Shown here: piece after piece, positions 1-47,623 of the stretch
How positions within the stretch are numbered: the first letter of the stretch is position 1
How the letters are laid out: each line of letters begins with the position of its first letter
Sequence record: PZ445468.1
From: a phage
Strand: one strand, 5' to 3'
Length of the DNA stretch: 47,623 nucleotides
Translations under genes and position numbers: made by a program
The notes under the pieces: model-generated
The model's database searches: none
What the model was told of the DNA's origin: nothing
The model's input: the letters and a program-made list of their open reading frames with translations, nothing else

Positions 1-1425
1 ATGGCTAGAAAAAGACTCTCAAGTGTGGCAATTGAAAAACTTGAACAGGTAGTAGGTAACTCAACTGCAAAGCCTGAGTCTGCCGTGTTTGGGCTTGTAG
101 ATAAGTTACTCCATGATGGCACTCCCAATGTCGTAAAGCGCCTTAAGATGACAGCCACTGGGGTATCTGAAACTGATGAAGAACCAACAATATTAATTCC
201 TGAGCGGATGGAACTTATCCTTTACCCACGGCGCTTTAAGGTGTTTTATGGTGGTAGGGGCAGCTCCAAGAGCCGAACGTGTATATCCTACCTTATCGAA
301 AAGGCAAGGTTCCGCAACAGTCGCGTTGGTTGTTTTCGTGAGATACAGAACTCAATCAAAGAATCAAGCTATGCAGAGCTGGTCGATGAGATAAACAGGA
401 AGGGCCACACTCAGGAATACCGTTGCGTTGATGGTGAGATAACACACCACTCAACGAGGTCAAAGTTTGTTTTTCGTGGCCTGTGGCGAAACATAACCGC
501 CATCAAAGGTATGGCTGGTCTTACAGATGTGTTCTGTGAAGAATCCGAGAATATTAGTCAGGTGTCATGGGATACATTAATCCCGACAGTCCGTGCGGCT
601 GGCTCTGAAATTATTATTGTTTTTAACCCAAACAAAGAGACTGACCCCACGTGGACTAACTTTGTTGAGCCTTACATCGACAAGATGGTAGGTGGCATAT
701 ATCAGGATGATGATATTGTTGTTGTTAATGTTAACTACGTCCACAACCCGTGGTTCACTGAAGAACTTAAACAGCACATGAACCAGATGAAGGCAGTGGA
801 TTATGATCGCTATCTGTGGGTGTATGAAGGGTTATTCAACAAGCGTTCCGAAGAAGCCGTGCTTGGCGGGAAATGGCAAACGCTGGACTTCGAGCCATCT
901 CCCGAATGGGGAGGGCCATATTATGGCATTGACTTTGGTTTTTCTCAGGATGCAACCGCAGCAACAGAATCATATGTAGAAGATTTTGGCGATGGACGCA
1001 GAAACCTGTATATCTATCGTGACTTTGCAAAGGTTGGCCTTGAGATAACTGACACGCCGGAAGCGATGAGATCAGCATTCCCAAATTCAGAGAAGTACAG
1101 ATGGTATGGGGATTGCGCAAGGCCTGAAACAATAAGCCATATACGCCGATCTGGATTCGACATTCATCCGTGCGCAAAATGGCCGGGGAGCATTGAGGAC
1201 AGTATTACGTGGCTGCGTGGGTGTGACAGGATTTACGTGCACTCAAGATGCAAGCACGTCATTGAAGAGATGACAATGTACAGCTACAAGGTGGATAAAT
1301 TAACAGGGAACATACTCCCCGACATAGTTGATAAATACAATCACGCGATTGATAGTTTACGCTATGGACTTGGAGACCACATCGTTCAGCGCGGTAGCGG
1401 GATGCTAATCCGGCGCAGGCGATAA
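1..1425 (+). CDS. terminase large subunit
   Basis: 474-aa ORF with P-loop-like FYGGRGSSKSRT and acidic nuclease-like C-terminal half; upstream of portal; true start may be an internal Met. Confidence 0.8.
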   Translation: MARKRLSSVAIEKLEQVVGNSTAKPESAVFGLVDKLLHDGTPNVVKRLKMTATGVSETDEEPTILIPERMELILYPRRFKVFYGGRGSSKSRTCISYLIEKARFRNSRVGCFREIQNSIKESSYAELVDEINRKGHTQEYRCVDGEITHHSTRSKFVFRGLWRNITAIKGMAGLTDVFCEESENISQVSWDTLIPTVRAAGSEIIIVFNPNKETDPTWTNFVEPYIDKMVGGIYQDDDIVVVNVNYVHNPWFTEELKQHMNQMKAVDYDRYLWVYEGLFNKRSEEAVLGGKWQTLDFEPSPEWGGPYYGIDFGFSQDATAATESYVEDFGDGRRNLYIYRDFAKVGLEITDTPEAMRSAFPNSEKYRWYGDCARPETISHIRRSGFDIHPCAKWPGSIEDSITWLRGCDRIYVHSRCKHVIEEMTMYSYKVDKLTGNILPDIVDKYNHAIDSLRYGLGDHIVQRGSGMLIRRRR

Positions 1426-1430
1426 AAATA

Positions 1431-1450
1431 AAGCCCTCATCTGAGGGCTT
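1431..1450. terminator. bidirectional hairpin between convergent genes
   Basis: AAGCCCTCA/TGAGGGCTT stem flanked by A-run on plus and T-run on minus strand. Confidence 0.5.
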
Positions 1451-1646
1451 AAAGCTCATCTCTCAATCTTGATATATCACTCACAGCGGCATACATGTTA
1501 GATTTAACGCGTTCAGACTTTTCATCTCTGCATCTGTCTTTTATTATTGAAATTGCAATATTGAAAGCCTCAATCTTTGCCTCCCTTATCGCTTGATTCC
1601 TTGGTTTCACTTTCGCCTTCGGTATTTCACGAAGGCATCTCGGCAT
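1449..1646 (-). CDS. hypothetical protein (65 aa)
   Basis: ATG-initiated ORF directly after upstream small ORF; no clear RBS. Confidence 0.3.
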   Translation of the reverse strand: MPRCLREIPKAKVKPRNQAIREAKIEAFNIAISIIKDRCRDEKSERVKSNMYAAVSDISRLRDEL

Positions 1647-1650
1647 GTAA

Positions 1651-1806
1651 TTAGTAGGCATTTGATGGGTAGTAACCTTCTTTGATACCAAGCACCTTGG
1701 CGATTGTTGGGCCAACTTTCTGGGCGGTAACGATGCCAAATTTAACGTAATCAGCACCATAAGTTTCGGCAATGTACGCTTCGCATTCTTTTTTAGTCTC
1801 AAACAT
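1651..1806 (-). CDS. hypothetical protein (51 aa, MFETKKECEAYIAETYG...)
   Basis: ORF read by eye (below track threshold); AAGGAAC RBS 8 nt upstream of ATG. Confidence 0.4.
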   Translation of the reverse strand: MFETKKECEAYIAETYGADYVKFGIVTAQKVGPTIAKVLGIKEGYYPSNAY

Positions 1807-1840
1807 TTCTTTTGTTCCTTAATCTCTTGTCGATAAGATG

Positions 1841-1869
1841 ATTCTACATCACCACTATATCCACTTCAA
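1841..1869 (-). promoter_or_regulatory. sigma70-like promoter TTGAAG-17-TAGAAT (leftward)
   Basis: hexamers read on minus strand; the -10 coincides with ATTCTAC copy of recurrent motif. Confidence 0.4.
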
Positions 1870-1907
1870 CATTTATTATTATTGTTGATAAACCCGCATC
1901 ACCACAC

Positions 1908-1939
1908 TTGACCAATCTACACCGAGCGCATAGTATAAT
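1908..1939 (+). promoter_or_regulatory. sigma70-like promoter TTGACC-17-TAGTAT/TATAAT (rightward)
   Basis: hexamers with 17-bp spacer upstream of 1968 gene; two AATCTAC motif copies inside. Confidence 0.5.
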
Positions 1940-1967
1940 CTACATCAGGTTTATCGGAGATATCACT

Positions 1968-2174
1968 ATGCGCAGCTATGCAGGATTCACACAGGAGGAA
2001 AAAGAGCAGGTTTATTCACTGGCACGGGCTGGTGTGCCTGATGACGTGATTTGCCGTAGGTATGACATCGACGAGGATTTTCTGCTGCGCGTTATTGATG
2101 ACGTCTTCGTTAACCTGCAAGAGAAGCGCGGGTACAAGGGTATCTGCTGCAAGAATGATTTTTTGAGAGGGTGA
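1968..2174 (+). CDS. hypothetical protein
   Basis: ORF with GGAGA RBS; internal Met start of track ORF 1908..2174. Confidence 0.45.
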   Translation: MRSYAGFTQEEKEQVYSLARAGVPDDVICRRYDIDEDFLLRVIDDVFVNLQEKRGYKGICCKNDFLRG

Positions 2175-2175
2175 T

Positions 2176-2583
2176 ATGTTTAATAATAAACTAAAGAAAA
2201 TAATCCGCGATGCTGCGGATAAGAAATACACCAAAAAGATTGATATATCATTCATTGACGGCACTGGCCTGTACAATCACGCCTGTCACCTGAATGCGGT
2301 AAACCGGGCTAGAGATGGGAGTTCGTGCGCAGTGGTTGAGGTTGTGGTGATTGATGATAAGTCGGTGAGCGCTCATTACATCAATATGCAGTCAGACGGC
2401 ACATACATCGACTACACGCTTGGGTGGCACTGGTCAGGTGCCGATTACCGATTTGTGCGATATGTTCCGTTTACTGAATGGAGTGATATAACAAGTTCGC
2501 TTGAGCGCCTCAAGTCAGAACTTTGTAAGCCAGTCAGCAAATGGATGCGCGCCTTTATGTTAACTAATAACGAAATGTGTTGA
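2176..2583 (+). CDS. hypothetical protein (135 aa)
   Basis: ORF tightly packed after previous gene. Confidence 0.5.
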   Translation: MFNNKLKKIIRDAADKKYTKKIDISFIDGTGLYNHACHLNAVNRARDGSSCAVVEVVVIDDKSVSAHYINMQSDGTYIDYTLGWHWSGADYRFVRYVPFTEWSDITSSLERLKSELCKPVSKWMRAFMLTNNEMC

Positions 2584-2591
2584 GGTGATTT

Positions 2592-2759
2592 ATGATTATT
2601 GAAGGTAAAATTTTTACTGATTTGTCGGTCAGCGAGATAAAAGAAAAATTTTCAATGAACATCAACCAGGAAGGCGATGCAATTATCATCGACAAACACC
2701 AGGCCGCACAGCTCATCGAAGTCCTGCAGCGTTGGATTAATGGTGAGAAGATTGAGTGA
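2592..2759 (+). CDS. hypothetical protein (55 aa)
   Basis: short ORF read by eye, GAGGTGA RBS, stop overlaps next start (TGATG). Confidence 0.4.
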   Translation: MIIEGKIFTDLSVSEIKEKFSMNINQEGDAIIIDKHQAAQLIEVLQRWINGEKIE

Positions 2760-2947
2760 TGAGCGTTTATTTTATTCATGCTGAAGCCGTGCTGAGTAAC
2801 GGCTGCGTTGCTGAGAAGATAGGAAGAATCGCAATTGCTGATAGCGCCGTGACGGCGTTCGATGGATTCTTTTCTGATGCTACGGTTGCCAAGCTACGAG
2901 AGCAAGGTATTGAAGTTGTAATTGATAAATTCGAAAAGGTGGAGTGA
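2759..2947 (+). CDS. hypothetical protein (62 aa)
   Basis: ORF with overlapping start/stop coupling. Confidence 0.4.
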   Translation: MSVYFIHAEAVLSNGCVAEKIGRIAIADSAVTAFDGFFSDATVAKLREQGIEVVIDKFEKVE

Positions 2948-3108
2948 TGGCACTATTCTGGTCGTTCTGGATTCCATTTAACTTTATGTTCTGGTGGGCT
3001 ATGGCCGCCGGAGTGAATGAACCAAGCATGCTACACTTCATGATCGGTTCATTTTTCGCGGTGGTAACTGGTATTGTGCCATGTTTACTGTATCAATATT
3101 TCAAATAG
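2947..3108 (+). CDS. small hydrophobic membrane protein (53 aa)
   Basis: short ORF read by eye; W/F-rich hydrophobic sequence; GGAG RBS. Confidence 0.35.
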   Translation: MALFWSFWIPFNFMFWWAMAAGVNEPSMLHFMIGSFFAVVTGIVPCLLYQYFK

Positions 3109-3360
3109 AGGTGGGGTAATGACAAGGAAATAGGTTCACGAATATTCTATTGCAGCCAGGAAGCGCGTCGAAGGTGTATGGACGAATCATGGATTGCGCA
3201 GCAATAGAGCTAAATTGTTTGCAAAATGTCACCAAGTAGTAATTGGCGACAGGATTGAGTGTTACGCGTTTAATCAGTGGATGAAGTCTGGTGTTGTTAA
3301 TAAGGGATAATTACATCAGCACCGCGAGCATCATAATCAGCATTGCCACCATGCTATAAT

Positions 3361-3387
3361 CCCATCCAACGTGATGGGATTTTTTTA
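3361..3387 (+). terminator. rho-independent terminator
   Basis: CCCATC-caacgt-GATGGG hairpin followed by ATTTTTTT; immediately preceded by TGCTATAAT. Confidence 0.5.
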
Positions 3388-3394
3388 TTGGTGA

Positions 3395-5727
<2,333 letters not shown>

Positions 5728-5741
<14 letters not shown>

Positions 5742-5756
5742 GGGCTTTGGTTTATC
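5728..5756 (+). terminator. rho-independent terminator
   Basis: AGCCCTC-taagt-GAGGGCT hairpin plus TTGGTTT. Confidence 0.5.
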
Positions 5757-5824
5757 TTATCAGCATACACAGAACAAATATTATTATCGCATAGCACAAT
5801 ATCTCTGCGACGCTGAATATTGTT

Positions 5825-6433
5825 TTAATCATCCAGTTTCACACCGGGAATTTTTCCTGCTGCGATTGCGTCATAAATATGTTTAGCAATGTGCTTGATT
5901 TGCTCCTTATTGTTGCTAATTAACTGACTAGCTTTTCCTATCTCAGAAATAGTCTCATCACGCTTCCTTTCTGATTCTGTGCGGAGTGGGCGGAAATTAT
6001 GCGTGTTTGATTGCAGAGCTACCGGTGTGTTATTGCTCCAACCAAAAACAGCTTTACCATCAACGGCTACGCACTTAAATCTACACCACTCACTTCCGTG
6101 AACCTTGTATTGGTATTCGCACTCACACCCTGCTGGCGGCAGACCTTCTCCGTTCCATGCTGGCTTTTGAGATTCGGCTAGTGCTGCTTTGTATTGCCAA
6201 TAGGTCACTATCGACTCCTTGTGGTCGCAAGATAAAGGTACGGCATTAATTCCATGCCAGTAATACACAAGGCTATTCCCAGTGTGATGTTTCCATGAAA
6301 ATCCATCATAGTGCGGGTCATTTGTGTCCCATACGCACAGCGAACCGTCATTATCTTGAGTAATTGACAGTGCACCATCAGGCCACCCACCACGCTTAGG
6401 CAATTCTTGAACTAACAGGTCGATAAGTTTCAT
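5825..6433 (-). CDS. hypothetical protein (202 aa, W/C/H-rich)
   Basis: long ORF, first gene-sized member of antisense island. Confidence 0.5.
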   Translation of the reverse strand: MKLIDLLVQELPKRGGWPDGALSITQDNDGSLCVWDTNDPHYDGFSWKHHTGNSLVYYWHGINAVPLSCDHKESIVTYWQYKAALAESQKPAWNGEGLPPAGCECEYQYKVHGSEWCRFKCVAVDGKAVFGWSNNTPVALQSNTHNFRPLRTESERKRDETISEIGKASQLISNNKEQIKHIAKHIYDAIAAGKIPGVKLDD

Positions 6434-6654
6434 TTTGTTTCTCCATCAAAAAGGATTTCTTTGTATTCATCACTAACTTCATATGCCTTATTTAGTTCGA
6501 ATACTTCATACGAGTTTTGACCACCTTCTCGCCATGAGAGTTTGTCATTTAGTTTTGCGGCAACAGCGTCGGCTTCATGCTTGTGTGGATAAACAGCAAC
6601 GACATTTGATGAGACGCCGCATTCGATGCAACCAACATTAAATACAAGCCACAT
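6430..6654 (-). CDS. hypothetical protein (74 aa)
   Basis: ORF with 4-nt overlap to downstream gene. Confidence 0.45.
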   Translation of the reverse strand: MWLVFNVGCIECGVSSNVVAVYPHKHEADAVAAKLNDKLSWREGGQNSYEVFELNKAYEVSDEYKEILFDGETK

Positions 6655-6656
6655 AA

Positions 6657-6920
6657 TTATTCCCCCAGCGCCTTATTAACCGCCTCACGCGCATTATCCA
6701 GAGCGCGACGCTTGCTTGATATTGTCCAGACTTTGCCTGAGTGGTCGTCGTAGATTTCAAGTAGCTGCTGGAGTGCGGCGAGCATGGTCTTGTTATTGTC
6801 GTGACGATACCCAACAGAAAACCCAAGCCAAAGCCAGTCCTTTTCTCTATCCGTCATGCAGCCAAAGTCAACAGAATCGAACCATTTGCTAAATAATTTG
6901 TGCACTTCGCGCTGCGTCAT
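6657..6920 (-). CDS. hypothetical protein
   Basis: ORF; ATG start chosen inside track ORF 6657..6932. Confidence 0.45.
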   Translation of the reverse strand: MTQREVHKLFSKWFDSVDFGCMTDREKDWLWLGFSVGYRHDNNKTMLAALQQLLEIYDDHSGKVWTISSKRRALDNAREAVNKALGE

Positions 6921-6928
6921 CGCCAACC

Positions 6929-7069
6929 TCACTTAATATATTCCACAATCTCGCATTCGCGCATCTGCACCAGACCAAATGGCGCGCAGAGTTTGCCGAA
7001 TTTCATAACTTTAATCTGAGACAAATCGAATGCGGCGGTTTGTCCGGTGGTGAATTTTATGATTGCCAT
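6929..7069 (-). CDS. hypothetical protein (46 aa)
   Basis: short ORF read by eye; GGAGATAGAATA-ATG RBS. Confidence 0.3.
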   Translation of the reverse strand: MAIIKFTTGQTAAFDLSQIKVMKFGKLCAPFGLVQMRECEIVEYIK

Positions 7070-7275
7070 TATTCTATCTCCCTAATTGACCAGCCGGTTT
7101 TCTGCCAGTCGTATTCAGATGAGTATCCACACGCCTGAAACCAGTCATCCATGTTGTACCCCATCTCGTCTATGATGGCCCCGCATTGCATCTCGAAAAA
7201 CTCATCACCACAAAACGCCTCATGGACAACTCTACTACCTAGCCGCATTGCCATTACCGCCTCTTCGTATGTCAT
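7069..7275 (-). CDS. hypothetical protein (68 aa)
   Basis: ORF in antisense island. Confidence 0.45.
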   Translation of the reverse strand: MTYEEAVMAMRLGSRVVHEAFCGDEFFEMQCGAIIDEMGYNMDDWFQACGYSSEYDWQKTGWSIREIE

Positions 7276-7337
7276 AAATCACCTCAATTATTTGTGTATC
7301 TGAATGATTAAAGCCGTCATGATGACGGCGGCATGGA

Positions 7338-7466
7338 CTAAATTGCAGTCCAGAGTTTATCAGCCCATGCAAGCATCGCCGACTTAGCCTTACCATCTGG
7401 CGCGTCACGCCATGCCTTGCGGATTACTGCGGCGCGACATTTGTTTTTGAGTGGTTGGTAGGTCAT
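7338..7466 (-). CDS. hypothetical protein (42 aa)
   Basis: short ORF read by eye with AGGA RBS, followed by CCGTCATGATGACGG hairpin. Confidence 0.3.
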   Translation of the reverse strand: MTYQPLKNKCRAAVIRKAWRDAPDGKAKSAMLAWADKLWTAI

Positions 7467-7533
7467 GGTTGTCATCCTCAATTAACATTGCGGAGGTGTT
7501 TCCGCTTGATGTAGATACTATGCATCATCACTC

Positions 7534-7561
7534 AATCTACGTCAACATCATTGTGATAGAA
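7534..7561 (+). promoter_or_regulatory. extended -10 promoter TGTGATAGAAT preceded by AATCTACGTCAAC
   Basis: TGnTAnAAT element 28 nt upstream of endolysin ATG; inverted motif copy at 7506-7516. Confidence 0.45.
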
Positions 7562-7588
7562 TTAATCATTATTTGAACAGGAGGCAGA

Positions 7589-8029
7589 ATGAAACTATCG
7601 CAACGAGGTAAAAATTTCATCAAGTCATTCGAGGGGCTTGAACTACGCGTTTATCCAGACCCAGCAACTGGCGGCGCACCATATACAGCGGGTTACGGTC
7701 ACACTGGCGGTGACATAAAGCCCGGCATGACGGTAACACAAGCAATGGCTGACGCATGGTTTGATAAGGATGTGGAGAAGTTCGAATCCGGCGTATCCGC
7801 GCTACTAACTGCGCCAACAACCCAGCCACAATTTGATGCAATGGTGTCTCTGGCGTACAACATCGGACTAGGTAACTTTGGTAAATCCACACTCCTGAAG
7901 AAGCACAATGCTAAATGCTACCAGTGCGCCGCTGGTCAGTTTCCTTTGTGGAATCGTGCTAATGGCAAGGTTATGAATGGATTAACGCGGAGGCGTAACG
8001 CGGAGCGCGCTATGTATATGGGGCAATGA
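7589..8029 (+). CDS. endolysin (GH24 T4-lysozyme-like)
   Basis: FEGLELRVYPD...GYGHTG motif typical of phage lysozymes. Confidence 0.85.
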   Translation: MKLSQRGKNFIKSFEGLELRVYPDPATGGAPYTAGYGHTGGDIKPGMTVTQAMADAWFDKDVEKFESGVSALLTAPTTQPQFDAMVSLAYNIGLGNFGKSTLLKKHNAKCYQCAAGQFPLWNRANGKVMNGLTRRRNAERAMYMGQ

Positions 8030-8265
8030 AAAAGCTAAGCAACTGGCTGCTCGGCGTGTGGATTTCGTTCTGCTCGCTGTTGCAGTTATGGCCTGATGCA
8101 ATGATGCATGTATGGGTAATGATGCCGGATGACCTGAAAGCGGCGCTACCGCCAATCGTGGTTAAAGGGGTGAGCTACTCAATCATGCTGATTGGCATCC
8201 TCGGCAAAATGCACGGCATGAGGAAAGAAAACCGGAGGCTGCGCGATGATGGCAACTCTCATTAA
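8026..8265 (+). CDS. putative holin / lysis membrane protein
   Basis: two hydrophobic segments and charged C-terminus; sits between endolysin and spanins. Confidence 0.4.
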   Translation: MKKLSNWLLGVWISFCSLLQLWPDAMMHVWVMMPDDLKAALPPIVVKGVSYSIMLIGILGKMHGMRKENRRLRDDGNSH

Positions 8266-8743
8266 ATACTGGCGACCGCTGGCAATTATTATAATTGTTG
8301 CCGCTGGAGCGCTGTGGGTGGCAAATAAGGTATCCAATTATGGTGAACAGCAATATGCCGATGGATATGCAAAAGCCATTGCCGAACAGAAGGCCGCAGA
8401 AGAACAAGAGGAGCAACGACGCAATGCAGAACTGCAAAAGATTCATGCCGACGCACAGCAAAGGATTGACGCTGCGCGTAATGATGCTGTTAATGCTGCT
8501 ACTAAGTCTGGCAGGTTGCAGCAACAGCTCGCAAATATCCGCAAGCAGCTCGTCGGATATTCCACCGCTGAGTCCATTGGCAATCCAGCCGCAGAAACCG
8601 GAGTTTTGCTTGCCCAATTGCTCTCAGAATCTGTCGAAAGAAATCGACAGCTGGCAGATTACGCTGACAGGGCCAGAGACGCAGGATTAGCGTGTGAGGC
8701 GCAATATAATTCATTGAGAGCGAGAAATGCTAAGCAGAGATAA
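8246..8743 (+). CDS. i-spanin (Rz-like)
   Basis: N-terminal TM segment, Q/A/E-rich coiled-coil periplasmic domain. Confidence 0.6.
   Translation: MMATLIKYWRPLAIIIIVAAGALWVANKVSNYGEQQYADGYAKAIAEQKAAEEQEEQRRNAELQKIHADAQQRIDAARNDAVNAATKSGRLQQQLANIRKQLVGYSTAESIGNPAAETGVLLAQLLSESVERNRQLADYADRARDAGLACEAQYNSLRARNAKQR
8445..8690 (+). CDS. o-spanin (Rz1-like lipoprotein), embedded in +1 frame
   Basis: signal peptide with lipobox LSLAGC, Pro/Ser-rich mature part, fully inside i-spanin gene. Confidence 0.6.
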   Translation: MPTHSKGLTLRVMMLLMLLLSLAGCSNSSQISASSSSDIPPLSPLAIQPQKPEFCLPNCSQNLSKEIDSWQITLTGPETQD

Positions 8744-8874
8744 GCGAAAAGAATATGACAAGATGGCTTCTGATGTGGTAAGTGGTCGCGCTGGTTATCA
8801 GCCTGCGGTGAAATGCAGGCTAAGCAAATCGCCAAAGAAATGCTATGGAAAACCACCTGAATCACTGCGCAATA

Positions 8875-8898
8875 AAAAACCCCTCAATTGAGGGGTTT
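8875..8898. terminator. rho-independent terminator
   Basis: AAAAACCCCTCAATTGAGGGGTTTTT. Confidence 0.7.
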
Positions 8899-8906
8899 TT
8901 CTTATG

Positions 8907-8930
8907 AGTCAGCGATTCGCAGTCGCTGAC
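8907..8930. repeat. perfect 9-bp-stem inverted repeat
   Basis: AGTCAGCGA-ttcgcag-TCGCTGACT, no flanking U-tract. Confidence 0.6.
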
Positions 8931-9026
8931 TGCTACCAGAAAACATGTACCGAAGCTCACGTTGTCGTTACTTATAGCAAAGTAATAGTAGCAATAACCT
9001 TTCCCTGCGTCAACTCCATGCGCAAT

Positions 9027-9055
9027 AAAAAAACCCCGTAATGGGGCTTTGTTTT
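9027..9055 (-). terminator. rho-independent terminator for minus-strand operon
   Basis: CCCCGTAATGGGG hairpin with A7 on plus side (U-run on minus transcript). Confidence 0.65.
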
Positions 9056-9260
9056 AGAACTGAGTAATGCGAGCGTCTAAAATATTCCCATAGGTTCGCA
9101 TTGCGTTAAGTTGAGTGAAGAGTAGATGCTTTTCAATTTCAGGAAGAAGCATATATTCAGGATTATTTTTGATAAAGGCATCAAGCATTTCCGCCCTTCC
9201 CCATAAGTCGCGAGCCTCATCAATAACTCTTTTTTGGTAAGGTTTCATTTCTTTAGTCAT
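9054..9260 (-). CDS. hypothetical protein (68 aa)
   Basis: ORF. Confidence 0.45.
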   Translation of the reverse strand: MTKEMKPYQKRVIDEARDLWGRAEMLDAFIKNNPEYMLLPEIEKHLLFTQLNAMRTYGNILDARITQF

Positions 9261-9412
9261 TTTAATTTTCCGTATAGCGGTTTAATTTCATACCCAAACA
9301 TCTGCGCATTCTCATGCTCAACGCTACCAGCAAACACCAGGTAACGCTTGCCTCGATTATCCGTAACGATGTAGGCAGATGGCTCACTCTGCTGGCAATG
9401 TTGTTGGCTCAT
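9257..9412 (-). CDS. hypothetical protein
   Basis: ORF, ATG start chosen inside track ORF. Confidence 0.35.
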   Translation of the reverse strand: MSQQHCQQSEPSAYIVTDNRGKRYLVFAGSVEHENAQMFGYEIKPLYGKLK

Positions 9413-9692
9413 CAACAGATTCCTCAACCGCAGCTTCAACGATGCGCACCAGTGAACACTCAAGGTTCGGTGCATTGTAATTACCAGCCAGAAACAGAAC
9501 GCTACCCGTACTAATCAGCACCTGCTTTGCGCCTGCCTGTGACAGATTCTGCACGATGAATTGCGCCGTTTCCGTGCCGATTTTCAGCACTGCACTACCG
9601 TCGCTGTTCAGTGATACCAGTTGTGCGGATGTGTCAGCAATATTGGTAAAGTTCGCATTTCGTTGCGCGATTGTGATGTCGCAGAATGACAT
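9384..9692 (-). CDS. hypothetical protein (102 aa)
   Basis: ORF with ATG, coupled to upstream gene. Confidence 0.4.
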   Translation of the reverse strand: MSFCDITIAQRNANFTNIADTSAQLVSLNSDGSAVLKIGTETAQFIVQNLSQAGAKQVLISTGSVLFLAGNYNAPNLECSLVRIVEAAVEESVDEPTTLPAE

Positions 9693-10183
9693 TATTTAAT
9701 CTCTCCATTCAGTTCATTAACAATTAACGTCGCATAGCCAGCAATATCTTTCCAGCTATCGTCATAAGTCGGGTCGCCATTCAGGATGCGCCCAATCTTG
9801 TGCTGAATCATGTCGAGCGCCTCGCGTTGGCTTGGCGTCAGGTTGCGCCAGCCATCTACCTCGCGCATTACATCTTTCAGCTCCTGCATGATTTCAGCGC
9901 CGTCTTTGAATTTGCCGTATCGACTACCGCGTTCGGTGATGAGTTGCTCGGTTGCGTCAGCCTCTGGCGCGCCAATGCAATCGTTGAGGTCTTGCTCGTC
10001 GGTAATTGGCTCACGGTATGCAATAACAACATCCCCGCAACCCTCAATCACTTCAATGCGACCAGCATAATCTATGCTTAGATAGAAAATCTCACCAGTA
10101 CTTCCTGACTTAACTACAAGATAAGCCGTGTCATGGCCAGCAAAATCATCATCACATCCTTTCAGATATTTCCACTTTTTCAT
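9692..10183 (-). CDS. hypothetical protein (163 aa)
   Basis: ORF; acidic alpha-helical C-terminal domain, function not recognised. Confidence 0.5.
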   Translation of the reverse strand: MKKWKYLKGCDDDFAGHDTAYLVVKSGSTGEIFYLSIDYAGRIEVIEGCGDVVIAYREPITDEQDLNDCIGAPEADATEQLITERGSRYGKFKDGAEIMQELKDVMREVDGWRNLTPSQREALDMIQHKIGRILNGDPTYDDSWKDIAGYATLIVNELNGEIK

Positions 10184-10374
10184 TTCATCGTCACCAGATT
10201 ATTTTCATCAACATTAAAATTCTCACGAATCACCTGGTACATCTCATCTTTAGGCATATCAGCCAGTGCCACATAGCAGCGGGCAAAGTAGCGAACATCA
10301 CGGAGTGTCAGCGGCTGGCGCTTCTCCACAATGCTGGTGATAATGTCCATCGGCTCGCGTCGTGGTCTTGGCAT
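10180..10374 (-). CDS. hypothetical protein
   Basis: ORF with AAGGAG RBS (start at internal ATG of track ORF). Confidence 0.45.
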   Translation of the reverse strand: MPRPRREPMDIITSIVEKRQPLTLRDVRYFARCYVALADMPKDEMYQVIRENFNVDENNLVTMK

Positions 10375-10402
10375 ATTTACTACTCCTTCTCGAAAATTAT
10401 TG

Positions 10403-10447
10403 TTGACCAATCTACATCATTTAGTCAATACTTATTGACGTAGATTG
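10403..10447. promoter_or_regulatory. divergent promoter region with convergent motif pair
   Basis: TTGACCAATCTACATCA ... TTGACGTAGATTG between divergent operons. Confidence 0.4.
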
Positions 10448-10474
10448 TACCACAACGGAAAAGGTGATGTGGAA

Positions 10475-10672
10475 ATGCGATACAAAGAAATAGCAGCGAG
10501 ATATCAGAAAGAGGTGCGCGAGGTTATGGAAATCCTTAACGTTCGCGAAGATACCATTAAGTATGTGGAAACTGCCATGTGTTCACTGGCTCTTGAAGCG
10601 GAGGTTGCAGGTCGTGAAAAGGCTGACGAACTTATATCTGCGGTGGTTTATAGTTCAACCAGTAACGGTTGA
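10475..10672 (+). CDS. hypothetical protein (66 aa)
   Basis: ATG with AAAAGGTGA RBS. Confidence 0.45.
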   Translation: MRYKEIAARYQKEVREVMEILNVREDTIKYVETAMCSLALEAEVAGREKADELISAVVYSSTSNG

Positions 10673-10732
10673 AGACGAAGGTTATCTGTGCGTTGAGCAT
10701 GTTGTTATTAAATTCTACGGGAGAAATTACAA

Positions 10733-10927
10733 ATGGCGCATGACGAGCTGTACGAAAACTCGCTAATCCAGCGACTGAATGAAGTTGAACGTACTCGCGA
10801 ATGGCTTGAGTGTGACCTGCGAGAAGTGCGTAACCGCCTGCAACGCAATCGCAGCCAGCAGAAGGACGTTATCGACTGGTCGGGCGATACGCCTAAATTT
10901 AACAACATTGGAGAATGGATAAAATGA
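10733..10927 (+). CDS. hypothetical protein (64 aa)
   Basis: ORF. Confidence 0.45.
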   Translation: MAHDELYENSLIQRLNEVERTREWLECDLREVRNRLQRNRSQQKDVIDWSGDTPKFNNIGEWIK

Positions 10928-11145
10928 GAAAGTTCAGCACGATACACGAATTGGTTTTAGCTGATATTCGTGAGTCAAACGCCAGAAATAAGAAGTCAAG
11001 AAATCAGCGGCAAGATATTACTTTTCGCACACTGCTTAAGCAATCGATGCGCAATAAAAAGGAATGGAGATACAGACGCGACCGAGTTCTGATAAGACTG
11101 TGCAAGTTAAACATGAATAAGATACTTAAGGATATGACAAAATGA
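10924..11145 (+). CDS. hypothetical basic protein
   Basis: ORF, K/R-rich. Confidence 0.4.
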   Translation: MRKFSTIHELVLADIRESNARNKKSRNQRQDITFRTLLKQSMRNKKEWRYRRDRVLIRLCKLNMNKILKDMTK

Positions 11146-11393
11146 GCGCACCACATATGCCGATGATGAATGAGGAAGGATTTTTGAACTGCCCATTCTG
11201 TGGCTGCAATGAAGTTAGCATTGCTGTCGATGAGGATGGGTGGGAGTACATAGAATGCGGAGATTGCTATTGCCGTACAGACGCATTTCGTAACAGAGAG
11301 CTAATGACTAAATCATGGAACACGAGAGAGGGACACATCTACACCGCAGACGACTTCAATCAGGCAGCGGAGGAGCGCGATTATGGATTATAA
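11142..11393 (+). CDS. zinc-finger protein
   Basis: CPFCGC ... CGDCYC cysteine pairs. Confidence 0.45.
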   Translation: MSAPHMPMMNEEGFLNCPFCGCNEVSIAVDEDGWEYIECGDCYCRTDAFRNRELMTKSWNTREGHIYTADDFNQAAEERDYGL

Positions 11394-11871
11394 ATCACAA
11401 ATCATGCGCGTGATTATGATGCATCCCGGCGCAACGCGTGCATACATTGAGAAGCATTGCGGAGGAAAGCACTCTAGCACTACAACGCACCGTCTGCATG
11501 AGATGCTTGCGCTTGGCTTTATTCGCCGCGAGAAGTCAGTGATTCGTGGTGGCAAGTGGCAGTATAAGTATTTCATCTCTGATGATGCGGCAGGTATTGA
11601 TGATGCAATTAAGTGCCATCTGATTGATAACGCTGGCGCAGAAGTGAAAGAAATCAGCATCGCAACTGGCATTGATTACCGAATCGTGAAAAGCCGCGTC
11701 CGCATTATGTTTCATAACGGTGATGTGACGCGAAGCTATGACCACCACAAGAAACTGTGGCGTTACTCATGGAAGGAGCAGGAAGTAAATGTGAGCAACC
11801 TGTTTAATTCACTTCTTCGCAACGCAAGAGGTCGTCATGGGGAAAGCGAAACGCAAGAAGCAAGAGTATGA
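11383..11871 (+). CDS. hypothetical protein, possible winged-helix DNA-binding
   Basis: two helix-rich repeats; weak. Confidence 0.4.
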   Translation: MDYKSQIMRVIMMHPGATRAYIEKHCGGKHSSTTTHRLHEMLALGFIRREKSVIRGGKWQYKYFISDDAAGIDDAIKCHLIDNAGAEVKEISIATGIDYRIVKSRVRIMFHNGDVTRSYDHHKKLWRYSWKEQEVNVSNLFNSLLRNARGRHGESETQEARV

Positions 11872-12013
11872 GCCACTGCCGCCATGCGAAATGTCAGGAA
11901 TGCCACAGCAAGAGGACGTGATTCTCACCGAGGCAGAGTGGCGCAAGGTGGCAAGGGTGCAAATCATGTTCCGCAAACTTGCTGAGGACGTACTAAATGA
12001 GATGGGCTATTAA
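11837..12013 (+). CDS. hypothetical protein (58 aa)
   Basis: short ORF read by eye, overlaps neighbours. Confidence 0.25.
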   Translation: MGKAKRKKQEYEPLPPCEMSGMPQQEDVILTEAEWRKVARVQIMFRKLAEDVLNEMGY

Positions 12014-12347
12014 GCACAAATCCGGCAGAACTCTGTTTGTAACATCAGATGAGTTCATTGCCAATAACCGTAAAGAGATGGGCTGGATAGTGGAGGAAGT
12101 GAAGATGACGAGTAAAGAGCAGTTTAACGAATGGTTTTATGAATATACCGGGTGCAACCCAAAGGACAGTAGATATGTGAATATGGTCGAGATGTACTGG
12201 ATGGCATGGCAGGCATCTCGCGCAGCAATTGAGATTGAATTGCCAGAGCCGTGCTCCCCAGGTGATTTCTGTGTTGATATACCAGCACAAGCACATCATG
12301 AAGTTATTGAAGCAATCGAAAACGCAGGCTTAAAGGTGAAAAAATGA
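11997..12347 (+). CDS. hypothetical protein (116 aa)
   Basis: ORF. Confidence 0.45.
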   Translation: MRWAIKHKSGRTLFVTSDEFIANNRKEMGWIVEEVKMTSKEQFNEWFYEYTGCNPKDSRYVNMVEMYWMAWQASRAAIEIELPEPCSPGDFCVDIPAQAHHEVIEAIENAGLKVKK

Positions 12348-12673
12348 TTATCCAGTTAAACGACATTATGAAAGCAGACATCATTCAGCTTGAAGATTAT
12401 GACATGCAATTGGCGTTTGAAATCGAAACTGTTGAGCGTCAACTGCAATATGCAGATAAGAAGAATGACCGCGTCTGGCATGAGAAAGCACTTAAGGCAC
12501 GCGACCACATGAAGCGCACGCGAGCACTCATCAAAACGCGACTCGATAAGCTGTATTTTGGCGAAGAAAGGATGTTGCATGGCGCAATTCTTGCCGAGGT
12601 GCGCAAAACAATGTCAGTTGGTCGCTTCATGGAACTGGTACATAAGGCTAAACGTAATGCGGGGTTGGTTTGA
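12344..12673 (+). CDS. hypothetical protein (109 aa)
   Basis: ORF with 4-nt overlap. Confidence 0.45.
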   Translation: MIIQLNDIMKADIIQLEDYDMQLAFEIETVERQLQYADKKNDRVWHEKALKARDHMKRTRALIKTRLDKLYFGEERMLHGAILAEVRKTMSVGRFMELVHKAKRNAGLV

Positions 12674-12921
12674 TGGAATTTAATATAAATGAGTCTGTAA
12701 AAATTAAGCTCAACGATAATGGCATCAATATTCTGCGCAAGCGACACAATGAACTTCGTTTGAGAGTTCCTGGTATTGGTGATTTTGTCGAGCCAGCAAA
12801 AGATGATGATGGATATTCGTCATTTCCGCTGTGGGCGCTATTCGATACATTTGGAGAATATGTCCACCTTGGGTGCATTCCACCATTCGACACTACAATT
12901 ATCATCCCGGAGCGAAAATGA
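12670..12921 (+). CDS. hypothetical protein (83 aa)
   Basis: ORF. Confidence 0.45.
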   Translation: MMEFNINESVKIKLNDNGINILRKRHNELRLRVPGIGDFVEPAKDDDGYSSFPLWALFDTFGEYVHLGCIPPFDTTIIIPERK

Positions 12922-13064
12922 TTCCATTACTTTGGATATTATCCGCCTACGCATTCGCAAGGGTATTTGAGGCTGACACGCTGTACCAGATGATTTGCTA
13001 TGGCGCTCTGTTCTGCCTGTCAGGTGCTGCGCTTGCATTCATGGATGATGTGATTTCAGACTAA
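12918..13064 (+). CDS. small membrane protein
   Basis: hydrophobic 48-aa ORF, internal ATG of track ORF. Confidence 0.3.
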   Translation: MIPLLWILSAYAFARVFEADTLYQMICYGALFCLSGAALAFMDDVISD

Positions 13065-13216
13065 CACCGTATATCTTTTGTTCATCATGGGCTGCTATCA
13101 TTTAATCAGGAGGTAGCCCATGAACATAATCCCTATCACTTACTTTCTCACGCTCTACGCGCTCACCGACTCGCCATTGTTTGCACTGGCTACCGCCTCA
13201 TGGTGCTACATCTCCC

Positions 13217-13227
13217 TGTGTTATAAT
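13217..13227 (+). promoter_or_regulatory. extended -10 promoter TGTGTTATAAT
   Basis: TGnTATAAT 31 nt upstream of 13259 ATG, no -35 consensus. Confidence 0.45.
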
Positions 13228-13258
13228 TCGACCACAAACTAACCGTGGAGAGTTAACC

Positions 13259-15135
<1,877 letters not shown>

Positions 15136-15146
15136 GGAGCCGAATA

Positions 15147-16217
15147 ATGGAAAAGATTATTTTTACCAAAGACTTGGTAGCCAACTCCGCAGTAGTGGCT
15201 GACCAGTGGAAACATCTCACTATCGACCGTAAGGTGTTCTGCAATGCAGAAGCTGAGCTGGCGAAAACTTACGGTGTGAACGCCACCGCACTGGTAACGA
15301 AAGATTACTGGCGCGACGTGGACAACGTCACCACCCGCGTTTTCCGCAACGAAGCTGGTCAGGACATGATGGCTGACCTGATGGTTATCGCGGCAAACAT
15401 CAACATCGGTAAGACTGTAGCAATCAGCCGCATCGCTTCCGATGCTGGTAAGGTCGTCCGCACCCTGTCTGGTCAGGAACCGGAAGATTTGGATAAAACT
15501 CGCTACGATTACACTGGCGATGTGATTCCAATCTTCAAGACTGGCTACAGCCGCGAATGGCGCGAACTGCTGGGTATGCAGTCTGAAGGTTTTGACCCAC
15601 TGCTGGACGATCAGGCTAACGTCACCTTCAACCTGCGTTCCGACATGGCGCAGTATCTGCTGACTGGTGACCAGACTCTGAACGTGAACGGCGTTTACAC
15701 TGGATACGGTATCACCAACCACCCGAACACTGTTCAGGTTAACCTGAATGCTTCCGGCGGCCTGAACATCGACCTGCAAACCGCAACACCAGACGAAATC
15801 GTGACCTTCTTCAATCAGGATTTCCAGGCTATTCTTGATGCGCAGAACGTATTTGAGCAGGTGACTCTGTGGGTTTCCCCAGCAGTACGCCGCAGCTTCA
15901 TGCGCCCGTATTCTGATGCAGCAGGTTTCAAAGGTGGCACTGTTGAGCAGTACATCACGCAGTTTGGCAACGGTCGCATCGGCAAGATCGGCACCAACTT
16001 CCTGCTGACCGGCAACCATTTCGTTGGCTATGTTCGCAACGACATGTACATCCGTCCGCGTGTTGCTCAGCCTGTTTCCACCTACGCAGCAGCCCGTGCA
16101 AACCCGCACGATAACTTCAATTTCCTCGTGTGGTCTGCTTTTGGTCTGCAAATTCGCAAGGATGCCACTGGCAAGTCAAGAGTATTCAACGGCTACGGCA
16201 CGCAAACTACGGTGTAA
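15147..16217 (+). CDS. major capsid protein
   Basis: 356-aa ORF in capsid position with strong RBS and downstream terminator. Confidence 0.8.
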   Translation: MEKIIFTKDLVANSAVVADQWKHLTIDRKVFCNAEAELAKTYGVNATALVTKDYWRDVDNVTTRVFRNEAGQDMMADLMVIAANINIGKTVAISRIASDAGKVVRTLSGQEPEDLDKTRYDYTGDVIPIFKTGYSREWRELLGMQSEGFDPLLDDQANVTFNLRSDMAQYLLTGDQTLNVNGVYTGYGITNHPNTVQVNLNASGGLNIDLQTATPDEIVTFFNQDFQAILDAQNVFEQVTLWVSPAVRRSFMRPYSDAAGFKGGTVEQYITQFGNGRIGKIGTNFLLTGNHFVGYVRNDMYIRPRVAQPVSTYAAARANPHDNFNFLVWSAFGLQIRKDATGKSRVFNGYGTQTTV

Positions 16218-16223
16218 TAAAAA

Positions 16224-16246
16224 AGGGGCGAAAGCCCCTTTATAAC
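16224..16246 (+). terminator. rho-independent terminator
   Basis: AGGGGCGAAAGCCCCT hairpin after capsid gene. Confidence 0.6.
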
Positions 16247-16260
16247 CACTAGAGGTCACC

Positions 16261-16635
16261 ATGAGCGATAAAGACATTGAGCAGGAAATCCAAGAAAAAG
16301 GATTGACAGCGCCACGCATCACTCTGCAGCACATTCAGTCACTCATTGATGGTGAATATTATTTTACGGCAGCAGACGGTGTGCAACAGTCGATGCACAA
16401 ACAGGATGAGTTAACCAGACTCGTTGGCCCCCATAGAGAAATTGAATTTCTTACCTTTTGTGTTTTGGTGTTGAAAAATGGCTTCACCGTCACAGGTGAA
16501 AGCGCATGTGCCAGCCCTGAGAATTTCGATGCTGAAATTGGTCGCAAGATTGCGCGCGAAAATGCGGTTAACAAAATTTGGATGCTGGAAGGATACCTAC
16601 TTAAACAGCGTCTTTCGGAGGTGAATAATGGCTAA
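16261..16635 (+). CDS. gp49-like protein (N4 gp49 / Sf6 gp66 family)
   Basis: motif resemblance recalled from memory (ENFDAEIGRKIARENA). Confidence 0.4.
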   Translation: MSDKDIEQEIQEKGLTAPRITLQHIQSLIDGEYYFTAADGVQQSMHKQDELTRLVGPHREIEFLTFCVLVLKNGFTVTGESACASPENFDAEIGRKIARENAVNKIWMLEGYLLKQRLSEVNNG

Positions 16636-16825
16636 GTACGAAGTGATCGCTCGCGGAATCTTTGTTAAAGAGAAAGGCAAGATTCGTGAGTTGCAGCTTG
16701 GCGAGGTGATTACCGAACCAGACGAGCATCTGCTACCAAAACTGCGCATCATGCCAGAGCTGGAAAAGTCTTTCGAAGTCGCAACCCCGCAAGAAAAGAC
16801 GACAAAGAAAAAGAAAGCAGAGTAA
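16628..16825 (+). CDS. hypothetical protein (65 aa)
   Basis: ORF, Lys-rich C-terminus. Confidence 0.4.
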   Translation: MAKYEVIARGIFVKEKGKIRELQLGEVITEPDEHLLPKLRIMPELEKSFEVATPQEKTTKKKKAE

Positions 16826-16827
16826 AC

Positions 16828-16853
16828 AAAACCCGCATTATGCGGGTTTTTTA
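16828..16853. terminator. bidirectional rho-independent terminator
   Basis: AAACCCGCATTATGCGGGTTTTTT between convergent genes. Confidence 0.7.
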
Positions 16854-16856
16854 TTG

Positions 16857-17393
16857 CTACAGACGCATCGGCATAACAACAATCTTCGCAGTCTCGCCAG
16901 ATGGCGCACTAAGGCAGCAAACTGCGGCATTTGTATTTCCATTCAACTCAAACTTAACGCCACAGAATTTAGGATTAAACAACTTAGCCACTTTCTCGAT
17001 ATCAACAAGGTAGCCAGCATTAAAGCCAATTTCCTCTGCTGCTTTAGTTTCTTTTGGTATCACGCGGTCAATATCAGGGAATCGACCATCAATCTCTTCG
17101 CAGATACCAGCTCCAACCATCACGCCAGCTTCATCATGATACGTTGAAATTTTCGACTTGGTATCAATGATGGCGTACTCATAACGTTTTGTTGGAGATT
17201 TGCCAATCTTGATAATCACCTTTTCTGTCAGCTTATTGTCATGGCTGCCGCCAATAAATGCGCGATGACCGTCAGTTGATGCGACGCGACCATCAGGCAT
17301 GAAGCAGATGCCATTCAGGTAGTAACGCACATCGTTTTTCGCCTGAAATATCAACGCGCCTTCAAGTAATAATTTGCTGATTTTTAGTTTCAT
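16857..17393 (-). CDS. truncated DNA polymerase III beta-clamp (DnaN) homologue
   Basis: DVRYYLNG, TDGHR, DGRFPD, EIGFN and C-terminal VVMPMRL match E. coli DnaN domain II and end of domain III. Confidence 0.6.
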   Translation of the reverse strand: MKLKISKLLLEGALIFQAKNDVRYYLNGICFMPDGRVASTDGHRAFIGGSHDNKLTEKVIIKIGKSPTKRYEYAIIDTKSKISTYHDEAGVMVGAGICEEIDGRFPDIDRVIPKETKAAEEIGFNAGYLVDIEKVAKLFNPKFCGVKFELNGNTNAAVCCLSAPSGETAKIVVMPMRL

Positions 17394-17569
17394 CACTTCA
17401 CCTTAATCATGTGTTGTTTTGCAACCTTCAGGCATTCTTCAAAAATGCCACCCTTCTTTGCGCTCTGATTGCGCCTGTAGTGGGTAATTGCGGCCTCTAT
17501 GGCCGCGTTGTCGATGCCCGGCAGTTTGTCGCGCAGGTTTTTCTCGATGAATTGTTCAGGAGTCATCAT
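17393..17569 (-). CDS. hypothetical protein (58 aa)
   Basis: short ORF read by eye, start/stop overlaps with both neighbours. Confidence 0.3.
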   Translation of the reverse strand: MMTPEQFIEKNLRDKLPGIDNAAIEAAITHYRRNQSAKKGGIFEECLKVAKQHMIKVK

Positions 17570-17832
17570 CAATCACCATCATCGTGAAGGCTGTTGAGTT
17601 TGCCTCCGCAGAAAGGACAAAAATTAAGCAGAACTGGATTTTTATTTCCAGCTTGATAGGTGACTTTTTCACCCAATGATTCTCCTGTGGAAATTAGCAC
17701 CGATTGCACAGAAACTAATCCTTTTGTGTTTTTATTTGCTGCACGCTGAAGGTATTCAGCGAGATGTGCGCAAATATTAGTTGCGTATCTTTTCCCTTCG
17801 CTTGCGCATGGAATTAATTTTTCGGTCATCAC
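17569..17832 (-). CDS. zinc-ribbon protein
   Basis: C-terminal CPFCGG motif. Confidence 0.45.
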   Translation of the reverse strand: MMTEKLIPCASEGKRYATNICAHLAEYLQRAANKNTKGLVSVQSVLISTGESLGEKVTYQAGNKNPVLLNFCPFCGGKLNSLHDDGD

Positions 17833-18638
17833 ATCTTCTCCAGAATAGCCATAACTTCGTGAATATCAGCAACAGGGATCTGGATAAATTCCTCATCCTC
17901 TGCCACCACATGACCAGCAGGAAGAATCACATGGTCGGCTGGCTTCAATAACTCAATCAAACGGTCTACTGGCTTAATCTTTTTCGACTTCAGCACCTTC
18001 GCAGTGACCTTATCCTTACCTTGCGCCTTCGCTTCTTCCACTGCCTCGTCGATAAGTTTAACCGCATCATCACCATGCTCACGCGTTACTGCTACGGCAT
18101 TTGCATAGCTGATTTGCCCGGCGCTGATGCGCGCCTTTACTTCCGCCGTAACGTCACCAAGCGATAGGTGCATTTGCACGTCAGATACTGAGCGACCTAC
18201 CTTTTTTGCTATTTCTTCATTAGTCCAGCCAAAGCCTTTCAGTCGCGTGTAAGCCTTTGCGCGTTCAAACGGGTCGAGCTTCTTGCCCTGACTTGATGAC
18301 ACCATAAAGGCGATTTTATCCGCCTCATCCCCTGTGAAATCCTTACACTCAATACGAACGATTGGTGCTCCGCGCTCAATGGCTCGCAGTGCGCCGAGAT
18401 AGCGATGCTGACCATCAAGAATGCGGATTCCCTTCTCGTCAGGAATAACTGTTAATGCTGGTAATGGTTGGCCTGACTCCCAGCACTGCGCGAAATATTC
18501 CACATGCTGCTCATCTGCTTCGCGGATGTTGTATCCCGGCTCCAGATAGATTTGCTCCACTGGCACGAGATAGGTTTTGTTAACAGCGATGCCGTTTCGC
18601 GTCTCTTTGTCTGAATAGATTTTGCTGAGTGTTTTCAT
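17829..18638 (-). CDS. ParB-like nuclease domain protein (DGQHR motif)
   Basis: ILDGQHRYLGALRA motif typical of ParB/DndB-like N-terminal domain. Confidence 0.55.
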   Translation of the reverse strand: MKTLSKIYSDKETRNGIAVNKTYLVPVEQIYLEPGYNIREADEQHVEYFAQCWESGQPLPALTVIPDEKGIRILDGQHRYLGALRAIERGAPIVRIECKDFTGDEADKIAFMVSSSQGKKLDPFERAKAYTRLKGFGWTNEEIAKKVGRSVSDVQMHLSLGDVTAEVKARISAGQISYANAVAVTREHGDDAVKLIDEAVEEAKAQGKDKVTAKVLKSKKIKPVDRLIELLKPADHVILPAGHVVAEDEEFIQIPVADIHEVMAILEKM

Positions 18639-18649
18639 TGTTTATCCTA

Positions 18650-19126
18650 TTAATCAAAAATCCAATTTTCTGTTTCCGAGTTGTGACCGAGGTTGTAGCT
18701 AATAACAGGTTTTGATGTGTCTATTTTTTTTAATTCATCAACAACAGTTGTGATTACGGCTATATCCTGTTTTAGTCGCATCAAGTGATATTTCTTTCTA
18801 CGCAACAAGCTTTCAAGCGCTAGTTGCTGAGATTGAAACGCATAAGATCGTTCTGCTGACTTAGCAATTTTCTTGATTGCATATCTATTTTTCTTATCTT
18901 TCCACTCCGCAAGCCAGCGGGGAATATCACGTTCATGATTGTATACTTTGAACCAGTGGGCTGGGGCTATCCATACATAGTACGCTGTCTGGTGAAAAGC
19001 AATGAACTGCTGAGAAATTATTTTGATACCGTCACTTTCGACTGTTTCAAAATACTTCCAGTAAACAGGCATGCCGTTGAACTCTGTTTTAGCATCTGGA
19101 AATGGAACTGACCATGATTCACTCAT
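18650..19126 (-). CDS. hypothetical protein (158 aa)
   Basis: first gene of antisense operon. Confidence 0.5.
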   Translation of the reverse strand: MSESWSVPFPDAKTEFNGMPVYWKYFETVESDGIKIISQQFIAFHQTAYYVWIAPAHWFKVYNHERDIPRWLAEWKDKKNRYAIKKIAKSAERSYAFQSQQLALESLLRRKKYHLMRLKQDIAVITTVVDELKKIDTSKPVISYNLGHNSETENWIFD

Positions 19127-19168
19127 TTTTCATCACCTCTAACATTTATTGTTGTTTCTACGCCACCA

Positions 19169-19214
19169 ACTATAAACGCCGCACTAATCTACGTCAACAG
19201 GAATATGCTAAAAT
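19169..19214. promoter_or_regulatory. divergent promoters
   Basis: leftward TTGACG-17-TATAGT; rightward extended -10 TGCTAAAAT; contains AATCTACGTCAAC. Confidence 0.5.
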
Positions 19215-19244
19215 CATGCTAATCAAACAACAGGGGATTTAAAC

Positions 19245-19364
19245 ATGGGTTCAACAAACGGTCCATCTCGTTCACGCGCTACTGGCAACACAAAAACTGG
19301 CGGCAAAACTGGCGCAGTGAAGCCAAACGGTTCTACCCGCTCACCGTCGCGCGGTAAAAAATAA
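19245..19364 (+). CDS. highly basic 39-aa protein
   Basis: short ORF read by eye; stop overlaps next ATG. Confidence 0.3.
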   Translation: MGSTNGPSRSRATGNTKTGGKTGAVKPNGSTRSPSRGKK

Positions 19365-19804
19365 TGTTCGGCGCAGATGTTGCCATCATGATCATGTATG
19401 TGTTGGGTTTTGCCTGCACTGGCATGGTCGCGTTTCTGGTGTTCATTCCGGCAATGGTGATGTCTGTGTATCTTGGATGGGTGCTTGTTGATTCATTTCC
19501 CGCCGAATATCTGTATTACATTGCGCAGTCTATGGTCTGGTTGTTTCCGGCTATAGAGCTGCGCAAAAGTACAAAGATGGCGCTCTGCGTGCTGACGATG
19601 AGCCTTTACGAATGGCTGGTTGCGATAGAGTCATTCGTATGGGAATTTATCACGCCTGTAGAAACGCCGCTTCATGCGCAGTACGCATTTATTATTATCG
19701 GCATCCATCTGTTCATCCTTTCCATCACTTTTAAATGGGGCGGCGAAATTGGACATTATTCTTGGCGTGGTCGCCATTGTTTTTTCGCTGATTCAAATCT
19801 ATAA
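19364..19804 (+). CDS. membrane protein
   Basis: several hydrophobic segments. Confidence 0.45.
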   Translation: MFGADVAIMIMYVLGFACTGMVAFLVFIPAMVMSVYLGWVLVDSFPAEYLYYIAQSMVWLFPAIELRKSTKMALCVLTMSLYEWLVAIESFVWEFITPVETPLHAQYAFIIIGIHLFILSITFKWGGEIGHYSWRGRHCFFADSNL

Positions 19805-19836
19805 GTGCTGGAAACATATCATCAGCGAGACACGCA

Positions 19837-20121
19837 ATGAACGGGACACTAAGGCAAATCGCAGAGCAGATTATAAGCGGAACGACAGGACAGGTGATTG
19901 ATAAGGCTGGATACGCTTCTATTGGCACAGGTATCGGTCTGAAGGTTGCAGAGCAAACACCTGTCACGCAATCTTATTTTGAGGCTATGATTCCACACAG
20001 CCTGACAGAATGGGCGGCAGTAGCGTCAATCCTCGGCGCTCTGTCTCTGGTAATAAAGAACCTGTTTGAAATGTGGTGGAAGGTACGGGAGTCGAAAAAA
20101 AATGGCAGCACCAACACCTGA
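19837..20121 (+). CDS. hypothetical protein
   Basis: ORF. Confidence 0.4.
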   Translation: MNGTLRQIAEQIISGTTGQVIDKAGYASIGTGIGLKVAEQTPVTQSYFEAMIPHSLTEWAAVASILGALSLVIKNLFEMWWKVRESKKNGSTNT

Positions 20122-20500
20122 AGAATTAGTAAGCCAGATGGCATCCCGTGGAATGACTATCACCACAACGGATGCGTCCGGCATTCTGTGCCTTGTGGCA
20201 TCAATCAGTGAATGCCTTGAGCTGAACTATCCAAATGATGAATGCCGACAAAATGCGATCATGCTGTGGGCTTCAATCCTGATTAGCGCAAACACCTCAG
20301 GTCGCTACGTCACCAGTCAGAGTGCGCCTTCTGGCGCTTCACAATCATTCGCGTATGGCAGTAAGCCGTGGGTGGCGCTGTACAACCAGATGAAGCTACT
20401 GGATACAGCAGGATGCACTGGCGATTTAGTGGAAGACCCTGACGGAAGCGGTAAACCGTGGTTTGCGGTTGTGCGTGGTTCACGTTGCGGAGGTAGATAA
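20102..20500 (+). CDS. putative head-tail connector protein
   Basis: position in neck module; weak. Confidence 0.35.
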   Translation: MAAPTPEELVSQMASRGMTITTTDASGILCLVASISECLELNYPNDECRQNAIMLWASILISANTSGRYVTSQSAPSGASQSFAYGSKPWVALYNQMKLLDTAGCTGDLVEDPDGSGKPWFAVVRGSRCGGR

Positions 20501-20625
20501 TGACTACTGGTCAAATCAAAGTAAAAGTTGGCGTGCGCAAATATTGCCTATGGGCTATGGCTATTCTTGCGTTGCTGCGCATTCCAGTACCAAAGTGGAT
20601 GTTTGTTGTTGAGAAATCATCATGA
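20500..20625 (+). CDS. hypothetical protein (41 aa)
   Basis: short ORF read by eye, coupled start/stop. Confidence 0.25.
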   Translation: MTTGQIKVKVGVRKYCLWAMAILALLRIPVPKWMFVVEKSS

Positions 20626-20963
20626 CTTCAATTGCCCGGTTTTCTTATACCCAACCATGCACCATCTGGCACAAAAGCGGCACTGACAAGTACGGTAAGC
20701 CGACTTTTGATGCACCAGTGAGCATCATGTGCGATTATGGCTTTAACGATGATGTATCGACCGATGCGAAAGGCAATGAGATTGTGCAGAAGAATACCTT
20801 CTGGACTGAATACACTGCCGCTAAGGTGGGCGACTACATCATGATTGGCACGGTAACAGAAGCTGACCCGCTGGCAGCTGGCGCAAACCAGATTCTGAAT
20901 GTGATTAATTATGGCAACACTTTCCAAAGAAATGAGCCGCCTGATTTCGCACTGGTGACATAA
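20622..20963 (+). CDS. putative head-tail adaptor
   Basis: position. Confidence 0.35.
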   Translation: MTSIARFSYTQPCTIWHKSGTDKYGKPTFDAPVSIMCDYGFNDDVSTDAKGNEIVQKNTFWTEYTAAKVGDYIMIGTVTEADPLAAGANQILNVINYGNTFQRNEPPDFALVT

Positions 20964-21361
20964 TGCCAGCTAAATTAAGGGGCGTTCGGCAGGCAGTAGA
21001 AAGAACATCGCAGATTGTGGATGAGATAATCGCCACGAAAGCTGTGCGTGCAATCAAGTCAGCGACATACATCATCCGCACAGAATCAGCCACGCTGACG
21101 CCAATTGATACGTCAACGCTGATTAACAGTCAGTTTGATGCCGTGGAAGTCAGCGGAACGCGAATCACTGGCAAGGTTGGTTATTCTGCAAAATATGCGC
21201 TGTACGTCCACAATGCCAGTGGCAGACTTGCAGGCAAACCGCGCAGCAATGGTAATGGCACGTATTGGAGTCCGGGAGGGGAACCACAATTCCTGACCAA
21301 AGCAGCGCAACGCACAAAAGACCTGGTTGATAGCGTGATTAAGAAGGAGATGAAACTGTGA
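20963..21361 (+). CDS. putative tail component (HK97 gp10-like)
   Basis: position and size. Confidence 0.35.
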   Translation: MPAKLRGVRQAVERTSQIVDEIIATKAVRAIKSATYIIRTESATLTPIDTSTLINSQFDAVEVSGTRITGKVGYSAKYALYVHNASGRLAGKPRSNGNGTYWSPGGEPQFLTKAAQRTKDLVDSVIKKEMKL

Positions 21362-21732
21362 ACATGCTTGAACTGGTTGATGCATATCTTCAGGATGCCG
21401 GATTATACGATGGTTGGACTTCGCAGTTGCAGTTCTGGAATGACACCGGAGATGGCAACGAGCAGTTTATTGTTCTGCAATCCAACGGTGGAACGCAGGT
21501 GATGGATGGCCTCGGCGGTGACTTCTATTTCTCGCTGTATGTTGTTGGCAAACATGGGCAGTACAATGTTGCGGATGTTGATGCGAAAGCCAGTGAGATT
21601 ATCGAATACATCAAGACACATCCGATTGATTCATGCGTTAACTACATCCAGTTGCAAGCGCCACTTGGCAGGCCAATGCTGACGGAGGAAAAACGACCTG
21701 TGCATGAGTTGCTTTTACGGGTTGTGAAATAA
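21358..21732 (+). CDS. putative tail completion / terminator protein
   Basis: position. Confidence 0.35.
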   Translation: MNMLELVDAYLQDAGLYDGWTSQLQFWNDTGDGNEQFIVLQSNGGTQVMDGLGGDFYFSLYVVGKHGQYNVADVDAKASEIIEYIKTHPIDSCVNYIQLQAPLGRPMLTEEKRPVHELLLRVVK

Positions 21733-21734
21733 AT

Positions 21735-21761
21735 AAAGCCGCACGAAGCGGCTTTTAATTT
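21735..21761 (+). terminator. rho-independent terminator
   Basis: AAAGCCGCACGAAGCGGCTTTTAATTT. Confidence 0.65.
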
Positions 21762-21836
21762 GGCACACCATGCAGGACTCGAACCTGCAACCAATAGCTT
21801 AGAAGGCTACTGCTCTGTCCGTTGAGCTAATGGTGT
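21761..21836 (-). tRNA. tRNA-Arg (anticodon TCT)
   Basis: 76-nt cloverleaf folded by hand: 7-bp acceptor stem ACACCAT/ATGGTGT, GTTCGAGTC T-loop, anticodon loop CTTCTAA, CCA end. Confidence 0.8.
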
Positions 21837-21842
21837 TTTATT

Positions 21843-21930
21843 TGGCGGATAGTACAGGATTCGAACCTGTGAACCGTTTCCGGTTTATCGGTTAGCAACC
21901 GACTGCTTTCGGCCTCTCAGCCAACTATCC
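21843..21930 (-). tRNA. tRNA-Ser (anticodon GCT), type II
   Basis: 88 nt: acceptor GGATAGT/ACTATCC, long variable arm, T-arm ACAGG-TTCGAAT-CCTGT, anticodon loop TTGCTAA, CCA end. Confidence 0.75.
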
Positions 21931-21970
21931 GTTTATTTAGTGCTGGTTTAAGCATTGCCAGCGTGCTTTC

Positions 21971-22034
21971 TTAATATCCAGCCCCGTAGCCCATACATAC
22001 CCATACATATGATTGCGATAATGCTGGATATTAA
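21971..22034. repeat. perfect 12-bp inverted repeat enclosing tandem CCCATACATA
   Basis: TTAATATCCAGC at 21971-21982 and GCTGGATATTAA at 22023-22034. Confidence 0.6.
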
Positions 22035-22791
22035 GTGTTGTGGCTCTGGTGCCTCCAGATTGCTGGTCGGTAAATCCAGCAGGCAATCACAAAACCGAAG
22101 TAGTGTTTCTTTACCTTGCCGCGTGCGCATAGCCGCATTACCACAACGGAAAGAGCACTGGTGGGACGCCTTCCTACATCATTGCGGTTCGGATTCCCCA
22201 CATAGCGCGTCACGGTCGTCGGCGAATTTTCCGTGGTCAATGCTCTTTCCTGTTGTGTGTTGTGGAGTGACGCACCATCTCACTATTAAATGTTAACCCA
22301 TTCCCAGCCCCACAACATGCGCTACGGTTAAGATTATTGCGTATATTGTATGGTCTTGCTGGTCACAACTGAAAGGGCACTTAACAGAAGATAGGTCTGA
22401 TTGCCTCGGATGATTTCTCAGTAGCCTAAATGCCCTTACATGTTGTGTGCCACGTTTCGTGTGGCTTACGGCAACGACATTACCGGATTATTCGATGCAC
22501 CTATGCGGGATTTACTAAGGCAACATGCCCGTTGTTACCCACTAAAGAGAGCACTATCTTCAAACAGACTTTGCGCGCAAGAACGACGATCAATCACAAT
22601 TCTCTCATTGGTAGGTGCCCATTATTAATCACACCGGGCCAGTGCGCCGAATTTGTTTACAAGGAATCGGAAGACCTTGCTGACTTACAGGCTATTACGC
22701 CGCCATCAGAACAACATCATCGTTTGCATTTATCTTTGTGGTCAGTTTCTAAAAAGTCCGCAAAGTCGCTCACGAAAACTATCTGAAATAC

Positions 22792-22835
22792 AATCTACAC
22801 CACAAAATAATCGCTGTCAACACCTGTGATATAAT
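22792..22835 (+). promoter_or_regulatory. extended -10 promoter TGTGATATAAT with upstream AATCTACACC
   Basis: TGnTATAAT 37 nt upstream of major tail ATG. Confidence 0.5.
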
Positions 22836-22871
22836 CACCACGTTAGCAGCTAACACAATTCGGAGATCGAA

Positions 22872-23588
22872 ATGGCTATTTATGCAAATGATAAGGGCGT
22901 TCTGGTTGGTCGTATGACCCGACTGTTCCTTGCTGAAGGGTGCGGTGACGCAGTTCCGGATGCAGAAGACTGGAAGTATTTAGGCTCAACCACCAGTAAA
23001 GGCGTTGACTACTCTCCGCAGACCACCACATCAGAAGCGGATACTACTGGCGGTTTTGTTTCCACTCTCGTTACCAGTTCTGATATGACCATCAGCGCAG
23101 AGGTGGAAATCCGCAAGAATGACCCGAGCGATGAGTTTGGCTTCCATCGTCTGGTTGAGATTTACGCCACTGAACTGAAGGCGCGTCGCCAGCCTTCCTT
23201 GTGGGTGCGTCAGGTGACTGGTGCAACTATCGTTACAGCGTACTGCAACATTACCAGCATCAGTTACGAAGGTGGCACGAACGACATCGTTACTGGCAGC
23301 CTTGAGTTCAAGGTTTACGATTCTGACAGTGTTACCGTCGAAAGCCTTGAAACTCTGGCATTCACTACCGACCTGCAATCAACAGGCAGCACTGGAAGCC
23401 CGTTAACTGTCGCTGTTGAAGGTGGCGTTGCTCCTTACACCTACGTGTGGCGCAAGGATGGCGTAGTTGTTGGTGGTGAGTCTGGCGCAACACTGGCAAG
23501 CCCAACCGCTGGTGTGTATACCGTTACGGTAACTGACTCGTCTACTGACCCGGAAATTATTATCAGCACGGCTTGCACCGTGTCCTGA
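22872..23588 (+). CDS. major tail protein
   Basis: 238-aa Thr/Ser/Val-rich ORF with Ig-like C-terminus, upstream of chaperone and tape measure. Confidence 0.7.
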   Translation: MAIYANDKGVLVGRMTRLFLAEGCGDAVPDAEDWKYLGSTTSKGVDYSPQTTTSEADTTGGFVSTLVTSSDMTISAEVEIRKNDPSDEFGFHRLVEIYATELKARRQPSLWVRQVTGATIVTAYCNITSISYEGGTNDIVTGSLEFKVYDSDSVTVESLETLAFTTDLQSTGSTGSPLTVAVEGGVAPYTYVWRKDGVVVGGESGATLASPTAGVYTVTVTDSSTDPEIIISTACTVS

Positions 23589-23594
23589 TAAAGA

Positions 23595-23619
23595 AAAAGC
23601 CCCGAAAGGGGCTTGTTTT
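23595..23619. terminator. bidirectional rho-independent terminator
   Basis: AAAAAGCCCCGAAAGGGGCTTGTTTT. Confidence 0.7.
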
Positions 23620-23827
23620 ATTCTTGCGGCGGCTCTGGTAGTGTCATCCAGTGAGATGGTTTCCACGAAGCGCCTGGAATTAGCCACCCGTCATCAGCAT
23701 TAGGATGCCCAGGGATATAAGTAGCCCACTTCATCCGCCAGTCGCCTCGATGACCGAACTCTGTAGCTACAAGAACTCCTGTCATTTTTGGTGGCATCCG
23801 CTCGCTACACTTAATCCACTGGCTCAT
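23618..23827 (-). CDS. DUF551-like protein
   Basis: WIKCSERMPP ... WMTLPEPP pattern. Confidence 0.45.
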   Translation of the reverse strand: MSQWIKCSERMPPKMTGVLVATEFGHRGDWRMKWATYIPGHPNADDGWLIPGASWKPSHWMTLPEPPQE

Positions 23828-24156
23828 AATTTATCCTCATTCATTTCCAGAAAGACAATCATGGCAGCGCGGAGTGGGTTTGTATCGAATGTTGTCTCTC
23901 CATCTTGACCATCTGCAAACCATATATCTCGATGGGTGCTTGGGGTTACCGATATAAAATTATTGGTAATAATCGGCCATGCATCAGCCGGGTTGTTGCA
24001 TGGGTCAAACTTTCGCTTAATATTTTTGTCATCAAAAAAGAAGAATCCATCGGGACATATGTGAGCCAACCCACCATTGGGGCAAAGGTTACTACTAACA
24101 AAAAAGAAAACCTTTTGCGCTATTTCCATGTCACTCATGTCTTCATAATTTTTCAT
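23824..24156 (-). CDS. hypothetical protein (110 aa)
   Basis: ORF. Confidence 0.45.
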   Translation of the reverse strand: MKNYEDMSDMEIAQKVFFFVSSNLCPNGGLAHICPDGFFFFDDKNIKRKFDPCNNPADAWPIITNNFISVTPSTHRDIWFADGQDGETTFDTNPLRAAMIVFLEMNEDKL

Positions 24157-24296
24157 ATCACCTTATCCTCATCAAAAATCACACCAATCACACGAAGCAA
24201 ATCTTTCGCCATGCGTTCGGCTTCTTCATAGTCGTAACCTGCATCGACATACAGATCAGTGTAGAAAATCAGGTCTGCTTTTGTTTGCTCGTTCAT
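24153..24296 (-). CDS. hypothetical protein (47 aa)
   Basis: short ORF read by eye, ATGA overlaps on both sides. Confidence 0.3.
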   Translation of the reverse strand: MNEQTKADLIFYTDLYVDAGYDYEEAERMAKDLLRVIGVIFDEDKVI

Positions 24297-24487
24297 TTCT
24301 TGTCGCCACTGTTAACTAATGCCCAAACAAGTGCTGCAACCCACCCAATAAAGCTCCATCCGACAAGAATATTCAATACACAGATTGCGGTCGTATTTGT
24401 GTGCTTTCTTTGCAATGCAACAAATGACGGGAGAAGATAAGCGAATATCACCAAACCAACAAAAACCAACAAAATAACAACGTCCAT
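24293..24487 (-). CDS. superinfection-immunity-like membrane protein
   Basis: LPSFVALQRKH ... GWSFIGWVAALVWAL resembles Imm_superinfect family. Confidence 0.5.
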   Translation of the reverse strand: MDVVILLVFVGLVIFAYLLPSFVALQRKHTNTTAICVLNILVGWSFIGWVAALVWALVNSGDKK

Positions 24488-24519
24488 AGTTAACCTCAAC
24501 TGTTAATAACTTGTTTATA

Positions 24520-24813
24520 TTACATGCCATTCTTTTCGCACAAAGCAACAGATACATCACGCAATTGCTCTTTGGTCATATCCTTGCGTGCATAAACCAT
24601 TTCTACGATAGCAAGGCCGATTATTTCTGCTGATTCGTTGTTTTTTGTGGAACCCTTAACTACCACCTCGGCAAGATTCTTGCTGATACCGTTATCGCGA
24701 GCATCGGCAGTGTTCATGGCGATTTCTCCTATGTTTTTGCAAACCTCAGAGGTTGCTACAGCAGAAAAAGAAGAAACCAGCAAAGCAGATGCGATCAACA
24801 TTTTAATTTTCAT
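24520..24813 (-). CDS. secreted/periplasmic protein
   Basis: N-terminal signal peptide MKIKMLIASALLVSSFSAVA. Confidence 0.45.
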   Translation of the reverse strand: MKIKMLIASALLVSSFSAVATSEVCKNIGEIAMNTADARDNGISKNLAEVVVKGSTKNNESAEIIGLAIVEMVYARKDMTKEQLRDVSVALCEKNGM

Positions 24814-24848
24814 AACTCACCTCATTCATATCTCGTTTCGATGACTTG

Positions 24849-24897
24849 AATCTACATCACCGCCTGGCAGGTGTCAACACCACTGAGATGATATAAT
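24849..24897. promoter_or_regulatory. divergent promoters
   Basis: leftward TTGACA-17-TAGATT; rightward extended -10 TGATATAAT before tail chaperone. Confidence 0.55.
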
Positions 24898-24926
24898 CAA
24901 CATCAGTCAAATTCAGGATGTAAAAC

Positions 24927-25634
24927 ATGAGCAATCGCACGCCACTAACAGAAATCGGAGAGATGCGCATCTCGCTTTCCGACAGGAGTTTTTTCTTCAA
25001 GCCGTCATTCCGCGCCATGAATGAAATCGGCACACCAAAAGAAATCGTCGAGGTGTACGCAAGACTCAATGGCATTGATTATGTTGCGCCATTGCAGCAC
25101 GTCGAATACCTGCCATTTGGCGCTCAGATGCAGGTCATGAAGACCATCAGCAAGCCTGTGTATGGTCGGCACGTGCTGAGTGCTGCCTATATCGTCATGC
25201 AGTCATGCTGTGAAGATGATATTTCCGTACTGATTGGTGGATGGAAACCAACACCACGCGGTGTGCGATATGTTCCCGGCATCATGCCAGTGAGCGACAT
25301 TATTATTATTGCGCGTAACCTGATGCAGCACGGTATCATCGGCAAGTCACCACTCAAAGTACCTGAACGACTGGAAGAGCAGGGCAAGAAAACCACAAAC
25401 GAATTTCATGCGTCGCAATACATCATCTCAGCACGCACGCATTTCGACATGACGCGTGATGAGGCTGAAAACCTGTCAATGACAGAGTTTCAGATGATGA
25501 TTAAAAATAAATACCCAGAGCCGAAAGGATTAACGAAAGAAGAGCGCGAGGCAGAGTACGATCAGGCTAAAGCAGACCGTGAGCGCATGAAGGCACTGGC
25601 TGAACGCAAAGCGAAAAAAGCGAGGAATACATAA
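24927..25634 (+). CDS. tail assembly chaperone
   Basis: ORF immediately upstream of tape measure gene. Confidence 0.5.
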   Translation: MSNRTPLTEIGEMRISLSDRSFFFKPSFRAMNEIGTPKEIVEVYARLNGIDYVAPLQHVEYLPFGAQMQVMKTISKPVYGRHVLSAAYIVMQSCCEDDISVLIGGWKPTPRGVRYVPGIMPVSDIIIIARNLMQHGIIGKSPLKVPERLEEQGKKTTNEFHASQYIISARTHFDMTRDEAENLSMTEFQMMIKNKYPEPKGLTKEEREAEYDQAKADRERMKALAERKAKKARNT

Positions 25635-28119
25635 TGGCTGAAGAAGTCGGCGGAATTGTTTATGAAGTCGGGATGGATGTATCCGGGCTGACTACTGGCG
25701 GGCAAAAGGTAAACAAGGTTCTTCAGGAGATTGAGAAGTCAATTGATGAGTCAATTGCCGGGATAAATAAACTTGATACCGGATTAAAAAACACCGCATC
25801 GACAGCTGAGAAATCTGGCAGGAGTTTCTCCAGTTTAAATAACGCCATGAGACAGGGCGGCTACCAGATTCAGGACTTTGTAGTTCAGGTGCAGAGCGGA
25901 CAATCGGCACTCGTTGCTTTAAGTCAACAAGGTAGTCAGTTATTAAGCGTCTTTGGTTCTGGAGGCGCAGTTGCCGGTGCATTGCTAACCATCGGTACGG
26001 TAATCGTTGGCTCATTAATTGCTGGCATGGATAACGCAGCCGTTTCCACAAAGGCGCTCACCGCAGCACAGCAGCGACTTGCTGACATATTCCAGCTTTC
26101 CGCTAATGGAGTTGTAGTTCTCTCTGACAAATTCGCAACACTGGCTAAACAGTCAGAAAACGCCGCCAGAGCACAGTTAACAATGGCTCTGATTGATGCA
26201 AACAATATCATCAAGGCTTCAGTGCAGGGCGTTAATGAGCTTGGCGACGCACTTGGCTCATGGAAAGCGCCACTATCAGCAGCCATCAGTCAGCTTGACA
26301 CACTGAAAGCAAGAGGCATTGATGTAAACACAGCACTCAAGAATCTTGGTGGGACATATGATGGTAATATTCTAGGACTAAACCAGCTTAATCAGGTGGT
26401 AAAAAGCCTGGCAGATGAGTTTGGTATAAGCGCAGAGGACGCTTTGAAGCTGGTTGAAGCTCTGGCGGCGGTGAGAAAAAACGCCAATCCTGAAACAATA
26501 GCGGAACTGCGTGACCTGACTGTTGACCTTAGTCAGAAATATGGATATGCAAACAAGTCGCTATCTGAACTGACTGGCAAGGTTGGCGAATATTCCATTT
26601 CAGCAGATCAGGCAGCAGAATCTACAAAAATGGCTACCGACATGCTTAACGGTCACAAGGTAGCTTCAGAAGAGGATGCGAGAGCAACTGAAGAAAATAC
26701 GAAAAGGCTTCAGGCTTACATCCAGTCGATCAAGGAAGAAGGTGAAACCATCGCCTTTACCGCCAGACAAAAGGCTCTGTACAGAGCTGAGCAGCTTGGA
26801 GCAAGCGATGCAGATAAGCAAACAATAAACTCGTCGTTCGACAAGATAGAGGCTTACAAAGCTGAACTTGCCGCAAAGAAAGAGCAGGAAAGGCAAGATA
26901 AAAAACGCATAACTGCATCAACAAAACAGGCCAATCTTGAAGAGTCGGTAGCGCAGAAGCTGGAGAAATTACGCCAGCAAACCATGCTCAATGCCACATC
27001 TACCAGCGAACTATCCCGCGAACAGGCAATCCTCAACGCGCAGCAATCGCTTGGCAAGGCCGCCACTCATGAGCAAATTAAACTTGCTGGCGAGTACGCG
27101 GCGAAGATTTGGGACCAGAAGAATGCATTGAAGGAACAGGCGGAAGCGGAGAAAGAAAAGCAGCGGGTAGAAAAATCATATCAGGGATTACGTGCCATTG
27201 CGTCACCAACGACTGGCATTGACAGCGAATACCAGCAACGCATGGCTGACCTTGATGCTTATGCTGCTGCGTACCCACAGAAAATTACAGAGATTGAACA
27301 GACTCGCGCGTCCATTGAAGCACAATACCGCCAGCAGAGAATGGATGCTATGTGGGCTGAATGGCAGCAACAAAGCCTCGGAGCGCAACTGTTTGGCACC
27401 GCGCTGGATTCTGCAATGAGCACGGCATCAAACAGCATCACCGGATTGCTGACAGGTACAATGAGCGTTCAGGATGCCATGCGCAGTCTCGGCTCTACAG
27501 TGCTTAACTCGCTGGTAAATAGCTTCGTCGAGATGGGCGTGCAGTGGGTGAAATCTGCGGTTATGGGGCAAACAGCACAGGTTGCGGCAACAGCCACCAC
27601 CACAGCGGCGCAAACGGCAGGTCTGGCAACCACAACAGCAGCGTCGACGGCGGCGGCAGCCACCACTACGGCGGCATGGACTCCTGCGGCAATCGTAGCA
27701 TCAATCGGTTCATTCGGCGGTGCTGCTGCAATTGGTGTAGGTGCTGTTCTCGGGGCACTGGCAATGGGTATCGCTGGCAAGCGAAAAAATGGTGGTCCAG
27801 TTAGTGCCGGAAGTATGTACGAAGTGGGCGAAAATGGCTTGCCTGAAATATTCCAGGCGTCCAACGGTCGCCAGTATATGATTCCCGGCAACGATGGCTC
27901 AGTTATCAGCAACAAAGACCTTACAGGCGGCAGCAGTGGCTTGATTATAAATAATAATGTTTATAATAGTTCAAGCGGAGCAACAGCAACTACCAGCGCC
28001 AGGGATAATGGTGACGGCAGCGTGACGATTGAGACGATTGTTAGTGATATAGAAAACAACGGCCCCATAGGTGCCAGCATTAGCCGCAACTACTCAGTAA
28101 ACCGGAGAGCAACCGAATA

Positions 28120-28120
<1 letters not shown>
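25634..28120 (+). CDS. tail tape measure protein
   Basis: 828-aa ORF, extended helical/coiled-coil regions and Ala/Thr/Gly-rich stretch. Confidence 0.8.
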
Positions 28121-31921
<3,801 letters not shown>

Positions 31922-31960
31922 TACAATATACATCAAATTCACAAAGGAGCATTTATTATA

Positions 31961-34117
31961 ATGGCTACCACACCAACCAATAAACCAATTCCGTCAGAAT
32001 ACCCTCGCGACCTGAAATTTAATGCCGGGAAGATTGACGAGGTAGTGACATCTGATGCGCATTACTACACCGATCGCTTCGGCGTGCGCCGCTGGACAAT
32101 TGCTGGCTTCCAGCACACCGCAGAAGAAGCCATCCGTAACTATGGCTACATCACTATTGACAGCTTCGAAGATGGTGCAACACTGACGCTACCAAATCAG
32201 GTTTTGCGTTATGAGGCTACTGGAGAATATTACCGCTGGGATGGAGATTTCCCAAAAATAGTTCCGGCTGGTTCAACTCCAGATAGCACAGGCGAGGTTA
32301 AATTAGGAGCGTGGGTTAGTGTTGGTGATGCTTCATTGAGAAGTGATTTGGCCCTAACCACAGGCGCAGGTCTAGTTGGTACAACATCCGGCAGGACCGT
32401 ACAGGCAGAGTTTGATTACCGCAAAACTCAAGCGGAAAAAACAGAGATAAACATACTTGACTACCTTCCGGATAACGTGATCGCGGCGCTAAACGATGTT
32501 AATGCATCAATGGCTCTAGGAAGCGTAAGGACATACATCGAACAGGCTTTGGCGGCAGCAACGAGCGAGAATATCGGTACTGGGGTTACTTTACGTTTCC
32601 CGGCTGGGTTCTTTTGGCTTGATTCTACTCTTAACCTTCCTAAAAGGACGCGTATTGTTGGGGTCTACCCAGAAACATACTTTATGGCGCTCCCCAACTT
32701 TACCGGCACTAACGTAATTGCTGGCTCCACGGGACCAGCTATAGTCGCTATTGATAACTCAGGACAAGACCCGTTTTATATTGAAGGTTTCCAGATAAAC
32801 GCAGATGGCTCACAACCGAATGTGGTTGGACTGCACATTGGCGGATGCCGTAATTCCGTCGTCCGCCGAATATCTGTATCGGGGACCTTCGATGCTGCTG
32901 TTGTTATCCACCCTAAAAACGCAACATCTGGAGACGTGGAGAACCTGGAATTAAGCCACGTATGGACATTAGGTGGTGGGCTTGTGCTCAGGACTAATAC
33001 AGATATCGACCGTGGAAATTTAACAGGTCTGTCATTCCGGGATTGTATGTTTTTCAGCACAATCGACAACAACCCTTCATGGGCGACGTCCGGTAACCCA
33101 TCCATCAGATTCTCATGTCATACTGACAGACAGATTTTTTCATGTACATTCGACCGCGTTGGTTGGGGTAGTCGTGCGACATACGCTATTTACTCAGAAA
33201 GTCTTGCAGGAAATAGCGAGGCAGATGTAAAAGGTTTCCGTGATATCCATTTCTCTGATTTCGCCGGAGAATCCCACAACGCTGACGGCTCGCTAACATC
33301 AGACTGTACGTATGCCCTACTTACGAAGATGCGGAATAGCACATTTACTAACATCCAACGCTCTGGCGCCGTGACCCGTGGGGGTATCATTATGGATGGG
33401 TGCGAATATGTGACCTTCAACTCAGTGTCTTTTGCAGATCCCAATATTAGCACTGGAACAACTGCCCCACGGTGCGTATATCAAAACTCTACTAATAGAT
33501 TTAACCGTTTTATCAATTGTGACTTAACAGATGCTACTGGTAGTATGTTTGATTTAGATGGTTGGACCATAGCTAACAGTGTGATGTACTACTTTCAGGG
33601 CCTGTTCTGGGATGACAGTGGGACTAGTATCTGGGAATGTGAACAAATGTCTAGCACTCCTGGCGTTATGTTCGCAAGAAGTACATTAAACCAAAATAAC
33701 GGGTCGGCCTTCCCTCAACAGTCTGGGGTTACAATGCTAACTTCAGGCGACAACCTTCAAGTTACTTTTGCAAGAGACACCACTACTAAAACCTTTACAA
33801 TACCTATTACTACATCTTCTGGTGTATTTAATAACCATGACAGGGTGTATGTGGCATTTAGACATCAGTTCCTTAGCTATGGAACCAATACTGTAGTGAA
33901 AATAGGGATTGGAGGTAAGTATGTTACAATCAGTCCTCAATCGGGAATTGATTATTTTGCGGTGGTTAGTAGAGCACGTTCTTTGGCAACATCATTTGAT
34001 ATCCAAGTCACTTATAGTGGCGCTTCGGGAGATTGCATTATTCTTATTAGAGATTTAATTGTATCAAATAAAATGCCGTGGCTCCCTAACTTCACCAAAG
34101 TCTTACTTTGCGATTAA
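31961..34117 (+). CDS. tailspike / receptor-binding protein
   Basis: 718-aa ORF with beta-helix-like repeats; C-terminal part low GC. Confidence 0.65.
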   Translation: MATTPTNKPIPSEYPRDLKFNAGKIDEVVTSDAHYYTDRFGVRRWTIAGFQHTAEEAIRNYGYITIDSFEDGATLTLPNQVLRYEATGEYYRWDGDFPKIVPAGSTPDSTGEVKLGAWVSVGDASLRSDLALTTGAGLVGTTSGRTVQAEFDYRKTQAEKTEINILDYLPDNVIAALNDVNASMALGSVRTYIEQALAAATSENIGTGVTLRFPAGFFWLDSTLNLPKRTRIVGVYPETYFMALPNFTGTNVIAGSTGPAIVAIDNSGQDPFYIEGFQINADGSQPNVVGLHIGGCRNSVVRRISVSGTFDAAVVIHPKNATSGDVENLELSHVWTLGGGLVLRTNTDIDRGNLTGLSFRDCMFFSTIDNNPSWATSGNPSIRFSCHTDRQIFSCTFDRVGWGSRATYAIYSESLAGNSEADVKGFRDIHFSDFAGESHNADGSLTSDCTYALLTKMRNSTFTNIQRSGAVTRGGIIMDGCEYVTFNSVSFADPNISTGTTAPRCVYQNSTNRFNRFINCDLTDATGSMFDLDGWTIANSVMYYFQGLFWDDSGTSIWECEQMSSTPGVMFARSTLNQNNGSAFPQQSGVTMLTSGDNLQVTFARDTTTKTFTIPITTSSGVFNNHDRVYVAFRHQFLSYGTNTVVKIGIGGKYVTISPQSGIDYFAVVSRARSLATSFDIQVTYSGASGDCIILIRDLIVSNKMPWLPNFTKVLLCD

Positions 34118-34121
34118 AACT

Positions 34122-34147
34122 AAGGCCCCGAAAGGGGCCTTTTCTCT
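34122..34147. terminator. bidirectional rho-independent terminator
   Basis: AAGGCCCCGAAAGGGGCCTTTT between convergent genes. Confidence 0.7.
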
Positions 34148-34162
34148 ATGCTTCTGATATTT

Positions 34163-34666
34163 TCAAAACGGAATGTCGTCGTCGAAGTCCATCGGAGGCT
34201 CATTACCTCCTTGTTGGCTTTGTTGTTTTGGTTGCTGCTGCTGTTGCGGATTTGTTCCCCATCCACCTTGAGGTTGTTGTCCTGATTGCTGGCGTGGTTG
34301 CTGACCAGAATCATCGCGTTTACCACCAAGCATCTGCATAACGCCGCCCATCTGTGGAATGACAATCTCAGTTGTGTATCGGTCCACGCCGTTACTGTCA
34401 GTCCATTTTCGAGTGCGCAGCTGGCCTTCTATGTAAACTTGCGATCCTTTGCGAAGATATTCTGCTGCAACTTCCGCAAGTTTCCCGAATATGACAACAC
34501 GATGCCATTCAGTTTGCTCTTTCTTTTCTCCTGTTTGTTTGTCTTTCCACTGCTCAGATGTTGCAACGGAAAGGTTGGCAATTGCAGAGCCTGATGCTGA
34601 ATATTTAACTTCAGGGTCATTACCGAGAGTGCCGACAATAATTACTTTGTTTACGCCTCGTGCCAT
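34163..34666 (-). CDS. ssb: single-stranded DNA-binding protein
   Basis: OB-fold N-terminus, Gln/Gly-rich linker, acidic C-terminal tail DFDDDIPF. Confidence 0.9.
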
Positions 34667-34669
34667 TTA

Positions 34670-35716
34670 TTAAAATCCTTCAATTGGGGTTGGTTTATGT
34701 TCGGTTTTTTCTTCCTGTGGTTCTGGCTGTTGGGGTTGCGGTTTAGCCAGTTTTGCAGGGTTGAAGTTATCTTGCGGTGTGATTACCACAGGAGATAATT
34801 GCTCATCATTGATGAAAGACTCAATGCGATCATATTCAGTAGCAGAAGCAGCGAGAGAAGGCCAGATTGCACGAATCTTATCTTTCAGGTTATCAGGTAT
34901 TGATTTTGCCTCTTCCTTCAGGCCTTCCATGCCTTTTGCGGCAGAGAGCTGAAGTCGTGAGCGCCATGACTCAAACTCTTCGTCAACTTTAACTCCAGAG
35001 TCCACCCATTTGATGAGTCCGCGACCATGTGCCTCGCCAATGTATCCATGTCGAACGCTTTCACGACCAGACTCAAAGAAGATTGGGCGTAGTTCTTCTG
35101 GTAATTTGGTGAACTCCTGAATTTTTCCTCCATCGTGCATCATCATGCTCACAGTCATTTCGAACATGAAGTCTTTCTCGCACACTGGCTGTAACCCAAG
35201 TGATACAGGCTCCTTCGGGTTTGCGAAATCAGTTTTCTGGCGAGCACGAAGACATACAATGATATGCATATTGCTTTGCAGCATGGCATTCATAAACTTC
35301 TTGTGTTCAGCTTTGGCGCGCTTCCAGTCAGCCATCTTTTTGCCGTTAAGCAACGGCTTTTCAGCAATCTCCGTGCAACTCCCTTCCCCTTCCCATTCGT
35401 GCGAGCCTGAATCAATAACAAGAACCTTAACGCCAGCAGCCTGAAACTCTTCAATGGCCTGACGGTAACGAGCAGGACTGAATGGAGCATACATATCAGC
35501 ATGCAGGAATTTACCATCAAGGATGTTTGAGTACAGGCGACCGCGACCGTTTTCAGTATCAAGGAATCCGATTTCTTCTGGTGAGTCAACCATCCCGCGA
35601 GCAAGCTTAAGTGCGCTATATGTTTTCCCGCTACCAGACTGGCCTGAAATACCGATTACCACACGAGAACCGGAACGCTCTGCTGGTTTTATATTGAGAA
35701 TACCCATTTGCATCAC
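34670..35716 (-). CDS. P-loop ATPase (RecA-like recombination ATPase)
   Basis: Walker A GQSGSGKT. Confidence 0.55.
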   Translation of the reverse strand: MMQMGILNIKPAERSGSRVVIGISGQSGSGKTYSALKLARGMVDSPEEIGFLDTENGRGRLYSNILDGKFLHADMYAPFSPARYRQAIEEFQAAGVKVLVIDSGSHEWEGEGSCTEIAEKPLLNGKKMADWKRAKAEHKKFMNAMLQSNMHIIVCLRARQKTDFANPKEPVSLGLQPVCEKDFMFEMTVSMMMHDGGKIQEFTKLPEELRPIFFESGRESVRHGYIGEAHGRGLIKWVDSGVKVDEEFESWRSRLQLSAAKGMEGLKEEAKSIPDNLKDKIRAIWPSLAASATEYDRIESFINDEQLSPVVITPQDNFNPAKLAKPQPQQPEPQEEKTEHKPTPIEGF

Positions 35717-35724
35717 CTCACTAA

Positions 35725-36675
35725 TTATAAATTAAATTGCTTCTTGAACCATTCAGGCGTTTCCATTTCTATGACAGGATTACCTATTGAATAACCCGGC
35801 CACGAATTGGCTTTTTTACACGCCTTGTAAATTTCCATAGCTCCATGCAACTGAATGCGACCGATGCGCAACTGCTCTTCCGTTAATCTAATTAACGCAG
35901 GAATAAACGGTGCTTTCTTTTCCTGAACTAAAAGGTTTACCGAACGAGGCGCATGACCGTATGCCGCAACAAACATATCGTGTTGCATAGCCATTTTCAT
36001 GAAGTAGCCAAGTCGCGCAGCATGTCGGAAAAACTCTTCAGGCTTGGCGCTAACTGCTGTTTTGTAGTCAATGATGTCTCCTCCTTTTGTCAGGCAGTCA
36101 AAGCGAACTTTTGCTTTTTCTCCATTAAGCTCACCGAGAATTGACACTTCAGCATAAGCACCAGCAAGAAGACTGCTGTAATAGCTATTTGCGTGGATTA
36201 CAGCACGCATTTGCTGAATGGATTCATAATCACCACCTTCCAGCATTTGCCTTCCTGCAGCAGATTTTTCAGCCTCTTCACGGATAACATCGTAAATTTT
36301 AACTGGTTCGCCAGTCGCCTGAATGATTTTAATCACCTCAGCCTTCGACTTTCCAGAAAGCCCTTTAATTCCTCGCTCTTTCGCCCATGAGTTCATGTCG
36401 CTCACGGTAACAAGCAGGTCATCACCAAAATCTTCTTTGGTTGGCATGCGAGCATATTCAGCATCAAAACGCTCTGGTTCAAGCAGAGCTGTATGACTTC
36501 CTGTACCGAAGATAAGTGCTTTTGACTGCTCATCTTCTTCGTCTTTGTAGCGCCATGCCGCTGGACAGCGGTCATAAATGTTCCACAAACCAGAGCCATT
36601 AATGTGCTCTGTGTCGGCGTGGTAATCCTCATTACTGAGTTCATTGTTGAAATAGACTTTCATTGTTAACCTCAC
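35725..36675 (-). CDS. PD-(D/E)XK family exonuclease
   Basis: position next to ATPase and SSB; nuclease-like motifs. Confidence 0.5.
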   Translation of the reverse strand: MRLTMKVYFNNELSNEDYHADTEHINGSGLWNIYDRCPAAWRYKDEEDEQSKALIFGTGSHTALLEPERFDAEYARMPTKEDFGDDLLVTVSDMNSWAKERGIKGLSGKSKAEVIKIIQATGEPVKIYDVIREEAEKSAAGRQMLEGGDYESIQQMRAVIHANSYYSSLLAGAYAEVSILGELNGEKAKVRFDCLTKGGDIIDYKTAVSAKPEEFFRHAARLGYFMKMAMQHDMFVAAYGHAPRSVNLLVQEKKAPFIPALIRLTEEQLRIGRIQLHGAMEIYKACKKANSWPGYSIGNPVIEMETPEWFKKQFNL

Positions 36676-36700
36676 TCATCATCACGTAAATGAATCTACA

Positions 36701-37135
36701 TCAATCCACATCAAAAGGCAAGCCAAAATAGAAAAGTGTGGCTTTTTTTAGTTCATCAAGTCCATAAGCGATGGCGGCATAATGACCAAGCCTACACATC
36801 TCTGTTAGCACATCCGATTGCTCCTTGCTCACTCTGCTTTTACTTTTATCGCGGCGCTTTGACTCAATCATTCCGCAACTGTGATTTACACCCGGAGTCA
36901 TTATTACGTTGTCGCCTATTCCAGTCTTAACTCCCATCTTCTGGCGCTTCAGCACAAACTGCACTCTGCTTGATGTGCCAGTTTCGTTTGGTACATGAAA
37001 CCACAGAACATCAGGGAATCGGTGTTGCATCCATGTGCCGTAACCCATCTGGTCAGTCTCCTCTTTAGGACACTCACCACGATAACCGCTATCAAATACC
37101 CATATACCGCTATCAAGCTGCTTCACTTTGCTCAC
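36701..37135 (-). CDS. VRR-NUC domain nuclease
   Basis: 144-aa ORF with D ... E-x-K pattern (GIGDNVI ... GMIESKR). Confidence 0.45.
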   Translation of the reverse strand: MSKVKQLDSGIWVFDSGYRGECPKEETDQMGYGTWMQHRFPDVLWFHVPNETGTSSRVQFVLKRQKMGVKTGIGDNVIMTPGVNHSCGMIESKRRDKSKSRVSKEQSDVLTEMCRLGHYAAIAYGLDELKKATLFYFGLPFDVD

Positions 37136-39050
37136 CTGTAAAATCTTTTCTGTGGATTATGTCTCGGCCTTTATCATTAATACGATGCGTGATGCGTTTT
37201 GGCGATTTAATCAATCCAGCATACATCATGAATTGTTTTGCGTTCTGGCATTTCAGTATTTTCCCAGCCATTGACTTATCATCAAGGTGAGGAAAGATAG
37301 CCTTTGCCTTAAACATGTTTTTCATGTGAGTTGCGCCGCTATAAGGGTAGAAAACCTCGCTAGCCCATCCTTCTTTTCCGTCACAACGATTAATCCAGTA
37401 GCGATATAAAACCCCCTCTCCATCCTTCGTTAACTGAACCTTGAAATCCATAACGTCAGCCCATTCATTATCCGTATACGCACGCTCATTCAGTGCCGCA
37501 TTAGGGTCGCGCAGAACATGATCGCAATGTCGGCAATAACGCGCAGTAGGGTCATTTTTAGTCCCGCAACCATCATCAAAAATCCGTATTCCATGCTTGT
37601 CGAAACCGCAACGAATGTAGCTGAAAAATTCTTCGCATCGACCATCTGGCGATAGTACATCTTTGCCAATGCAGCGGCGCGCATATGGGCTGTTCATTGT
37701 TCCGCATTTCGGGCACGGAACCTGTTCACCACTGCGCCTTGAACGCTGAGCCTCAGCTTCTTCCAGAATCGGGTCTTCATACAGCTGACCAAGCTCAAAC
37801 ATCGTGCCTGAGAAATCAAGAACCAGATGGTCTTCTTTATGATACCCAGCATCAATTTGCTCCTTCTTCAGCAGGCGCATACCGCGACCAAGCAACTGGA
37901 CAAGGAGAGTTAGCGACATTATTTTCCTGAGGATTACGCTTACATCCCATAGCGGAATGTTTACTCCGGTCGTCAGCGCGGCTATCTGGAATGTGTATTT
38001 TATTTTGCCAGTGTACGCATCCTTTAGAGCCTTACGTCTGGCTTTTTGCCCCATATCTTCGGTGACAATAGCGTAGCTACCTTCTGGCAGATATTTAGCA
38101 GCTTCTAAACAATGCTTCTTGCCTGCGCAGGTAATTAACACTCCATTTCTATCTTTTGTAAGCTCCATCACTTTGAGCATGATTTTCTGTGTGAGAGTAC
38201 CTTGCTCAAGGATTTCTTCCTGCATCTGCTTAAGTTGTTCGGCAGTGAAGTCCTGCGTTCCGTCGATATCAGATCCACGGAATGCTGAAAGGTCGTAATG
38301 CAAATCATCAACATCATGAAGGCCAAAGATTGTTGGAACAACAAATCCGCGATCTACCATGTACTTTGTGTCAATGTTTATTATTTCATTCTTCCAGTAC
38401 GCACCTTTCATTGATTCAGTGCCACGGAATGGGCTTCCGGTGAATCCAATTGTTATCATTTCATGACCATGTTTTGCCTTGCATCTCCTGTTAAGTTCCG
38501 TAAGTATTACACCATATTGTGTTGTTGGATTCTCACTAATAATGTCCTGCCACGGAACTTGGTGCCCTTCATCGCACAGGCAAAATCTGGGGGCAAAATC
38601 ACTCAATCCACCTTTCTTAACGTCACCACTTGATTCATCTTTTTTATCAAAAAGTGCGTTAACGATTGTTCCTTCAGTTCCGCATATAATAGGGTATGCT
38701 GTACTTTTCCTGCCAAGAGATGCGCTATAAAGAGAATTTTTTACACCGCACTCCCACATCATTTCAGCATTCTGCTCTGCTATTTCCCCCTGCCTTGAAA
38801 TAACAAGGCCATCCCACCCCATATCCTGAAATCTACTGCAAAGCATTGAAATTATCACGGTCTTTCCTGATGAAACCGACGCTGTAACATAGCTTGGTTC
38901 AGGTTTCTTGCCAAAATTACGAATAACCTCAGCGCACTTTGCGTAAACAAGCCATTGGTAATCATATGGCTCTATGGAGCCTAATTTTATTGATTGCTTT
39001 AACTTCTCAATATTAATCTCTGAAATCATTTTGTCTATTTTGTTCATCAC
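37113..39050 (-). CDS. DExH-box superfamily II helicase
   Basis: Walker A SSGKT, DEGH motif II, C-terminal Cys4 zinc-finger pairs. Confidence 0.75.
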   Translation of the reverse strand: MMNKIDKMISEINIEKLKQSIKLGSIEPYDYQWLVYAKCAEVIRNFGKKPEPSYVTASVSSGKTVIISMLCSRFQDMGWDGLVISRQGEIAEQNAEMMWECGVKNSLYSASLGRKSTAYPIICGTEGTIVNALFDKKDESSGDVKKGGLSDFAPRFCLCDEGHQVPWQDIISENPTTQYGVILTELNRRCKAKHGHEMITIGFTGSPFRGTESMKGAYWKNEIINIDTKYMVDRGFVVPTIFGLHDVDDLHYDLSAFRGSDIDGTQDFTAEQLKQMQEEILEQGTLTQKIMLKVMELTKDRNGVLITCAGKKHCLEAAKYLPEGSYAIVTEDMGQKARRKALKDAYTGKIKYTFQIAALTTGVNIPLWDVSVILRKIMSLTLLVQLLGRGMRLLKKEQIDAGYHKEDHLVLDFSGTMFELGQLYEDPILEEAEAQRSRRSGEQVPCPKCGTMNSPYARRCIGKDVLSPDGRCEEFFSYIRCGFDKHGIRIFDDGCGTKNDPTARYCRHCDHVLRDPNAALNERAYTDNEWADVMDFKVQLTKDGEGVLYRYWINRCDGKEGWASEVFYPYSGATHMKNMFKAKAIFPHLDDKSMAGKILKCQNAKQFMMYAGLIKSPKRITHRINDKGRDIIHRKDFTGEQSEAA

Positions 39051-39622
39051 CTACTCCTGCTAAAATCACCGTGTAATGATTTTCTATATTTCTTTATGGC
39101 GTTACCTGCTTCCTCTGCTGTATTAAAGTAACCAAGATTAAATCTCCTGCCGTTAACCGCTATCCTTGCTCTCCACTTTTTACTTTTTGCATCAAAGCCA
39201 ACCCCTTTAAATCCAGATTGGTTATCAATTCTGATTTTCCTATTCATGCAGTTTTCGCTTGGTTTTGCCTCTCTTAAATTTAAGATGGCGTTATTTGATT
39301 TATCTAAGTCGATATGGTCAATCTCAAATTAAGGCCACTTCCCGTTAACATAAAACCATGCAAGTCTGTGGGCCATAAACCTGTATCCACCTATAACTAT
39401 GCGTACATATCCGGTATTCTCAACATATCCAGCTCTCGGTGAGTTACTGTGATTACCATTTCTCCACGTAAAAATTCCTGTTGATTTTTCATAATTAATT
39501 TTTGATTTAAGAAACTCATGGCTTAGCGATGACTCCTTTTGCTTTCTTCTCTCTAAATTTCTTGACTCTGCACCTGACAGAGCAGCACTTCGCCTTTGCA
39601 GTTCCGATGAACTCATTTCCAC
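39047..39622 (-). pseudogene. HNH-AP2 homing endonuclease interrupted by in-frame TAA
   Basis: both halves align to intact paralogue at 47116..; TAA at 39329-39331 sits where paralogue has E/K. Confidence 0.6.
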
Positions 39623-39665
39623 AAACCTCGCACTTCTTTACGGTGATCGCCATTTCATAACCTCT

Positions 39666-39729
39666 ATTGTAACGATTAATTGTTTCATTTCAAGTAACGA
39701 TTGATTGTTTCATGCGAGTAAATTACAAT
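39666..39729. promoter_or_regulatory. divergent promoters with tandem 18-bp repeats
   Basis: leftward TTGAAA-16-TACAAT; rightward TTGATT-17-TACAAT; AACGATT(A/G)ATTGTTTCAT twice. Confidence 0.45.
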
Positions 39730-39760
39730 GATTCTACATCATCGTCAACAGGAAGATTTT

Positions 39761-40714
39761 ATGAGATACGACTGGAAAGACATTGAGCCAAAAATGCTCG
39801 GAAATTGGCAGGCCGCCATCATGTCTATCGTCAATGTGGATAGCAGAGTTTTCAATGGCAAGCACCAGCCATGCCCGTCATGCTCAGGAAAAGACAGATA
39901 TCGCTTTGATGATAACTTCGAAACAAAAGGCGATGGCGGCGCAATATGCAATCAGTGCGGGTCCGGCAGCGGCATGAACTGGCTGATGAAACTTTCAGGC
40001 ATGAACTTCCCTGAAGCACTGGAGGCGCTTGGTGGATTCCTGAACATGCACCCACGCGAAAAGCTGGAGGCAATCAGGAAGGAACTACCGAAGATAAATT
40101 ACAACGATGACTTCATCACCGAGCAGGAAGTAGCCGCAATCATGTCTAAAACGACGCGTGTCGCGATGAGTGAGTGGACTTTGATAAATGGTATTGGTTG
40201 CGACGTTAGCGTCGTCAGAGGGAAATCTGGGGAGCTTATTGCGGTTGAGATGGTGCGCGCTGACACAATGAGTCCGTGCAACGTGGCATTCATTGGCATG
40301 GATGGTGATGCATTCAGAACATTCTACAAAGCAGGATATAACAAAGACTCAGCCATAAACGGCAAACTCACACGAGGCGCGATAAGCCCAATCGGAGAAG
40401 ATAACGGAAAGTTCATTTATCTGGTGTCTGATTATGCCGACGCGTGGAAATGCCATTACTTCACTGGCGCGCATGTCTGGTGCTGCTGGTCGCCGGAAAA
40501 TATGTGGGAAGTGGTGCGCTCGGTTAGCGGTGAGACGAAAGCAAGGTTACGCTGCATAGTTAATTATAAATTTGACGAGCTTTGCGCTGCGGAAAATGCA
40601 GGACTTCCGGTGATGCTGCCTGATGATTCCGACACAATCAGGATGGCGAAGCGAATCAGAAGAAAGATTTATGACGCTGGCGAGTTGATAGAGAAGATCT
40701 CAGTTTGCAGATAA
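39761..40714 (+). CDS. putative DNA primase (zinc-ribbon)
   Basis: N-terminal CPSC ... CNQC zinc-binding motif; AGGAAG RBS. Confidence 0.5.
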   Translation: MRYDWKDIEPKMLGNWQAAIMSIVNVDSRVFNGKHQPCPSCSGKDRYRFDDNFETKGDGGAICNQCGSGSGMNWLMKLSGMNFPEALEALGGFLNMHPREKLEAIRKELPKINYNDDFITEQEVAAIMSKTTRVAMSEWTLINGIGCDVSVVRGKSGELIAVEMVRADTMSPCNVAFIGMDGDAFRTFYKAGYNKDSAINGKLTRGAISPIGEDNGKFIYLVSDYADAWKCHYFTGAHVWCCWSPENMWEVVRSVSGETKARLRCIVNYKFDELCAAENAGLPVMLPDDSDTIRMAKRIRRKIYDAGELIEKISVCR

Positions 40715-40717
40715 AGG

Positions 40718-40742
40718 AAACCATCCAGTTGGAGGGTTTTTG
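40718..40742 (+). terminator. rho-independent terminator
   Basis: AAACCATCCAGTTGGAGGGTTTTTG. Confidence 0.5.
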
Positions 40743-40813
40743 TTATTCATTGAACTCTGGCGCTTCAGTCCAGAAGTGCTCAGGTAAAATTTTAAGTTCG
40801 TGTGTTTTGCTCA

Positions 40814-42406
40814 TCACAACCCCCTCATAAATCTCATGCGCTTAACGGCAGCGGAAAGATAATTTCTAACCGTTGAGTTCATCCGCAGGCCATCCCATGA
40901 ACCATCACTACACATCTTAATTGCTCTTGGATTATCCCTGTCCAGCATTAGTGGTGAATGTTTGTTCTCCTCAATGGCAAGAAGAACCTCATAAACAAAC
41001 TTATCAGGTGTTAGTGTGATGTTATTAGAGTCAGCAGAATTGATTATCTTTTCAACTCTGTCACGGCACAGCTTGTTCTTTATAACAGACAAATAAGGCG
41101 TTTTAATGAATGCCTGTGATTCACAAATTCGCTTTATTTTTTCAACAATATTCGACCACTCAGTATTCTCAAGTCCATCAAATGCCTGTTCACCCTCAAG
41201 GAATCTTTTCAGCCCTGACAGGTGTTCAAGAACCGTGATATAACCCCACTCGATATGCTCCATCGTCACTGATGGTGTCATTCCCTGCCGACTTGACAGA
41301 TCGGTATACGCCGCCAGAGTTGCAAGATCGACAATCATTAGACCCATACGAGGGATAACATCACCAACAACACCATCGCAATCACCAAGCTCACTTTCCA
41401 GTTTCATAGACAGAGATCGGTGCAGTTTTTTAGCATTATCATCAGCCCATACAACGTGAGTTTTCGCGGTAAGAACCCTACCTTTCCACTCATTGATTAT
41501 TTTTCTTGAAAGCGTACCACTCACTTCCACATCCTTCATCGCTGGCATTTCCTCACCAGCAAGATGTCCAAGCTGGAACAGCACGCGCCCCATACCGCCA
41601 TCTTTCTGCCATGAACGCGCAGCATCTATTCCCTGCTCTGGTGTGACAGTAATCAGCGGAACAAATTTTGCGTTTTCAATTCCACCTTCTTTTGTTGCAA
41701 TTTCGTACTCATTCATTGCCGACTTTAGTGCTCTCCCAACGCTGTGGTCCATCATCGCAAGACGCTTATAATCTATGACTCCTTTCCCGTCATCTCCACC
41801 AGTAAGTGGCACTATCCATCCCTCTGCGCTTGCTGCCGCCATGATGCGTTTTGGGTTTTGTTCCCACGTAAGGTTTTCAAGCAACTCCTTTATTATTGGT
41901 CTATTAGGAACCCACACGCCGCCATCAGTTAGGGCTCTATACCACGCCATAGTGCCGCCAAGATATGCATTGCGCGGGTTGTTCCAGTCTTCAAGATGTT
42001 GCTTGTCATCGTTCACAACGTAGAGCAAAGACCCACCTCCGGCAATCAGGTCTAACTGCATCTGTTTCGTCGATGTTGATTTGGATGCGCAAACTCTGGA
42101 CCCTATTCCCAGCGCATTGGCATACGCCCTGACGAAACTCACCGGTGCACCCTTACCTGCACCAGAGCGAGCCACGAGAAATATTCCAGTATTGCAGATA
42201 CTACCTGTTGGACCAATCAAGTATCGTCCAGCCATCGCCTGAGCAAGACCCAACGCGCCAGTTAAACGATATCTTCCCCCTCCCTCACGGCGCTCAAACC
42301 CCCTTGCGATCTCATCCATAAACTCACCAAGTGCCCCGGGAGCATCCCGCTTTATGCCCATAGCCAGAGACTCAAAATCAATCGAACTCATCAATACACC
42401 CTCCAT
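40814..42406 (-). CDS. hypothetical protein (530 aa), possible replication protein
   Basis: large ORF next to iteron region; Gly-rich SGAGKG loop not a canonical Walker A. Confidence 0.4.
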   Translation of the reverse strand: MEGVLMSSIDFESLAMGIKRDAPGALGEFMDEIARGFERREGGGRYRLTGALGLAQAMAGRYLIGPTGSICNTGIFLVARSGAGKGAPVSFVRAYANALGIGSRVCASKSTSTKQMQLDLIAGGGSLLYVVNDDKQHLEDWNNPRNAYLGGTMAWYRALTDGGVWVPNRPIIKELLENLTWEQNPKRIMAAASAEGWIVPLTGGDDGKGVIDYKRLAMMDHSVGRALKSAMNEYEIATKEGGIENAKFVPLITVTPEQGIDAARSWQKDGGMGRVLFQLGHLAGEEMPAMKDVEVSGTLSRKIINEWKGRVLTAKTHVVWADDNAKKLHRSLSMKLESELGDCDGVVGDVIPRMGLMIVDLATLAAYTDLSSRQGMTPSVTMEHIEWGYITVLEHLSGLKRFLEGEQAFDGLENTEWSNIVEKIKRICESQAFIKTPYLSVIKNKLCRDRVEKIINSADSNNITLTPDKFVYEVLLAIEENKHSPLMLDRDNPRAIKMCSDGSWDGLRMNSTVRNYLSAAVKRMRFMRGL

Positions 42407-42720
42407 ACGCGCAAGAATTTACCCTGGATAACACCCTGTTTCACCGTTAACACAGCACCCACCCTGTCAGCCTCAATTTTTAGCGCCTTCTGAAGTGACG
42501 CCATTGTCATCTGAAAACCTCGCTCTATGTCGTATGCGTAGCACCCATCTCTGCCCCCAATCAAAATTGAAGTTGAATACCCGTTCTCAAAGTAAAACTG
42601 ACACCCATCAGGAGCGGTAAGATTATTTATCACGTCGTGAGCAAGCGATGTCGTAACAGGGAATATCGGCGCGCAACTCATACTCACCTCACCCAACTCG
42701 CTTAATGTGCAAAACTTCAT
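42391..42720 (-). CDS. hypothetical protein (109 aa)
   Basis: ORF. Confidence 0.4.
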   Translation of the reverse strand: MKFCTLSELGEVSMSCAPIFPVTTSLAHDVINNLTAPDGCQFYFENGYSTSILIGGRDGCYAYDIERGFQMTMASLQKALKIEADRVGAVLTVKQGVIQGKFLRVWRVY

Positions 42721-42937
42721 CGAAATATGAGCACGTTCTGAATTTCATCCCAAAATCCTCACCAACCCTTCCGAGACACGCGCGAAATCTTTCAACAGAC
42801 ATCACTTTATCTGCAATATCCTCATAAGAAATCGAATTAACCTGACCAACATCCATATGTTTTGCAACGCGATACACGAATTCCATCTTTGAACCATCAC
42901 GGTACATTTTGTTTCTCATAGACACCTCCATCCGCAT
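42689..42937 (-). CDS. hypothetical protein (82 aa)
   Basis: ORF. Confidence 0.4.
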   Translation of the reverse strand: MRMEVSMRNKMYRDGSKMEFVYRVAKHMDVGQVNSISYEDIADKVMSVERFRACLGRVGEDFGMKFRTCSYFDEVLHIKRVG

Positions 42938-43084
42938 TCCAACAGGAACTATAGATAAAAAATAAAATTAGCGCAACACAAAACAGGTCTAACCAGCAAT
43001 AATAGCTACCACACTTAACAACTGGTCAGACCACCATCTCGTATCTGATATATGTGGATGGTGCACGTCGTTCAATTTGTGCTC

Positions 43085-43443
43085 GATTTTTACCTAATTT
43101 ACCGTATATTTATTAGTCAGTTTTTTGCATAACCAATTGATTTATATGATTTTACCTGTTTTACCGGAAATCTAATGAGTATTTTCATCATTGAGAGTAG
43201 TAGTATATTAATTGGTCTAATTTTTAAAGAACTCTAATAAAATCAATATATTAATATAAGAAAGTAACTTACTTACTTATATAGGATTTACCGGGTAAAA
43301 CCGGTAACTCCTCCGCAGTCCGCGTCATTACTGGATTGATTTTTACCACCTGTAGGTAAATACAGTAGTTTTTAAGTCAGGATTGTTTTGTAAGATGTTG
43401 ATTACCGGTACTTTATTTGAAAAACCGGGATTTACCGGGTTTT
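43085..43443. repeat. iteron array (TTTACC / ACCGG core), putative origin
   Basis: at least 10 direct and inverted copies of GATTT(T)ACC(G/T), including palindromes TTACCGG-N6-CCGGTAA and TACCGGTA. Confidence 0.55.
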
Positions 43444-43516
43444 TGTGGTGTGATTAATAATCGCGCAATTAGCCATGTTTCACCAGAACTCACTGATGCG
43501 ACACCTGAAAATCGCA

Positions 43517-43545
43517 TTGACGTAGAATTACAACTGATGTAGATT
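43517..43545 (+). promoter_or_regulatory. sigma70-like early promoter TTGACG-17-TAGATT
   Basis: hexamers 30 nt upstream of first early ORF; second motif copy overlaps. Confidence 0.5.
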
Positions 43546-43575
43546 GAACTCATCAAAACAAACGAGGGTGAAGAG

Positions 43576-43722
43576 ATGAAAATCAAATACCGTGAAGAAT
43601 TTGAAGATGCACAGGTTATGGCACGTATCGCAGTTGAGCGCACAGACAACATCATTCCTGCCGAAGCATTCTGGAACGCAGCAATGCAGGCTTTAATCTC
43701 TGCGTATGGGTTAAGTAAATGA
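43576..43722 (+). CDS. hypothetical protein (48 aa)
   Basis: short ORF read by eye with GAGGGTGAAGAG RBS. Confidence 0.35.
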   Translation: MKIKYREEFEDAQVMARIAVERTDNIIPAEAFWNAAMQALISAYGLSK

Positions 43723-43814
43723 CAGGCGCAAAACTCGAGCTTATCGCCAGTCTGGTTATCTTGGCATTCATCATTATCGCAGTGGCAGTTTCAAAATCAG
43801 GGTATGAGAGGTGA
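43719..43814 (+). CDS. small membrane protein (31 aa)
   Basis: short hydrophobic ORF, ATGA overlap. Confidence 0.25.
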   Translation: MTGAKLELIASLVILAFIIIAVAVSKSGYER

Positions 43815-43899
43815 AATGAGCAATTGGCATAACGAACATATCATGCAGTGGTATCGCCGTAGCATCAAGGCAATCATTAACTCTTATGAGGTTTAACAA

Positions 43900-44082
43900 A
43901 TGGCAAAGACTATCTATCGCCGCGAGAAACTGGAACCAGAACTCGGTCACGTTGGCGCGCAAAACTTTATGAGCAAGCAGGCACGTAATGCGATGGAATC
44001 TATCCGCGTGAATCGCGTTGTGCGCGTGTTTAATGGTGAAGGTAAGCGTAGGGTAATGGATGAGCTGATTATCGTATTCTGA
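43900..44082 (+). CDS. hypothetical protein (60 aa)
   Basis: ORF. Confidence 0.4.
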   Translation: MAKTIYRREKLEPELGHVGAQNFMSKQARNAMESIRVNRVVRVFNGEGKRRVMDELIIVF

Positions 44083-44118
44083 ACTCGATTCAGCGATCTT
44101 ATTTCTAATGGTGATGAT

Positions 44119-44352
44119 ATGGCAAAAGTAAAAACATACGAGTTCTGGTTTGTTCAGAACAAAATGTATGCAAGCAGGACAATCAGGCGAGTCAGCTGGT
44201 GGAATAAGTGGTTAATCATGTCTGGCTGCATTGTGCTGGCAAAGTGCAAATTCAAAGCGATTGACATCACAGATGAGGATGCGCTCAAAATCGCAAAGAT
44301 TGAGTTTGAAGAAGATGGCTATTACGAAGAAATTATGGGGGTTAGGGTATGA
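44119..44352 (+). CDS. hypothetical protein (77 aa)
   Basis: ORF. Confidence 0.4.
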   Translation: MAKVKTYEFWFVQNKMYASRTIRRVSWWNKWLIMSGCIVLAKCKFKAIDITDEDALKIAKIEFEEDGYYEEIMGVRV

Positions 44353-44846
44353 GTGAAGTTAAGCGAATTGATATCGACCACAAAGGACTTCCATTCACTG
44401 ATAATAATGGGGTTTACGTTTTCTACGAAGACTATGCAGCACTAGAAGCTAAATGCGCTGCGCTGGTGGTGGAGAATGCGGTGCTGAATAAATTTATCGT
44501 ACAGAGTTGCTACGTGTTTGACGGCGAGCAGGGTGAACTATCTGATGCGTATATCTGCGCAATAGATGGAAGGATGCCGCAAACCACAGCCACCGACGCT
44601 TTCTTGGCTGAAGTGAAGACTGAAGCACGCAAGGAGGGAGCTTACTTTGTGGCGAACAGAATGCTGGCTGCCTGGGAAGCTGGTTTTATTGATGATACTG
44701 CAAAGAACGCCGCGGATATTGCCAGGATGATTCTTACCTCTACTGAGTTTATGGCTAATGCGCCGGAAGGCGATTTTGACCGCTCATTCTCTGATGGCGT
44801 TCTCGAAGATATCGCCGCCCAGCTTCGCAAAGGAGGCAACCAGTGA
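44349..44846 (+). CDS. hypothetical protein (165 aa)
   Basis: ORF. Confidence 0.45.
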   Translation: MSEVKRIDIDHKGLPFTDNNGVYVFYEDYAALEAKCAALVVENAVLNKFIVQSCYVFDGEQGELSDAYICAIDGRMPQTTATDAFLAEVKTEARKEGAYFVANRMLAAWEAGFIDDTAKNAADIARMILTSTEFMANAPEGDFDRSFSDGVLEDIAAQLRKGGNQ

Positions 44847-45451
44847 GCGAGATTAATTACCAGGCTCTGCGTGAAGCGGCGGAGAAGGCGACGAAAGGCC
44901 GGTGGGCTGTTGAGTTCGACGATGAGATTTACTCCACTGACGGCGTGAACCATGAGCAAATAGCCATGGTATTCAGTGAAAACGAAGCGCGTGATGCTGC
45001 ATTTATCGCCGCAGCCAACCCCGCCACCGTGCTGGCGCTGCTGGATGAGCTGGAGAAGACGCAGGCGCAATCGTCAAAGTGGTGCGAAGCCTTCCATAAA
45101 GCCGTATCGGTTGGTGCTCGCTATGAAGAGCGCATAGCAGAACTGGAGGGGGACGCATTCAATCCCGCAATTATTGATGTGGTAGCAGAACGCCAGCGGC
45201 AACAGTCGGTTGAAGGATGGACTCCTGAACATGACAACGCATATCAAAATAGCGAATTAGCAGATGCAGCGGCTTGTTACGCAATTCATGCGCACAACCA
45301 AGGTTTCTCCACTCCAGCACATTGGCCGTGGTCTCCTGACTGGTGGAAGCAATCAGGAGCACGCCGCGACTTAGTAAAAGCTGGCGCTCTTATTCTGGCA
45401 GAAATTGAACGTATTGACCGCGCCGCTGGCATTGGCGTGAAGGGGGAGTGA
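44843..45451 (+). CDS. Ead/Ea22-like protein
   Basis: N-terminal ALREAAEKAT ... NPATVLALLDELE pattern. Confidence 0.5.
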   Translation: MSEINYQALREAAEKATKGRWAVEFDDEIYSTDGVNHEQIAMVFSENEARDAAFIAAANPATVLALLDELEKTQAQSSKWCEAFHKAVSVGARYEERIAELEGDAFNPAIIDVVAERQRQQSVEGWTPEHDNAYQNSELADAAACYAIHAHNQGFSTPAHWPWSPDWWKQSGARRDLVKAGALILAEIERIDRAAGIGVKGE

Positions 45452-45452
45452 T

Positions 45453-46115
45453 ATGAGCACTATCACCAAAGAATTCACCAAAGAGCAGTTACAGCAAATT
45501 ATCGAAACTGACCACGTTCAATGTGGTGAGGCTTCTGCACTGGCGCGTATCGCGCTGGCATCACTCGAAGCGGAGCCTGTAGCGTGGGCGCACAGATTAA
45601 TCAACAAGCGTAACGGAGTCGTTCACCCTTGGGTTTACGGTAGCGCAGAGGCGTGTCCAAGCGAGGTGGATATCTTCAATATTGAGGTAATGCCGCTCTA
45701 CACCGCCCAGCCAGCGCCGGTATCTGTGCCCGTAGCTCTGAATCGACTGCGCTCCATAGTGGCTGACCCAAGAGCTTTACCTCGGCGCAAGGAGTGGATT
45801 AGTGGGCAGCAATACAGCTATGTGCTTCTTGAAAACGTAGAGGCGATGGTAGATGACGCCTGCCGCACCGCCATGCTTCATGGCTCAGAACCGGAAACTG
45901 ATAACACAAACCAGCAATTCGAAAGCCTGGATAAAAGTGAATATCTACCCGTTCATATTAATTATCAGTGCGCTCTATGTGGCGCACGCTTTAGTGGGGA
46001 TGTATTGATGACCAGACACCAACGACGCCGCTATACCACTGGCGCTAAAATCTTCCTTGCTGTTTATATGTTAGCACTGGTGGCAGCCATTGCAGGAGTT
46101 GTGCATTATGTTTAA
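45453..46115 (+). CDS. hypothetical protein (220 aa)
   Basis: ORF, hydrophobic C-terminal tail. Confidence 0.45.
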   Translation: MSTITKEFTKEQLQQIIETDHVQCGEASALARIALASLEAEPVAWAHRLINKRNGVVHPWVYGSAEACPSEVDIFNIEVMPLYTAQPAPVSVPVALNRLRSIVADPRALPRRKEWISGQQYSYVLLENVEAMVDDACRTAMLHGSEPETDNTNQQFESLDKSEYLPVHINYQCALCGARFSGDVLMTRHQRRRYTTGAKIFLAVYMLALVAAIAGVVHYV

Positions 46116-46287
46116 CGATATCAACGAAGCCATTCTTCATGCCATAAAGAAGCACGCAATGTATGGCAAGCGATACCATTTCGCTCTTATCCAGAGATTA
46201 AACAAAATTGAGGTGAGCACTCATCCAGAAGATGACAGACGACAGGTGATGTGGTCAACGAGGTCTATGAAGCATGCAAACAACTAA
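46108..46287 (+). CDS. hypothetical protein
   Basis: ORF, ATG internal to track ORF. Confidence 0.35.
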   Translation: MFNDINEAILHAIKKHAMYGKRYHFALIQRLNKIEVSTHPEDDRRQVMWSTRSMKHANN

Positions 46288-46447
46288 ACAGAAAGTCTGG
46301 CAACTCGCCAAACAACACGAGCTGGATGATTTTATCGCAAAGGTGGCAAAGACATTCCCTGACGCACTTGAAATCGTTCATGTGCAGACGCGAACAGAAA
46401 ATGCATGGTGCTATGCTGGCAAGCGTGATAATGATGGTATACAATAA
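46274..46447 (+). CDS. hypothetical protein (57 aa)
   Basis: short ORF read by eye with GAGG RBS. Confidence 0.3.
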   Translation: MQTTKQKVWQLAKQHELDDFIAKVAKTFPDALEIVHVQTRTENAWCYAGKRDNDGIQ

Positions 46448-46492
46448 GCACATAACCACCATTGCTTTCACTCATATCATCACCCAACCTTT

Positions 46493-46518
46493 AACCCGCC
46501 TTGTGCGGGTTCTTTTTT
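46493..46518 (+). terminator. rho-independent terminator
   Basis: AACCCGCCTTGTGCGGGTTCTTTTTT. Confidence 0.7.
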
Positions 46519-46540
46519 ATCTACGTCTATGTGTTAAAAT
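46519..46540 (+). promoter_or_regulatory. extended -10 promoter TGTGTTAAAAT preceded by ATCTACGTC
   Basis: TGnTAAAAT 36 nt upstream of 46576 ATG. Confidence 0.45.
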
Positions 46541-46575
46541 TAACGTATGTGAGTTACTCAAAGAACACAAAAGAC

Positions 46576-47016
46576 ATGGCGAATCCAAATCCAAAACACA
46601 AGTTTTCCTCTACAAATCAACCACCTCCGCGCGGCAAGAGCTATCGTACTGTGCTACTTGAGGCATTGCGTGCTGCAAATACGCCGATGAATGAGATTGA
46701 ATTCGTCACGTACTACATCAATAGAGCAATGACATGTGAAGATGCTCAAGCTACCGGTATGTTGCGGGAAATATTTCTGCGGCTCAATCCAATTCCAAAG
46801 CCTGTAGCTCCTCCTGTAGAATTTGATTTCCCAGCTGACGGAACTCCAGTGCAAAAAATGGATGCAATCATCAAGGGCGTCTCCACTGGCGTTGTTCCTG
46901 CTGATATCGGCAAGATGATGGCTGACATTATCAAGTCTGGCCTTGATATTCAGGAGATCACCGAACTCGCCGCGAGACTTGAGCGACTGGAGAAATTACT
47001 GGAGCAACAACAGTAA
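46576..47016 (+). CDS. putative terminase small subunit
   Basis: basic NPNPKHKF N-terminus; sits upstream of HNH and large terminase across the window junction. Confidence 0.4.
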   Translation: MANPNPKHKFSSTNQPPPRGKSYRTVLLEALRAANTPMNEIEFVTYYINRAMTCEDAQATGMLREIFLRLNPIPKPVAPPVEFDFPADGTPVQKMDAIIKGVSTGVVPADIGKMMADIIKSGLDIQEITELAARLERLEKLLEQQQ

Positions 47017-47115
47017 CTGATTTATAATAATCAATGCGGCTAGGGGGCACCCGAAAAGCGACTCATCACCGCCTGCCGCATTCACTTCAATGATGCCCTG
47101 ATGAGGAAGCTATAT

Positions 47116-47623
47116 ATGCTTACGCAAGCAGAATTAAAACACATCCTTGATTACAATCCTGACACCGGAATTTTTACATGGAAAAACCCACACAAGCAGG
47201 GAAGGGCTAAACCCGGGAAGATAGCAGGAACAATAAAATTATGCGGCACCGTTGGTAGCAAGCGGCTGTATCACTACATTCATTTTGGAAGGAAGTGGTA
47301 TAGATCACACAGGCTGGCTTGGCTTTACATGACTGGTAGTTGGCCTGAAAAAGAAATAGACCACATAAACAACAATACGCTTGATAATCGTTTTGTTAAT
47401 CTGCGAGAGGCTGACCATCAACAAAATGGTTACAACAAAAAGCTACAGGCAAACAACATGTCAGGGGTTAAGGGTGTGTACTGGGATAAATCAAGATGCA
47501 AGTGGATGGCGAGATTAAATATAAATGGCAGGGAGGTTAACATTGGCAGGTTTGCCAACATTGAAGATGCAGTCAAAAAGATAATGGAAGAAAGAGAGAA
47601 ACATCACGGGGAGTCTTGTAATC
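47116..47623 (+). CDS. HNH-AP2 homing endonuclease (runs off window end)
   Basis: GIFTW, RLAW, IDHINNNTLDNRFVNLREA HNH motif and AP2-like C-terminus; no stop within window. Confidence 0.7.
   Translation, partial: MLTQAELKHILDYNPDTGIFTWKNPHKQGRAKPGKIAGTIKLCGTVGSKRLYHYIHFGRKWYRSHRLAWLYMTGSWPEKEIDHINNNTLDNRFVNLREADHQQNGYNKKLQANNMSGVKGVYWDKSRCKWMARLNINGREVNIGRFANIEDAVKKIMEEREKHHGESCN

Follow-up and report, generated by a model that had tools for sequence, protein, structure and literature searches.

A predicted phage tRNA operon preceded by a tmRNA-like leader RNA

Two tRNA genes lying within the structural module of a phage genome, together with a leader derived from tmRNA, probably form an operon that would limit ribosome stalling and alter the rescue of stalled ribosomes. 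The window analysed here (the whole stretch of 47,623 nt in record PZ445468.1) differs at 4 positions over its full length from Escherichia phage TanjaMuster_Bas81 (PQ850630.1, Bas81 from here on), and the queried stretch of 3.5 kb is 100% identical in both. The tRNAs are predicted to be the 3' end of a non-coding minus-strand unit of approximately 1.05 kb, running from a promoter at 22820-22792 to a terminator at 21755-21735. Comparison of homologs showed that the first ~170 nt of this predicted transcript form a conserved and structured RNA that descends from the mRNA-like portion of tmRNA. The tRNA genes themselves are ordinary and already known, and add nothing alone; the structured region upstream, which makes up the 5' part of the predicted unit, is more unusual than they are. 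Both tRNA genes were already annotated in PQ850630.1, which the first-pass annotation had missed, treating the structured region as background.

ARAGORN detected exactly two tRNA genes in the window, both on the minus strand: tRNA-Arg(UCU) at 21761-21836 (76 nt) and the class II tRNA-Ser(GCU) at 21843-21930 (88 nt). Infernal/Rfam recovered both (RF00005 scores of 69.6 bits, E = 3e-13, and 57.5 bits, E = 7e-10, respectively; gathering score 29). The first-pass annotation had proposed an Arg-TCT and a Ser-GCT gene at these coordinates, folding into canonical cloverleaves with encoded CCA. The predictions agree, no predictor called a pseudogene, and the stems read from the sequence are intact in both genes, with a fully paired 7-bp acceptor stem, a 7-nt anticodon loop with U33, a canonical T-loop and an encoded CCA. 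The genes had also been described as antisense to their neighbours and downstream of a structured, ORF-poor region. Both descriptions hold: the plus-strand genes end at 21732, the major tail gene starts at 22872, and the interval 21931-22790 is structured and non-protein-coding. At the sequence level, the tRNA-Arg D-loop AACGGACA provides A20, which is kept in all relatives, and with the anticodon U34 C35 U36 the identity elements of E. coli ArgRS (A20, C35 and U36 or G36) are present. The elements of E. coli SerRS (a long variable arm, G2-C71, C11-G24 and G73) are likewise present in tRNA-Ser, which also has G1-C72; its variable arm of 5 bp with a GAAA loop (AACCG-GAAA-CGGUU) is shorter than the arm of serV.

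A host origin of the tRNAs is ruled out by their identity to the host genes (73% for tRNA-Arg vs. argU and 66% for tRNA-Ser vs. serV); the matches in E. coli genomes are prophage tRNAs, found in only 653 of 5426 genomes. tRNA-Arg is 87% identical to a lambdoid-prophage tRNA-Arg(UCU) that sits after an antiterminator Q gene. For tRNA-Ser, identity reaches 100% in phages of Klebsiella and Salmonella (e.g. IME207, KP591P3 and BUCT541), and phages that share it fully have an Arg tRNA that is only ~82% identical. The anticodon loop of tRNA-Arg (CUUCUAA) is that of the host argU, and the tRNA-Ser loop differs from that of serV at position 32 alone.

Codon usage was compared between the phage and 42 E. 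coli K-12 genes, with enrichments ranked among the 61 codons. AGA (134 codons in the phage) reached 9.1 vs. 1.2 per 1000 in the K-12 sample (7.3-fold, rank 2) and AGG 5.7 vs. 0.7 per 1000 (8.1-fold, rank 1). AGC was enriched 1.09-fold (rank 28) and AGU 1.7-fold (rank 14), neither being rare in the host sample (13.2 and 5.4 per 1000 respectively), and AGY codons showed a mild excess in the phage late genes (28.9 per 1000 vs. 19.9 in the other genes). The first-pass annotation had explained both tRNAs by codons rare in enterobacteria and had suggested comparing the late genes with the host. For AGA the explanation stands, this codon being host-rare and strongly enriched; for AGY it fails, as AGC and AGU are neither host-rare nor much enriched, and the late genes show the mild excess only. 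By this measure, tRNA-Arg fits a codon-compensating tRNA whereas tRNA-Ser(GCU) does not, and the presence of the latter is unexplained by codon usage. UCA and AUA are enriched 3.4-fold and 4.6-fold, yet the cognate tRNAs are absent from the phage. The genes for the major capsid, the decoration protein and the major tail protein, and the 471-codon gene upstream of the decoration protein, have 0-1 AGA codons. As these are the most highly expressed structural genes, tRNA-Arg would mainly serve early, replication and minor structural genes.

A consensus scan placed a putative sigma-70-type promoter (TTGACA-17 nt-TAGATT, 10/12 matches) at 22792-22820 on the minus strand, with a predicted start near 22785. 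Both hexamers are invariant in an alignment of six phages, the divergent Klebsiella phage KP591P3 among them, and an analogous promoter lies directly before the same RNA in Felixounavirus/Mooglevirus homologs (TTGACA-17-TATAGT in skuden and TTGACA-17-TAAGAT in Sf14). A weaker promoter may lie nearer to the tRNAs. At the opposite end, an intrinsic terminator hairpin with an 8-bp stem was found by scanning at 21735-21755, followed by AUUUAUUU on the minus strand and by UUUUAAUUU on the plus strand; it is predicted to end transcription both of the plus-strand neck genes and of the tRNA operon that converges on them from the minus strand. A leader of ~850 nt before two tRNAs is unusual. It includes a conserved spacer directly before tRNA-Ser (21931-22140, minus strand) with a perfect 13-bp inverted repeat (21970-21982 and 22023-22035). 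Two plus-strand "hypothetical proteins" annotated within the unit, Bas81_0062 (21955-22296) and Bas81_0063 (22430-22786), are probably spurious: neither has a PHROG match, the conserved DNA is read in differing frames in Bas81, Bas80 and KFSST1, and relatives carry length-variable inserts. The annotators of ASO78B called no ORFs in this stretch.

The tmRNA-like RNA (22617-22785, minus strand) comprises a resume context, a 10-codon tag frame, a stop-codon hairpin and two covarying pseudoknots. The resume context AAAGAUAAAU and the tag frame occupy 22692-22737 on the minus strand (ORF 22692-22727), and the frame reads GCA AAC GAU GAU GUU GUU CUG AUG GCG GCG UAA UAG, that is, ANDDVVLMAA followed by two stops. 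The sub-threshold Rfam matches to tmRNA_permuted (the best, 20-34 bits vs. a threshold of 47) and beta_tmRNA (13-21 bits vs. 84), both below gathering, align exactly on this stretch. Frame length and stop position are kept in 25/25 homologous loci and in every further homolog fetched. The approximately 11 tag variants all follow the pattern AN[DE]xxx..A, replacements within the frame are conservative, and its flanks carry indels. Conventional translation of the frame was rejected, as AUG, GUG and UUG are absent between the upstream in-frame UAG and GCA; an alternative AUG frame was discarded because its length varies among homologs.

RNAalifold, applied to 12 diverse homologs, placed the tag stop codons in a hairpin at 22680-22709 (minus strand), the equivalent of tmRNA helix 5, the outer stem of which shows a two-sided change from CUGA/UCAG to CUGG/CCAG. 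Two H-type pseudoknots lie 3' of the tag on the same strand. In pseudoknot a (22647-22679; CAAGG-UCUUCCGAUU-CCUUG) the loop CCGA pairs with a downstream UCGG. Its stem varies among CAAGG, UGAGG, CGGGG and CAGGG with matching partners, and loop and tail covary (CCGA:UCGG, CCAG:CUGG, CCAA:UUGG, GUCG:CGAC and UCGA:UCGA). In pseudoknot b (22617-22646; CGCAC..GUGUG) the loop GCCC pairs with a downstream GGGC, with variants in stem 1 (CGCAU:AUGUG, CGUAC:GUAUG and CGCAG:CUGUG) and stem 2 (GCCCUGA:UCAGGGC, GCCCAC:GUGGGC, ACGGGAG:CUCCCGU and UCCUCG:CGGGGA). The features of a tmRNA mRNA-like domain were thus found together, namely a GCN resume codon after an A-rich AUA context, a short tag of the hydrophobic-Ala-Ala type and a stop in helix 5. 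The region upstream of the tag is antisense to the host PK1 and linker, and no PK1 equivalent was found there.

The leader has no tRNA-like domain: leaving the two tRNAs aside, no T-arm was found in 21931-22830, and ARAGORN reported no tmRNA. A canonical or permuted tmRNA gene was rejected on these grounds (ARAGORN -m empty, Rfam sub-threshold, T-arm absent). Among 134 loci, ARAGORN found no tmRNA other than the genuine E. coli ssrA, and no separate acceptor RNA for a two-piece tmRNA was found in the Bas81 genome. BLAST of the leader against E. coli ssrA gave only short, individually insignificant matches; the ssrA signal surfaced only on examining the reverse complement and the tag frame.

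The 5' domain of the leader (22740-22781, minus strand) is antisense to nt ~56-106 of the host tmRNA (ssrA). Its core UAGUUUUCGU (22781-22772) perfectly complements tag codons 3-6 of E. coli ssrA, with a perfect match of 10-11 nt. Further complementary blocks are GCGAC(U) vs. AGUCGC around the ssrA resume codon and UUUGCGG..UUUUUA vs. UAAAAAGCCGCAAA of ssrA. In most variants the 5' domain has 37-40 identities over ~55 columns with the reverse complement of ssrA 50-112. The predicted duplex energy was -41.7 kcal/mol, compared to a mean of -27.1 (sd 2.9) in 500 mononucleotide shuffles, one of which reached the observed value, and the predicted duplex always fell on ssrA within nt 56-106. The domain is predicted to pair better with host ssrA than with the phage's own tag region (-30.3 vs. 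-15.2 kcal/mol), and its conserved blocks are exactly those complementary to ssrA. The target 21-mer of ssrA is exact in at least 120 species. The conserved complementarity to the host tmRNA that characterises an antisense RNA is therefore present as predicted pairing, and anti-ssrA oligonucleotides act on the same ssrA region (PMC2373887). The leader may thus act in trans, as an antisense RNA to the host tmRNA.

Long hairpins on the minus strand separate the tmRNA-like RNA from the spacer. Unit 0 (22537-22617) is a putative degenerate long hairpin, specific to Bas81 among close relatives and an insertion relative to five of them; read by eye, its insert seems to resemble the allele AGATTGATCGTCGTTCCTGG.. 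of IMG/VR units. Unit 1 (22364-22449; 5' arm 22449-22429, 3' arm 22381-22364) is preceded by a small hairpin (22465-22449), and its arms depart from the family consensus by a compensatory change (AAGGGCA/UGCCCUU vs. AAGAGCA/UGCUCUU in the consensus). Unit 2 (22141-22259; 5' arm 22259-22239, 3' arm 22159-22141) has a minimum-free-energy fold with a closing stem of ~20 bp (-50.8 kcal/mol), and a 17-mer of its 3' arm recurs without mismatch in phage lambda and at least 120 contigs of IMG/VR. Units 1 and 2 fit a hairpin family with the arms CACAACAGGUAAGAGCA and UGCUCUUUCCGUUGUG (transcript sense strand) around a variable insert, which accompanies tRNAs in lambdoid late leaders. They share arms with a lambda late-leader hairpin (44787-44863, just after tR'), from which Bas81 differs in having 2-3 tandem units with different inserts. 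Compensatory changes affect 12/15 stem positions in 47 distinct arm pairs. The layout of inverted repeat plus insert had suggested an attC-like or retron-like element, an idea that was dropped. G:U pairs exceed A:C mismatches on the transcript strand and all neighbouring tRNAs are co-oriented, which points to an RNA; moreover, the ends of the arms do not appear to match the core-site consensus of attC.

Homologs of the tmRNA-like RNA were found in 728 phage records, usually beside tRNA genes, and in 656 of 5426 E. coli genomes. They occur in Felixounavirus, Kuttervirus, Jersey-like phages, P1-like phage-plasmids and lambdoid prophages, and all 44 of the 44 neighbouring tRNAs were on the strand of the RNA. 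In Felixounavirus/Mooglevirus it lies inside the tRNA cluster, directly before tRNA-Arg(UCU). The slot holds different tRNA cassettes across relatives (Ser+Arg, CAU only of the Met/Ile2 type, CAU+Arg and Ser+Arg+CAU), and NX263 has the tRNAs and lacks the tmRNA-like block, indicating that no single component is indispensable. The family appears to be unannotated in hundreds of well-studied genomes, and literature searches on the phage, its hairpin, the tags and tmRNA or anti-tmRNA of phages yielded no description of these elements.

In the proposed mechanism, host RNA polymerase would start at TTGACA-17-TAGATT (22820-22792) and stop at the terminator after tRNA-Arg (21755-21735). The long conserved hairpins of the leader would be cut, probably by RNase III, for which processing sites in the lambda late leader are described by Daniels et al. 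1988 (Virology 167:568), as cited in PMC7547250. The tRNAs would be freed by RNase P and 3' trimming, and would not need CCA addition, as CCA is encoded. tRNA-Arg(UCU) would supply the decoding of AGA, and weakly of AGG, codons used 7-8 times more than in E. coli, while tRNA-Ser(GCU) would have at most a modest supply role for the AGY-rich late genes. AGA and AGG elicit pausing and tmRNA tagging, according to PMC2998420 citing Roche and Sauer 1999. As these rare codons are a classic cause of both, the most economical reading takes the operon as one module, in which the tRNA would limit stalling on phage messages and the leader RNA would interfere with, or redirect, the fate of stalled ribosomes. 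That the leader redirects or blocks ribosome rescue is our inference.

A more specific version, which we put forward as a tentative possibility, is that the RNA at 22785-22617, which more than 700 enterobacterial phage genomes contain, is a phage "anti-tmRNA" that would anneal to the host tmRNA from the resume codon through the sixth tag codon, thereby hiding the tag template. Trans-translation might then simply be blocked. Alternatively, as antiparallel pairing would bring the phage linker, resume codon and tag frame out beside the host PK1 and tRNA-like domain, a two-piece tmRNA assembled in trans might add a phage tag (ANDDVVLMAA, ..LAVA or similar) instead of ANDENYALAA. Compared to ANDENYALAA, the phage tag is without the C-terminal LAA and without Tyr7. 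Together, the anti-tmRNA and tRNA-Arg(UCU) would spare phage proteins rich in AGA/AGG the tagging and degradation that stalling induces.

Three other explanations were weighed against this module. It is unlikely that the leader is inert or acts only in cis, that is, that a decaying captured tmRNA fragment with processing and termination hairpins shapes the stability of the tRNA precursor, the ssrA complementarity being a by-product of an ancestral inverted duplication. The absence of a tRNA-like domain, the sub-threshold Rfam scores, the single shuffle in 500 that attained the observed duplex energy and the retention of the tRNAs without the block in NX263 agree with such decay. However, a decaying fragment hardly fits a 10-codon frame and stop kept in every homolog, with conservative replacements and with indels in the flanks, nor repeated two-sided changes in four helices across unrelated phage families, nor its occurrence in 728 phage records. 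The conserved 5' blocks also coincide with the ssrA-complementary ones, which pair far better with ssrA than with the RNA's own tag region.

The tRNAs might instead be counter-defence spares, standing in for host tRNAs that anticodon nucleases or other defence systems aimed at tRNAs cut or deplete during infection, rather than serving codon supply. We consider this quite improbable, even though it would give a role to the tRNA-Ser(GCU) that codon usage leaves unexplained, and even though the stems of both tRNAs depart strongly from those of the host genes (66-73% identity), relatives exchange tRNA cassettes at the slot, tRNA-Ser is 100% identical across phages whose tRNA-Arg is only ~82% identical, and one phage gene is annotated as homologous to the T4 activator of PrrC, an anticodon nuclease. 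The anticodon loops, where the phage tRNAs match argU completely and serV save for position 32, argue the other way, because a nuclease that recognises the loop would probably not spare the phage copies. Furthermore, the enrichment of AGA/AGG is already a sufficient reason for tRNA-Arg, and no nuclease of an E. coli defence system is known to target tRNA-Arg(UCU) or tRNA-Ser(GCU) specifically.

That the leader belongs to a self-contained, non-canonical phage tmRNA with an adjacent tRNA-like acceptor (two-piece or rearranged), independent of the host tmRNA, is very unlikely: the best Rfam match is indeed the permuted model, a long hairpin precedes the block in lambdoid contexts with its 3' arm running into it as in permuted pre-tmRNAs, many hairpin inserts contain T-arm-like GGUUCGAnUCC motifs and, in Erwinia phage Calisson, Kuttervirus SFP10 and KP591P3, the block has tRNA-like elements with a T-arm in its vicinity, but the Bas81 leader has no T-arm outside its two tRNAs and the genome no tRNA-like or tmRNA gene elsewhere, ARAGORN recognised only E. 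coli ssrA in the 134 loci, all candidate acceptor stems examined lack the G3:U70 alanine identity pair and an encoded CCA, and the promoter leaves no space for a 5' acceptor strand in Bas81 and Felixounavirus.

The reading of the operon as one module of tRNAs and tmRNA-derived leader, if true, would join two observations that have been treated separately, the rare-codon tRNAs of phages and the dependence on, or sensitivity to, tmRNA of some phages, and it would offer a directly testable mechanism. Should the leader act on trans-translation in the host, no earlier natural RNA with tmRNA as its target would be known; it would also be the first tmRNA-derived gene recognised in enterobacterial phages, and it would provide a natural design for tmRNA inhibitors. 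In addition, structured RNAs can be concealed by "hypothetical protein" calls made beside the tRNA clusters of phages.

Phage tRNA-Arg(UCU) is a textbook case. In T4 and in lambdoid and Shiga-toxin phages (ileZ, argN and argO downstream of Q/pR'), the UCU anticodon likewise reads AGA, which is rare in the host and overused by the phage. Unlike those genes, the Bas81 tRNAs belong to a virulent Jersey-like siphovirus, run antisense within its structural module, have their own predicted sigma-70-type promoter, and pair tRNA-Arg with a tRNA-Ser(GCU) whose codons are not rare. The T4 tRNA cluster also yields two structured stable RNAs, species 1 and 2 (rnaC/rnaD), co-transcribed from the same precursor, and the predicted Bas81 operon resembles it in this arrangement; to our knowledge, neither a tag frame nor complementarity to tmRNA has been reported for them.

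With tmRNA (SsrA, including permuted forms) the phage RNA shares the AUAAAU|GCA resume context, the 10-codon AN[DE]xxx..A tag, stops in a hairpin and, on the 3' side of the tag, consecutive H-type pseudoknots. It lacks the acceptor stem, T-arm, G3:U70 and CCA, and so cannot be alanylated; only two pseudoknots follow its tag, where tmRNA has three, no PK1 is seen, and a 5' domain complementary to the tmRNA of the host is added. Other phages with tmRNA-derived genes are the mycobacteriophage Bxz1 and its relatives and Bacillus phage G, which carry tmRNAs, and DS6A, which carries a TLD-only RNA. Enterobacterial phages are absent from the phage tmRNA census, in which inhibition by SmpB titration was suggested for the DS6A-type molecule (PMC4131195). 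The Bas81 RNA is its mirror image, with the mRNA-like and pseudoknot part only and without the tRNA-like domain. Finally, synthetic anti-ssrA oligonucleotides, which complement the tag-coding region of ssrA, suppress tmRNA in E. coli extracts used for ribosome display and cell-free translation (PMC2373887, PMC3384345). The 5' end of the phage RNA complements the same stretch of ssrA, in a molecule that is natural, ~170 nt long, structured and endowed with a tag frame of its own.

Two intact tRNA genes on the minus strand of the Bas81 genome (Escherichia phage TanjaMuster_Bas81), tRNA-Arg(tct) at 21761-21836 and tRNA-Ser(gct) at 21843-21930, were called by ARAGORN, which found exactly two tRNA genes in the whole window. 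The Rfam tRNA model agreed, far beyond chance (69.6 bits, E 3e-13 and 57.5 bits, E 7e-10 respectively; gathering score 29). Sequence reading revealed an encoded CCA and a completely paired acceptor stem in both tRNAs, A20, C35 and U36 in tRNA-Arg, and a 5-bp variable arm with a GAAA cap, G73, G2-C71 and C11-G24 in tRNA-Ser. The antisense pair with encoded CCA described in the first-pass annotation is correct, ordinary and already known, as the GenBank record annotates both genes. It gains interest because the tRNAs belong to a predicted operon whose leader encodes a widespread, apparently undescribed tmRNA-derived RNA with a testable mechanism. The tRNAs are not copies of host genes (73% identity to E. 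coli K-12 argU and 66% to serV). The nearest E. coli genome matches of tRNA-Arg were prophage genes, present in only 653 of 5426 genomes, such as one paired with a tRNA-Asn gene, the two lying after an antiterminator Q gene (87% identity for tRNA-Arg).

The window is the complete PQ850630.1 genome (47,623 bp), rotated (record coordinate = window + 1048). Whole-length comparison showed four single-base differences (window/record: 23945 G/A, 33168 G/C, 33596 C/A and 33948 T/C), none within the tRNA operon. Elsewhere in the window, an int-alpA RNA (RF02996) match was present at 47033-47096 (+) (42.6 bits vs. a gathering score of 35.8) in this virulent phage, whose record annotates no integrase gene.

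The pair had been explained by the rarity of AGA and AGY codons in the host, a rationale that our codon figures uphold for Arg and contradict for Ser. The comparison set all 95 coding sequences annotated in the phage (14,720 codons) against a host sample of 42 genes from E. coli K-12 (14,748 codons). The phage strongly over-used AGA (9.1 vs. 1.2 per 1000, 7.3-fold, rank 2 of 61) and AGG (5.7 vs. 0.7, 8.1-fold, rank 1 of 61), which together made up 27% of its Arg codons vs. 3.5% in the host sample. Enrichment was 1.7-fold for AGU (9.3 vs. 5.4, rank 14 of 61) and 1.09-fold for AGC (14.5 vs. 13.2, rank 28 of 61); AGY reached 28.9 per 1000 in late genes vs. 19.9 in the remaining phage genes. AGA codons were concentrated in genes for replication, terminase and tail fibres and in small early genes; the major capsid gene, the decoration gene, the 471-codon gene preceding it and the major tail gene had 0-1 each.

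In relatives (Jersey-like siphoviruses of Escherichia, Shigella, Salmonella and Klebsiella) the tRNA slot is flanked by the final neck gene and the major tail gene, and its tRNA sets differ: Ser and Arg in ASO78B, Sf11 (the type of Cedarrivervirus), NX263 and ECO111 5-P; a single CAU tRNA in Bas80; CAU and Arg, with an HNH endonuclease gene, in KFSST1; and Ser, Arg and CAU in Klebsiella phage KP591P3. Several Klebsiella/Salmonella phages carry a tRNA-Ser 100% identical to that of Bas81 and a tRNA-Arg only ~82% identical, indicating that the slot evolves through cassette exchange. The slot equivalent to 21733-22871 was a cassette hotspot in the fetched relatives L003, L004, L005 and L010-L013. 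The CAU tRNAs, annotated variously as Met or Ile, may be of the AUA-reading Ile2 type, in keeping with the 4.6-fold enrichment of AUA codons.

Sequence scans predicted a sigma-70-type promoter (TTGACA-17-TAGATT, 22820-22792, -) and an intrinsic terminator directly 3' of tRNA-Arg (21755-21735), bracketing a non-coding stretch. Both promoter hexamers were unchanged in the alignment of six phages, the divergent KP591P3 among them. Two 'hypothetical proteins' are annotated here in GenBank, Bas81_0062 (21955-22296, +) and Bas81_0063 (22430-22786, +); neither had a PHROG match, and both overlap conserved RNA structures of the opposite strand. The conserved DNA beneath Bas81_0063 lies in another reading frame in the annotated ORFs of Bas80 and KFSST1, the inserts between promoter and tRNAs differ in length among relatives, and the ASO78B annotation calls no ORF there. 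These two ORFs are probably not genes. As no conserved protein was present between the bracketing sites, 22785-21735 was treated as a single putative minus-strand non-coding operon of ~1.05 kb, convergent with the neck genes and divergent from the major tail gene. A second promoter-like site with identical hexamers and spacing (24849-24877, -) lies upstream of a minus-strand cluster including a 'superinfection immunity protein' gene, so that the structural module appears to be broken twice by leftward units with matching promoters.

Sub-threshold Rfam matches to the permuted and beta-proteobacterial tmRNA models flagged 22790-22610, at the start of this operon, and aligned the tmRNA resume context and tag frame. 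In Bas81 these are AAAGAUAAAU and GCA AAC GAU GAU GUU GUU CUG AUG GCG GCG UAA UAG (ANDDVVLMAA and two stops). The tag frame kept ten codons and a stop throughout, both in the 25 distinct homologous loci and in the homologs fetched from other phage families (ANDDVVLMAA, ANEEMYLAVA, ANEEMYLAAA, ANEEVYLAVA, ANDDQFLAVA, ANDEQFLAVA, ANDDLMLAAA, ANDNVFLAVA, ANDNTFLAVA, ANDDLMMVAA and ANDNEMRAVA). Indels occurred in its flanks, and the alternative AUG frame showed no length conservation among homologs. A stop-codon hairpin, pseudoknot a and pseudoknot b follow 3' of the tag in that order. All helices had equivalent positions in ten sequence types, with repeated two-sided changes in pseudoknot a (loop:tail CCGA:UCGG, CCAG:CUGG, CCAA:UUGG, GUCG:CGAC and UCGA:UCGA) and in stem 2 of pseudoknot b (GCCC:GGGC, GCCCUGA:UCAGGGC, GCCCAC:GUGGGC, ACGGGAG:CUCCCGU and UCCUCG:CGGGGA). 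Sequence comparison shows that 22785-22617 (-), which is unannotated, encodes a genuine structured RNA that is conserved and akin to the mRNA-like half of tmRNA. Its identity as a tmRNA was rejected, as acceptor stem, T-arm and CCA are absent and the only tmRNA that ARAGORN called across the window and 134 fetched loci was genuine E. coli ssrA (the host tmRNA gene). The leader RNA, which lacks a tRNA-like domain, might be an inert remnant; given the constant tag length and the two-sided helix changes, we consider this unlikely.

The 5' end of this RNA is complementary to host tmRNA. Tag codons 3-6 of E. coli ssrA (nt 96/97-106) are perfectly complementary to its invariant motif (U)AGUUUUCGU(C), and the phage tag diverges exactly at the codons that this motif would bind. 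The 5' domain is antisense to ssrA nt ~56-106, with further conserved blocks GCGAC(U), complementary to AGUCGC around the resume codon, and UUUGCGG..UUUUUA, complementary to ssrA UAAAAAGCCGCAAA, which corresponds to PK1 (3' side) and the A-rich linker. Most variants shared 37-40 identical positions over ~55 columns with the reverse complement of ssrA 50-112. The predicted duplex between the 42-nt Bas81 domain and ssrA (-41.7 kcal/mol) was matched by 1 of 500 mononucleotide shuffles (mean -27.1, sd 2.9), and the first 30 nt were predicted to pair far better with host ssrA than with the phage's own tag region (-30.3 vs. -15.2). A 21-nt ssrA target was identical in at least 120 Gamma-/Betaproteobacteria species, which would explain the invariance of the phage motif.

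The leader also harbours two clear long hairpins, unit 1 (22449-22364, -) and unit 2 (22259-22141, -), and a third in degenerate form. Conserved arms (CACAACAGGUAAGAGCA and UGCUCUUUCCGUUGUG) enclose 50-110 nt that vary among phages as a limited set of alleles reused across unrelated contexts, many with T-arm-like GGUUCGAnUCC motifs. The exact 17-mer of the 3' arm was present in at least 120 IMG/VR contigs. Compensatory two-sided changes affected 12 of 15 stem positions (47 distinct arm pairs), and real arms paired at 13.6 of 15 positions vs. 12.6 with shuffled partners (best of 1000 shuffles, 12.9). G:U pairs outnumbered A:C mismatches, their counterpart for a structure on the opposite strand, about two to one, and all tRNAs within 1.5 kb of a hairpin unit shared its strand. 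Together, these results indicate a hairpin that forms in RNA, on the strand of the tRNAs.

Homologs of 22600-22790 were carried by 728 phage records (among them Jersey-like siphoviruses, Klebsiella siphoviruses, Ackermannviridae, Felixounavirus, Mooglevirus, N4-like Gamaleyavirus, Erwinia Loessnervirus and the P1-like phage SJ46) and by 656 of 5426 E. coli genomes, mainly on plasmids of ~85-140 kb; nearly all lack annotation. In Felixounavirus/Mooglevirus the block, with its own predicted TTGACA-17-TATAGT-type promoter, lies inside the tRNA cluster, ~35 nt upstream of tRNA-Arg(UCU). Among the 25 loci having antisense motif and resume context, 16 had tRNAs within 1.5 kb, all co-oriented with the RNA (44/44). 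In an IMG/VR prophage contig, an antitoxin-type SIB RNA (RF00113, 98.6 bits; L029 1709-1862, -) lies a few hundred bases from the block.

A joint function of tRNA and tmRNA-like RNA is attractive, since the rare codons AGA and AGG are known to make ribosomes pause and to trigger tmRNA tagging (PMC2998420, citing Roche and Sauer 1999). The tRNA would lower stalling, and the tmRNA-like RNA would mask or re-template the host tag; co-transcription, processing by RNases III and P and any effect on trans-translation are inferred from sequence. Bas81_0091 (43804-43896, +; record 44852-44944), a 30-codon ORF, carries the annotation 'activator of host PrrC lysyl-tRNA endonuclease' (Stp-like) and bears on tRNA-centred conflict between phage and host; Bas81 encodes no tRNA-Lys. 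That the tRNAs serve counter-defence seems to us quite improbable, the AGA/AGG enrichment already accounting for tRNA-Arg. Unannotated tRNA-like elements with acceptor stem and T-arm, without encoded CCA or G3:U70, adjoin the tmRNA-like RNA in Escherichia phage ECBP1 (L140 720-791, the only one called by ARAGORN, as tRNA-Ala(cgc)), Erwinia phage Calisson (L141 ~770-835) and Salmonella phage SFP10 (L137 ~700-770 and ~1150-1300). A self-contained non-canonical phage tmRNA using such a neighbouring element is very doubtful, the only T-arms in the predicted Bas81 transcript being those of its two tRNAs.

We found no literature description of this tmRNA-like RNA; a 2014 census of phage ssrA genes listed only mycobacteriophages, Bacillus phage G and DS6A (TLD only) (PMC4131195). 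In lambdoid prophages the tmRNA-like block lies within the late leader, between hairpin units. Phage lambda itself (NC_001416) has the 3'-arm 17-mer in a hairpin at 44787-44863 (L134 988-1063), of the same family as Bas81 units 1 and 2 and directly after the tR' terminator of 6S RNA. A 1988 paper cited in PMC7547250 reports, by its title, processing sites for RNase III in the late leader of lambda; possible RNase III cleavage of this hairpin family is a lead. The E. coli tmRNA tag is ANDENYALAA, and the Bas81 RNA frame reads ANDDVVLMAA.

Follow-up and report, generated by a model that had tools for sequence, protein, structure and literature searches.

An antisense gene cassette with a predicted Imm-type membrane protein in the tail module of Escherichia phage Bas81

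Five minus-strand genes in the tail module

The window analyzed here spans the complete 47,623-nucleotide genome of Escherichia phage TanjaMuster_Bas81 (Bas81), a virulent Skatevirus-type siphovirus with E. coli as its host. Its record lists neither an integrase nor a repressor gene, and small siphoviruses of this type are grouped with virulent phages (PMC11990801). Five minus-strand genes are tiled over positions 23618-24813. They are flanked on one side by the major tail gene, which matches phrog_853 (E 4.5e-84), and on the other by a DUF6246/phrog_791 gene. The first-pass annotation of this DNA had described five minus-strand ORFs next to a major tail gene, and all of them, as well as the tail gene, were found where it had placed them. 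It had also named the neighbor on the other side a chaperone: the position is right, the identity is not borne out by the profile match, and the sole reason for the name is that the gene lies directly before the tape-measure gene.

Antisense orientation is normal in this phage: about seven minus-strand blocks, the cassette included, are interspersed among the structural genes. The G+C content of the cassette differs modestly from that of the genome (42.6% versus 46.4%); four of its genes lie at 40-42% and the DUF551 gene at 51.9%. Across positions 21600-25000, two tRNAs were the only significant Rfam matches. GenBank designates the imm gene of Bas81 and its relatives as 'superinfection immunity protein': this label is already public, and the cassette is an ordinary accessory gene cluster of a known kind. 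We found no paper on the Bas81 antisense operon.

Read from its promoter, the cassette comprises sp97 (24520..24813; 97 amino acids, phrog_2315), the imm homologue (24293..24487; 64 amino acids, PF14373 and phrog_1039), orf47 (24153..24296; 47 amino acids, phrog_17424), a gene for a NinX-family (DUF2591) protein (23824..24156; 110 amino acids, PF10765 and phrog_444) and a gene for a DUF551 protein (23618..23827; 69 amino acids, PF04448), all on the minus strand. The first-pass annotation had named the lack of any family for these ORFs, along with the lack of an exclusion phenotype, as what would speak against its reading; Pfam or PHROG families were assigned to all five (PF14373, PF04448 and PF10765, plus a PHROG match for every protein). 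Two ORFs encode only 47 and 64 amino acids, and no clear ribosome-binding site precedes orf47, as might be expected of chance frames or of a mis-annotation opposite a non-coding spacer. However, selection and homology data refute this reading, whose probability we consider practically nil: besides the family matches, ATGA start/stop overlaps join the last four genes, coding frames are kept across 37 loci, and pN/pS is 0.06-0.15 in the three measurable genes, similar to that of the flanking structural genes. The cassette consists of five real genes under purifying selection. Searches of PADLOC and NCBIfam with the five proteins yielded no match above threshold, and sequence, profile and structure searches found no characterized homologue of sp97, orf47 or the NinX and DUF551 proteins.

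Promoters and terminator

A sigma-70-type promoter with 10 of 12 consensus matches lies upstream of sp97 on the minus strand (24849..24877): TTGACA at 24877..24872, a 17-nt spacer and TAGATT at 24854..24849, as had been proposed at first pass. Of 37 related loci, 35 have both hexamers unaltered and 17 nt apart, with a spacer of varying sequence; the two remaining loci have identical hexamers with an 18-nt spacer. Only five minus-strand promoter matches of at least 10/12 occur in the 47.6-kb genome, and four of the five strongest head a minus-strand gene or tRNA block.

The cassette promoter is paired back to back with an extended -10 promoter on the plus strand (TGATATAAT, 24889..24897), which is kept in 37 of 37 loci and would drive the DUF6246 gene, the tape-measure gene and further tail genes. 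A second copy of the whole pair lies upstream of the major tail gene: TTGACA/TAGATT recurs there with equal spacing at 22820..22792 and the extended -10 promoter at 22827-22835. At the opposite end of the cassette, the bidirectional terminator that had also been proposed is present as a hairpin (23597..23614; AAGCCCC-GAAA-GGGGCTT) with a T-run on each strand. This two-way intrinsic terminator is common to the converging major tail gene and cassette, and its GCCCC/GGGGC stem is kept in 38 of 38 loci, the loop alone varying. The prediction that the cassette forms a separate antisense transcription unit is supported by these signals.

A homologue of T4 Imm

The 64-amino-acid product had been described as an Imm_superinfect-like membrane protein, and our comparisons agree. 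It matches PF14373 (Imm_superinfect) with an E-value of 3.3e-18 and 65.7 bits, against a gathering cut-off of 27.9, over profile positions 2-42 of 42, and it falls into phrog_1039 (E 8e-25), the PHROG family that also includes T4 Imm. The two proteins are 36% identical over 53 amino acids (E 5e-12), a region covering both hydrophobic segments, and have the motif Y..P...A..R...I...W...W in common; residues Y17, P20, A24, R27, I35, W44 and W55 are kept in Imm proteins of four lineages. With tblastn, the Bas81 protein matches imm genes of the T2/T4 type. Hydropathy, with maxima at residues 1-25 and 33-58, predicts two membrane segments (residues ~3-25 and ~34-58) joined by a basic loop, QRKHTNTT. 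The gene shows a pN/pS of 0.09 and has GAGG 6 nt upstream of its ATG; an upstream TTG start in the program-made ORF list, giving 68 amino acids, was rejected, as this TTG is itself part of the ribosome-binding site (GAGG). By sequence, the protein is a true homologue of T4 Imm.

T4 Imm prevents DNA injection (PMC11436027; PMC9409062), and the GenBank note on this protein likewise states that DNA injection is blocked. Membership in PF14373 alone is insufficient to fix function, because the family spans very different phages: its matches, in 1746 phage records, include T4-like phages, mycobacteriophages, Acinetobacter phages, an Enterococcus phage and ~73-kb Klebsiella/Escherichia phages. Imm-type proteins are thus very widespread, with the T4 protein alone having been studied, and our literature search found no experimental test of an Imm homologue outside the T-even phages, Skatevirus and Jerseyvirus included. 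Superinfection exclusion would be the best inference for the Bas81 protein, drawn from homology to one characterized protein.

Like T4 Imm, the Bas81 protein is small, of a predicted inner-membrane type, and encoded by a virulent phage behind a host-type promoter. T4 imm is expressed early. The two also differ in several respects. T4 Imm has 83 amino acids and a C-terminal tail, whereas the Bas81 protein has 64 and lacks the tail; T4 imm maps between genes 42 and 43, within an early region, whereas Bas81 imm sits inside a siphovirus tail module. The entry device of T4 consists of a baseplate and gp5, whereas Bas81 Imm would face a tape-measure-based siphovirus tail.

A membrane role other than a block to DNA entry, for example in lysis timing (as a holin- or antiholin-like protein), in protection from lysis from without or in neutralizing a membrane-acting defense effector, seems rather unlikely for a protein whose gene lies behind a host-type promoter and distant from the lysis genes, in a genome where lysis is served by another cassette that includes a holin, and whose sole characterized family member acts on DNA entry. 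Such a role would nevertheless fit the general class II holin build (small, with two membrane segments), a weak match, below threshold, to a 2TM-TIR defense model (E 0.0023), and the occurrence of the family in phages that have nothing in common in their entry mechanism.

The exported protein sp97

The first gene had been noted for its signal peptide, and its 97-amino-acid product is indeed predicted to be secreted. The N-terminal signal peptide spans about residues 1-20 (MKIKMLIASALLVSSFSAVA/TS, ending AVA/TS) and lacks a lipobox cysteine. sp97 matches phrog_2315 with an E-value of 2.5e-18 and has a pN/pS of 0.15; C25 and C92 are conserved, even in versions that are 35-41% identical. In an AlphaFold model (pLDDT 79), the mature part of 77 amino acids, which contains both cysteines, consists of four helices, and the nearest viral models retrieved by Foldseek are helical bundles of ~100 amino acids from uncharacterized phage proteins annotated as 'exported protein' or 'lipoprotein'. 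A word-indexed homologue search returned Skatevirus-type proteins only. An exhaustive phmmer search with mature sp97 against 1.84 billion representatives retrieved its own cluster and one 96-amino-acid protein of 28% identity, possibly of a Klebsiella-phage type; two giant matches were discarded as artefacts, their scores being sums of weak TPR or HYR repeat matches.

T4 Spackle (sp, gene 61.3) is, like sp97, a protein of 97 amino acids with a signal peptide, and is reported to be a helical periplasmic protein that acts alongside Imm (PMC7677548). We may imagine a similar two-part system in Bas81, in which sp97 would inhibit an incoming cell-wall-degrading tail enzyme in the periplasm, such as an NlpC/P60 tail protein. 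Bas81 itself encodes a tail protein with this domain at 29056-29526, and sp97 adjoins imm in 15 of 36 related loci. No sequence similarity was found between sp97 and Spackle (E 21), and a fold search with sp97 in the PDB gave no match, Spackle included. Overall, we consider this two-part system very unlikely.

Conservation and modularity of the cassette

Related loci spanning the cassette numbered 37; gene presence and absence was tabulated for 36 loci, and orf47 and the terminator were counted in 38. None of the 37 spanning loci lacks the cassette. Its content varies: among the 36 tabulated loci, sp97 occurs in 24, Imm in 27 and NinX in 14, and an alternative 91-amino-acid gene was found in 2 loci. 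The sp97, Imm and NinX genes have been gained and lost independently, which makes for a modular cassette within the genus. sp97 and Imm are found together in 15 loci, sp97 alone in 9 and Imm alone in 12; the class with neither is empty (Fisher p = 0.016, a statistic that ignores shared ancestry, in a set that includes duplicates).

These counts bear on the term 'moron operon', under which the locus was first described. In the Hendrix/Juhala sense, a moron has its own promoter and terminator, a variable presence and an atypical composition, and is expressed from a prophage for the lysogen. A promoter and terminator are found for the cassette as a whole, the genes sharing these signals, and base composition is modestly atypical. 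Absence between the same neighbors in relatives is seen for the individual genes (sp97, Imm, NinX and the 91-amino-acid alternative) and not for the cassette; the term is apt for the former and fails for the unit. Because the phage is virulent and all 37 loci carry the cassette, the unit is a conserved feature of the genus rather than a strain-specific moron; expression from a prophage for the benefit of a lysogen does not apply to a virulent phage.

The orf47, NinX and DUF551 genes

The acidic orf47 product (pI 4.1) matches phrog_17424 with an E-value of 1.8e-36. The overlap of the orf47 start with the imm stop (ATGA) suggests translational coupling. orf47 is the sole cassette gene present in every locus (38 of 38), with a mean pairwise identity of 96%. 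A different account of the locus may be built upon this gene: a core early operon kept for a growth need met by orf47, with the DUF551-type gene, in which Imm and sp97 would be dispensable passengers of little fitness effect. In this direction point the universal presence of orf47 and of the cassette, the constraint on orf47, equal to that on the major tail protein (pN/pS 0.058 versus 0.067), its retention at 56% identity and in an equivalent position in Klebsiella phage BUCT610, and the absence of Imm from 9 and of sp97 from 12 of the 36 loci. Strong purifying selection on the supposed passengers (pN/pS 0.09 for Imm and 0.15 for sp97) and the lack of any locus without both argue in the opposite direction. 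We retain this account as a tentative one, less probable than not; it is compatible with an exclusion function rather than opposed to it.

The 110-amino-acid protein matches Phage_P22_NinX (PF10765) with an E-value of 6.2e-11 and 43 bits, against a cut-off of 22.6. This alignment is C-terminal only (residues 48-105 to profile positions 43-113); the match to phrog_444 extends over the full length (E 5.7e-28). Versions of the gene in related loci are 38-72% identical. When the cassette was compared by megablast with 5426 complete E. coli genomes, the only match was an exact one of 33 nt in this gene, to NinX genes on 45 E. coli chromosomes, which argues against a recent DNA-level transfer from E. 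coli.

The last gene had been considered DUF551-like, and the PF04448 match is above cut-off and covers the full domain (E 4.1e-18, 66.4 bits versus a cut-off of 22, profile positions 1-68 of 68). The ends of the protein are conserved and its center is highly variable. Versions in sister phages are 29-44% identical to that of Bas81, with one exception at 91%, and family members share 45% identity in pairwise comparisons on average; the Bas81 protein is 75-88% identical to E. coli and Salmonella DUF551 proteins. The one homologue whose context was examined is located in early-left regions of lambdoid or P22-like prophages, near Abc2, Erf and integrase. The gene is swapped among very different versions, that of Bas81 being closest to E. 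coli/Salmonella prophage genes. DUF551 has been described as an uncharacterized portable domain (PMC10834534). The NinX (PF10765) and DUF551 (PF04448; YfdS, Ea22 variant 2) families liken the Bas81 cassette to the accessory early genes of lambdoid/P22-like prophages, the difference being that here they occur in a virulent phage and within a tail module.

Proposed role of the cassette

The best explanation, to which we assign a probability of about 0.6, is that of an accessory operon of ~1.25 kb, probably read by the host RNA polymerase, which encodes Imm-type exclusion and lies between two rightward tail units: the major tail gene, for which a separate promoter and a terminator are present, and the DUF6246/tape-measure unit. 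Host RNA polymerase would read the operon at once upon DNA entry, and early expression is inferred for this reason. Imm would insert into the inner membrane and stop the DNA of later phages from crossing, as T4 Imm does, and would thereby keep related phages from taking over the infected cell. sp97 would be exported to the periplasm as a second, independent envelope factor. The orf47, NinX and DUF551 proteins would be cytoplasmic and might have host-takeover or counter-defense functions, a proposal based on the NinX and DUF551 families being typical of lambdoid prophages and on the closeness of the Bas81 DUF551 to prophage genes.

In support of a host-type promoter, the strongest minus-strand matches head minus-strand blocks in four cases out of five, and the equivalent block in Jerseyvirus carries early-type genes. 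In support of selection for an envelope function, none of the 36 loci is devoid of both sp97 and Imm. The recurrence of Imm at this position in other phages, described below, also speaks for the proposal. Counting against exclusion, 9 of 36 relatives are without Imm, and the siphovirus DNA entry machinery differs from that of T4.

How virulent phages exclude superinfecting phages bears on phage-cocktail design and on competition between phages. As a member of the public BASEL collection, Bas81 can be propagated on a defined K-12 strain of E. coli with restored O16 O-antigen; the short Imm of this phage, together with natural relatives having varied Imm/sp97 combinations, would make it a convenient comparative system for the action of Imm-family proteins against a siphovirus.

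Comparable loci in other phages

In both Klebsiella phage BUCT610 and the Jerseyvirus VSe101, Imm heads an antisense block between tail-tube and chaperone/tape-measure genes. The layout in Salmonella virus VSe101 (gp20-gp23) resembles that of Bas81: a tail-tube gene, an antisense block with Imm, then chaperone and tape-measure genes. The Imm proteins of the two phages are 42% identical (E 1.5e-12). However, the tail genes on either side come from unrelated families, phrog_290 and a G/GT-type chaperone in Jerseyvirus versus phrog_853 and DUF6246 in Bas81, and the remainder of the Jerseyvirus block consists of an exonuclease and an Ant-like regulator, in place of orf47, NinX and DUF551.

We may go further and conjecture, although we think it quite unlikely, that the gap between the tail-tube gene and the chaperone/tape-measure genes in small virulent enterobacterial siphoviruses is a promoter-equipped slot for interchangeable envelope-acting exclusion proteins (Imm, sp97 and the 91-amino-acid membrane-anchored protein), at least one of which is always kept. 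sp97 would then represent a new periplasmic exclusion family, and orf47 and the prophage-traded DUF551 would serve counter-defense in an arms race.

Another parallel is the gp15 moron of HK97, also a small membrane-protein gene in a tail cluster, adjoining chaperone and tape-measure genes. gp15 is reportedly a superinfection exclusion protein (Cumby et al. 2012, cited in PMC11436027). It stops DNA entry of the same phage type. No alignment between gp15 and Bas81 Imm was obtained with E <= 100, and gp15 has one hydrophobic segment versus two in Bas81 Imm. Unlike the antisense cassette, gp15 stands alone as one gene, has a dedicated terminator and shares its strand with the tail genes; HK97 is temperate and expresses gp15 from the prophage.

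Operon structure and conservation

The cassette, a set of five minus-strand genes lying between the major tail gene and the DUF6246 gene, is an accessory operon that is fixed throughout the genus of this virulent phage. At 47,623 bp, the window covers the entire genome of Escherichia phage TanjaMuster_Bas81 (PQ850630.1), with a start point offset by 1048 bases from that record. Part of the BASEL collection's second instalment, Bas81 is a small Skatevirus-cluster siphovirus; it uses a tailspike and requires the O16 O-antigen of E. coli K-12 (PMC11990801). Window positions 23400-25000 are 99.9% identical to the GenBank record overall; at least one non-synonymous base separates the two within NinX (24872-25204 in the record), where the window encodes ISVTPST and the record ISVIPST.

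All five consecutive minus-strand ORFs reported at 23618-24813 in the first-pass annotation were found at exactly these coordinates, where GenBank places Bas81_0065 to Bas81_0069. The proposed promoter, TTGACA-17-TAGATT, is present at 24877..24849, and the proposed bidirectional terminator is a hairpin (23597-23614) followed on each strand by a run of T. HMM searches gave a PHROG family for each of the five proteins and a Pfam family, over the curated cut-off, for three. From the promoter end, sp97 (24520-24813, 97 aa) bears the classic signal peptide ascribed to it; the 64-aa protein first described as Imm_superinfect-like (24293-24487) matches Pfam Imm_superinfect (E 3.3e-18); orf47 (24153-24296) is an acidic protein that, like sp97, falls in a PHROG family without assigned function; the 110-aa protein (23824-24156) is Phage_P22_NinX (E 6.2e-11); and the last, 69-aa protein (23618-23827), previously called DUF551-like, is a member of Pfam DUF551 (E 4.1e-18). 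Both the operon and the identification of the Imm gene hold up. Public records already label this gene: Bas81_0068 bears the name 'superinfection immunity protein'.

The Imm reading frame starts at the ATG at 24487, giving 64 aa; an upstream TTG start from a mechanical ORF list was rejected, as this codon falls within the GAGG ribosome-binding site. The Imm/orf47, orf47/NinX and NinX/DUF551 junctions are all ATGA overlaps, which makes translational coupling of the last four genes probable. No clear ribosome-binding site was seen upstream of orf47. The cassette is probably expressed early.

We compared the cassette with 34 related loci from IMG/VR, retrieved using the major tail protein as query, and with GenBank relatives. 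Position and orientation are identical in every locus spanning the cassette. The promoter hexamers are invariant in 35 of 37 loci, with a 17-nt spacer of varying sequence, and in the other two these hexamers are separated by 18 nt. In all loci the terminator stem is present, with changes confined to the loop. Ratios of pN/pS are 0.058 for orf47, 0.093 for Imm and 0.153 for sp97; in the flanking genes they are 0.067 (major tail protein) and 0.037 (DUF6246). Given the fixed location, the conserved promoter and terminator and the low pN/pS, the cassette genes and signals are functional.

Promoter pairs and transcription units

The cassette promoter has a plus-strand partner, back to back with it at a distance of twelve bases: an extended -10 element, TGATATAAT (24889-24897), which is conserved in all 37 loci and would drive DUF6246, the tape-measure gene and further tail genes. 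The same pairing recurs ahead of the major tail gene, with TTGACA-17-TAGATT at 22820..22792 (minus strand) and TGATATAAT at 22827-22835 (plus strand), so that the major tail gene forms a unit by itself, between a promoter and a terminator of its own. The cassette occupies the gap between this unit and the following tail unit. Across the whole genome, only five sites on the minus strand score at least 10/12 against the promoter consensus, and four of these stand at the start of a minus-strand block of genes or tRNAs. Segment 22792-22871, which holds the second pair, is at least 97% conserved in nearly all related loci.

In the GenBank annotation, about seven minus-strand blocks are interleaved with structural genes, so that the antisense orientation is the norm in Bas81 rather than an oddity. 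The genome is a patchwork in which these blocks lie between plus-strand structural and lysis units; some contain RusA, ParB, SSB or an exonuclease VIII-type nuclease.

Modularity among relatives

Seven cassette types were tallied over 36 loci. The complete order sp97-Imm-orf47-NinX-DUF551 is found in eight; sp97-Imm-orf47-DUF551 and sp97-orf47-DUF551 in seven each; Imm-orf47-DUF551 in six; Imm-orf47-NinX-DUF551 in five; a divergent sp97-orf47 in two; and Imm-orf47-NinX in one. The only cassette gene present in all 38 loci is orf47. The first-pass interpretation thus has partial support: the term 'moron' suits the individual, swappable genes and not the cassette as a whole, which is present in every spanning locus.

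In loci devoid of sp97, the Imm start codon abuts the leader and ribosome-binding site used elsewhere by sp97, so the change is exact at the ORF level. Each of the 36 loci has at least one of sp97 and Imm (Fisher p = 0.016), a pattern that is only suggestive because shared ancestry is uncorrected and duplicates are included. The two loci with an 18-nt promoter spacer, L014 (6393-6668) and L017, have an extra first gene of the same family, encoding a 91-aa protein that is predicted to be membrane-anchored at its C-terminus and matches no PHROG.

The Imm homologue and its recurrent position

Bas81 Imm is 36% identical to T4 Imm across 53 residues (E 5e-12), a region including both hydrophobic segments. 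Hydropathy prediction gives two membrane-length segments separated by a basic loop, QRKHTNTT, and Y17, P20, A24, R27, I35, W44 and W55 are invariant in a four-way alignment with the T4, Jerseyvirus and Klebsiella-phage homologues. T4 Imm is described as leaving the DNA of a superinfecting phage stranded in the periplasm (GenBank note; PMC11436027, PMC9409062). Homology to this one characterised protein makes superinfection exclusion through a block to DNA entry the best-supported candidate mechanism. The family is wide, as tblastn detected Imm-type sequences in 1746 phage records spanning very different groups, and T4 Imm is its single characterised member; our literature search on Skatevirus and Jerseyvirus homologues returned annotation-level mentions and no experimental study.

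Klebsiella phage BUCT610, whose flanking genes are homologous to those of Bas81 (55-68% identity), has in the same slot Imm, an orf47 homologue (56% identity), NinX and two further genes. Jerseyvirus VSe101 likewise has an antisense block between its tail-tube gene and its chaperone/tape-measure genes (L044, 4656-7136), with Imm first (42% identity to Bas81 Imm), followed by an exonuclease, a small ORF and an Ant-like regulator; however, its tail-tube gene and chaperones belong to families different from those of Bas81. The HK97 exclusion moron gp15 also sits beside the tape-measure gene, but is unrelated in sequence and lies on the tail-gene strand. Imm may recur in this position for a functional reason, such as a link with the entry apparatus, or simply because the transcription units leave a convenient gap there.

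Relatives of sp97 and probable exchange of DUF551

Exhaustive searches for the sp97 family returned only Skatevirus-type sequences and one 96-aa protein (28% identity); by tblastn, homologues at 28-34% identity were found in Klebsiella, Vibrio and Aeromonas phages. In the two contexts examined, a Klebsiella phage (L039, 3007-3297) and a Vibrio Roufvirus (L040, 2941-3231), the homologue heads a different antisense block, adjoining and divergent from the endolysin gene. A cysteine pair is kept even in sp97 versions at 35-41% identity. The AlphaFold model has four helices (pLDDT 79), and the structures nearest to it belong to uncharacterised proteins of diverse phages, about 100 aa long and named as exported proteins or lipoproteins. 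T4 Spackle was considered as a relative and rejected, as the two proteins differ in both sequence and fold.

NinX and DUF551 belong to families typical of lambdoid prophages. DUF551 genes in this slot have conserved ends (MSQWIKCSERMPE... and ...THWMPLPEPPQE) and very different centres, with a mean pairwise identity of 45% versus more than 90% for the flanking genes. Bas81 DUF551 is 75-88% identical over its full length to E. coli and Salmonella proteins, and its G+C content is 51.9% versus 40-42% in the rest of the cassette. The variable centres, close prophage-type homologues and higher G+C point to replacement of this gene from a pool of host-prophage DUF551 genes. For one homologue the genomic surroundings were inspected: it is located among the early-left accessory genes of P22-like/lambdoid prophages, near Abc2, Erf and integrase. 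A search of the cassette against complete E. coli genomes revealed no recent DNA-level transfer, and a DUF551 model had no fold match.

Other features of the genome

Reading from the minus-strand promoter at 22820, an ORF-poor stretch of about 860 bp (21931-22790) precedes two tRNA genes. The plus-strand ORFs annotated there in GenBank (21955-22296 and 22430-22786) look non-coding, with Cys/Ser/Arg-rich translations. Conservation in relatives is patchy; one conserved block has a long hairpin at about 21970-22035 (13 + 9 bp, z = -3.1), and on the minus strand Rfam gives weak tmRNA-like matches, below threshold, at 22646-22804. The tRNAs, tRNA-Arg (TCT) and tRNA-Ser (GCT), are encoded on the minus strand at 21761-21930, between the tail terminator and major tail genes, a position whose tRNAs differ in relatives (for example, tRNA-Ile in phage Skate).

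Further candidate accessory proteins that act on the envelope are the products of two plus-strand genes at 19364-20121: a lipoprotein (phrog_14688) and a membrane protein of 94 aa (phrog_13738, category 'moron'). The tail protein encoded at 29056-29526 has, like lambda gpK, an NlpC/P60 domain (E 7e-9) and may be a virion-borne cell-wall hydrolase.

Follow-up and report, generated by a model that had tools for sequence, protein, structure and literature searches.

A GC break inside the Bas81 tailspike gene is probably an old feature of an O16 receptor-binding cassette exchanged whole

A modular O16 tailspike

Among phages with tailspikes of the P22, Sf6 and HK620 type, exchange of the receptor-binding part takes place at a linker. 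These proteins consist of an N-terminal head- or tail-binding module, a short linker and a beta-helix module for binding and cleaving O-antigen, as does the tailspike of phage Bas81, which matches them in Foldseek with E values of 1e-5 to 1e-7 at a sequence identity of about 12%, but has a different anchor and a C-terminal domain that is a separate sandwich resembling carbohydrate-binding modules (CBMs). The tailspikes CBA120 TSP1-4 and those of the G7C gp66 type (Tail_spike_N, PF18668) have no detectable sequence similarity to Bas81 in the beta-helix or C-terminus, and they form a branched multi-tailspike complex, whereas Bas81 has one tailspike on a siphovirus tail; the CBA120 tailspikes do share with Bas81 a C-terminal CBM-like beta-sandwich (jelly roll), in Bas81 by predicted fold. 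The Peptidase_S74 chaperones of endosialidases and tail fibres occupy the same extreme C-terminal position on a trimeric fibre or spike, but the predicted Bas81 fold differs.

The closest described proteins are the O16 tailspikes of the expanded BASEL collection (Humolli et al. 2025, PLoS Biol, PMC11990801), found in the Kagunavirus phages Bas74-76, the Gamaleyavirus Bas96 and others; Bas81_0076 belongs to this set, and our sequence comparisons confirm the relationships. According to the published text available to us, Bas81 is a small siphovirus of the Skatevirus cluster, infection by Bas77-81 depends on the O16 O-antigen, with Bas81 needing restored O16 on E. coli K-12, and homologous pectin-lyase-like tailspikes on variable anchors have already been described for the collection (PMC11990801). 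The same portions of that text make no mention of an intragenic GC break, a fine mosaic, crossover zones at linker and terminator, or a CBM-like C-terminal fold. As far as this source extends, the phage, the protein and modular tailspike exchange are already published, and the analysis below makes small additions: the break in GC, the fine-scale mosaic and the zones of crossover.

The window, that is, the whole stretch of DNA analysed, is the complete Bas81 genome (PQ850630.1, 47,623 bp) rotated by 1,048 bases. By megablast, the tailspike open reading frame matches positions 33009-35165 of PQ850630.1 (Escherichia phage TanjaMuster_Bas81) over its full length at 99.9% identity. A gene for a J-like tail protein lies directly upstream, and an ssb gene converges on the tailspike gene from the other side (Table 1).

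Table 1. Features of the Bas81 tailspike gene and its 3' border, in window positions
Feature	Position	Strand	Details
Tailspike gene Bas81_0076	31961-34117	+	718 aa ORF; labelled 'tail fiber protein' in PQ850630.1
N-terminal virion-anchor module, Skatevirus type (aa 1-135)	31961-32365	+	Tail_spike_N at aa 66-123, PF18668 E=1.1e-18
Conserved linker GAGLVGTTSGRTVQAEFD (aa ~134-153), putative 5' crossover zone of the receptor-binding cassette	32360-32420	+	From homology limits
Predicted helical cap and right-handed beta-helix (aa ~155-490)	32420-33430	+	GC 47.7%, GC3 0.45; AlphaFold2 (AF2), Foldseek
Interdomain stretch (aa 492-556)	33434-33628	+	pLDDT <50 in both AF2 models, unplaced in the monomer; low-GC tract starts here
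Predicted C-terminal beta-sandwich (jelly-roll, carbohydrate-binding-module-like; aa 557-708)	33629-34084	+	Lowest-GC part: 39.8%, GC3 0.32
Maximum-likelihood GC change point	33477 (aa 506)	.	2-log-unit support 33378-33787; 48.4% before, 39.0% after
Three positions that differ from the GenBank record by one base	33168, 33596, 33948	+	All non-synonymous: A403G, K546Q, T663I
Bidirectional intrinsic terminator AAGGCCCCGAAAGGGGCCTT plus T run, between convergent tailspike and ssb genes; putative 3' crossover zone	34122-34141	.	Both-strand scan

Sequence families identify the anchor: aa 1-152 match PDB 9occ_G ('putative tail protein gp13') with E=4.5e-70, and 41 PHROG families of tail fibres or tailspikes match the anchor. 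At E<=0.01, PF18668 is the only Pfam family detected in the tailspike protein, neither Pfam nor PHROGs holds a family for the beta-helix or the C-terminus, and a PDB sequence search reaches the anchor only. We modelled the protein with AF2 from nine homologues, at moderate confidence (mean pLDDT 65; range 61-65 across models). The beta-helix has pLDDT 75-92 over aa 160-490, with regular short strands at aa 210-487, and the anchor (aa 1-159) is poorly resolved. A Foldseek search of the PDB with the whole model retrieved CBA120 TSP3/TSP4, K2-2 TSP, Depo32, Sf6 and HK620, with E values down to 6e-13; the top PDB matches (E 6e-13 to 1e-7) are all tailspikes or depolymerases. The structural neighbours of the C-terminal model are CBMs, at 6-16% sequence identity, and the predicted domain is a CBM-like beta-sandwich, a likeness by fold alone.

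The preliminary description had taken the C-terminal ~200 aa for a receptor-binding or chaperone domain. The second option, an intramolecular chaperone of the Peptidase_S74 kind, was rejected, there being no Pfam match, a predicted beta-sandwich with CBM neighbours and nothing to suggest a cleavage module. Judged by its fold, its place among the genes and the published phenotype, the protein is a modular tailspike of the standard design: a Tail_spike_N-type anchor, then a beta-helix, then a CBM-like sandwich at the C-terminus. The available literature and the predicted fold together indicate that it binds the O16 O-antigen as the only receptor-binding protein of the phage, and that it probably also cleaves it.

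Size and make-up of the GC break

Exact counts confirm that GC content drops at the end of the tailspike gene: 33480-34117 has 39.2% GC, compared with 48.3% for 31961-33479 and 46.4% for the whole window. Uniform GC, the result that the preliminary description had named as fatal to its reading, was not seen. That description had the direction of the contrast right and overstated its size. The 60-nt blocks that it quoted have 56.7% (32041), 31.7% (33481) and 30.0% (33781) GC, but such blocks overlap in range (37 to 62% upstream, 33 to 53% downstream), and the average difference is about 9 points, not about 20. The change point itself is sharp, at 33477, and none of 500 codon-order shuffles reached its likelihood ratio. 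No other in-frame window of 212 codons in the annotated long genes (406 windows in all) is as low in GC, GC3 or GC1. Among all 638-nt windows, coding or not, the tract ranks in the lowest 3.1%, and the AT-rich non-coding segment 42920-43416 (33.2% GC) lies lower than the tailspike end. All three codon positions change across the break, GC1/GC2/GC3 going from 0.52/0.49/0.44 upstream to 0.39/0.44/0.34 downstream.

The break falls at a domain boundary, as the beta-helix runs to about aa 490 and GC content changes at aa 506; within the low-GC stretch lie the codons for the last beta-helix turns, the interdomain stretch and the predicted CBM-like sandwich. Promoter-like sites within it are at chance level (3, with 2.3 expected), and a scan of both strands placed no terminator inside the tract, the single one found lying after the stop codon. 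The tract also contains an antisense open reading frame of 65 aa with a TTG start (33743-33940).

We reasoned that part of the drop might simply follow from the amino acids encoded, and calculated the GC content to be expected if the amino-acid sequence were encoded with the codon usage of the remaining Bas81 genes. Between body and C-terminus, expected GC falls from 48.2% to 45.3%, while observed GC falls from 47.7% to 39.3%. Amino-acid composition hence predicts 2.9 of the 8.4 points, or about one third, and AT-rich synonymous codons provide about two thirds. Ala, Glu, Gly and Arg are less frequent in the C-terminus and Gln, Thr, Ser, Phe, Tyr and Met are more frequent, and C-terminal GC1 falls in every member of the family, including homologues of 37-41% identity; both observations fit a drop that is a mere by-product of beta-sandwich composition, with no compositional history behind it. 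As a full explanation this is refuted by the size of the predicted share and by aa 564-718, where observed GC is 4.6 SD below the amino-acid expectation, the most extreme value in the genome, and we regard it as highly improbable. The codon-usage check, which had been suggested along with the original observation, shows the break to be mainly synonymous, with a GC3 of 0.34 against 0.48 expected from genome codon usage. A synonymous AT excess is already present in aa 481-563 (z=-2.4). Because the break is mainly a synonymous-codon signal, we conclude that the distal ~240 codons have a different compositional history. A similar bias over codons 1-250 of the gene at 37113-39047 (z=-4.2) indicates that mosaic composition is common in the Bas81 genome.

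Relatives and borders of the receptor-binding cassette

If the C-terminus had been acquired separately, it could be expected to have relatives of its own, as the preliminary description had proposed. However, tblastn searches of 50,697 phage records with aa 150-506 and with aa 507-718 gave the same 11 records: Bas81, Bas96, and the Kagunavirus phages Bas74, Bas75, Bas76, NTEC3 (two records), SCS92, 590B, KMB35 and XY2. Identity across these records is 91-99% for the body and 79-98% for the C-terminus. Distant homologues (P0004-6, P0011 and P0012; 37-42% identity) align over both parts. An exhaustive phmmer search of 1.84 billion representative proteins with aa 481-718 returned four matches, of which three are the C-termini of tailspike-like proteins of 726-781 aa (P0002, P0012 and P0011) that share the body too, and the fourth (P0013, 1405 aa) is marginal. 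In IMG/VR, no relatives were found with the C-terminus, the body or a C-terminal alignment as query; the GTDB genomes yielded no relatives of the tailspike, and the JGI metagenomes yielded one locus, encoding the same protein as P0012. A word-indexed search with the C-terminus alone came back empty, as it would for an orphan domain. We rejected this candidate: the same database holds full-length homologues of 86-93% identity, so the empty search is a false negative. Since both parts share their relatives, an outcome that the preliminary description had itself listed as speaking against it, recent separate acquisition of the C-terminus fails.

The borders of the shared segment were mapped with 30-nt identity profiles against Bas78 and Bas96 and, on the 3' side, with an alignment that takes in the common terminator. 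The Skatevirus Bas78 is 74-96% identical to Bas81 at the nucleotide level up to about 32420, has no homology over the remainder of the gene, and is similar again at the stop codon and terminator. For the podovirus Bas96 the profile rises from background to 86-100% at about 32360 and identity stops inside the terminator stem, at about 34129. The linker motif at the 5' border also occurs in proteins with other anchors or receptor-binding parts (P0001-3, P0007 and P0009). The terminator at the 3' border is kept in Bas76, the P0001 contig, Bas82 and Bas78, and is common to Skatevirus, Kagunavirus and Nonanavirus phages. In Bas82, the stop codon of the phage's own tailspike gene is directly followed by 81 nt left over from the 3' end of a Kagunavirus-type tailspike gene, a footprint that cassette replacement left at this junction. 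Between the two borders, the cassette (about 32420-34112) shares 98.6% identity with that of the N4-like podovirus Bas96 and about 82% with the tailspikes of Kagunavirus phages.

These homology limits bear directly on the proposal that the C-terminal ~200 aa alone were recently grafted from a lower-GC donor, with a junction at about 33480. Relative to the kin of Bas81, the replaced segment is the whole receptor-binding part, about 32420-34112. Within it, max-chi-square breakpoints against Bas81 fall at 32870 (Bas96), 33088 (Bas76), 33310 (P0001) and 33574 (KMB35). A single clean breakpoint was rejected, and since the four pairwise positions differ, the tailspike gene is a multi-event mosaic. 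The mapped breakpoints taken together (32360-32420, 32870, 33088, 33310, 33574 and 34129) do not converge on the GC break at 33477; the only one inside the support interval of the change point is that of KMB35. Bas81 and Bas96 differ with a dS of 0.095 over aa 161-373, and from aa 374 on dS is about 0; their latest shared stretch runs from about 32870-32930 to 34128, with its start over 500 nt ahead of the GC break. In the P0001 Kagunavirus contig, the 5' part resembles Bas76 and the 3' part resembles Bas81.

A separate graft does gain some support from the sharp and significant change point, from the mostly synonymous nature of the signal, from the KMB35 breakpoint, and from the GC3 of the tract (0.34-0.35), which resembles the codon usage of the N4-like Bas96 (GC3 0.39). 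Against it, body and C-terminus share relatives at every depth, the same break is present in all close homologues, anciently diverged alleles included, the near-identity of Bas81 and Bas96 starts at about 32930 rather than 33480, and the phage collection, IMG/VR, the GTDB genomes and the JGI metagenomes yielded no lower-GC donor. Bas96 itself was considered as the lower-GC donor and rejected; its GC3 fits, but 0 of 380 Bas96 windows are as low in total GC, the beta-helix part looks just as foreign there, and, in the published account as available to us, Bas96 differs from its relative G7C precisely in the tailspikes. There is thus very little to be said for a recent graft of the C-terminus.

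Age and origin of the break

We asked whether the break is shared by alleles that diverged long ago. In the close homologues Bas96, Bas74, Bas76, KMB35, 590B, NTEC3 and P0001, the last ~212-240 codons have 39-43% GC and the body has 47.5-49%. We distinguished three allele lineages, namely type A (Bas81, Bas96 and P0001), type B (Bas74, Bas76 and relatives) and KMB35; in all three, a synonymous AT excess (z=-2.3 to -4.6) is found in aa 481-563 and aa 564-718, with values of about 0 upstream. Between Bas81 and Bas76, dS is 0.22 for aa 161-373, whereas aa 374-700 have reached synonymous saturation (pS 0.72-0.82); the pair Bas76 and KMB35 is likewise saturated over aa 564-700. The low-GC C-terminus is therefore present even in synonymously saturated alleles, which argues that the feature is old and leaves no room for the recent acquisition suggested at the outset. 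By these sequence comparisons, the break appears to have been inherited within the cassette, as is ordinary for phage tailspikes, and is not the scar of a recent graft.

We consider it likely that an O16 tailspike cassette is exchanged whole, that the low-GC tract makes up its distal module, and that the break is an old compositional legacy of that module. The cassette (aa ~135-718) would be exchanged between phages as one unit by homologous recombination, with the 5' crossover in the conserved linker at 32360-32420 and the 3' crossover at the stop codon and terminator, at about 34113-34141. Bas81 has a Skatevirus anchor fused to the cassette, and the GC break, which sits inside the cassette and moves along with it, has in all probability no function of its own. 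About one third of the drop would reflect the lower content of Ala, Glu, Gly and Arg, a GC1 drop that is family-wide. The other two thirds would most likely have arisen as the fastest-evolving module diversified in, or repeatedly passed through, lower-GC phage pools, and AT-biased mutation under weaker constraint would add to the AT-rich synonymous usage. The distal sandwich is indeed the fastest-evolving part (dN 0.21 for aa 564-700, compared with 0.07 for aa 374-563), and this high dN fits weaker constraint under AT-biased mutation. Bas96 exemplifies a lower-GC pool: its long genes have a GC3 of 0.39, with 0.349 or less in 25% of windows of 238 codons. The distant homologue P0012/L018, with 37% GC throughout, likewise points to such pools for this family. 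In Kagunavirus genomes (~50% GC), the cassette has a GC3 of 0.44, compared with 0.52-0.64 in flanking genes, which suggests that its stay in any one genome is too short for it to equilibrate.

Besides the absence of the synonymous bias from P0004 and P0005 and a raw GC3 drop that falls short of significance in type B alleles (see below), one further consideration weighs against an old legacy. If the alleles reached saturation inside Kagunavirus genomes of ~50% GC, the signature should have faded; its persistence hence requires either continued circulation in lower-GC, largely unsampled phages or a local mutational or selective bias. On the latter view, it would be selection or a local process, and not history, that keeps GC low. 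AT-ending or rare codons might lower the rate of translation during folding and trimerisation of the C-terminal domain, or GC-biased repair might act in the often-recombining 5' half, leaving the divergent 3' half to AT-biased mutation. Consistent with such a process, three synonymously saturated lineages keep an AT-rich bias confined to aa 481-718, and the 5' half has been homogenised among phages (dS 0.1-0.2), whereas the 3' half has not. However, P0004 and P0005, two distant homologues, show no synonymous AT bias, and P0012/L018 has a uniform 37% GC with no break. The effect is also modest in type B alleles, where the z-scores corrected for codon usage are significant but the raw drop in GC3 is not (Fisher p=0.12-0.26, compared with p=0.015 in type A), and the gene at 37113-39047 has a similar bias. 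We therefore judge maintenance by selection or a local process to be unlikely, and slightly less likely still in the specific form that codon choice at codons 481-718 is selected (for example, for slow translation that aids folding or trimerisation) or that recombination-associated GC-biased repair acts in the 5' half. Legacy plus drift remains the most likely account, codon selection and recombination-linked GC bias being minority options. Should either of the latter be true, phage tailspikes would offer a tractable case of position-specific codon constraint.

Beyond correct annotation, the result matters little. It shows that phage receptor-binding genes can have a GC break without a recent junction at that place, and so counsels caution in inferring recombination from composition only. 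For tailspike engineering, practical swap points would be at aa ~134-153 and at the stop codon and terminator, keeping the C-terminal sandwich together with its beta-helix; in nature, the cassette appears to move whole between siphoviruses and a podovirus.

The 3′ border of the cassette

The tailspike gene is separated from ssb by a bidirectional terminator hairpin (see table). The hairpin sequence is nearly base-for-base the same in the Skateviruses Bas81, the phage described here, and Bas78, in the Kagunaviruses Bas76 and the contig encoding the P0001 tailspike, and in the Nonanavirus Bas82, although the genes that flank it differ. The hairpin probably serves as a 3′ homology arm in exchange of the tailspike. 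We also detected an unannotated tailspike remnant of 81 nt in Bas82, which codes for the final 27 aa of a Kagunavirus-type tailspike for O16, the O-antigen type on which Bas81 depends for infection. Bas82 has a different tailspike of its own, and the remnant lies between the stop codon of that gene, which it follows directly, and the shared terminator. We conclude that the remnant is a footprint of cassette replacement.

Coordinates of features in the window and in related phages
Feature	Sequence	Position	Strand	Remarks
Bidirectional terminator hairpin	window	34122-34141		between tailspike and ssb genes
Tailspike remnant	Bas82 (L016, PQ850612.1)	3001-3081 (record 30586-30666)		81 nt, unannotated
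Beta-helix patch	window	32764-32869		106 nt
P0001 tailspike gene	L009	3001-5181		ENA ERZ24991165 NODE_48, Kagunavirus-like contig
Hypothetical gene	window	37113-39047	-	645 aa
Non-coding gap	window	42920-43416		~500 bp
Bas96 tail protein with shared cassette	L017	2986-5922		

Variation within tailspike alleles

Between Bas81 and the podovirus Bas96, 11 of the 24 differences in the cassette are clustered within a single beta-helix patch, which is a micro-mosaic in a cassette that is otherwise near-identical in the two phages. The P0001 tailspike is itself a recombinant: its 5′ part is Bas76-like and its 3′ part is Bas81/Bas96-like, with 95-99% nucleotide identity from approximately position 33320 (window coordinates) and a divergent patch at 33200-33320.

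The window differs from its GenBank counterpart, PQ850630.1, at only four bases (23945, 33168, 33596 and 33948). The tailspike accounts for 4.5% of the genome, yet it holds three of these differences, all non-synonymous (A403G, K546Q and T663I); hence, selection acting on the receptor-binding protein, or use of another stock, seems a better explanation than random error. Each of the replaced residues is conserved in Bas96 and P0001. A403 is present in all close tailspike homologues; positions 546 and 663 are variable among Kagunavirus alleles.

Search sensitivity and other compositional features

A word-indexed protein search with the 212-aa tailspike C-terminus alone as the query returned no matches. 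Since the same database contains full-length homologues with 82-95% identity across the last 238 aa of the tailspike, negative results from such searches with short queries call for caution.

The tailspike is not the only gene with an intragenic compositional gradient: GC content climbs from 40% to 49% along the hypothetical gene, and the AT-rich synonymous bias of its first ~250 codons (z = -4.2, relative to the GC content expected from amino-acid sequence and genome codon usage) comes close in strength to the bias at the tailspike C-terminus. GC content reaches its genome-wide minimum (33.2%) in the non-coding gap. The genes on either side are divergently oriented, and the gap may represent an early promoter region or an origin. 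In the Bas96 tail protein, a second low-GC stretch (codons 261-395; 41.2% GC, GC3 0.30) lies immediately upstream of the cassette junction.

Follow-up and report, generated by a model that had tools for sequence, protein, structure and literature searches.

Probable recent decay of a free-standing HNH-AP2 homing endonuclease gene in the helicase-primase gap of Escherichia phage TanjaMuster_Bas81

I-HmuI of the Bacillus phage SPO1 (PDB 1u3e) belongs to group 2 of the His-Me finger endonucleases (zf-His_Me_endon / HNH_3) (PMC5714182). It is encoded in an intron and is a modular protein, in which a nuclease domain is combined with NUMOD/HTH modules. Free-standing endonuclease genes of the HNN-AP2 type have been described in the Xanthomonas phages Xp10, OP1 and Xop411, in T5 (hegG and hegJ), in T1 and in RB16, and a stepwise degeneration after transmission has been documented for phage genes of this type (PMC2248197). 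Endonucleases with HNH_3 and AP2 domains are also encoded by the Salmonella phages SB28, SeSz-2 and 64795_sal3, in which they are intact.

The gene described here is carried by a phage of the BASEL collection. The window, i.e. the whole stretch of 47,623 nucleotides that was analysed (PZ445468.1), corresponds to the entire genome, a circle of 47,623 bp, of Escherichia phage TanjaMuster_Bas81 (PQ850630.1), a Skatevirus-like siphovirus. It is rotated relative to PQ850630.1, such that the window position equals the record position minus 1048, and only four single-base differences are found between both (at 23945, 33168, 33596 and 33948), none of them near the endonuclease gene. All four are non-synonymous: one, I71T, affects Bas81_0066, and the tail fibre gene Bas81_0076 has A403G, K546Q and T663I. 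This suggests that the window represents a different stock or version of the Bas81 phage, possibly a host-range variant. In PQ850630.1 nothing is annotated between the helicase gene Bas81_0081 and the primase gene Bas81_0083, and the locus tag Bas81_0082 is skipped. The relevant features of the window are as follows.

37113..39047, minus strand: helicase gene Bas81_0081 (PHROG 16, DNA helicase), with its own AGGAG.
39047..39616, minus strand: free-standing HNH_3 + AP2 homing-endonuclease gene of 189 codons, now a probable pseudogene (from translation, Pfam, PHROG, the intact allele and the annotation gap).
39047..39247, minus strand: downstream ORF of 66 aa (from the ORF list), which contains the AP2 segment.
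39068..39217, minus strand: segment coding for the AP2 DNA-binding domain, residues 134-183 (Pfam; Foldseek matches to plant AP2/ERF structures).
39251..39376, minus strand: segment coding for HNH_3 (beta-beta-alpha-metal finger), residues 81-122, split by the stop (Pfam; alignment with I-HmuI 1u3e; Foldseek).
39329..39331, minus strand: premature TAA at codon 96, which is GAA (Glu) in relatives; minus-strand G to T at 39331.
39332..39616, minus strand: N-terminal fragment of 95 aa, the sole translatable product from the native start, ending in ...NGKWP (from translation).
39516..39653, minus strand: unannotated, conserved Cys4 zinc-ribbon ORF of 45 aa (MAITVKKCEVCGNEF...CCSVRCR...), with its own AGAGG and a distinct codon-position variation.
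39666..39693, minus strand: sigma-70-like promoter match upstream of the zinc-ribbon ORF, TTGAAA-16-TACAAT, 10 of 12 positions, a consensus match only.
39669..39713, no strand: two direct repeats of 20 nt (39669-39688 and 39694-39713), 95% identical and 25 nt apart from start to start, overlapping the promoter-like site.
47116..47623 and on to position 8, plus strand: Bas81_0002, an intact HNH_3 + AP2 member of 171 aa, which served as comparator in an earlier note on this DNA.

That earlier note had placed two minus-strand ORFs, 39329..39622 and 39047..39247, in a single frame with a TAA between them, and this is borne out by the sequence and its translation. The endonuclease frame extends from ATG 39616 to TGA 39047 and is broken by one stop only, the TAA at 39331-39329, where the minus strand reads AAG TGG CCT TAA TTT GAG ATT GAC CAT (K W P stop F E I D H). 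When the translation is read across the stop, Pfam HNH_3 is matched with E 6.9e-14 and 51.7 bits, and this match spans the stop (residues 50-91 of the 158-aa query, which are residues 81-122 of the frame). AP2 is matched with E 2.9e-8 and 34.3 bits at a cut-off of 33.3. The scores of the interrupted frame for HNH_3 and AP2 are on a par with those of the intact copy at 47116. The intact allele of the interrupted gene matches PHROG 99 'HNH endonuclease' with E 1.8e-64. The copy at 47116 had been called a paralogue, and it does belong to the same family, but the term is overstated: as Bas81_0002 and the interrupted frame share only 38% identity over 165 residues (E 1e-37), it is no recent duplicate. 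Bas81_0002 is flanked by the first annotated gene and by the gene for the large terminase subunit, with which it overlaps by 8 nt, and this terminase-adjacent site is another typical insertion site of endonucleases.

The Bas81 gene has the N-terminal nuclease fold in common with I-HmuI, whose motif HRL...(loop)...DH...NN...NLR aligns with the Bas81-type endonuclease, and both combine the nuclease with a separate DNA-binding domain. In contrast to the intron-encoded I-HmuI with its NUMOD/HTH modules, the Bas81 gene stands free between genes and codes for an AP2 domain; the sequence identity is ~21%, and the Bas81 copy carries the premature stop. An AlphaFold (AF2) model of the intact allele was obtained with pLDDT 93. 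In Foldseek its top PDB match was I-HmuI 1u3e (E 3.7e-4), followed by the plant AP2/ERF domain structures 7wq5, 7et5 and 1gcc with an rmsd of 1-3 A. Residue 96 is found in this model in a loop between helix 82-91 and strand 98-101, which bears the Asp-His pair. The stop is located five codons ahead of the catalytic His101, whose codon CAT is at 39314-39316. The residues D100, H101, N109, N113, N122 and N125 are all encoded in the Bas81 DNA. An alignment of 75 homologues has D100, H101, N113 and R115 as invariant positions, all of them 3' of the stop, and P95, N109 and N122 as nearly invariant ones, with a variable position 96. In Bas81 the frame is not continuous, as the TAA at codon 96 precedes every catalytic residue, and the 95-aa product stops just past the 'WP' box, without Asp100-His101, the conserved Asn residues and the AP2 domain. 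By descent, the gene belongs to the HNH_3 / I-HmuI-like family, but in Bas81 it is a probable pseudogene.

The HNN-AP2 genes share with the Bas81 gene the succession of the boxes HRLAW, WP, D/H, (D)NR, NLRE and EN, followed by AP2. They also resemble it in that several copies occur per genome and in that their presence varies among related phages, and in tblastn RB16 and similar phages were among the matches at ~44% identity. There are two differences. The decay in Bas81 is at its first step, with one nonsense codon as the sole lesion and an intact allele known at 99% identity, and the insertion site of the Bas81 type is fixed (helicase/primase) and common to several cassette types. The endonucleases of SB28, SeSz-2 and 64795_sal3 occupy the same slot and likewise start within the zinc-ribbon ORF. 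Unlike the Bas81 copy they are intact, and at ~43-45% protein identity they represent different cassettes and no orthologues.

The origin of the stop can be traced in closely related alleles. A search of 5.8 billion protein clusters returned an intact protein of 189 aa (P0001, E 5.6e-120) that is 99% identical and has Glu at the stop position. Relatives of the cassette were located in ENA and Logan assemblies, and 16 cassette-bearing metagenomic contigs were compared, six that encode P0001 and ten that were found via the exact sequence of the neighboring small ORF. These contigs carry the same cassette as Bas81, with ~99-100% identity over the endonuclease gene. Exact-pattern scans around the stop in viral_contigs and JGI metagenome_contigs gave no match. 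The full 189-codon frame is kept in 14 of the 16 contigs, and codon 96 is GAA (Glu) in all of them, so that the stop of Bas81 is a private G to T change at 39331 relative to these contigs. One further private change is found within the Bas81 gene, a synonymous C to A at 39232 (CGA to AGA), and a second damaging change was not seen in comparison with the 16 relatives. The comparison with related genomes that the earlier note had proposed thus returned a sense codon throughout, and its suggestion of a recently inactivated homing endonuclease is upheld by the GAA of all related alleles, by the lack of other damage and by the undiminished domain scores. With a probability of roughly 90%, we think that the Bas81 gene is a recently pseudogenised free-standing homing endonuclease gene of the HNH (I-HmuI-like) + AP2 type, in which Glu96 was changed from GAA to TAA by a single G to T transversion.

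Two wild alleles of the same endonuclease have been disrupted by independent single-base frameshifts. In L044, an A5 run at about window position 39490 is extended to A6, by which an ATG that overlaps the zinc-ribbon stop comes into frame and a 157-aa product results, and in L050 an A5 run at about 39503 is shortened to A4. From polymorphism, a pN/pS of 0.46 is obtained for the endonuclease and one of 0.05 for the first 150 codons of the adjacent helicase on the contigs that carry it, which argues that the endonuclease cassette evolves under relaxed constraint. Together with the two wild frameshift alleles and the nonsense allele of Bas81, such a relaxed constraint fits the cycle in which genes of this kind usually invade, become fixed and decay.

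It has to be considered whether the T at 39331 could be a sequencing or assembly error, with an intact gene in the real phage. It is a single-base change, and all 16 related alleles have a G at this position, but the Bas81 genome was determined from Illumina reads of 151 bp, typically with a coverage of 50-100x (PMC11990801), and consensus substitution errors are rare under these conditions. Position 39331 lies outside of any homopolymer. The deposited GenBank record shows the same TAA (positions 40377-40379, with window 39331 corresponding to record 40379), and the tag 0082 that was skipped exactly there suggests that the depositors or NCBI saw a broken gene. Moreover, Bas81 has private substitutions elsewhere in the same conserved block (39715, 39232, 38853, 38808), which indicate a slightly diverged lineage. 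An error is therefore very unlikely in our view. Still less credible, and the least probable of all readings, is a readthrough or recoding of the stop, either programmed or due to a suppressor tRNA, that would supply low, regulated amounts of the full-length nuclease. For a nuclease that is potentially toxic, a low level of expression would be suitable, and the frame 3' of the stop is undamaged, but none of the 16 relatives has the stop, and a conserved recoding signal is thereby excluded. The only tRNAs of the phage are Arg-TCT and Ser-GCT, neither of which is a suppressor, and an Rfam scan of 38900-39850 gave no element. TAA is the commonest normal stop of this genome, terminating 46 of the 95 annotated genes and doing so as TAAT in 18 of them, and the context of the premature stop is TAA-T. 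In E. coli, termination is strongest at UAA-U. The readthrough site that the earlier note had listed among its options is not supported by these observations.

The remaining alternative is that the split gene is functional, with the 95-aa fragment and/or an AP2-only protein from ATG 39247 acting as DNA-binding factors without nuclease, for example as repressor or as competitor for the homing site. The 66-aa AP2 ORF is undamaged and provided with an ATG, and phages frequently carry truncated remnants that consist of AP2 only (PMC2248197). Yet ATG 39247 lacks a Shine-Dalgarno sequence, and the relatives keep the full-length frame. Neither the N-terminal fragment of 95/97 aa nor the C-terminal ORF was found as exact sequence in a collection of 15 billion proteins, which argues against an allele that is maintained in nature. 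We regard a functional split as very improbable, a little less so than readthrough and rather more so than a sequencing error, although some role in DNA binding might persist for the 95-aa fragment or for a product with AP2 alone. Recent pseudogenisation by the G to T transversion accounts for the locus as a case of ordinary decay of a homing endonuclease gene, and there is no sign of an unusual decoding mechanism.

The gap between helicase and primase is variable among the relatives. At least seven cassette types are found in it, with endonucleases of 151/188, 187, 191, 199, 233 and 334 aa in addition to the Bas81 type of 189 aa, and in Salmonella phage KE08 the site is empty, lacking both the zinc-ribbon ORF and the endonuclease. 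The cassette is far less diverged than its flanks. From ~39800 to ~38800 the Bas81-type cassette is 0-1% diverged, as compared to 6-10% in the primase and the distal helicase, and the low-divergence tract includes the 5' end of the helicase gene over a length that differs between contigs, from about 200 nt up to more than 800 nt. Such a tract is the pattern that would be expected from recent homing with co-converted flanks, and the presence or absence and the replacement of cassettes mark the gap as a hotspot for homing endonucleases. Two other cassettes of this slot have peculiar structures. The Vi II-E1-type cassette (L022/L002; VIP0046 of Salmonella phage Vi II-E1, 334 aa) looks composite: an N-terminal HNH_3-like part, in which Glu-His replaces Asp-His and which is without AP2, is joined to a Cys-rich HNH protein of 233 aa that stands alone in Bas80. 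In L032, whose cassette is again of a different type, the AP2 region reads otherwise than in the closely related L033 and the protein is cut short at 151 aa, which is most simply explained by a frameshift.

The start of the endonuclease gene is overlapped by the zinc-ribbon ORF. The endonuclease frame opens inside of it in the +1 frame, and the 101-nt overlap, which had escaped the earlier note, covers the first ~34 endonuclease codons. Its variable sites are distributed over the three codon positions as 1/5/17 in the zinc-ribbon frame versus 5/13/1 in the HNH frame, i.e. 17 of the 23 variable sites among 14 distinct relatives are located at third positions of the zinc-ribbon codons. In L053, five amino acids are changed in the endonuclease frame and none in the zinc-ribbon ORF. 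This third-position variation and the pattern of L053 indicate that the zinc-ribbon ORF is a real, unannotated gene, which is under purifying selection. The exact protein is encoded on dozens of contigs in the public collection, and the ORF is conserved across the Skatevirus-like phages that were examined, with a size of 41-51 aa and a C-terminal tail that varies with the endonuclease cassette that follows. It weakly matches the PHROG HNH family phrog_1271 (E 5e-4). A profile search with the zinc ribbon returned only three proteins of 45-50 aa, and no in-frame zinc-ribbon fusion in the Bas81 lineage; in-frame zinc-ribbon-HNH proteins do exist elsewhere, for example in L040.

Between ATG 39616 and Met81 the endonuclease frame has no further ATG, GTG or TTG, and the residues that precede the A-run match the N-terminus of the family, so that translation must start inside the small gene, at ATG 39616 or at GTG 39622, which is two codons further 5'. 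A GAGG is found 9 nt 5' of ATG 39616, and we infer that this ATG is the start codon. The upstream ORF 39329..39622 of the earlier note does exist, but its likely start is ATG 39616 and not GTG 39622. A start inside the zinc-ribbon ORF in the +1 frame is shared by nearly every cassette type in the slot (loci L013-L037); mostly it is ATG, in L030/L031 it is GTG, and the sal3-type has an ATG three codons later. In L033 the start codon reads ATA, and the start may have been lost.

A second, N-terminal frameshift lesion in Bas81 was considered, as there is no ATG just 5' of the conserved region. ATG 39519, which overlaps the zinc-ribbon stop (ATGA), is in another frame, and in L044 the additional A in the run at ~39490 puts it in frame. 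This candidate was ruled out. The Bas81 frame 5' of the A-run (EFLKSKINYEKSTG) fits the consensus L..L.Y[DN]..TG and the 64795_sal3 protein, the reading of L044 (KLIMKKSTG) fits neither of them, and the state of Bas81 is common to 14 of the 16 alleles. The 109-aa gene calls in the protein cluster are best read as starts that a gene caller set at Met81, a choice imposed by the overlapping small gene, rather than as truncated genes.

It could be speculated that the zinc-ribbon ORF and the endonuclease form a two-part mobile unit, in which ribosomes on the overlapping small gene throttle the translation of the endonuclease, but we consider this rather doubtful. More speculatively, a +1 frameshift might yield a zinc-ribbon-HNH fusion. 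A prfB-like slippery site was sought by eye in the overlap and none is conserved, the AGG of Bas81 being GGA AAG/AAA in relatives. Apart from the overlapping zinc-ribbon gene, which is mildly unusual, the locus is ordinary.

Upstream of the zinc-ribbon ORF, the sigma-70-like match at 39666..39693, the best promoter-like one, probably drives this ORF together with the endonuclease and helicase genes. The direct repeats at 39669..39713 (GTAACGATT[A/G]ATTGTTTCAT) are situated in the divergent intergenic region of primase and zinc-ribbon ORF, where an operator or iteron function is possible. At the other end, the ATG of the helicase and the TGA of the endonuclease overlap by one base (TGATG, 39045-39049). 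The premature TAA halts upstream translation ~280 nt 5' of the helicase start, but the helicase gene is preceded by a separate AGGAG and is probably little affected in its expression.

For the intact protein, the family and the divergence pattern suggest the following course of events. In a co-infecting relative with an allele that lacks the endonuclease, the nuclease would make a cut close to the start of the helicase gene, and repair would then copy the cassette, together with some flanking helicase sequence, into the cut genome. In a phage lineage that already carries the cassette, the nuclease would give no benefit, and disabling mutations would therefore be tolerated. Bas81 would represent the first step of such a decay: translation from ATG 39616 now stops after 95 residues, and judged by sequence and model the truncated product is without the catalytic Asp-His strand, the metal-binding Asn and the AP2 domain, so that no nuclease would be made.

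Beyond annotation, the finding matters little. The HNH-AP2 pseudogene plus the small zinc-ribbon gene would be the fitting annotation for the helicase-primase gap of Bas81, and they explain the 680-bp unannotated gap and the missing tag in its record. As an example of decay the case is clean, with an intact allele at 99% identity, two more independent frameshift alleles and a clear low-divergence tract. For the measurement of homing in BASEL phages, a convenient trio would consist of Bas81, a revertant to GAA and relatives free of the endonuclease, and the start of the endonuclease within a conserved small gene may be of interest for work on how phages restrain selfish nucleases.

Follow-up and report, generated by a model that had tools for sequence, protein, structure and literature searches.

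Tandem dyads in an inserted homing-endonuclease cassette of Escherichia phage Bas81 as candidate operators of a small zinc-finger protein

The tandem repeats between the helicase and primase genes of Escherichia phage TanjaMuster_Bas81 belong, as comparison with related phages indicates, to an inserted homing-endonuclease cassette (~39047-39713) that also brought the leftward promoter at this locus. On balance we favor, with confidence a little above even, the interpretation that the repeats are operators for a zinc-finger protein encoded by the cassette, which would bind them and repress its own promoter, the second repeat (O2) also covering the -35 element of the primase promoter. The phage is a virulent siphovirus that depends on O16 and falls in the Skatevirus cluster (PMC11990801); its complete genome of 47,623 bp (PQ850630.1) is the DNA analyzed, referred to as the window, in which coordinates are those of the record minus 1048. 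The repeats and the signals surrounding them are as follows.

39669..39688, no strand: repeat copy 1 (O1), 20 nt, GTAACGATTAATTGTTTCAT
39669-39686: O1 dyad, GTAAC-GATTAATT-GTTTC
39694..39713, no strand: repeat copy 2 (O2), 20 nt, GTAACGATTGATTGTTTCAT
39694-39711: O2 dyad, GTAAC-GATTGATT-GTTTC
39693..39666, minus strand: leftward (cassette) promoter, -35 TTGAAA at 39693..39688, 16-nt spacer, -10 TACAAT at 39671..39666, 10/12 in the consensus scan
39701..39729, plus strand: rightward (primase) promoter, -35 TTGATT at 39701-39706, 17-nt spacer, -10 TACAAT at 39724-39729, 9/12 in the consensus scan
39665..39660, minus strand: Shine-Dalgarno sequence AGAGGT of the zinc-finger ORF, directly adjoining the leftward -10

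A preliminary description of this DNA had reported 18-nt tandem repeats between a leftward TTGAAA-16-TACAAT and a rightward TTGATT-17-TACAAT promoter. Both promoters were recovered exactly by the consensus scan, and the repeats lie where they had been placed, being slightly longer (20 nt, not 18), identical at 19 of 20 positions, and having a start-to-start period of 25. Two features had gone unmentioned. Each copy contains the imperfect dyad GTAAC-N8-GTTTC (read toward the leftward genes, O1 is GAAAC-AATTAATC-GTTAC, then AAT), and the only difference between the copies, A/G at 39678/39703, changes TTAATT into the primase -35 TTGATT. With up to three mismatches allowed, the 47.6-kb genome contains no copy beyond O1 and O2 (0 in 100 shuffles), and a search for additional operator or dyad copies across the Bas81 genome found none besides these; a dyad with no other genomic copy fits a local autoregulatory circuit.

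O1 sits between the leftward -35 and -10, in the 16-nt spacer, and extends over the first three bases of the -10; O2 begins one base past the leftward -35, its central 8 bp including the primase -35 TTGATT. Predicted transcription starts are at 39659 (leftward) and 39736 (rightward), ~77 bp apart, which puts O1 at -10 to -27 and O2 at -35 to -52 relative to the leftward (cassette) start; relative to the rightward (primase) start, O2 covers -25 to -42. The earlier suggestion of an operator pair coordinating divergent promoters is thus upheld as to architecture, since dyads ~25 bp apart overlap core elements of back-to-back sigma-70-type promoters with outward hexamers at proper spacing, but not as to native coordination of the two promoters.

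The leftward promoter had been assigned to the helicase operon; it instead heads the inserted cassette, the first gene of which is the zinc-finger ORF.

39653..39516, minus strand: zinc-finger ORF, 45 aa, MAITVKKCEVCGNEFIGTAKAKCCSVRCRVKKFREKKAKGVIAKP (begins MAITVKKCEVCGNEFIGTAKAKCCSVRCRVKKF), with a C4 pattern, unannotated in the GenBank record
39616..39047, minus strand: homing-endonuclease gene with HNH_3 (E=1e-13) and AP2 (E=4e-8) domains, matching phrog_99 (E=1e-63)
39331..39329, minus strand: premature TAA stop in the endonuclease gene, a pseudogene in Bas81
39047..37113, minus strand: helicase gene, its ATG (39047..39045) overlapping the endonuclease stop codon (TGATG)

The ORF has its cysteines in the arrangement C8-x2-C11-x12-C24-x3-C28 and a basic C-terminal helix or tail. 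Across 11 diverse homologues the four cysteines as well as F15, T18, A21, and R34 are invariant, and AGAGG or GAGG upstream of the ORF is kept in most lineages. AlphaFold2, run on the single sequence (pLDDT 81.6), predicts a beta-hairpin carrying the CxxC and a helix (residues 20-39) carrying the CxxxC and the basic tail (E5-7, E14-16, H20-39); a CxxC hairpin knuckle with a second cysteine pair at the start of a helix is the pattern of a treble clef. The invariant cysteines, conserved Shine-Dalgarno sequence, and predicted fold together indicate that this is a real gene, and it appears to be a small conserved ORF missed by annotation pipelines because a larger ORF overlaps it. The locus tag Bas81_0082 is absent from the GenBank record. 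The label "RNA-binding protein" found in relatives was considered for this ORF and rejected, the features beneath the ORF being annotated as "HNH endonuclease" or "hypothetical protein".

Only three homologues of the zinc-finger ORF were found in a database of 5.8 billion proteins because the ORF is rarely called as a gene, and a scan of bacterial genomes found no homologue. Nothing in Pfam exceeded threshold, PHROGs gave only weak matches, to zinc modules inside HNH endonucleases, and the matches from a PDB sequence search and from Foldseek with the AlphaFold2 model were nonsignificant; significant similarity to a characterized DNA-binding protein was thus absent from the Pfam, PDB sequence, and Foldseek searches. 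A full HMMER scan recovered ~10 stand-alone relatives of 40-52 aa and ~100 long proteins in which the module is repeated 3-13 times in tandem; some of the latter match the Pfam models for DUF2116 ("probable treble clef"), the NinG N-terminal finger, and Ecl1. The module is related to DUF2116-type treble-clef fingers through a link that is transitive only, via the tandem-array proteins.

The endonuclease gene starts within the zinc-finger ORF in the +1 frame and consists of one frame with a single internal stop. A near-identical phage contig has GAA at the position of the stop codon and an intact endonuclease ORF, so that the nonsense mutation in Bas81 appears from this comparison to be recent. 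A programmed frameshift joining the zinc finger to the endonuclease (+1 frame) has a low probability, no obvious shift site being present in the sequence.

Evidence for insertion comes from 55 primase-homologue loci, the upstream regions of which were sorted into classes. Class A has the Bas81 repeats (GTAAC-GATTRATT-GTTTC). In class B the corresponding positions carry different repeats, AAACTCAGTTGCGTTTCATGT and GAACGCTTGCGCGTTTCATGT, 24 in period and of the form AAC-N8-GTTTC with AACGC..GCGTT, the right arms being degenerate (GTTCT, GTTTA); its leftward promoter, TTGACA-17-TAATAT, is different and better, and its primase promoter, TTGCGC-17-TACAAT, has a different -35. Both predicted promoters occupy unchanged positions in these sequence-diverged relatives, and the primase -10 shows no variation among 19 sequences of class A and 8 of class B. 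Class C, which includes primases 96% identical to that of Bas81, is without endonuclease, zinc-finger ORF, and repeats; the helicase ATG lies ~75 nt from the primase ATG, and the only promoter detectable is that of primase, TTGATG-18-TATACT, as far from the primase ATG as its Bas81 counterpart. The sites therefore do not occur wherever helicase and primase do, being absent from class C with its directly adjacent helicase.

The same head is found at a second site. In class E (Bas79, HC6, SCNJ1-C, and several metagenomic genomes) it lies between a VRR-NUC gene and another HNH-AP2 gene in the order GTAAy-N8-GTTAC dyad, TTGCAA, second dyad in a 16-nt spacer overlapping TACAAT, Shine-Dalgarno sequence, and zinc-finger ORF. 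The genes here are co-directional, and there is no divergent promoter at the VRR-NUC/exonuclease junction. Bas79 in turn has no cassette beside its primase gene. Bas81 has this junction empty, and comparison of the two states places both dyads within a 670-bp insert, O2 being a few bases from its right end. Presence or absence of an HNH cassette between conserved flanking genes at two sites is the polymorphism expected of free-standing homing endonucleases. Class A heads also adjoin primases only 59-66% identical to that of Bas81, a mosaic distribution as expected of a horizontally spreading element. At the Bas81 site, 7 of 10 class A columns just right of 39713 are variable versus 5 of 48 in the O1-O2 block, which is consistent with a cassette edge at that point. 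Native control of "replication promoters", as initially proposed, is not supported, given the absence of the repeats beside 96% identical primases and the occurrence of the same head elsewhere without a divergent promoter, and the Bas81 locus can be re-read with its "helicase promoter" as imported.

On the primase side of the locus we note two additional features.

39733..39741, plus strand: copy of a dispersed element, TCTACATCA, 3 nt past the primase -10
39761..40714, plus strand: DNA primase gene, probable true start ATG 39761, Shine-Dalgarno sequence AGGAAG at 39750-39755

The annotated primase start, 39728, falls within the primase -10, and relatives without the cassette have no in-frame ATG upstream of the primase start; ATG 39761 is probably the true one. 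The dispersed element, TCTAC[AG][CT]CA, has 15 copies in the Bas81 genome versus 0.4-1.5 expected, of which 12-13 are intergenic, mostly in divergent regions, and often 1-3 nt past a -10-like hexamer or within a spacer. Its copy at the primase promoter is kept in all classes, cassette-free ones included, and the leftward cassette promoter is without it. The element looks like a promoter-associated signal of the phage itself, which would make the primase promoter a member of a separate, genome-wide promoter class. At both cassette insertion points a copy of the element follows directly on the right. A 12-nt identity between the primase leader and the 3' end of the VRR-NUC gene was considered as a shared homing target and rejected, as it is one copy of this element.

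The association of dyad and zinc-finger ORF extends to distant phages. In tblastn, the 45-aa ORF matched 76 phage records, including unrelated Vibrio, Listonella, Yersinia, and Pseudomonas phages, and viral and metagenomic contigs scanned for the pattern yielded further lineages. Of 16 lineages, 14 have G[TA][AT]AC-N8-[GA]TT[AT]C in the 80 nt that precede the zinc-finger ORF; the background rate of the motif in the same loci, 2.7e-5 per nt, predicts 0.002 occurrences per locus in such an 80-nt stretch. A good dyad is missing from L064, L068, and L125, which counts against the operator interpretation. The layout in distant lineages is a TTGAnn -35, 2-3 nt, and G[TA][AT]AC-N8-[GA]TTAC, the right arm of which overlaps a TACnnT -10, as in these examples.

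TTGACTtt-GTAAC-cataaatc-GTTAC-agt
TTGAACaa-GTAAC-acttgagt-GTTAC-att
TTGAAGct-GTAAC-caagttcg-GTTAC-aat
TTGACGgta-GTAAC-gtaacagc-GTTAC-tat
TTGACCat-GTAAC-gatttagc-GTTAC-aat

The arms are conserved and the N8 and flanks vary. Distant lineages have one site only, O2 being restricted to cassettes of the Skatevirus group. The dyad follows the zinc-finger ORF across phages of Escherichia, Salmonella, Klebsiella, Vibrio, and Yersinia and into marine metagenomes, and the gene behind the ORF may be an HNH_3-AP2 or Skate-type HNH endonuclease, a member of two unknown 280-aa families, a C5 DNA methylase, a DUF669/annealing protein, or a YadA-anchor protein. Because the following gene is variable, the zinc-finger ORF is the only constant partner of the dyad. 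Among classes A, B, and E the variant of the zinc-finger ORF tracks the operator class (..CEVCGNEFIGTAKA.. in classes A and E, ..CK[HN]CGREF[HY]GT[SA]RAE.. in class B), which fits co-evolution of protein and site but may be plain linkage, as ORF and sites are <20 bp apart.

It is conceivable, though in our estimation unlikely, that a host transcription factor or a different phage protein binds the sites and that the zinc-finger ORF is merely the first regulated gene. The class A core CGATTAATT appears to resemble AT-rich nucleoid-protein sites. Such a factor would nonetheless leave the strict linkage of dyad and ORF across hosts unexplained, the dyad occurs nowhere else in the Bas81 genome, and conservation is limited to the arms, the AT-rich center being free.

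We regard as quite improbable that the repeats are functionless, either a relic of duplication during cassette insertion or mere promoter sequence. The two class A copies are near-identical, as they would be after a recent duplication, and cassette-free relatives have an O2-like string, CTAAC-N10-GTTTC, at the primase -35. Moreover, conservation within class A is not above the local background: the sites have 5 variable columns of 48 and the neighboring cassette sequence 5 of 36, so the sites are no more conserved than their surroundings, and given the low diversity of the whole class A cassette this conservation may reflect recent spread. We therefore rejected within-class conservation as proof of selection, and the case for selection on the dyads rests on comparison across classes and lineages. 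That comparison speaks against a relic. The three diverged classes A, B, and E each keep two dyads in register, one in the promoter spacer and the second, at the O2 position, directly upstream of the -35, with a period of 24-25 bp; the arms are conserved where the N8 differs, and within each class both copies have changed together. O2 keeps both arms with no leftward promoter hexamers of its own. The left arm of O1 forms no element of a sigma-70 promoter, and promoter function alone thus fails to explain its conservation in distant lineages.

A third possibility, that the homing endonuclease itself binds the sites in an I-TevI-type autorepression, we rate as very improbable. I-TevI represses its own late promoter via an overlapping operator (PMC2988022), and the Bas81 endonuclease has an AP2 DNA-binding domain while O1 overlaps the spacer and -10 of the cassette's own promoter, as such a system requires. 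What makes endonuclease binding unlikely is that the type of endonuclease changes and the operator does not: identical class A sites precede endonucleases of the Skate type (335 aa), the HNH-AP2 type (190 aa), and others, and elsewhere dyad and zinc-finger ORF precede methylase or annealing-protein genes. Nor was similarity seen between the dyad and empty insertion sites, and in Bas81 the sites are intact beside a nonsense-mutated endonuclease, though the mutation is recent.

There is very little probability that the dyads act as RNA hairpins in read-through transcripts, exerting translational control of the zinc-finger ORF or endonuclease. The class E cassette lies within an operon, where read-through RNA would hold both dyads just 5' of the Shine-Dalgarno sequence, and related zinc-finger types (FCS, L24e-like) bind RNA, the matches to them here being weak and nonsignificant. 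Against this, in every lineage the dyad precedes the predicted transcription start, each stem would have just 5 bp and its loop 8 nt, predicted folding of the region does not exceed that of shuffled sequence (z = -0.31), and an Rfam search of it found no match. We rejected as barely credible the reading of the repeats as iterons of a replication origin, which their position between replication genes, AT-richness (GC 0.40), and direct repetition might suggest, given that there are only two copies, 25 bp apart, absent from relatives with a 96% identical primase and homologous helicase, inside an inserted cassette also found at a nonreplication junction, and away from the cumulative GC-skew minimum at ~42-43 kb.

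Under the preferred interpretation, the zinc-finger protein would bind, either dimeric or as a pair of monomers, to each dyad, G[TA]AAC-N8-GTT[TA]C. Protein at O1 would cover the -35/-10 spacer and the edge of the -10 and shut off the cassette promoter, a negative autoregulation that would keep a potentially harmful nuclease low. O2, 25 bp off and adjoining the -35, may add cooperative stabilization at a spacing like that of lambda OR1-OR2; its role is the least supported step of the mechanism. Because the cassette landed back-to-back with the primase promoter, the central 8 bp of O2 supply the primase -35, and O2 occupancy would thus also damp primase transcription, a control that is possibly a by-product of the landing place. 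The half-sites are 13 bp apart center to center, which is unusual and counts against the operator interpretation. Translation of the proposed repressor from its own promoter is likewise uncertain: as the leftward -10 adjoins the Shine-Dalgarno sequence, the transcript would start 3' of it with a leader of ~5 nt. In some distant lineages the ATG is 6-8 nt past the -10, which would yield a leaderless-type message.

More broadly, and with somewhat less than even confidence, we suggest that these loci represent an undescribed regulatory head for mobile genes in virulent phages, consisting of a stand-alone 40-50-aa treble-clef repressor and a G[TA]AAC-N8-GTTAC operator in the spacer of its own promoter. 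It would precede at least three unrelated homing-endonuclease types and other genes in enterobacterial, vibrio, and marine phages, and in the Skatevirus group the operator would have been duplicated and the -35 of an essential primase drawn into the operator of a selfish element. A literature search for the motifs and for the ORF/operator module found no description, the BASEL paper offering taxonomy alone. Restraint of free-standing homing endonucleases is known for only a few T4 cases; if the proposal is correct, nuclease restraint would be achieved in a new way, by a small dedicated repressor whose operator-promoter is portable, a selfish insert would have taken over the promoter of an essential neighbor gene, and a minimal zinc-finger/operator pair would be added to the phage regulators.

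Among the nearest known systems is I-TevI of T4, an endonuclease that limits its own expression via an operator overlapping its promoter, with I-TevII and I-TevIII proposed to do likewise (PMC2988022). Bas81 likewise has a homing-endonuclease gene with an operator, here putative, across its own promoter. In T4, however, the endonuclease is the repressor and the operator mimics the homing site, whereas the candidate repressor in Bas81 is a separate 45-aa zinc-finger ORF and Bas81-type operators are constant across endonuclease families with no likeness to empty sites. Also in contrast to the T4 intron, the promoters in Bas81 are sigma-70-type promoters of a free-standing cassette.

Divergent promoters with shared tandem operators are found in lambda OR (PRM/PR) and P22 immI (Pant/Pmnt, with the Arc and Mnt operators). 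As in these, the Bas81 promoters are back-to-back, with dyads 24-25 bp apart center to center; one site lies in the -35/-10 spacer, as Arc does at Pant, the other adjoins the -35, and the short or absent leader predicted for the regulator mRNA recalls cI from PRM. Bas81 differs in having two sites rather than three and no lysogeny switch, in that its putative regulator is a C4 zinc finger and not a helix-turn-helix or ribbon-helix-helix protein, and in that one promoter comes from a selfish insert, the arrangement being absent in close relatives.

The P2 Ogr and P4 Delta proteins are zinc-finger activators of late genes that recognize the dyad TGT-N12-ACA near sigma-70 promoters; Ogr has the pattern C-x2-C-x22-C-x4-C, activates from about -55, and controls many late promoters. 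The likeness is that of a small phage C4 zinc-binding regulator, putative in Bas81, at a dyad, but the Bas81 pattern is C-x2-C-x12-C-x3-C, its dyad is within the promoter spacer, and it has a single target locus; Pfam and PHROGs searches found no sequence similarity of the Bas81 ORF to Ogr or Delta. With DUF2116, for which we know of no function, and the lambda NinG N-terminal finger, the Bas81 ORF shares the cysteine module KxCxxCGKxF...[FY]CSxxCR, differing in being a stand-alone single module with a basic tail that falls below all Pfam thresholds. By analogy, the Bas81 system would work like the autorepressed homing-endonuclease genes and the tandem operators, yet it is a member of neither, as its binder is probably a separate zinc-finger protein, its operator is no mimic of a homing site, and its arrangement is not native to the replication genes.

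A short element with the consensus (A/T)(A/T)TCTAC[AG][CT]CA is dispersed through the Bas81 genome in 15 copies, against about 0.4–1.5 expected. These copies, together with the two cassette features discussed below, are located as follows:

Window 1843, 1939, 6080, 7507, 7536, 10411, 10436, 19157, 19188, 22794, 24851, 36695, 39733, 43518 and 43535: copies of the dispersed TCTAC[AG][CT]CA element
L060 2409–3078: class E cassette at the VRR-NUC/exonuclease junction
Window 39516–39653, minus strand: conserved 45-aa zinc-finger ORF, unannotated in the GenBank record

Twelve to 13 of the 15 copies are intergenic, mostly between divergent genes, and they frequently lie 1–3 nt past a −10-like hexamer or within a promoter spacer. 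Some are paired, in inverted or direct orientation, and the copy at the primase promoter is conserved across all relatives. The element is probably a phage-wide signal associated with promoters or the vicinity of transcription starts and recognized by a putative binding factor. Two copies are found directly to the right of a large AT-rich intergenic region (window 42938–43416, GC 0.39), which also adjoins the cumulative GC-skew minimum at ~42–43 kb. As a candidate origin or region of early control, it is to be preferred over the site at 39.7 kb.

The annotated primase start, 39728, falls within the −10 hexamer of the primase promoter, and the gene likely begins instead at the ATG at 39761, which is accompanied by a Shine–Dalgarno (SD) sequence, AGGAAG. 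There is no in-frame ATG upstream of the primase start in class C relatives, which lack the cassette. These relatives (L005 3925–3950 and other class C loci) do carry a string resembling O2, one of the two putative operators, around the primase −35 (CTAAC-CTTTGTTGAT-GTTTC), and this may be what remained after the cassette was lost, an ancestral precursor from which O2 arose, or a chance resemblance. A second, class E cassette from the same family occupies the VRR-NUC/exonuclease junction in Bas79, HC6, SCNJ1-C, and some metagenomic genomes, and some genomes contain two cassettes together (L036 and L056). The corresponding junction in Bas81 (window 36664–36696) has no cassette.

At the cassette promoter, the SD sequence AGAGGT directly adjoins the −10 TACAAT (39654–39671, minus strand), so that the promoter's own transcript would start 3′ of the SD; a 6-codon ORF (ATGAAATGGCGATCACCGTAA) would begin at approximately +1 of this transcript. 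At loci L104–L107 and L123, 6–8 nt separate the −10 from the zinc-finger ATG, an arrangement that would yield a leaderless-type message.

Public protein sets hardly ever include the zinc-finger ORF (three matches), because it is overlapped by the endonuclease ORF. Endonuclease ORFs of unrelated families all begin 22–46 nt past the zinc-finger ATG, inside that ORF and in the +1 frame, as seen in the window (39516–39622) and at loci L063, L064, L066, L090, L092, L100, L101, and L103. Such internal starts may indicate that translation of the two ORFs is coupled, that initiation occurs internally at a low level, or that a frameshift fuses the two products. The HNH-AP2 homing endonuclease of Bas81 itself is a pseudogene owing to a single GAA to TAA change at 39329–39331 (minus strand), which is probably why locus tag Bas81_0082 is absent from the record; the gene is intact in a near-identical contig, L108. 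The same zinc-finger module also occurs in tandem arrays of 3–13 copies in DUF2116-like proteins of 200–700 aa (P0004–P0008 and others).

Follow-up and report, generated by a model that had tools for sequence, protein, structure and literature searches.

The stretch of DNA analysed here (the window, 47,623 nucleotides) is the complete genome of Escherichia phage TanjaMuster_Bas81 (PQ850630.1). Three open reading frames are present on its minus strand at the coordinates claimed beforehand (Table 1), next to iteron-like repeats, and this part of the original prediction was confirmed by the coordinates, ribosome-binding sites and homologues of the genes, as well as by the enrichment and conservation of the TTACC sequence described below. 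The ribosome-binding sites make it likely that the proteins are 525, 96 and 76 aa long, and not 530, 109 and 82 aa as in the longest forms. As read from the sequence, the 525-aa protein starts with the ATG at 42391, which is preceded by GGAGGG and shares one nucleotide with the stop codon of the upstream reading frame (TGATG), whereas the ATG codons of the 96-aa (42681) and 76-aa (42919) proteins are preceded by GAGGTGAG and GGAGGTG, respectively. These starts are identical to those given in GenBank for Bas81_0085, 0086 and 0087, each of which carries the product label 'hypothetical protein'. The divergent layout that had been proposed for the operon holds, since its three genes point leftward, away from the repeats, and a promoter-like sequence at 43517 is followed by early genes of rightward orientation. 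A promoter scan detected no convincing leftward promoter for the three-gene operon, and a terminator scan found none between the convergent primase and helicase genes. The literature on Bas81 contains a host-range mention only, namely that Retron-Sen3 gives resistance to this phage.

Table 1. Features of the Bas81 replication region (coordinates in the window).
Feature	Coordinates	Strand	Basis or remark
DnaG-type primase (Zn-ribbon)	39728..40714	+	Convergent with the helicase operon; Pfam Zn_Ribbon_Prim E 3.7e-12; PHROG 510 E 1.3e-83
Large gene, longest ORF form	40814-42406	-	530 aa
Middle gene, longest ORF form	42391-42720	-	109 aa
Third gene, longest ORF form	42689-42937	-	82 aa
Bas81_0085, probable MCM-like (DUF3987-type) AAA+ helicase, 525 aa	40814..42391	-	ORF reaches 42406 at its longest
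C-terminal domain, residues 401-525, candidate repeat reader	40817..41191	-	Secondary structure, pI, identity pattern
Stretch from R269 (GGMGR) to R348, both invariant	41348..41587	-	A3 columns
Walker B, D128-D129 (SLLYVVNDD), end of strand 121-127	42005..42010	-	Alignment; secondary structure from the model
Walker A P-loop ARSGAGKG, residues 74-81	42149..42172	-	A3 invariants G79, K80; model
Bas81_0086, 96-aa small protein, long form of its family	42391..42681	-	Translationally coupled to the helicase
Bas81_0087, 76-aa small protein, short paralogue of the 96-aa protein	42689..42919	-	
Helicase-proximal set, four TTACC boxes in two tandem pairs with 9-bp spacing	43089..43165	+	Starts at 43090, 43099, 43152, 43161
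AT-rich centre, candidate DNA-unwinding element	43166..43286	.	GC 15-23% in 60-nt windows
Distal set, seven TTACC boxes including inverted pairs	43287..43436	+ and -	+ at 43288, 43343, 43402, 43432; - at 43294, 43303, 43355
Promoter-like TTGACG-17-TAGATT, rightward early genes	43517..43545	+	Exact right cassette boundary; putative promoter role

In the phage collection that was searched, 11 records matched, and the nine other phages among them have full-length homologues of the large protein (33-97% identity); the analysis thus proposes a function for a gene that is labelled 'hypothetical' in all 11. The match of the 525-aa protein to the Pfam profile DUF3987 (PF13148) covers profile positions 203-344 only and, at 13.5-13.6 bits (E 0.04), falls below the gathering threshold of 27 bits. 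The helicase half of PHROG 3022, 'DNA primase', was matched at E 6e-12, likewise a weak direct match. A search of 1.84 billion representatives with the family profile gave 48 matches, and no more than 10 cluster representatives reached E<=1e-30. Among the distant matches, Pfam (E<=1e-3) recognized DUF3987 in 20 of 35, Prim-Pol in six, NrS-1 HBD in two, and RepB primase and PriCT_2 in one each, and many of the DUF3987-type proteins reached by the profile are fusions to primases. DUF3987 was also detected at E<=0.1 (best 2.6e-10) in six of the 18 members of the family alignment, termed A3, from which the invariant columns discussed below were taken.

The predicted structure, a model of the monomer only, matched 'Replicative DNA helicase [Salmonella phage LPSTLL]' over the full length (TM 0.76/0.80), and a Foldseek search of BFVD returned many entries named 'DUF3987 domain-containing protein' (E down to 6e-9) and phage primase-helicases (E down to 1e-16). 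The type most similar to the AAA+ core of the model was MCM. A sequence search of the PDB, using either the single 525-aa protein or the 18-sequence profile, yielded chance matches only (subtilisin, E 0.17; a designed P-loop protein, E 0.07), and a repeat homologue search, word-indexed and with a wider alignment, recovered the same six proteins again. In Akira and Vi II-E1 the same genomic slot holds a 517-aa DUF3987 'DNA helicase' (E 3e-34). The Akira helicase could not be aligned significantly to the Bas81 protein by BLASTP, HMM-to-sequence comparison or hhalign, and the link between the two is, therefore, made transitively and by structure. Apart from an SF2 helicase (37113-39050), nothing else encoded in the genome is a candidate for the role of ring-shaped replicative helicase. 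We consider it probable that the 525-aa protein is a very divergent DUF3987-type, MCM-like AAA+ replicative helicase of the phage and, most likely, also its origin-recognising initiator. The assignment is a useful annotation within a known helicase family and not a new kind of system, and it leaves the known picture of phage replication unchanged. Homology to a structural protein or an unrelated enzyme family, which would have spoken against the original prediction, was looked for and not seen, and NCBIfam and PADLOC contained no match for any of the three proteins, so that a defence or anti-defence role is without support. A plasmid-type iteron initiator (Rep_3; RepA/RepE/Pi) was considered separately and rejected on the fold, as the protein does not show the two winged helices without a motor ATPase that characterize this class.

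The large protein had been described as having no assignable motif, which proved incorrect, as Walker A, Walker B, and candidates for sensor 1, arginine finger and sensor 2 are all conserved. Its SGAGKG loop (residues 76-81 of the 525-aa form) was rightly said to deviate from a canonical Walker A, but it is nonetheless the P-loop of an AAA+ fold: G79-K80 is invariant in A3, and the model places the loop after a strand (69-73) and before a helix (81-93). In Bas81 the Lys is followed by G81 in place of the usual Ser/Thr; family members have G, Q, S or N at this position, and a [ST]xxGK[DE] loop is found in 27 of the 35 distant relatives. Because the Mg-coordinating Ser/Thr is missing, ATPase competence is not guaranteed, and the P-loop presents a small biochemical puzzle. 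The DD of Walker B has DE as its counterpart in 32 of the 35 distant relatives. The invariant A3 columns include G265, G268, R269 and R348; judging from the motif order and from what is known of MCM, R269 may be the arginine finger (compare SRFD of MCM) and R348 may correspond to sensor 2. Walker B is followed by a long helical insertion (residues 130-240), for which Pfam, searched with the isolated segment, gave nothing at E<=10.

One could argue from the P-loop that the 525-aa protein has degenerated into a catalytically dead AAA+ relic and serves as a scaffold, or that its role lies outside replication, for example in anti-defence or packaging, and the 'hypothetical' labels and the empty PADLOC and NCBIfam searches would fit such a role; we think this very improbable, given that Lys80, R269, R348 and the acidic Walker B persist unchanged or with conservative substitutions in sequences of as little as 18% identity, that primase fusions called DUF3987 by Pfam belong to the wider GK[DE] clade, and that the gene lies where relatives have a canonical helicase, in a genome that, apart from the SF2 helicase, has no second ring-helicase candidate.

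The region between the operon and the early genes has features that look like those of a phage replication origin. The genome has 37 TTTACC hexamers, compared with approximately 17 in the whole genome after shuffling, and nine of the 37 are located between 43089 and 43436; 11 of the 114 TTACC pentamers fall within the 638-bp intergenic region. In a comparison of four related phages, 54 of 55 columns were invariant in the boxes versus 228 of 318 outside them (Fisher p 1.8e-6). Box sets on both sides of an AT-rich centre are present in four other family members as well, and boxes of the same kind occur in KLB16. The cumulative GC skew has its minimum near 43 kb, but the transcription direction changes at the same place, which confounds this signal. 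The matches to Rfam between 40600 and 43700 were chance matches far under the gathering scores, which means that the intergenic region does not correspond to a known RNA. A likely replication origin is thereby assigned to Bas81, which belongs to the BASEL collection, a phage set in wide use.

The box sequence differs among the phages, being GTTACCGG in swi2 and L007, TTACC in L014, GGGAAC in BUCT541 and TTAC[CT]A in KLB16 and L015. Comparison of the helicases showed that the repeat type is tracked by the C-terminal domain (CTD) and not by the ATPase body, within a sample of five phage lineages that includes one non-TTACC type. Over residues 1-400, Bas81 is nearest to BUCT541 of the GGGAAC type (55% identity, versus 44% for swi2 and 39% for L007), whereas over residues 401-525 it is nearest to the TTACC-type phages (65% and 59%, versus 50% for BUCT541). 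The L014 protein, the body of which is equidistant from all (33-37%), has a CTD that is 40-47% identical to those of the TTACC-type phages and 33% identical to that of BUCT541. The CTD has a pI of 8.8 and ends in a basic helix (506-524), and the model predicts a helix-helix-helix-hairpin order at 434-493; from this secondary-structure order the domain is a candidate winged helix, although Pfam found nothing at E<=10 when searched with the isolated CTD. The most helix-like stretch of the CTD (462-474) shows fair conservation in the phage with GGGAAC boxes as well, which counts against the CTD as the reader of the repeats. The covariation nevertheless suggests that the 525-aa protein may bind the repeats, and the related helicases with differing repeats and a tracking CTD provide a natural test set for origin reading by MCM-like self-loading helicases.

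Alternatively, a small protein could be the binder. According to this hypothesis, the 525-aa protein is the replicative helicase only, while the 76-aa and/or the 96-aa protein binds the TTACC boxes as an origin-binding protein, loader or autoregulator and delivers the helicase to the melted origin. The small genes lie directly upstream of the helicase gene and are translationally coupled, and a homologous protein of 88-92 aa is encoded at the same position in swi2, BUCT541 and L007 (76-aa protein versus the 92-aa protein of BUCT541, BLASTP E 1e-7). The 76-aa protein also matches PHROG 28700 (E 1.3e-5) and is found by the family HMM at 6.8e-26, a value to be read with the fact that the protein is itself a row of the source alignment. 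At the equivalent position, L014 has a 71-aa ORF without detectable similarity to the small-protein family (HMM E 0.18), and Akira-type cassettes have a small ORF that matches AP2 below threshold (E 6e-4). However, KLB16 and L015 have a helicase and repeats but no small-protein homologue, and the AP2 gene of Vi II-E1 is a pseudogene. In addition, although the TTACC core is common to Bas81, swi2 and L007, the small proteins of Bas81 share no more than 22-32% identity with their counterparts in the other two phages and show no clear tracking of the repeat type, and their pI is near neutral (7.6-9.0). We therefore regard such a division of labour as rather unlikely. Because the more distant cassettes of the family do without them, the small paralogues are best viewed as accessory, either regulators or loading cofactors.

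Another scenario is that the TTACC boxes are operators of divergent early promoters, that no origin is located here, and that the helicase has its role elsewhere, such as in replication that depends on recombination and involves the exonuclease VIII and AAA_24 recombination genes. The boxes do lie between divergent operons and adjoin the promoter-like site, a complete set of recombination proteins is encoded in the genome (exonuclease VIII, AAA_24 protein, RusA and SSB), and the GC skew cannot distinguish an origin from a switch in transcription direction. On the other hand, two sets of boxes around a core of 15-23% GC, with 9-bp tandem and inverted pairs, suit an iteron origin better, and the same layout is repeated upstream of the helicase gene in relatives that have different boxes. 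Moreover, exchange of the helicase includes the boxes but not the rightward promoter, which remains part of the conserved flank. This scenario is improbable in our opinion.

The 525-aa protein was compared with systems of known or predicted function. DUF3987 proteins have been predicted to be replicative helicases of SF6 that carry a C-terminal wHTH, and an AEP or DnaG primase is usually adjacent to or fused with them (PMC4889955); Bas81 likewise has a neighbouring DnaG-type primase, which is presumed to be the partner of the helicase, and the convergent arrangement recurs in swi2, BUCT541 and L007-L009. Helicase activity was demonstrated for the PriCT-DUF3987 protein AgaPH, which binds its primase and needs GK[ST] in Walker A and DE in Walker B (PMC11724360). 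With AgaPH, Akira gp02 and Vi II-E1 VIP0048 the Bas81 protein shares remote profile homology, the MCM-like AAA+ core, a length of approximately 520 aa and conservation of the Walker A Lys, the acidic Walker B and a G-x-G-R motif, and with the latter two also the slot, which converges with a DnaG-type primase and has a repeat-rich intergenic region upstream of it. It differs in having GKG instead of GKT in Walker A and DD instead of DE in Walker B. As read from the sequence, the long helical insertion of Akira gp02 lies between Walker A and Walker B rather than after Walker B, and the AP2-like ORF of the Akira cassette belongs to a family different from that of the Bas81 small proteins. Archaeal and eukaryotic MCM (SF6 AAA+) show the order of Walker A, Walker B, sensor 1, Arg finger and sensor 2 that is also proposed for the Bas81 motifs, again with a helical and hairpin C-terminal domain behind the ATPase, but are only 9-15% identical to the Bas81 protein, the N-terminus of which is modelled as a helical segment of approximately 65 residues (1-65) with no beta-barrel, OB-fold or Zn domain.

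In the SaPI Rep helicases, a C-terminal winged helix binds iterons flanking an AT-rich region and sets the iteron specificity (PMC9371898). The resemblance of Bas81 to SaPI Rep and SCCmec Cch is one of working principle, an AAA+ helicase beside a primase, and with SaPI Rep it extends to an origin in which an AT-rich region is flanked on either side by short iterons of five or six nucleotides (four and seven boxes in Bas81) and to a CTD that covaries with the box type. Unlike the Bas81 boxes, which are upstream of the operon, the SaPI iterons are immediately downstream of rep; Cch is structurally less similar to the Bas81 protein than MCM is; and Bas81 has the extra small paralogous proteins, self-loading in Bas81 being suggested by analogy.

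The alpha protein of satellite phage P4 combines primase, helicase and origin-binding domains in one chain, and its SF3 (D5-like) motor, functionally coupled to the primase, is followed by a C-terminal DNA-binding domain for repeated short origin boxes. By analogy, the Bas81 protein may likewise join a motor to a C-terminal box-reading domain and cooperate with a primase, with the differences that its motor is MCM-like and not SF3, and that the primase is a separate, convergent gene and not part of the chain.

The Bas81 protein would be described best by the term self-loading initiator helicase, partnered with the adjoining DnaG-type primase and presumably binding the repeats itself. The leftward early operon would produce the 76-, 96- and 525-aa proteins, the tight translational coupling of which is seen in the sequence. 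The helicase, judging from its fold, would form a ring ATPase, and its basic CTD would read the TTACC boxes on either side of the AT-rich centre, as the covariation suggests. The AT-rich DNA would then melt, and the helicase would load itself there in the manner of SaPI Rep and recruit the primase. Because no DNA polymerase is annotated in the Bas81 genome, synthesis would be carried out by the host DNA polymerase III. Thus, the original prediction of a replication initiator or regulator appears right with respect to replication, in view of the DUF3987 type, the syntenic slot and the co-inherited repeats, but the protein would be a motor helicase and not a plasmid-type initiator or a regulator.

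A more speculative proposal, which we regard as rather unlikely, is that the locus is a modular origin-and-initiator unit in which the CTD reader and the type of repeat (TTACC, GGGAAC or TTAC[CT]A) are exchanged jointly and without regard to the motor, that the motor comes from a wider clade without the canonical Walker A Ser/Thr (GK[DE], here GKG), and that the duplicated small proteins represent an undescribed class of loading cofactors or regulators. If this is true, the Ser/Thr-less clade would imply an unusual Mg-ATP coordination.

The similarity of Bas81 to its relatives Vi II-E1 and swi2 ends at approximately 40777-40822 and restarts at 43517, which indicates that the helicase, the small proteins and the repeats have been exchanged together. 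The segment of about 40.78-43.52 kb is, therefore, one swappable cassette, for which related phages have substituted another in its entirety, with the primase gene as its conserved left flank. The virulent siphophages of this group thus appear to swap whole origin-plus-helicase cassettes between conserved flanks, which matters for phage taxonomy and engineering and for the reading of defence systems that sense replication proteins.

ORF calling on the window recovered the three ORFs next to the iterons that the original prediction had described. Reading of the minus strand revealed a strong Shine-Dalgarno motif within the 5′ end of each of the three ORFs in its longest form, and the likely products are therefore proteins of 525, 96 and 76 aa, encoded by a translationally coupled operon. 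By megablast, the segment 40000–44000 is 100% identical to Escherichia phage TanjaMuster_Bas81 (Bas81; PQ850630.1, 47,623 bp, circular record), and the window is that entire genome, rotated by ~1 kb. The same three starts are used in its GenBank annotation, where Bas81_0085, 0086 and 0087 are each listed as "hypothetical protein". The family of the 525-aa protein is narrow: full-length homologues (33–97% identity), all labelled hypothetical, were found in nine other phages of E. coli or Klebsiella (11 matching records). The family forms six clusters among 5.8 billion proteins, and its profile retrieved 10 of 1.84 billion representatives at E ≤ 1e-30.

Direct library matches of the 525-aa protein were weak, yet they had one direction in common. 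Pfam DUF3987 gave E 0.04 (13.5 bits; cut-off 27), and PHROG 3022, "DNA primase", gave E 6e-12 over positions 357–712 of 788, which is the non-primase half. The family profile had 48 matches among the 1.84 billion representatives, and the distant ones comprise DUF3987 helicases that stand alone and fusions of a primase with a helicase; 20 of the 35 distant full-length matches carried DUF3987, and the other domains among them were Prim-Pol, NrS-1 polymerase HBD, RepB primase and PriCT_2. An AlphaFold2 model built from an 18-sequence alignment (mean pLDDT 88.5, pTM 0.76) has an AAA+ MCM-like fold. When viral models were searched with Foldseek, it matched "Replicative DNA helicase [Salmonella phage LPSTLL]" over the full length (TM 0.76/0.80), the C-terminal halves of phage primase-polymerases, also as full-length matches, and many "DUF3987 domain-containing protein" entries. 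DUF3987 has been classed as a bacteriophage SF6 helicase family with distant kinship to MCM, whose members usually adjoin or are fused with a primase and have a C-terminal wHTH (PMC4889955), and a PriCT-DUF3987 protein is a Walker-dependent 5′-3′ helicase that binds its own primase (PMC11724360). The helicase reading agrees with this literature, and we regard the 525-aa protein as very probably a DUF3987-type, MCM-like replicative helicase that constitutes a new, highly divergent subfamily within a known helicase family, in an arrangement of known kind.

The catalytic residues are conserved (see table). The SGAGKG loop, which had been set aside as not a canonical Walker A, is the Walker A motif, although it is indeed non-canonical in that its Lys is not followed by Ser/Thr. 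This absence is shared by a wider clade, primase fusions among them, and does not mark decay of the Bas81 protein, because the residue at the corresponding position is acidic (Asp or Glu) in 27 of 35 distant relatives and Ser/Thr in none; Walker B is DE in 32 of the 35. The form [ST]xxGK[DE] runs through a broad DUF3987-like clade (27/35 in the alignment of the distant sequences P0014–P0053), many of them fused to Prim-Pol primases; it places an acidic residue at the usual Ser/Thr site of P-loop NTPases. The candidate sensor 1, arginine finger and sensor 2 were assigned from motif order and invariance, not by superposition.

Features of the helicase operon, its upstream repeats and the 525-aa protein (residues in 525-aa numbering, from the family alignment and model secondary structure)
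Feature	Position	Strand	Remark
525-aa product	ATG at 42391	-	overlaps the upstream stop codon by one base (TGATG)
96-aa product	ATG at 42681	-	starts 7 nt past the stop of the 76-aa gene
76-aa product	ATG at 42919	-	Shine-Dalgarno motif
Proximal boxes	43090, 43099, 43152, 43161	+	four, as two 9-bp tandem pairs
AT-rich stretch	120 bp, after proximal boxes		GC 15-23%
Distal boxes	43288, 43294, 43303, 43343, 43355, 43402, 43432	both	seven
Strand b1	residues 69-73		directly before P-loop
Walker A P-loop	residues 74-81		ARSGAGKG; G79, K80 invariant
Conserved Ser	S107		invariant
Strand b3 and Walker B	residues 121-127, then D128-D129		DD here, DE in distant relatives
Helical insertion	residues 130-240
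Strand b4, candidate sensor 1	residues 242-249		ends ITVT250-P
Candidate arginine finger	GGMGR269		invariant; cf. MCM SRFD
Candidate sensor 2	R348		invariant

The presumed partner of the helicase is the convergent DnaG-type primase. The primase and SF2 helicase genes have ~90% DNA identity between Bas81 and the related phages Akira and Vi II-E1, in which a 517-aa "DNA helicase", a clear DUF3987 protein (E 3e-34), fills the slot between the primase and a repeat-rich intergenic region. No pairwise similarity between the 517-aa and 525-aa proteins was detectable, and the Akira protein has canonical PSAGKT and SDEAS motifs, in contrast to GKG and DD in Bas81. Ahead of the 517-aa helicase lies a small ORF whose AP2 match is below threshold (E 6e-4) and which is a pseudogene in Vi II-E1. 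By blastn, Bas81 ceases to resemble Akira, Vi II-E1 and swi2 at 40777–40822, and its similarity to Vi II-E1 and swi2 restarts exactly at 43517, the −35 element of a promoter-like site (TTGACG-17-TAGATT) serving the rightward genes. These breaks show that the ~2.7 kb holding the helicase, small proteins and repeats is a co-inherited cassette, exchanged as a unit between conserved flanks. As a type of system, this cassette is not new.

The genome contains 37 copies of the hexamer TTTACC, where shuffles predict ~17; nine copies fall within 43089–43436, and 11 of the 114 genomic copies of the core TTACC lie in the 638-bp intergenic region, where they flank an AT-rich centre. In an alignment of Bas81 with Bas77, ZCEC08 and ASO78B, 54 of 55 box columns were invariant, compared with 228 of 318 elsewhere (p 1.8e-6). 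In four other family members the region upstream of the helicase operon also has boxes that flank an AT-rich centre, and boxes of like kind precede the operon of KLB16. The box type is GTTACCGG in swi2 and the metagenomic contig L007, TTACC in L014, GGGAAC in BUCT541 and TTAC[CT]A in KLB16 and L015; the Vi II-E1 repeats (25 nt) are unrelated, and TTACCGG has zero copies in Vi II-E1 and Akira. The Bas81 layout fits the description of SaPI origins, in which six to twelve penta- or hexanucleotide iterons lie around a central AT-rich region and are read by a winged helix in the C-terminal domain of the Rep helicase (PMC9371898).

Two observations favour the helicase as the candidate reader of the boxes. 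The first is discordance between its body (residues 1–400) and C-terminal domain (401–525). Bas81 is 55% identical to BUCT541 in the body and 50% in the C-terminal domain, whereas the values are 44% and 65% with swi2 and 39% and 59% with L007 (both TTACC type), so that its nearest relative is BUCT541 by the body and the TTACC-type phages by the C-terminal domain. L014 has 33–37% and 40–47% identity with TTACC-type phages, as against 34.5% and 33% with BUCT541. Of 26 residues fixed in the TTACC type and different in the GGGAAC type, 16 lie within 400–525, and the differences include a 3-residue insertion in a predicted hairpin (~481–493); this comparison of box type with domain covers a small sample and a single non-TTACC type. 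The second is that KLB16 and L015 have the repeats and the helicase and lack a small-protein homologue. Secondary-structure order makes the C-terminal domain a candidate winged helix.

The 76-aa and 96-aa proteins are paralogues, both akin to a single 88–92-aa protein whose gene precedes that of the helicase in swi2, BUCT541 and L007. Identity comparison revealed no clear tracking of the small proteins with box type. Our working guess is an accessory regulator or loading cofactor.

No gene of Bas81 is annotated as a DNA polymerase; for replication and recombination the phage has the primase, an SF2 helicase, SSB, exonuclease VIII, an AAA_24 protein and RusA. We propose that the ring helicase would bind the boxes through its C-terminal domain, melt the AT-rich core and load itself, and then recruit the primase, with replication passing from helicase and primase to host Pol III. 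This full initiator-helicase model is moderately probable. Recognition of this subfamily closes an annotation gap, and its members form a neat natural experiment in how origins are specified.

Several further features lie in or near the region. A candidate DnaA box (~43040–43060; minus strand CCATCCACA, 7/9 match to the consensus TTATCCACA) sits in the stretch that divides the small-protein gene from the proximal repeats; it is kept in ZCEC08, differs at one base in ASO78B, is absent in Bas77, and is possibly due to chance. The cumulative GC skew of the whole window has its minimum at ~43 kb, at the repeats, but is not independent origin evidence because it coincides with the leftward/rightward transcription switch. 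Two small annotated CDSs, Bas81_0088 (41 aa; 43417–43542, +), over the repeat/promoter region, and BUCT541 gp08 (111 aa; 2679–3014 of sequence L005), spanning the GGGAAC repeats, are probably not real genes. The convergent helicase/primase gap (40715–40830) holds an imperfect hairpin followed by TTTTTG (~40721–40745), uncalled by the terminator scan. Bas77, ZCEC08 and ASO78B have an extra 138-aa gene there (3393–3809 of L010, L011 and L012); its product is an 'RNA-binding protein' in the Bas77 annotation, and that of ASO78B compares it to activating signal cointegrator. The gene is missing from Bas81, where the gap has only a 33–41-aa ORF (Bas81_0084), which suggests a deletion.

Between the SF2 helicase and primase (39047–39622, -), GenBank has no CDS and skips the locus tag Bas81_0082. 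An AP2 domain is clearly recognisable in a 66-aa ORF (39047–39247, -; E 2.8e-9, over the Pfam cut-off), and a 97-aa ORF (39329–39622, -) had no Pfam match. The segment is probably a broken homing endonuclease, because relatives hold one intact HNH endonuclease in this slot (190 aa in L007, HNH_3 plus faint AP2). Two products recorded as 'hypothetical' are a 645-aa SF2 helicase (37113–39050, -; ResIII, Helicase_C and zinc-ribbon matches; PHROG 16, E 7e-74) and a 348-aa AAA_24 protein (34670–35716, -; E 4e-12). For Bas81_0091 (30-aa ORF, ~43757–43849, +; 44852–44944 in the record), the annotation reads 'activator of host PrrC lysyl-tRNA endonuclease' (Stp-like), a tentative call for so short a peptide. 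Retron-Sen3, a type VI retron in which RecBCD surveillance is said to play a part, reportedly protects E. coli against Bas81 and few other BASEL phages (bioRxiv 10.64898/2026.04.27.721009).

Follow-up and report, generated by a model that had tools for sequence, protein, structure and literature searches.

A circular Skatevirus-group phage genome opened at its large terminase gene, next to an HNH gene best explained as a homing-type cassette

The DNA that we analysed, a single window of 47,623 nt, is the complete genome of Bas81, a siphovirus of the Skatevirus group, in the form of a circular contig written from the ATG of the large terminase gene (terL). The gene located immediately upstream of terL codes for an HNH endonuclease and spans the two ends of the window. 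Comparisons with related phages point to a selfish homing cassette as its best explanation, with the terL start lying in its 3' codons. We regard as very probable the joint explanation in which a circular Bas81 genome was cut at terL, the upstream HNH gene is a mobile cassette of the homing type, and the virion DNA is packaged by the headful mechanism. The features around the junction are the following, in window coordinates.

46493-46511: terminator-like hairpin upstream of the operon, found in a scan of 46200-47623.
46576..47016, plus strand: ORF of 146 aa, the operon's first gene (Bas81_0001, annotated CDS, 'hypothetical protein'), candidate small terminase gene (terS) by position only.
47017..47115, plus strand: 99-nt spacer travelling with the HNH gene (98-99% identity where the terS-like genes have 62-65%).
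47103-47109, plus strand: Shine-Dalgarno (SD)-like GAGGAAG, 6 nt before the HNH ATG and inside the 99-nt spacer.
47116..47623, plus strand: HNH_3 + AP2 endonuclease ORF, codons 1-169 and the first base of codon 170 (Pfam, phrog_99, AlphaFold).
47608..47613, plus strand: SD-like GGGGAG in the 3' end of the HNH gene, 10 nt upstream of the terL ATG, read from the sequence.
1..8, plus strand: 3' terminal 8 nt of HNH (c|AT GGC TAG), of which bases 1-3 double as the terL start codon (joined translation, GenBank CDS 541..1056).
1..1425, plus strand: terL, 474 aa (Pfam Terminase_3 and Terminase_3C; TIGR01547).
7..25, plus strand: block of substitutions in terL codons 3-9 linked to the presence of HNH (column comparison of 14 genomes with HNH and 9 without).

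We first give the identity of the window. A megablast search matched it with 100% identity to PQ850630.1 (Escherichia phage TanjaMuster_Bas81), a record of equal length (47,623 bp) whose topology is flagged circular. The two are the same genome with the same overlap between HNH and terL: rotating PQ850630.1 by 1,048 nt, such that the terL ATG provides base 1, reproduces the window except for 4 substitutions (window positions 23945, 33168, 33596 and 33948). These are all far from the junction and all nonsynonymous; the tail fibre gene has three of them and a hypothetical gene the fourth. The window junction 47623|1 falls at 1048|1049 inside PQ850630.1, where the annotation places an 'HNH endonuclease' CDS at 541..1056 and a 'terminase large subunit' at 1049..2473, i.e. 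the 8-nt overlap is already annotated. Bas81 belongs to the BASEL collection (Humolli et al. 2025, PMC11990801), for which circular contigs were linearised at the terminase gene or at the operon start. Its authors opened Bas81 at the operon's first gene, and the copy in the window was opened at terL. Opening the circle at the terL ATG cuts the upstream HNH gene 8 nt before its stop, and hence the ORF looks open. The contiguity of the window ends is thus a consequence of where the circular contig was opened. The original prediction of contiguous ends and of a complete circular genome is borne out by the circular record of identical length with a CDS across the junction, which also means that the joined ends were already known from GenBank. 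The main importance of the finding on the end junction is one of bookkeeping, the gene being already correctly annotated there. More generally, an ORF running off the end of a phage sequence may be an artefact of the opening point of a circular contig.

The sequence around the junction is consistent with this identification. The HNH ORF starts at ATG 47116 and remains free of stops for 508 nt (169 codons plus one base) until the window end, as had been noted from the sequence alone. We joined the end to the start and translated the result: with positions 1-8 appended (...AAT c|AT GGC TAG), the ORF yields a protein of 171 aa ending in ...HGESCNHG*, with its TAG at 6-8. It overlaps the terL ORF (1-1425, ATG at 1-3) by 8 nt, ATGGCTAG. 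In the joined sequence, no second frame reads through the junction, and we found no terminal direct repeat of 8-400 nt common to both ends of the window. At an arbitrary junction, one of the two complete codons that come first will be a stop by chance in ~9% of cases (1-(61/64)^2). Hence, the closure of the ORF is weak evidence when taken from the sequence alone, and one might argue that it is coincidental, the window ends being apart in the real molecule as a result of an incomplete or mis-joined assembly. Yet, the junction lies inside a circular record of equal length, and it is internal to many independent contigs. The ATGGCTAG junction is present in at least 16 other HNH-carrying genomes, in most of them inside the contig. 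The overlap between the HNH stop and the terL start is annotated in Sf11, IME207, KpnS_VR6602 and VLCpiS13e, and it is also found in SEzh_1, EcoIv28_Lewi and 12 IMG/VR contigs. The C-terminus of the protein tells the same story, since it fits the consensus of the family (...HGEFANHG in an alignment of 37 sequences from diverse homologues): the two residues encoded by window positions 1-5 complete a family-typical end. The exact NHG end is found in 25 of the best 120 database homologues. A coincidental closure or a mis-join is already refuted by these observations, and we give it practically no weight.

The overlap itself is unremarkable. Neighbouring genes on the same strand overlap in the Bas81 annotation by 1 nt (n = 16), 4 nt (n = 16), 8 nt (n = 4) or 11 nt (n = 2). 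The gene preceding terL, which may be HNH, an ORF of 45-52 aa or the terS-like gene, ends 1, 8 or 11 nt into terL in 27 of the 28 genomes examined. In one variant contig, for example, HNH ends 11 nt into terL, at a TAA arising from CGT AAA. The SD-like GGGGAG is kept as GGGGAG or AAGGAG in every aligned HNH allele, including those of the divergent KpnS_VR6602 and VLCpiS13e. With its own SD inside the 3' end of HNH, terL probably relies on translational coupling or re-initiation, and would do so equally behind the other genes that can precede it. The overlap of HNH and terL is of the normal operon type, and its earlier description as an ordinary coupled-gene overlap is fair.

How the circle relates to the DNA in the virion is a separate matter. 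End contiguity alone does not tell headful permutation from collapsed terminal repeats, and the BASEL methods mention that collapsed direct terminal repeats can also yield a circular contig (PMC11990801). The terL protein matches Terminase_3 (4.2e-35) and Terminase_3C (3e-12) in Pfam, and TIGR01547, the PBSX family. For the ATPase domain the match is to Sf6 gp2 (4idh, 4.9e-34), and for the nuclease domain to SPP1 G2P (2wbn, 1.8e-07). Sf6 gp2 and SPP1 G2P are terminases of headful packagers, and these matches group the Bas81 terL with known headful terminases. The small subunit, in contrast, is not recognisably related to those of P22/Sf6 and SPP1. Phage KlebP_265, whose terS-like and terL proteins are respectively 94.5% and 60% identical to those of Bas81, showed 'no obvious genome termini' in a PhageTerm analysis and is described in the same study as permuted with terminal redundancy (PMC11769527). 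The contig ends of phage Skate were joined by PCR (PMC6606912). The packaging and termini of Skatevirus are not mentioned in the Skate announcement, nor in the Sf11, CECAV or Foods papers. Together, these data indicate that the virion DNA of Bas81 is likely packaged by the headful (pac) mechanism, circularly permuted and terminally redundant. The assembly of such DNA would give a circle, and we infer that the circular assembly results from the permutation and terminal redundancy of the virion DNA. An alternative keeps the junction internal and the genome complete, but has the virion ends fixed elsewhere, by short direct terminal repeats or cos, the circle then resulting from collapsed repeats. 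We found no terminus determination for Bas81 itself, which leaves some room for fixed ends. However, they are rather unlikely in view of the similarity of terL to Sf6 gp2 and SPP1 G2P, of the PhageTerm result without termini for KlebP_265 and its 94.5% identical terS-like protein, and of the way relatives were deposited, i.e. opened at many different positions with no agreed end.

We then concentrated on the HNH protein. It matches HNH_3 in Pfam (E 5.5e-15, 55.2 bits for a cutoff of 24.8) and phrog_99, 'HNH endonuclease', in PHROGs (3.6e-66). The catalytic residues of the HNH domain are intact: D82, H83, N91, N95 and N104 are invariant in the 37-sequence alignment. A second Pfam match, to AP2 (E 1e-05), has 26.2 bits and is under the gathering cutoff of 33.3; most homologues carry a precomputed Pfam AP2 assignment. 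In the AlphaFold model (pLDDT 90), the C-terminal domain consists of a three-stranded sheet and a helix and superposes on the plant AP2/ERF domain (1gcc, rmsd 1.6 A over 51 columns; Foldseek probability 1.0 with a weak E of ~0.1). A phmmer search of the PDB gave no match at all and Foldseek matched the AP2 half only, so that neither recovered a solved HNH homing enzyme (e.g. I-HmuI). HNH-AP2 endonucleases of phages, cyanobacteria and ciliates were reportedly described by Magnani, Sjolander and Hake in Plant Cell in 2004. The Bas81 protein has the same two-domain architecture, with a C-terminal AP2-like fold in the model, but its AP2 half is less clear-cut by the Foldseek E value and the Pfam score given above. 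A tblastn search located 5,617 copies of homologous genes, distributed over 3,449 phage records. Their contexts are unrelated, the neighbours including genes for exonuclease, polymerase, primase and thymidylate synthase. Many of the homologues carry a homing endonuclease annotation, one genome often has several, and at least 3,088 protein clusters have the same pair of HNH_3 and AP2 domains. The Bas81 gene is a free-standing ORF between the terS-like gene and terL, outside any intron or intein. Judging from these matches, its product is predicted to combine an HNH_3 nuclease with a DNA-binding domain of the AP2 type, an architecture typical of free-standing phage homing endonucleases. Regarding the start of the gene, we considered the in-frame ATG at 47101 (176 aa, as annotated in Sf11) and rejected it: the SD-like GAGGAAG precedes 47116, and the shorter form is the one annotated in Bas81 and IME207.

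The site occupied by this gene varies between close relatives. We retained 23 genomes whose terL has 75-97% nucleotide identity with that of Bas81 over nt 31-1425. HNH is directly upstream of terL in 14 of them and is missing from this position in the other 9, counts that concern related genomes and not independent events. The slot without HNH takes several forms. In Seszw_1 the terS-like gene runs straight into terL, which it overlaps. In Bas78, KlebP_265 and others, a hydrophobic ORF of 45-52 aa stands between the two. In Segz_1 terL begins right behind the 99-nt spacer, such that the ATG used elsewhere by HNH is the terL ATG; precise removal of the HNH ORF from Bas81 would give a junction of this type, ...TATATATGGCT.... 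The spacer is present in Segz_1 and missing from most of the genomes lacking HNH. Where HNH is present, there are at least four alleles at the same site (100/94%, 65%, 50% and 44-46% amino acid identity), and at least four alleles have the last ~35 nt in common. The comparison of Bas81 with Lewi, IME207, Sf11 and L017 reveals nucleotide identities of 98-99% in the spacer and 95-96% in HNH, versus 62-65% in the terS-like gene and 84-94% in terL. In addition, the presence or absence of HNH cuts across both clades of terS-like genes. The much higher identity of the cassette relative to its flanks, together with the distribution of HNH across the terS-like clades, suggests recent horizontal movement of a sharp-edged unit. 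In phages of the Skatevirus group, the place upstream of terL and downstream of the terS-like gene is thus a hot spot: its occupant may be one of four or more HNH alleles, a small hydrophobic ORF or the spacer by itself, and it may also be empty.

A few other observations concern this region. The original prediction had not seen the HNH gene as a variably present mobile cassette. The RNA folding energy of the 99-nt spacer is no better than that of shuffled sequences (z = -0.81); a stem in it, AUGCGGC/GCCGCAU, varies compatibly in two divergent genomes. Promoter-like matches in 46200-47623 are at chance level.

The location of the gene raises the question of whether the HNH protein could be a part of the packaging machine, needed by the terminase to cut concatemers, like HK97 gp74, the HNH proteins of GVE2 and phi12, and HrdP of Skunavirus. 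Indeed, the gene is placed directly between the terS-like gene and terL, and it overlaps the latter and is co-transcribed with it. Terminase-adjacent HNH genes are known packaging components from the work of Kala et al. (2014) and of Quiles-Puchalt et al. (2014), to which PMC5304195 and PMC12724721 refer. Against this, HNH is not kept at one and the same site throughout the group: the 9 of 23 close relatives that lack it have terL sequences up to 94% identical in nucleotides, and their slot has other fillers or, in some, no gene. The cassette is also conserved far above its flanks, a pattern that a mobile insertion of recent date should produce. The domain differs as well, being HNH_3 with a predicted AP2 domain, and not the small HNH of cos phages, which is of the PF01844 type. 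The packaging HNH class is said, by Kala and colleagues in 2014, to be associated with cos packaging; the Bas81 terL, however, matches Sf6 and SPP1, and KlebP_265 lacks fixed termini, both of which indicate headful and not cos packaging. Hence, Bas81 resembles HK97, GVE2 and Skunavirus in having an HNH gene that adjoins the terminase genes, but differs from them in that this gene is not universal in the group, belongs to another HNH subfamily, has a predicted extra AP2 domain and accompanies a headful-type terminase. In Skunavirus, the packaging HNH is found in every genome at a fixed site, while the variable HNHs are of the homing type (PMC12724721). By this criterion, the variable presence of the Bas81 gene makes it of the homing type; its HNH_3 and AP2 architecture and the headful-type terminase seem to point the same way. 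We rejected the role of packaging factor on variable presence and domain type, and regard it as very improbable. An HNH gene beside a terminase should not automatically be taken as a packaging factor.

The protein encoded by the first gene of the operon deserves separate treatment. The order proposed originally, terS - HNH - terL, stands for the identities of HNH and terL and for the arrangement of the three genes, whereas 'terS' was a positional guess that homology and fold do not support. The 146-aa ORF, the first gene after the terminator-like hairpin at 46493-46511, has no match in Pfam or NCBIfam, nor in the PDB when searched by sequence with phmmer, and it falls in phrog_9747, a PHROG without function. 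Its AlphaFold model is all-helical with a 37-residue C-terminal helix (pLDDT 75, pTM only 0.39), and Foldseek searches of this model against the PDB and BFVD gave no functionally named match. The protein is thus not recognisably related to P22 gp3, Sf6 gp1 or SPP1 G1P, nor does it show homology of sequence or fold to a known terS family. On the other hand, it is small, helical in a model of low pTM, and encoded in the same operon upstream of terL, from which HNH or the 45-52-aa ORF can separate it and which it overlaps directly in Seszw_1. In distant relatives of terL, the slot of the 146-aa ORF is occupied by Terminase_2 or GP3_package proteins, members of recognised terS families. It is therefore plausible, by position, that the protein is a terS. 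The authors of the KlebP_265 study stated that no terS was identifiable in this phage group (PMC11769527); homology points to no small terminase in the group, and the 146-aa protein is the obvious candidate. Since HNH is a variably present mobile cassette, the order terS-like - HNH - terL says little about packaging.

The mobility of HNH may have left a trace in terL itself. The alignment of terL from the 14 genomes with HNH and the 9 without shows 7 columns with a difference in base frequency of at least 0.8. All 7 fall within nt 7-25, while the other 1,400 columns of the gene contain no such difference. Carriers of HNH start terL with ATG GCT AGA AAA AGA CTC TCA AGT GTG and non-carriers with ATG GCT CGT AAA CGC CTC TCC GCA CTG; the HNH-less allele has ATGGCTCGTAAACGCCTCTCCGCACTGGCAATC and the carrier allele ATGGCTAGAAAAAGACTCTCAAGTGTGGCAATC. 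Over nt 31-1425, L016 and Bas78, which lack HNH, share 94% identity with Bas81, but only 63-73% over nt 1-30, whereas Sf11, which has HNH, is 84% identical over nt 31-1425 and 100% over nt 1-30. At two of these 7 positions, the base is in part imposed by the stop codon that HNH requires (the TAG arises from GCT AGA). The block at nt 7-25 is a candidate co-conversion tract and/or a cleavage-resistant version of a homing site. A simple right-hand boundary of recombination of the cassette would explain it equally well.

The mobile unit appears to extend from the 99-nt spacer through the HNH ORF and ~25 nt into terL, with the terL start codon sitting within the codons for the conserved C-terminal Asn-His-Gly of HNH. 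During mixed infection, the enzyme would nick or cut the HNH-less allele near the 5' end of terL, and repair from the genome with HNH would copy the cassette together with the adjoining terL codons 3-9. The altered codons would then protect carriers from self-cleavage. Such intronless homing is known for free-standing HNH enzymes, namely MobA and MobE of T4 and F-Tfl of the T5 group (Edgell, Gibb & Belfort 2010, PMC2988022), and within this framework the block at nt 7-25 resembles a short co-conversion tract or a resistant target. Like these enzymes, the Bas81 protein has an HNH nuclease and a putative separate DNA-binding module, its gene is intergenic between conserved genes and variably present, the cassette is above its flanks in conservation, and flanking markers are linked to it. 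There are also differences. The putative module of the Bas81 protein is AP2, unlike those described for the T4 Mob proteins. The linked flank in Bas81 spans ~25 nt and is immediately adjacent, whereas the free-standing enzymes of T4 often cut hundreds of bp away (PMC2988022). Finally, the last codons of the Bas81 HNH give the start codon of an essential downstream gene, unlike in the T4 and T5 enzymes.

A more specific proposal combines two parts: that the spacer, HNH and terL codons 1-9 form an active homing element targeting the first ~25 nt of terL, and that phrog_9747 is a new terS family in Skatevirus and Roufvirus. We put it forward as tentative, with chances somewhat short of even. If homing is confirmed, imprecise deletion of the element would be difficult and the expression of terL would depend on it, given that terL starts within its Asn-His-Gly codons. 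In that case, the BASEL collection would also contain a compact and tractable pair of homing endonuclease gene and target, with Bas81 as the carrier and Bas77-80 lacking HNH at the site.

An extra HNH endonuclease gene is found directly upstream of the terS-like gene (the small-terminase candidate) in some relatives, and therefore homing-type nucleases flank or invade the packaging operon at several positions. The terL of Salmonella phage Segz_1 is 839 aa long because about 363 aa are inserted within its Walker A motif, which is split as GGRG/CLAIGT...LGLWLGDGS...VTHN/SGKT (slashes mark the insert boundaries). The insert resembles an intein carrying a LAGLIDADG-like endonuclease. If so, it would represent a second, distinct selfish element aimed at terL in the phage group of Bas81. 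Segz_1 lacks the HNH ORF, yet it retains the spacer that accompanies it in Bas81. In relatives without an HNH gene directly upstream of terL, a hydrophobic ORF of 45-52 aa (e.g. MFKLSMSLMACAMLMFAMGG...) lies between the terS-like gene and terL and overlaps both neighbours, by 8 nt upstream and by 1 or 11 nt downstream.

Genes in or beside the packaging operon of relatives
Segz_1 (L004, NC_054640.1), 3212-5714: terL, 839 aa
Bas78 (L007), 1-489, and KpnS_VR6602 (L009), 1-483: extra HNH endonuclease gene
Bas78, 1106-1264; KlebP_265 (L059), across the record ends; L016, L019, L024 and L026-L028: hydrophobic ORF

Bas81 itself encodes a second HNH_3-type paralogue, located just downstream of a 645-aa helicase-like gene.

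39047-39526, minus strand: HNH_3-type paralogue, sharing 37% identity with the HNH next to terL

This paralogue looks like a homing endonuclease gene in decay. An in-frame TAA (39329-39331) breaks it directly before the catalytic EIDHID motif, and the GenBank record has no CDS at this location, the locus tag Bas81_0082 being absent from its table. The equivalent site of KlebP_265 carries a split pair, 'homing endonuclease' and 'HNH endonuclease'.

Two hairpins were identified upstream of the HNH and terS-like genes.

46493-46511: terminator-like hairpin, 7-bp stem with 5 G-C pairs, then a T run
47034-47081: putative imperfect hairpin AUGCGGC...GCCGCAU, in the spacer that precedes the HNH start

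The terminator-like hairpin, which precedes the terS-like ATG by 65 nt, marks the start of the terS-like - HNH - terL operon, and this fits the point at which the BASEL authors opened their record. The spacer hairpin has both sides changed in VLCpiS13e (AUGCGGA...UCCGCAU), and one of its pairs is G-U in KpnS_VR6602. Its fold energy is no better than that of shuffled sequence (z = -0.81).

The window differs from PQ850630.1 at only four positions (23945, 33168, 33596 and 33948), all of them nonsynonymous, and its source may be a variant stock or host-range derivative of Bas81.

31961-34117: tail fibre/tailspike gene, three of the four substitutions (A403G, K546Q, T663I)
Minus strand: hypothetical ORF, the remaining substitution (I71T)
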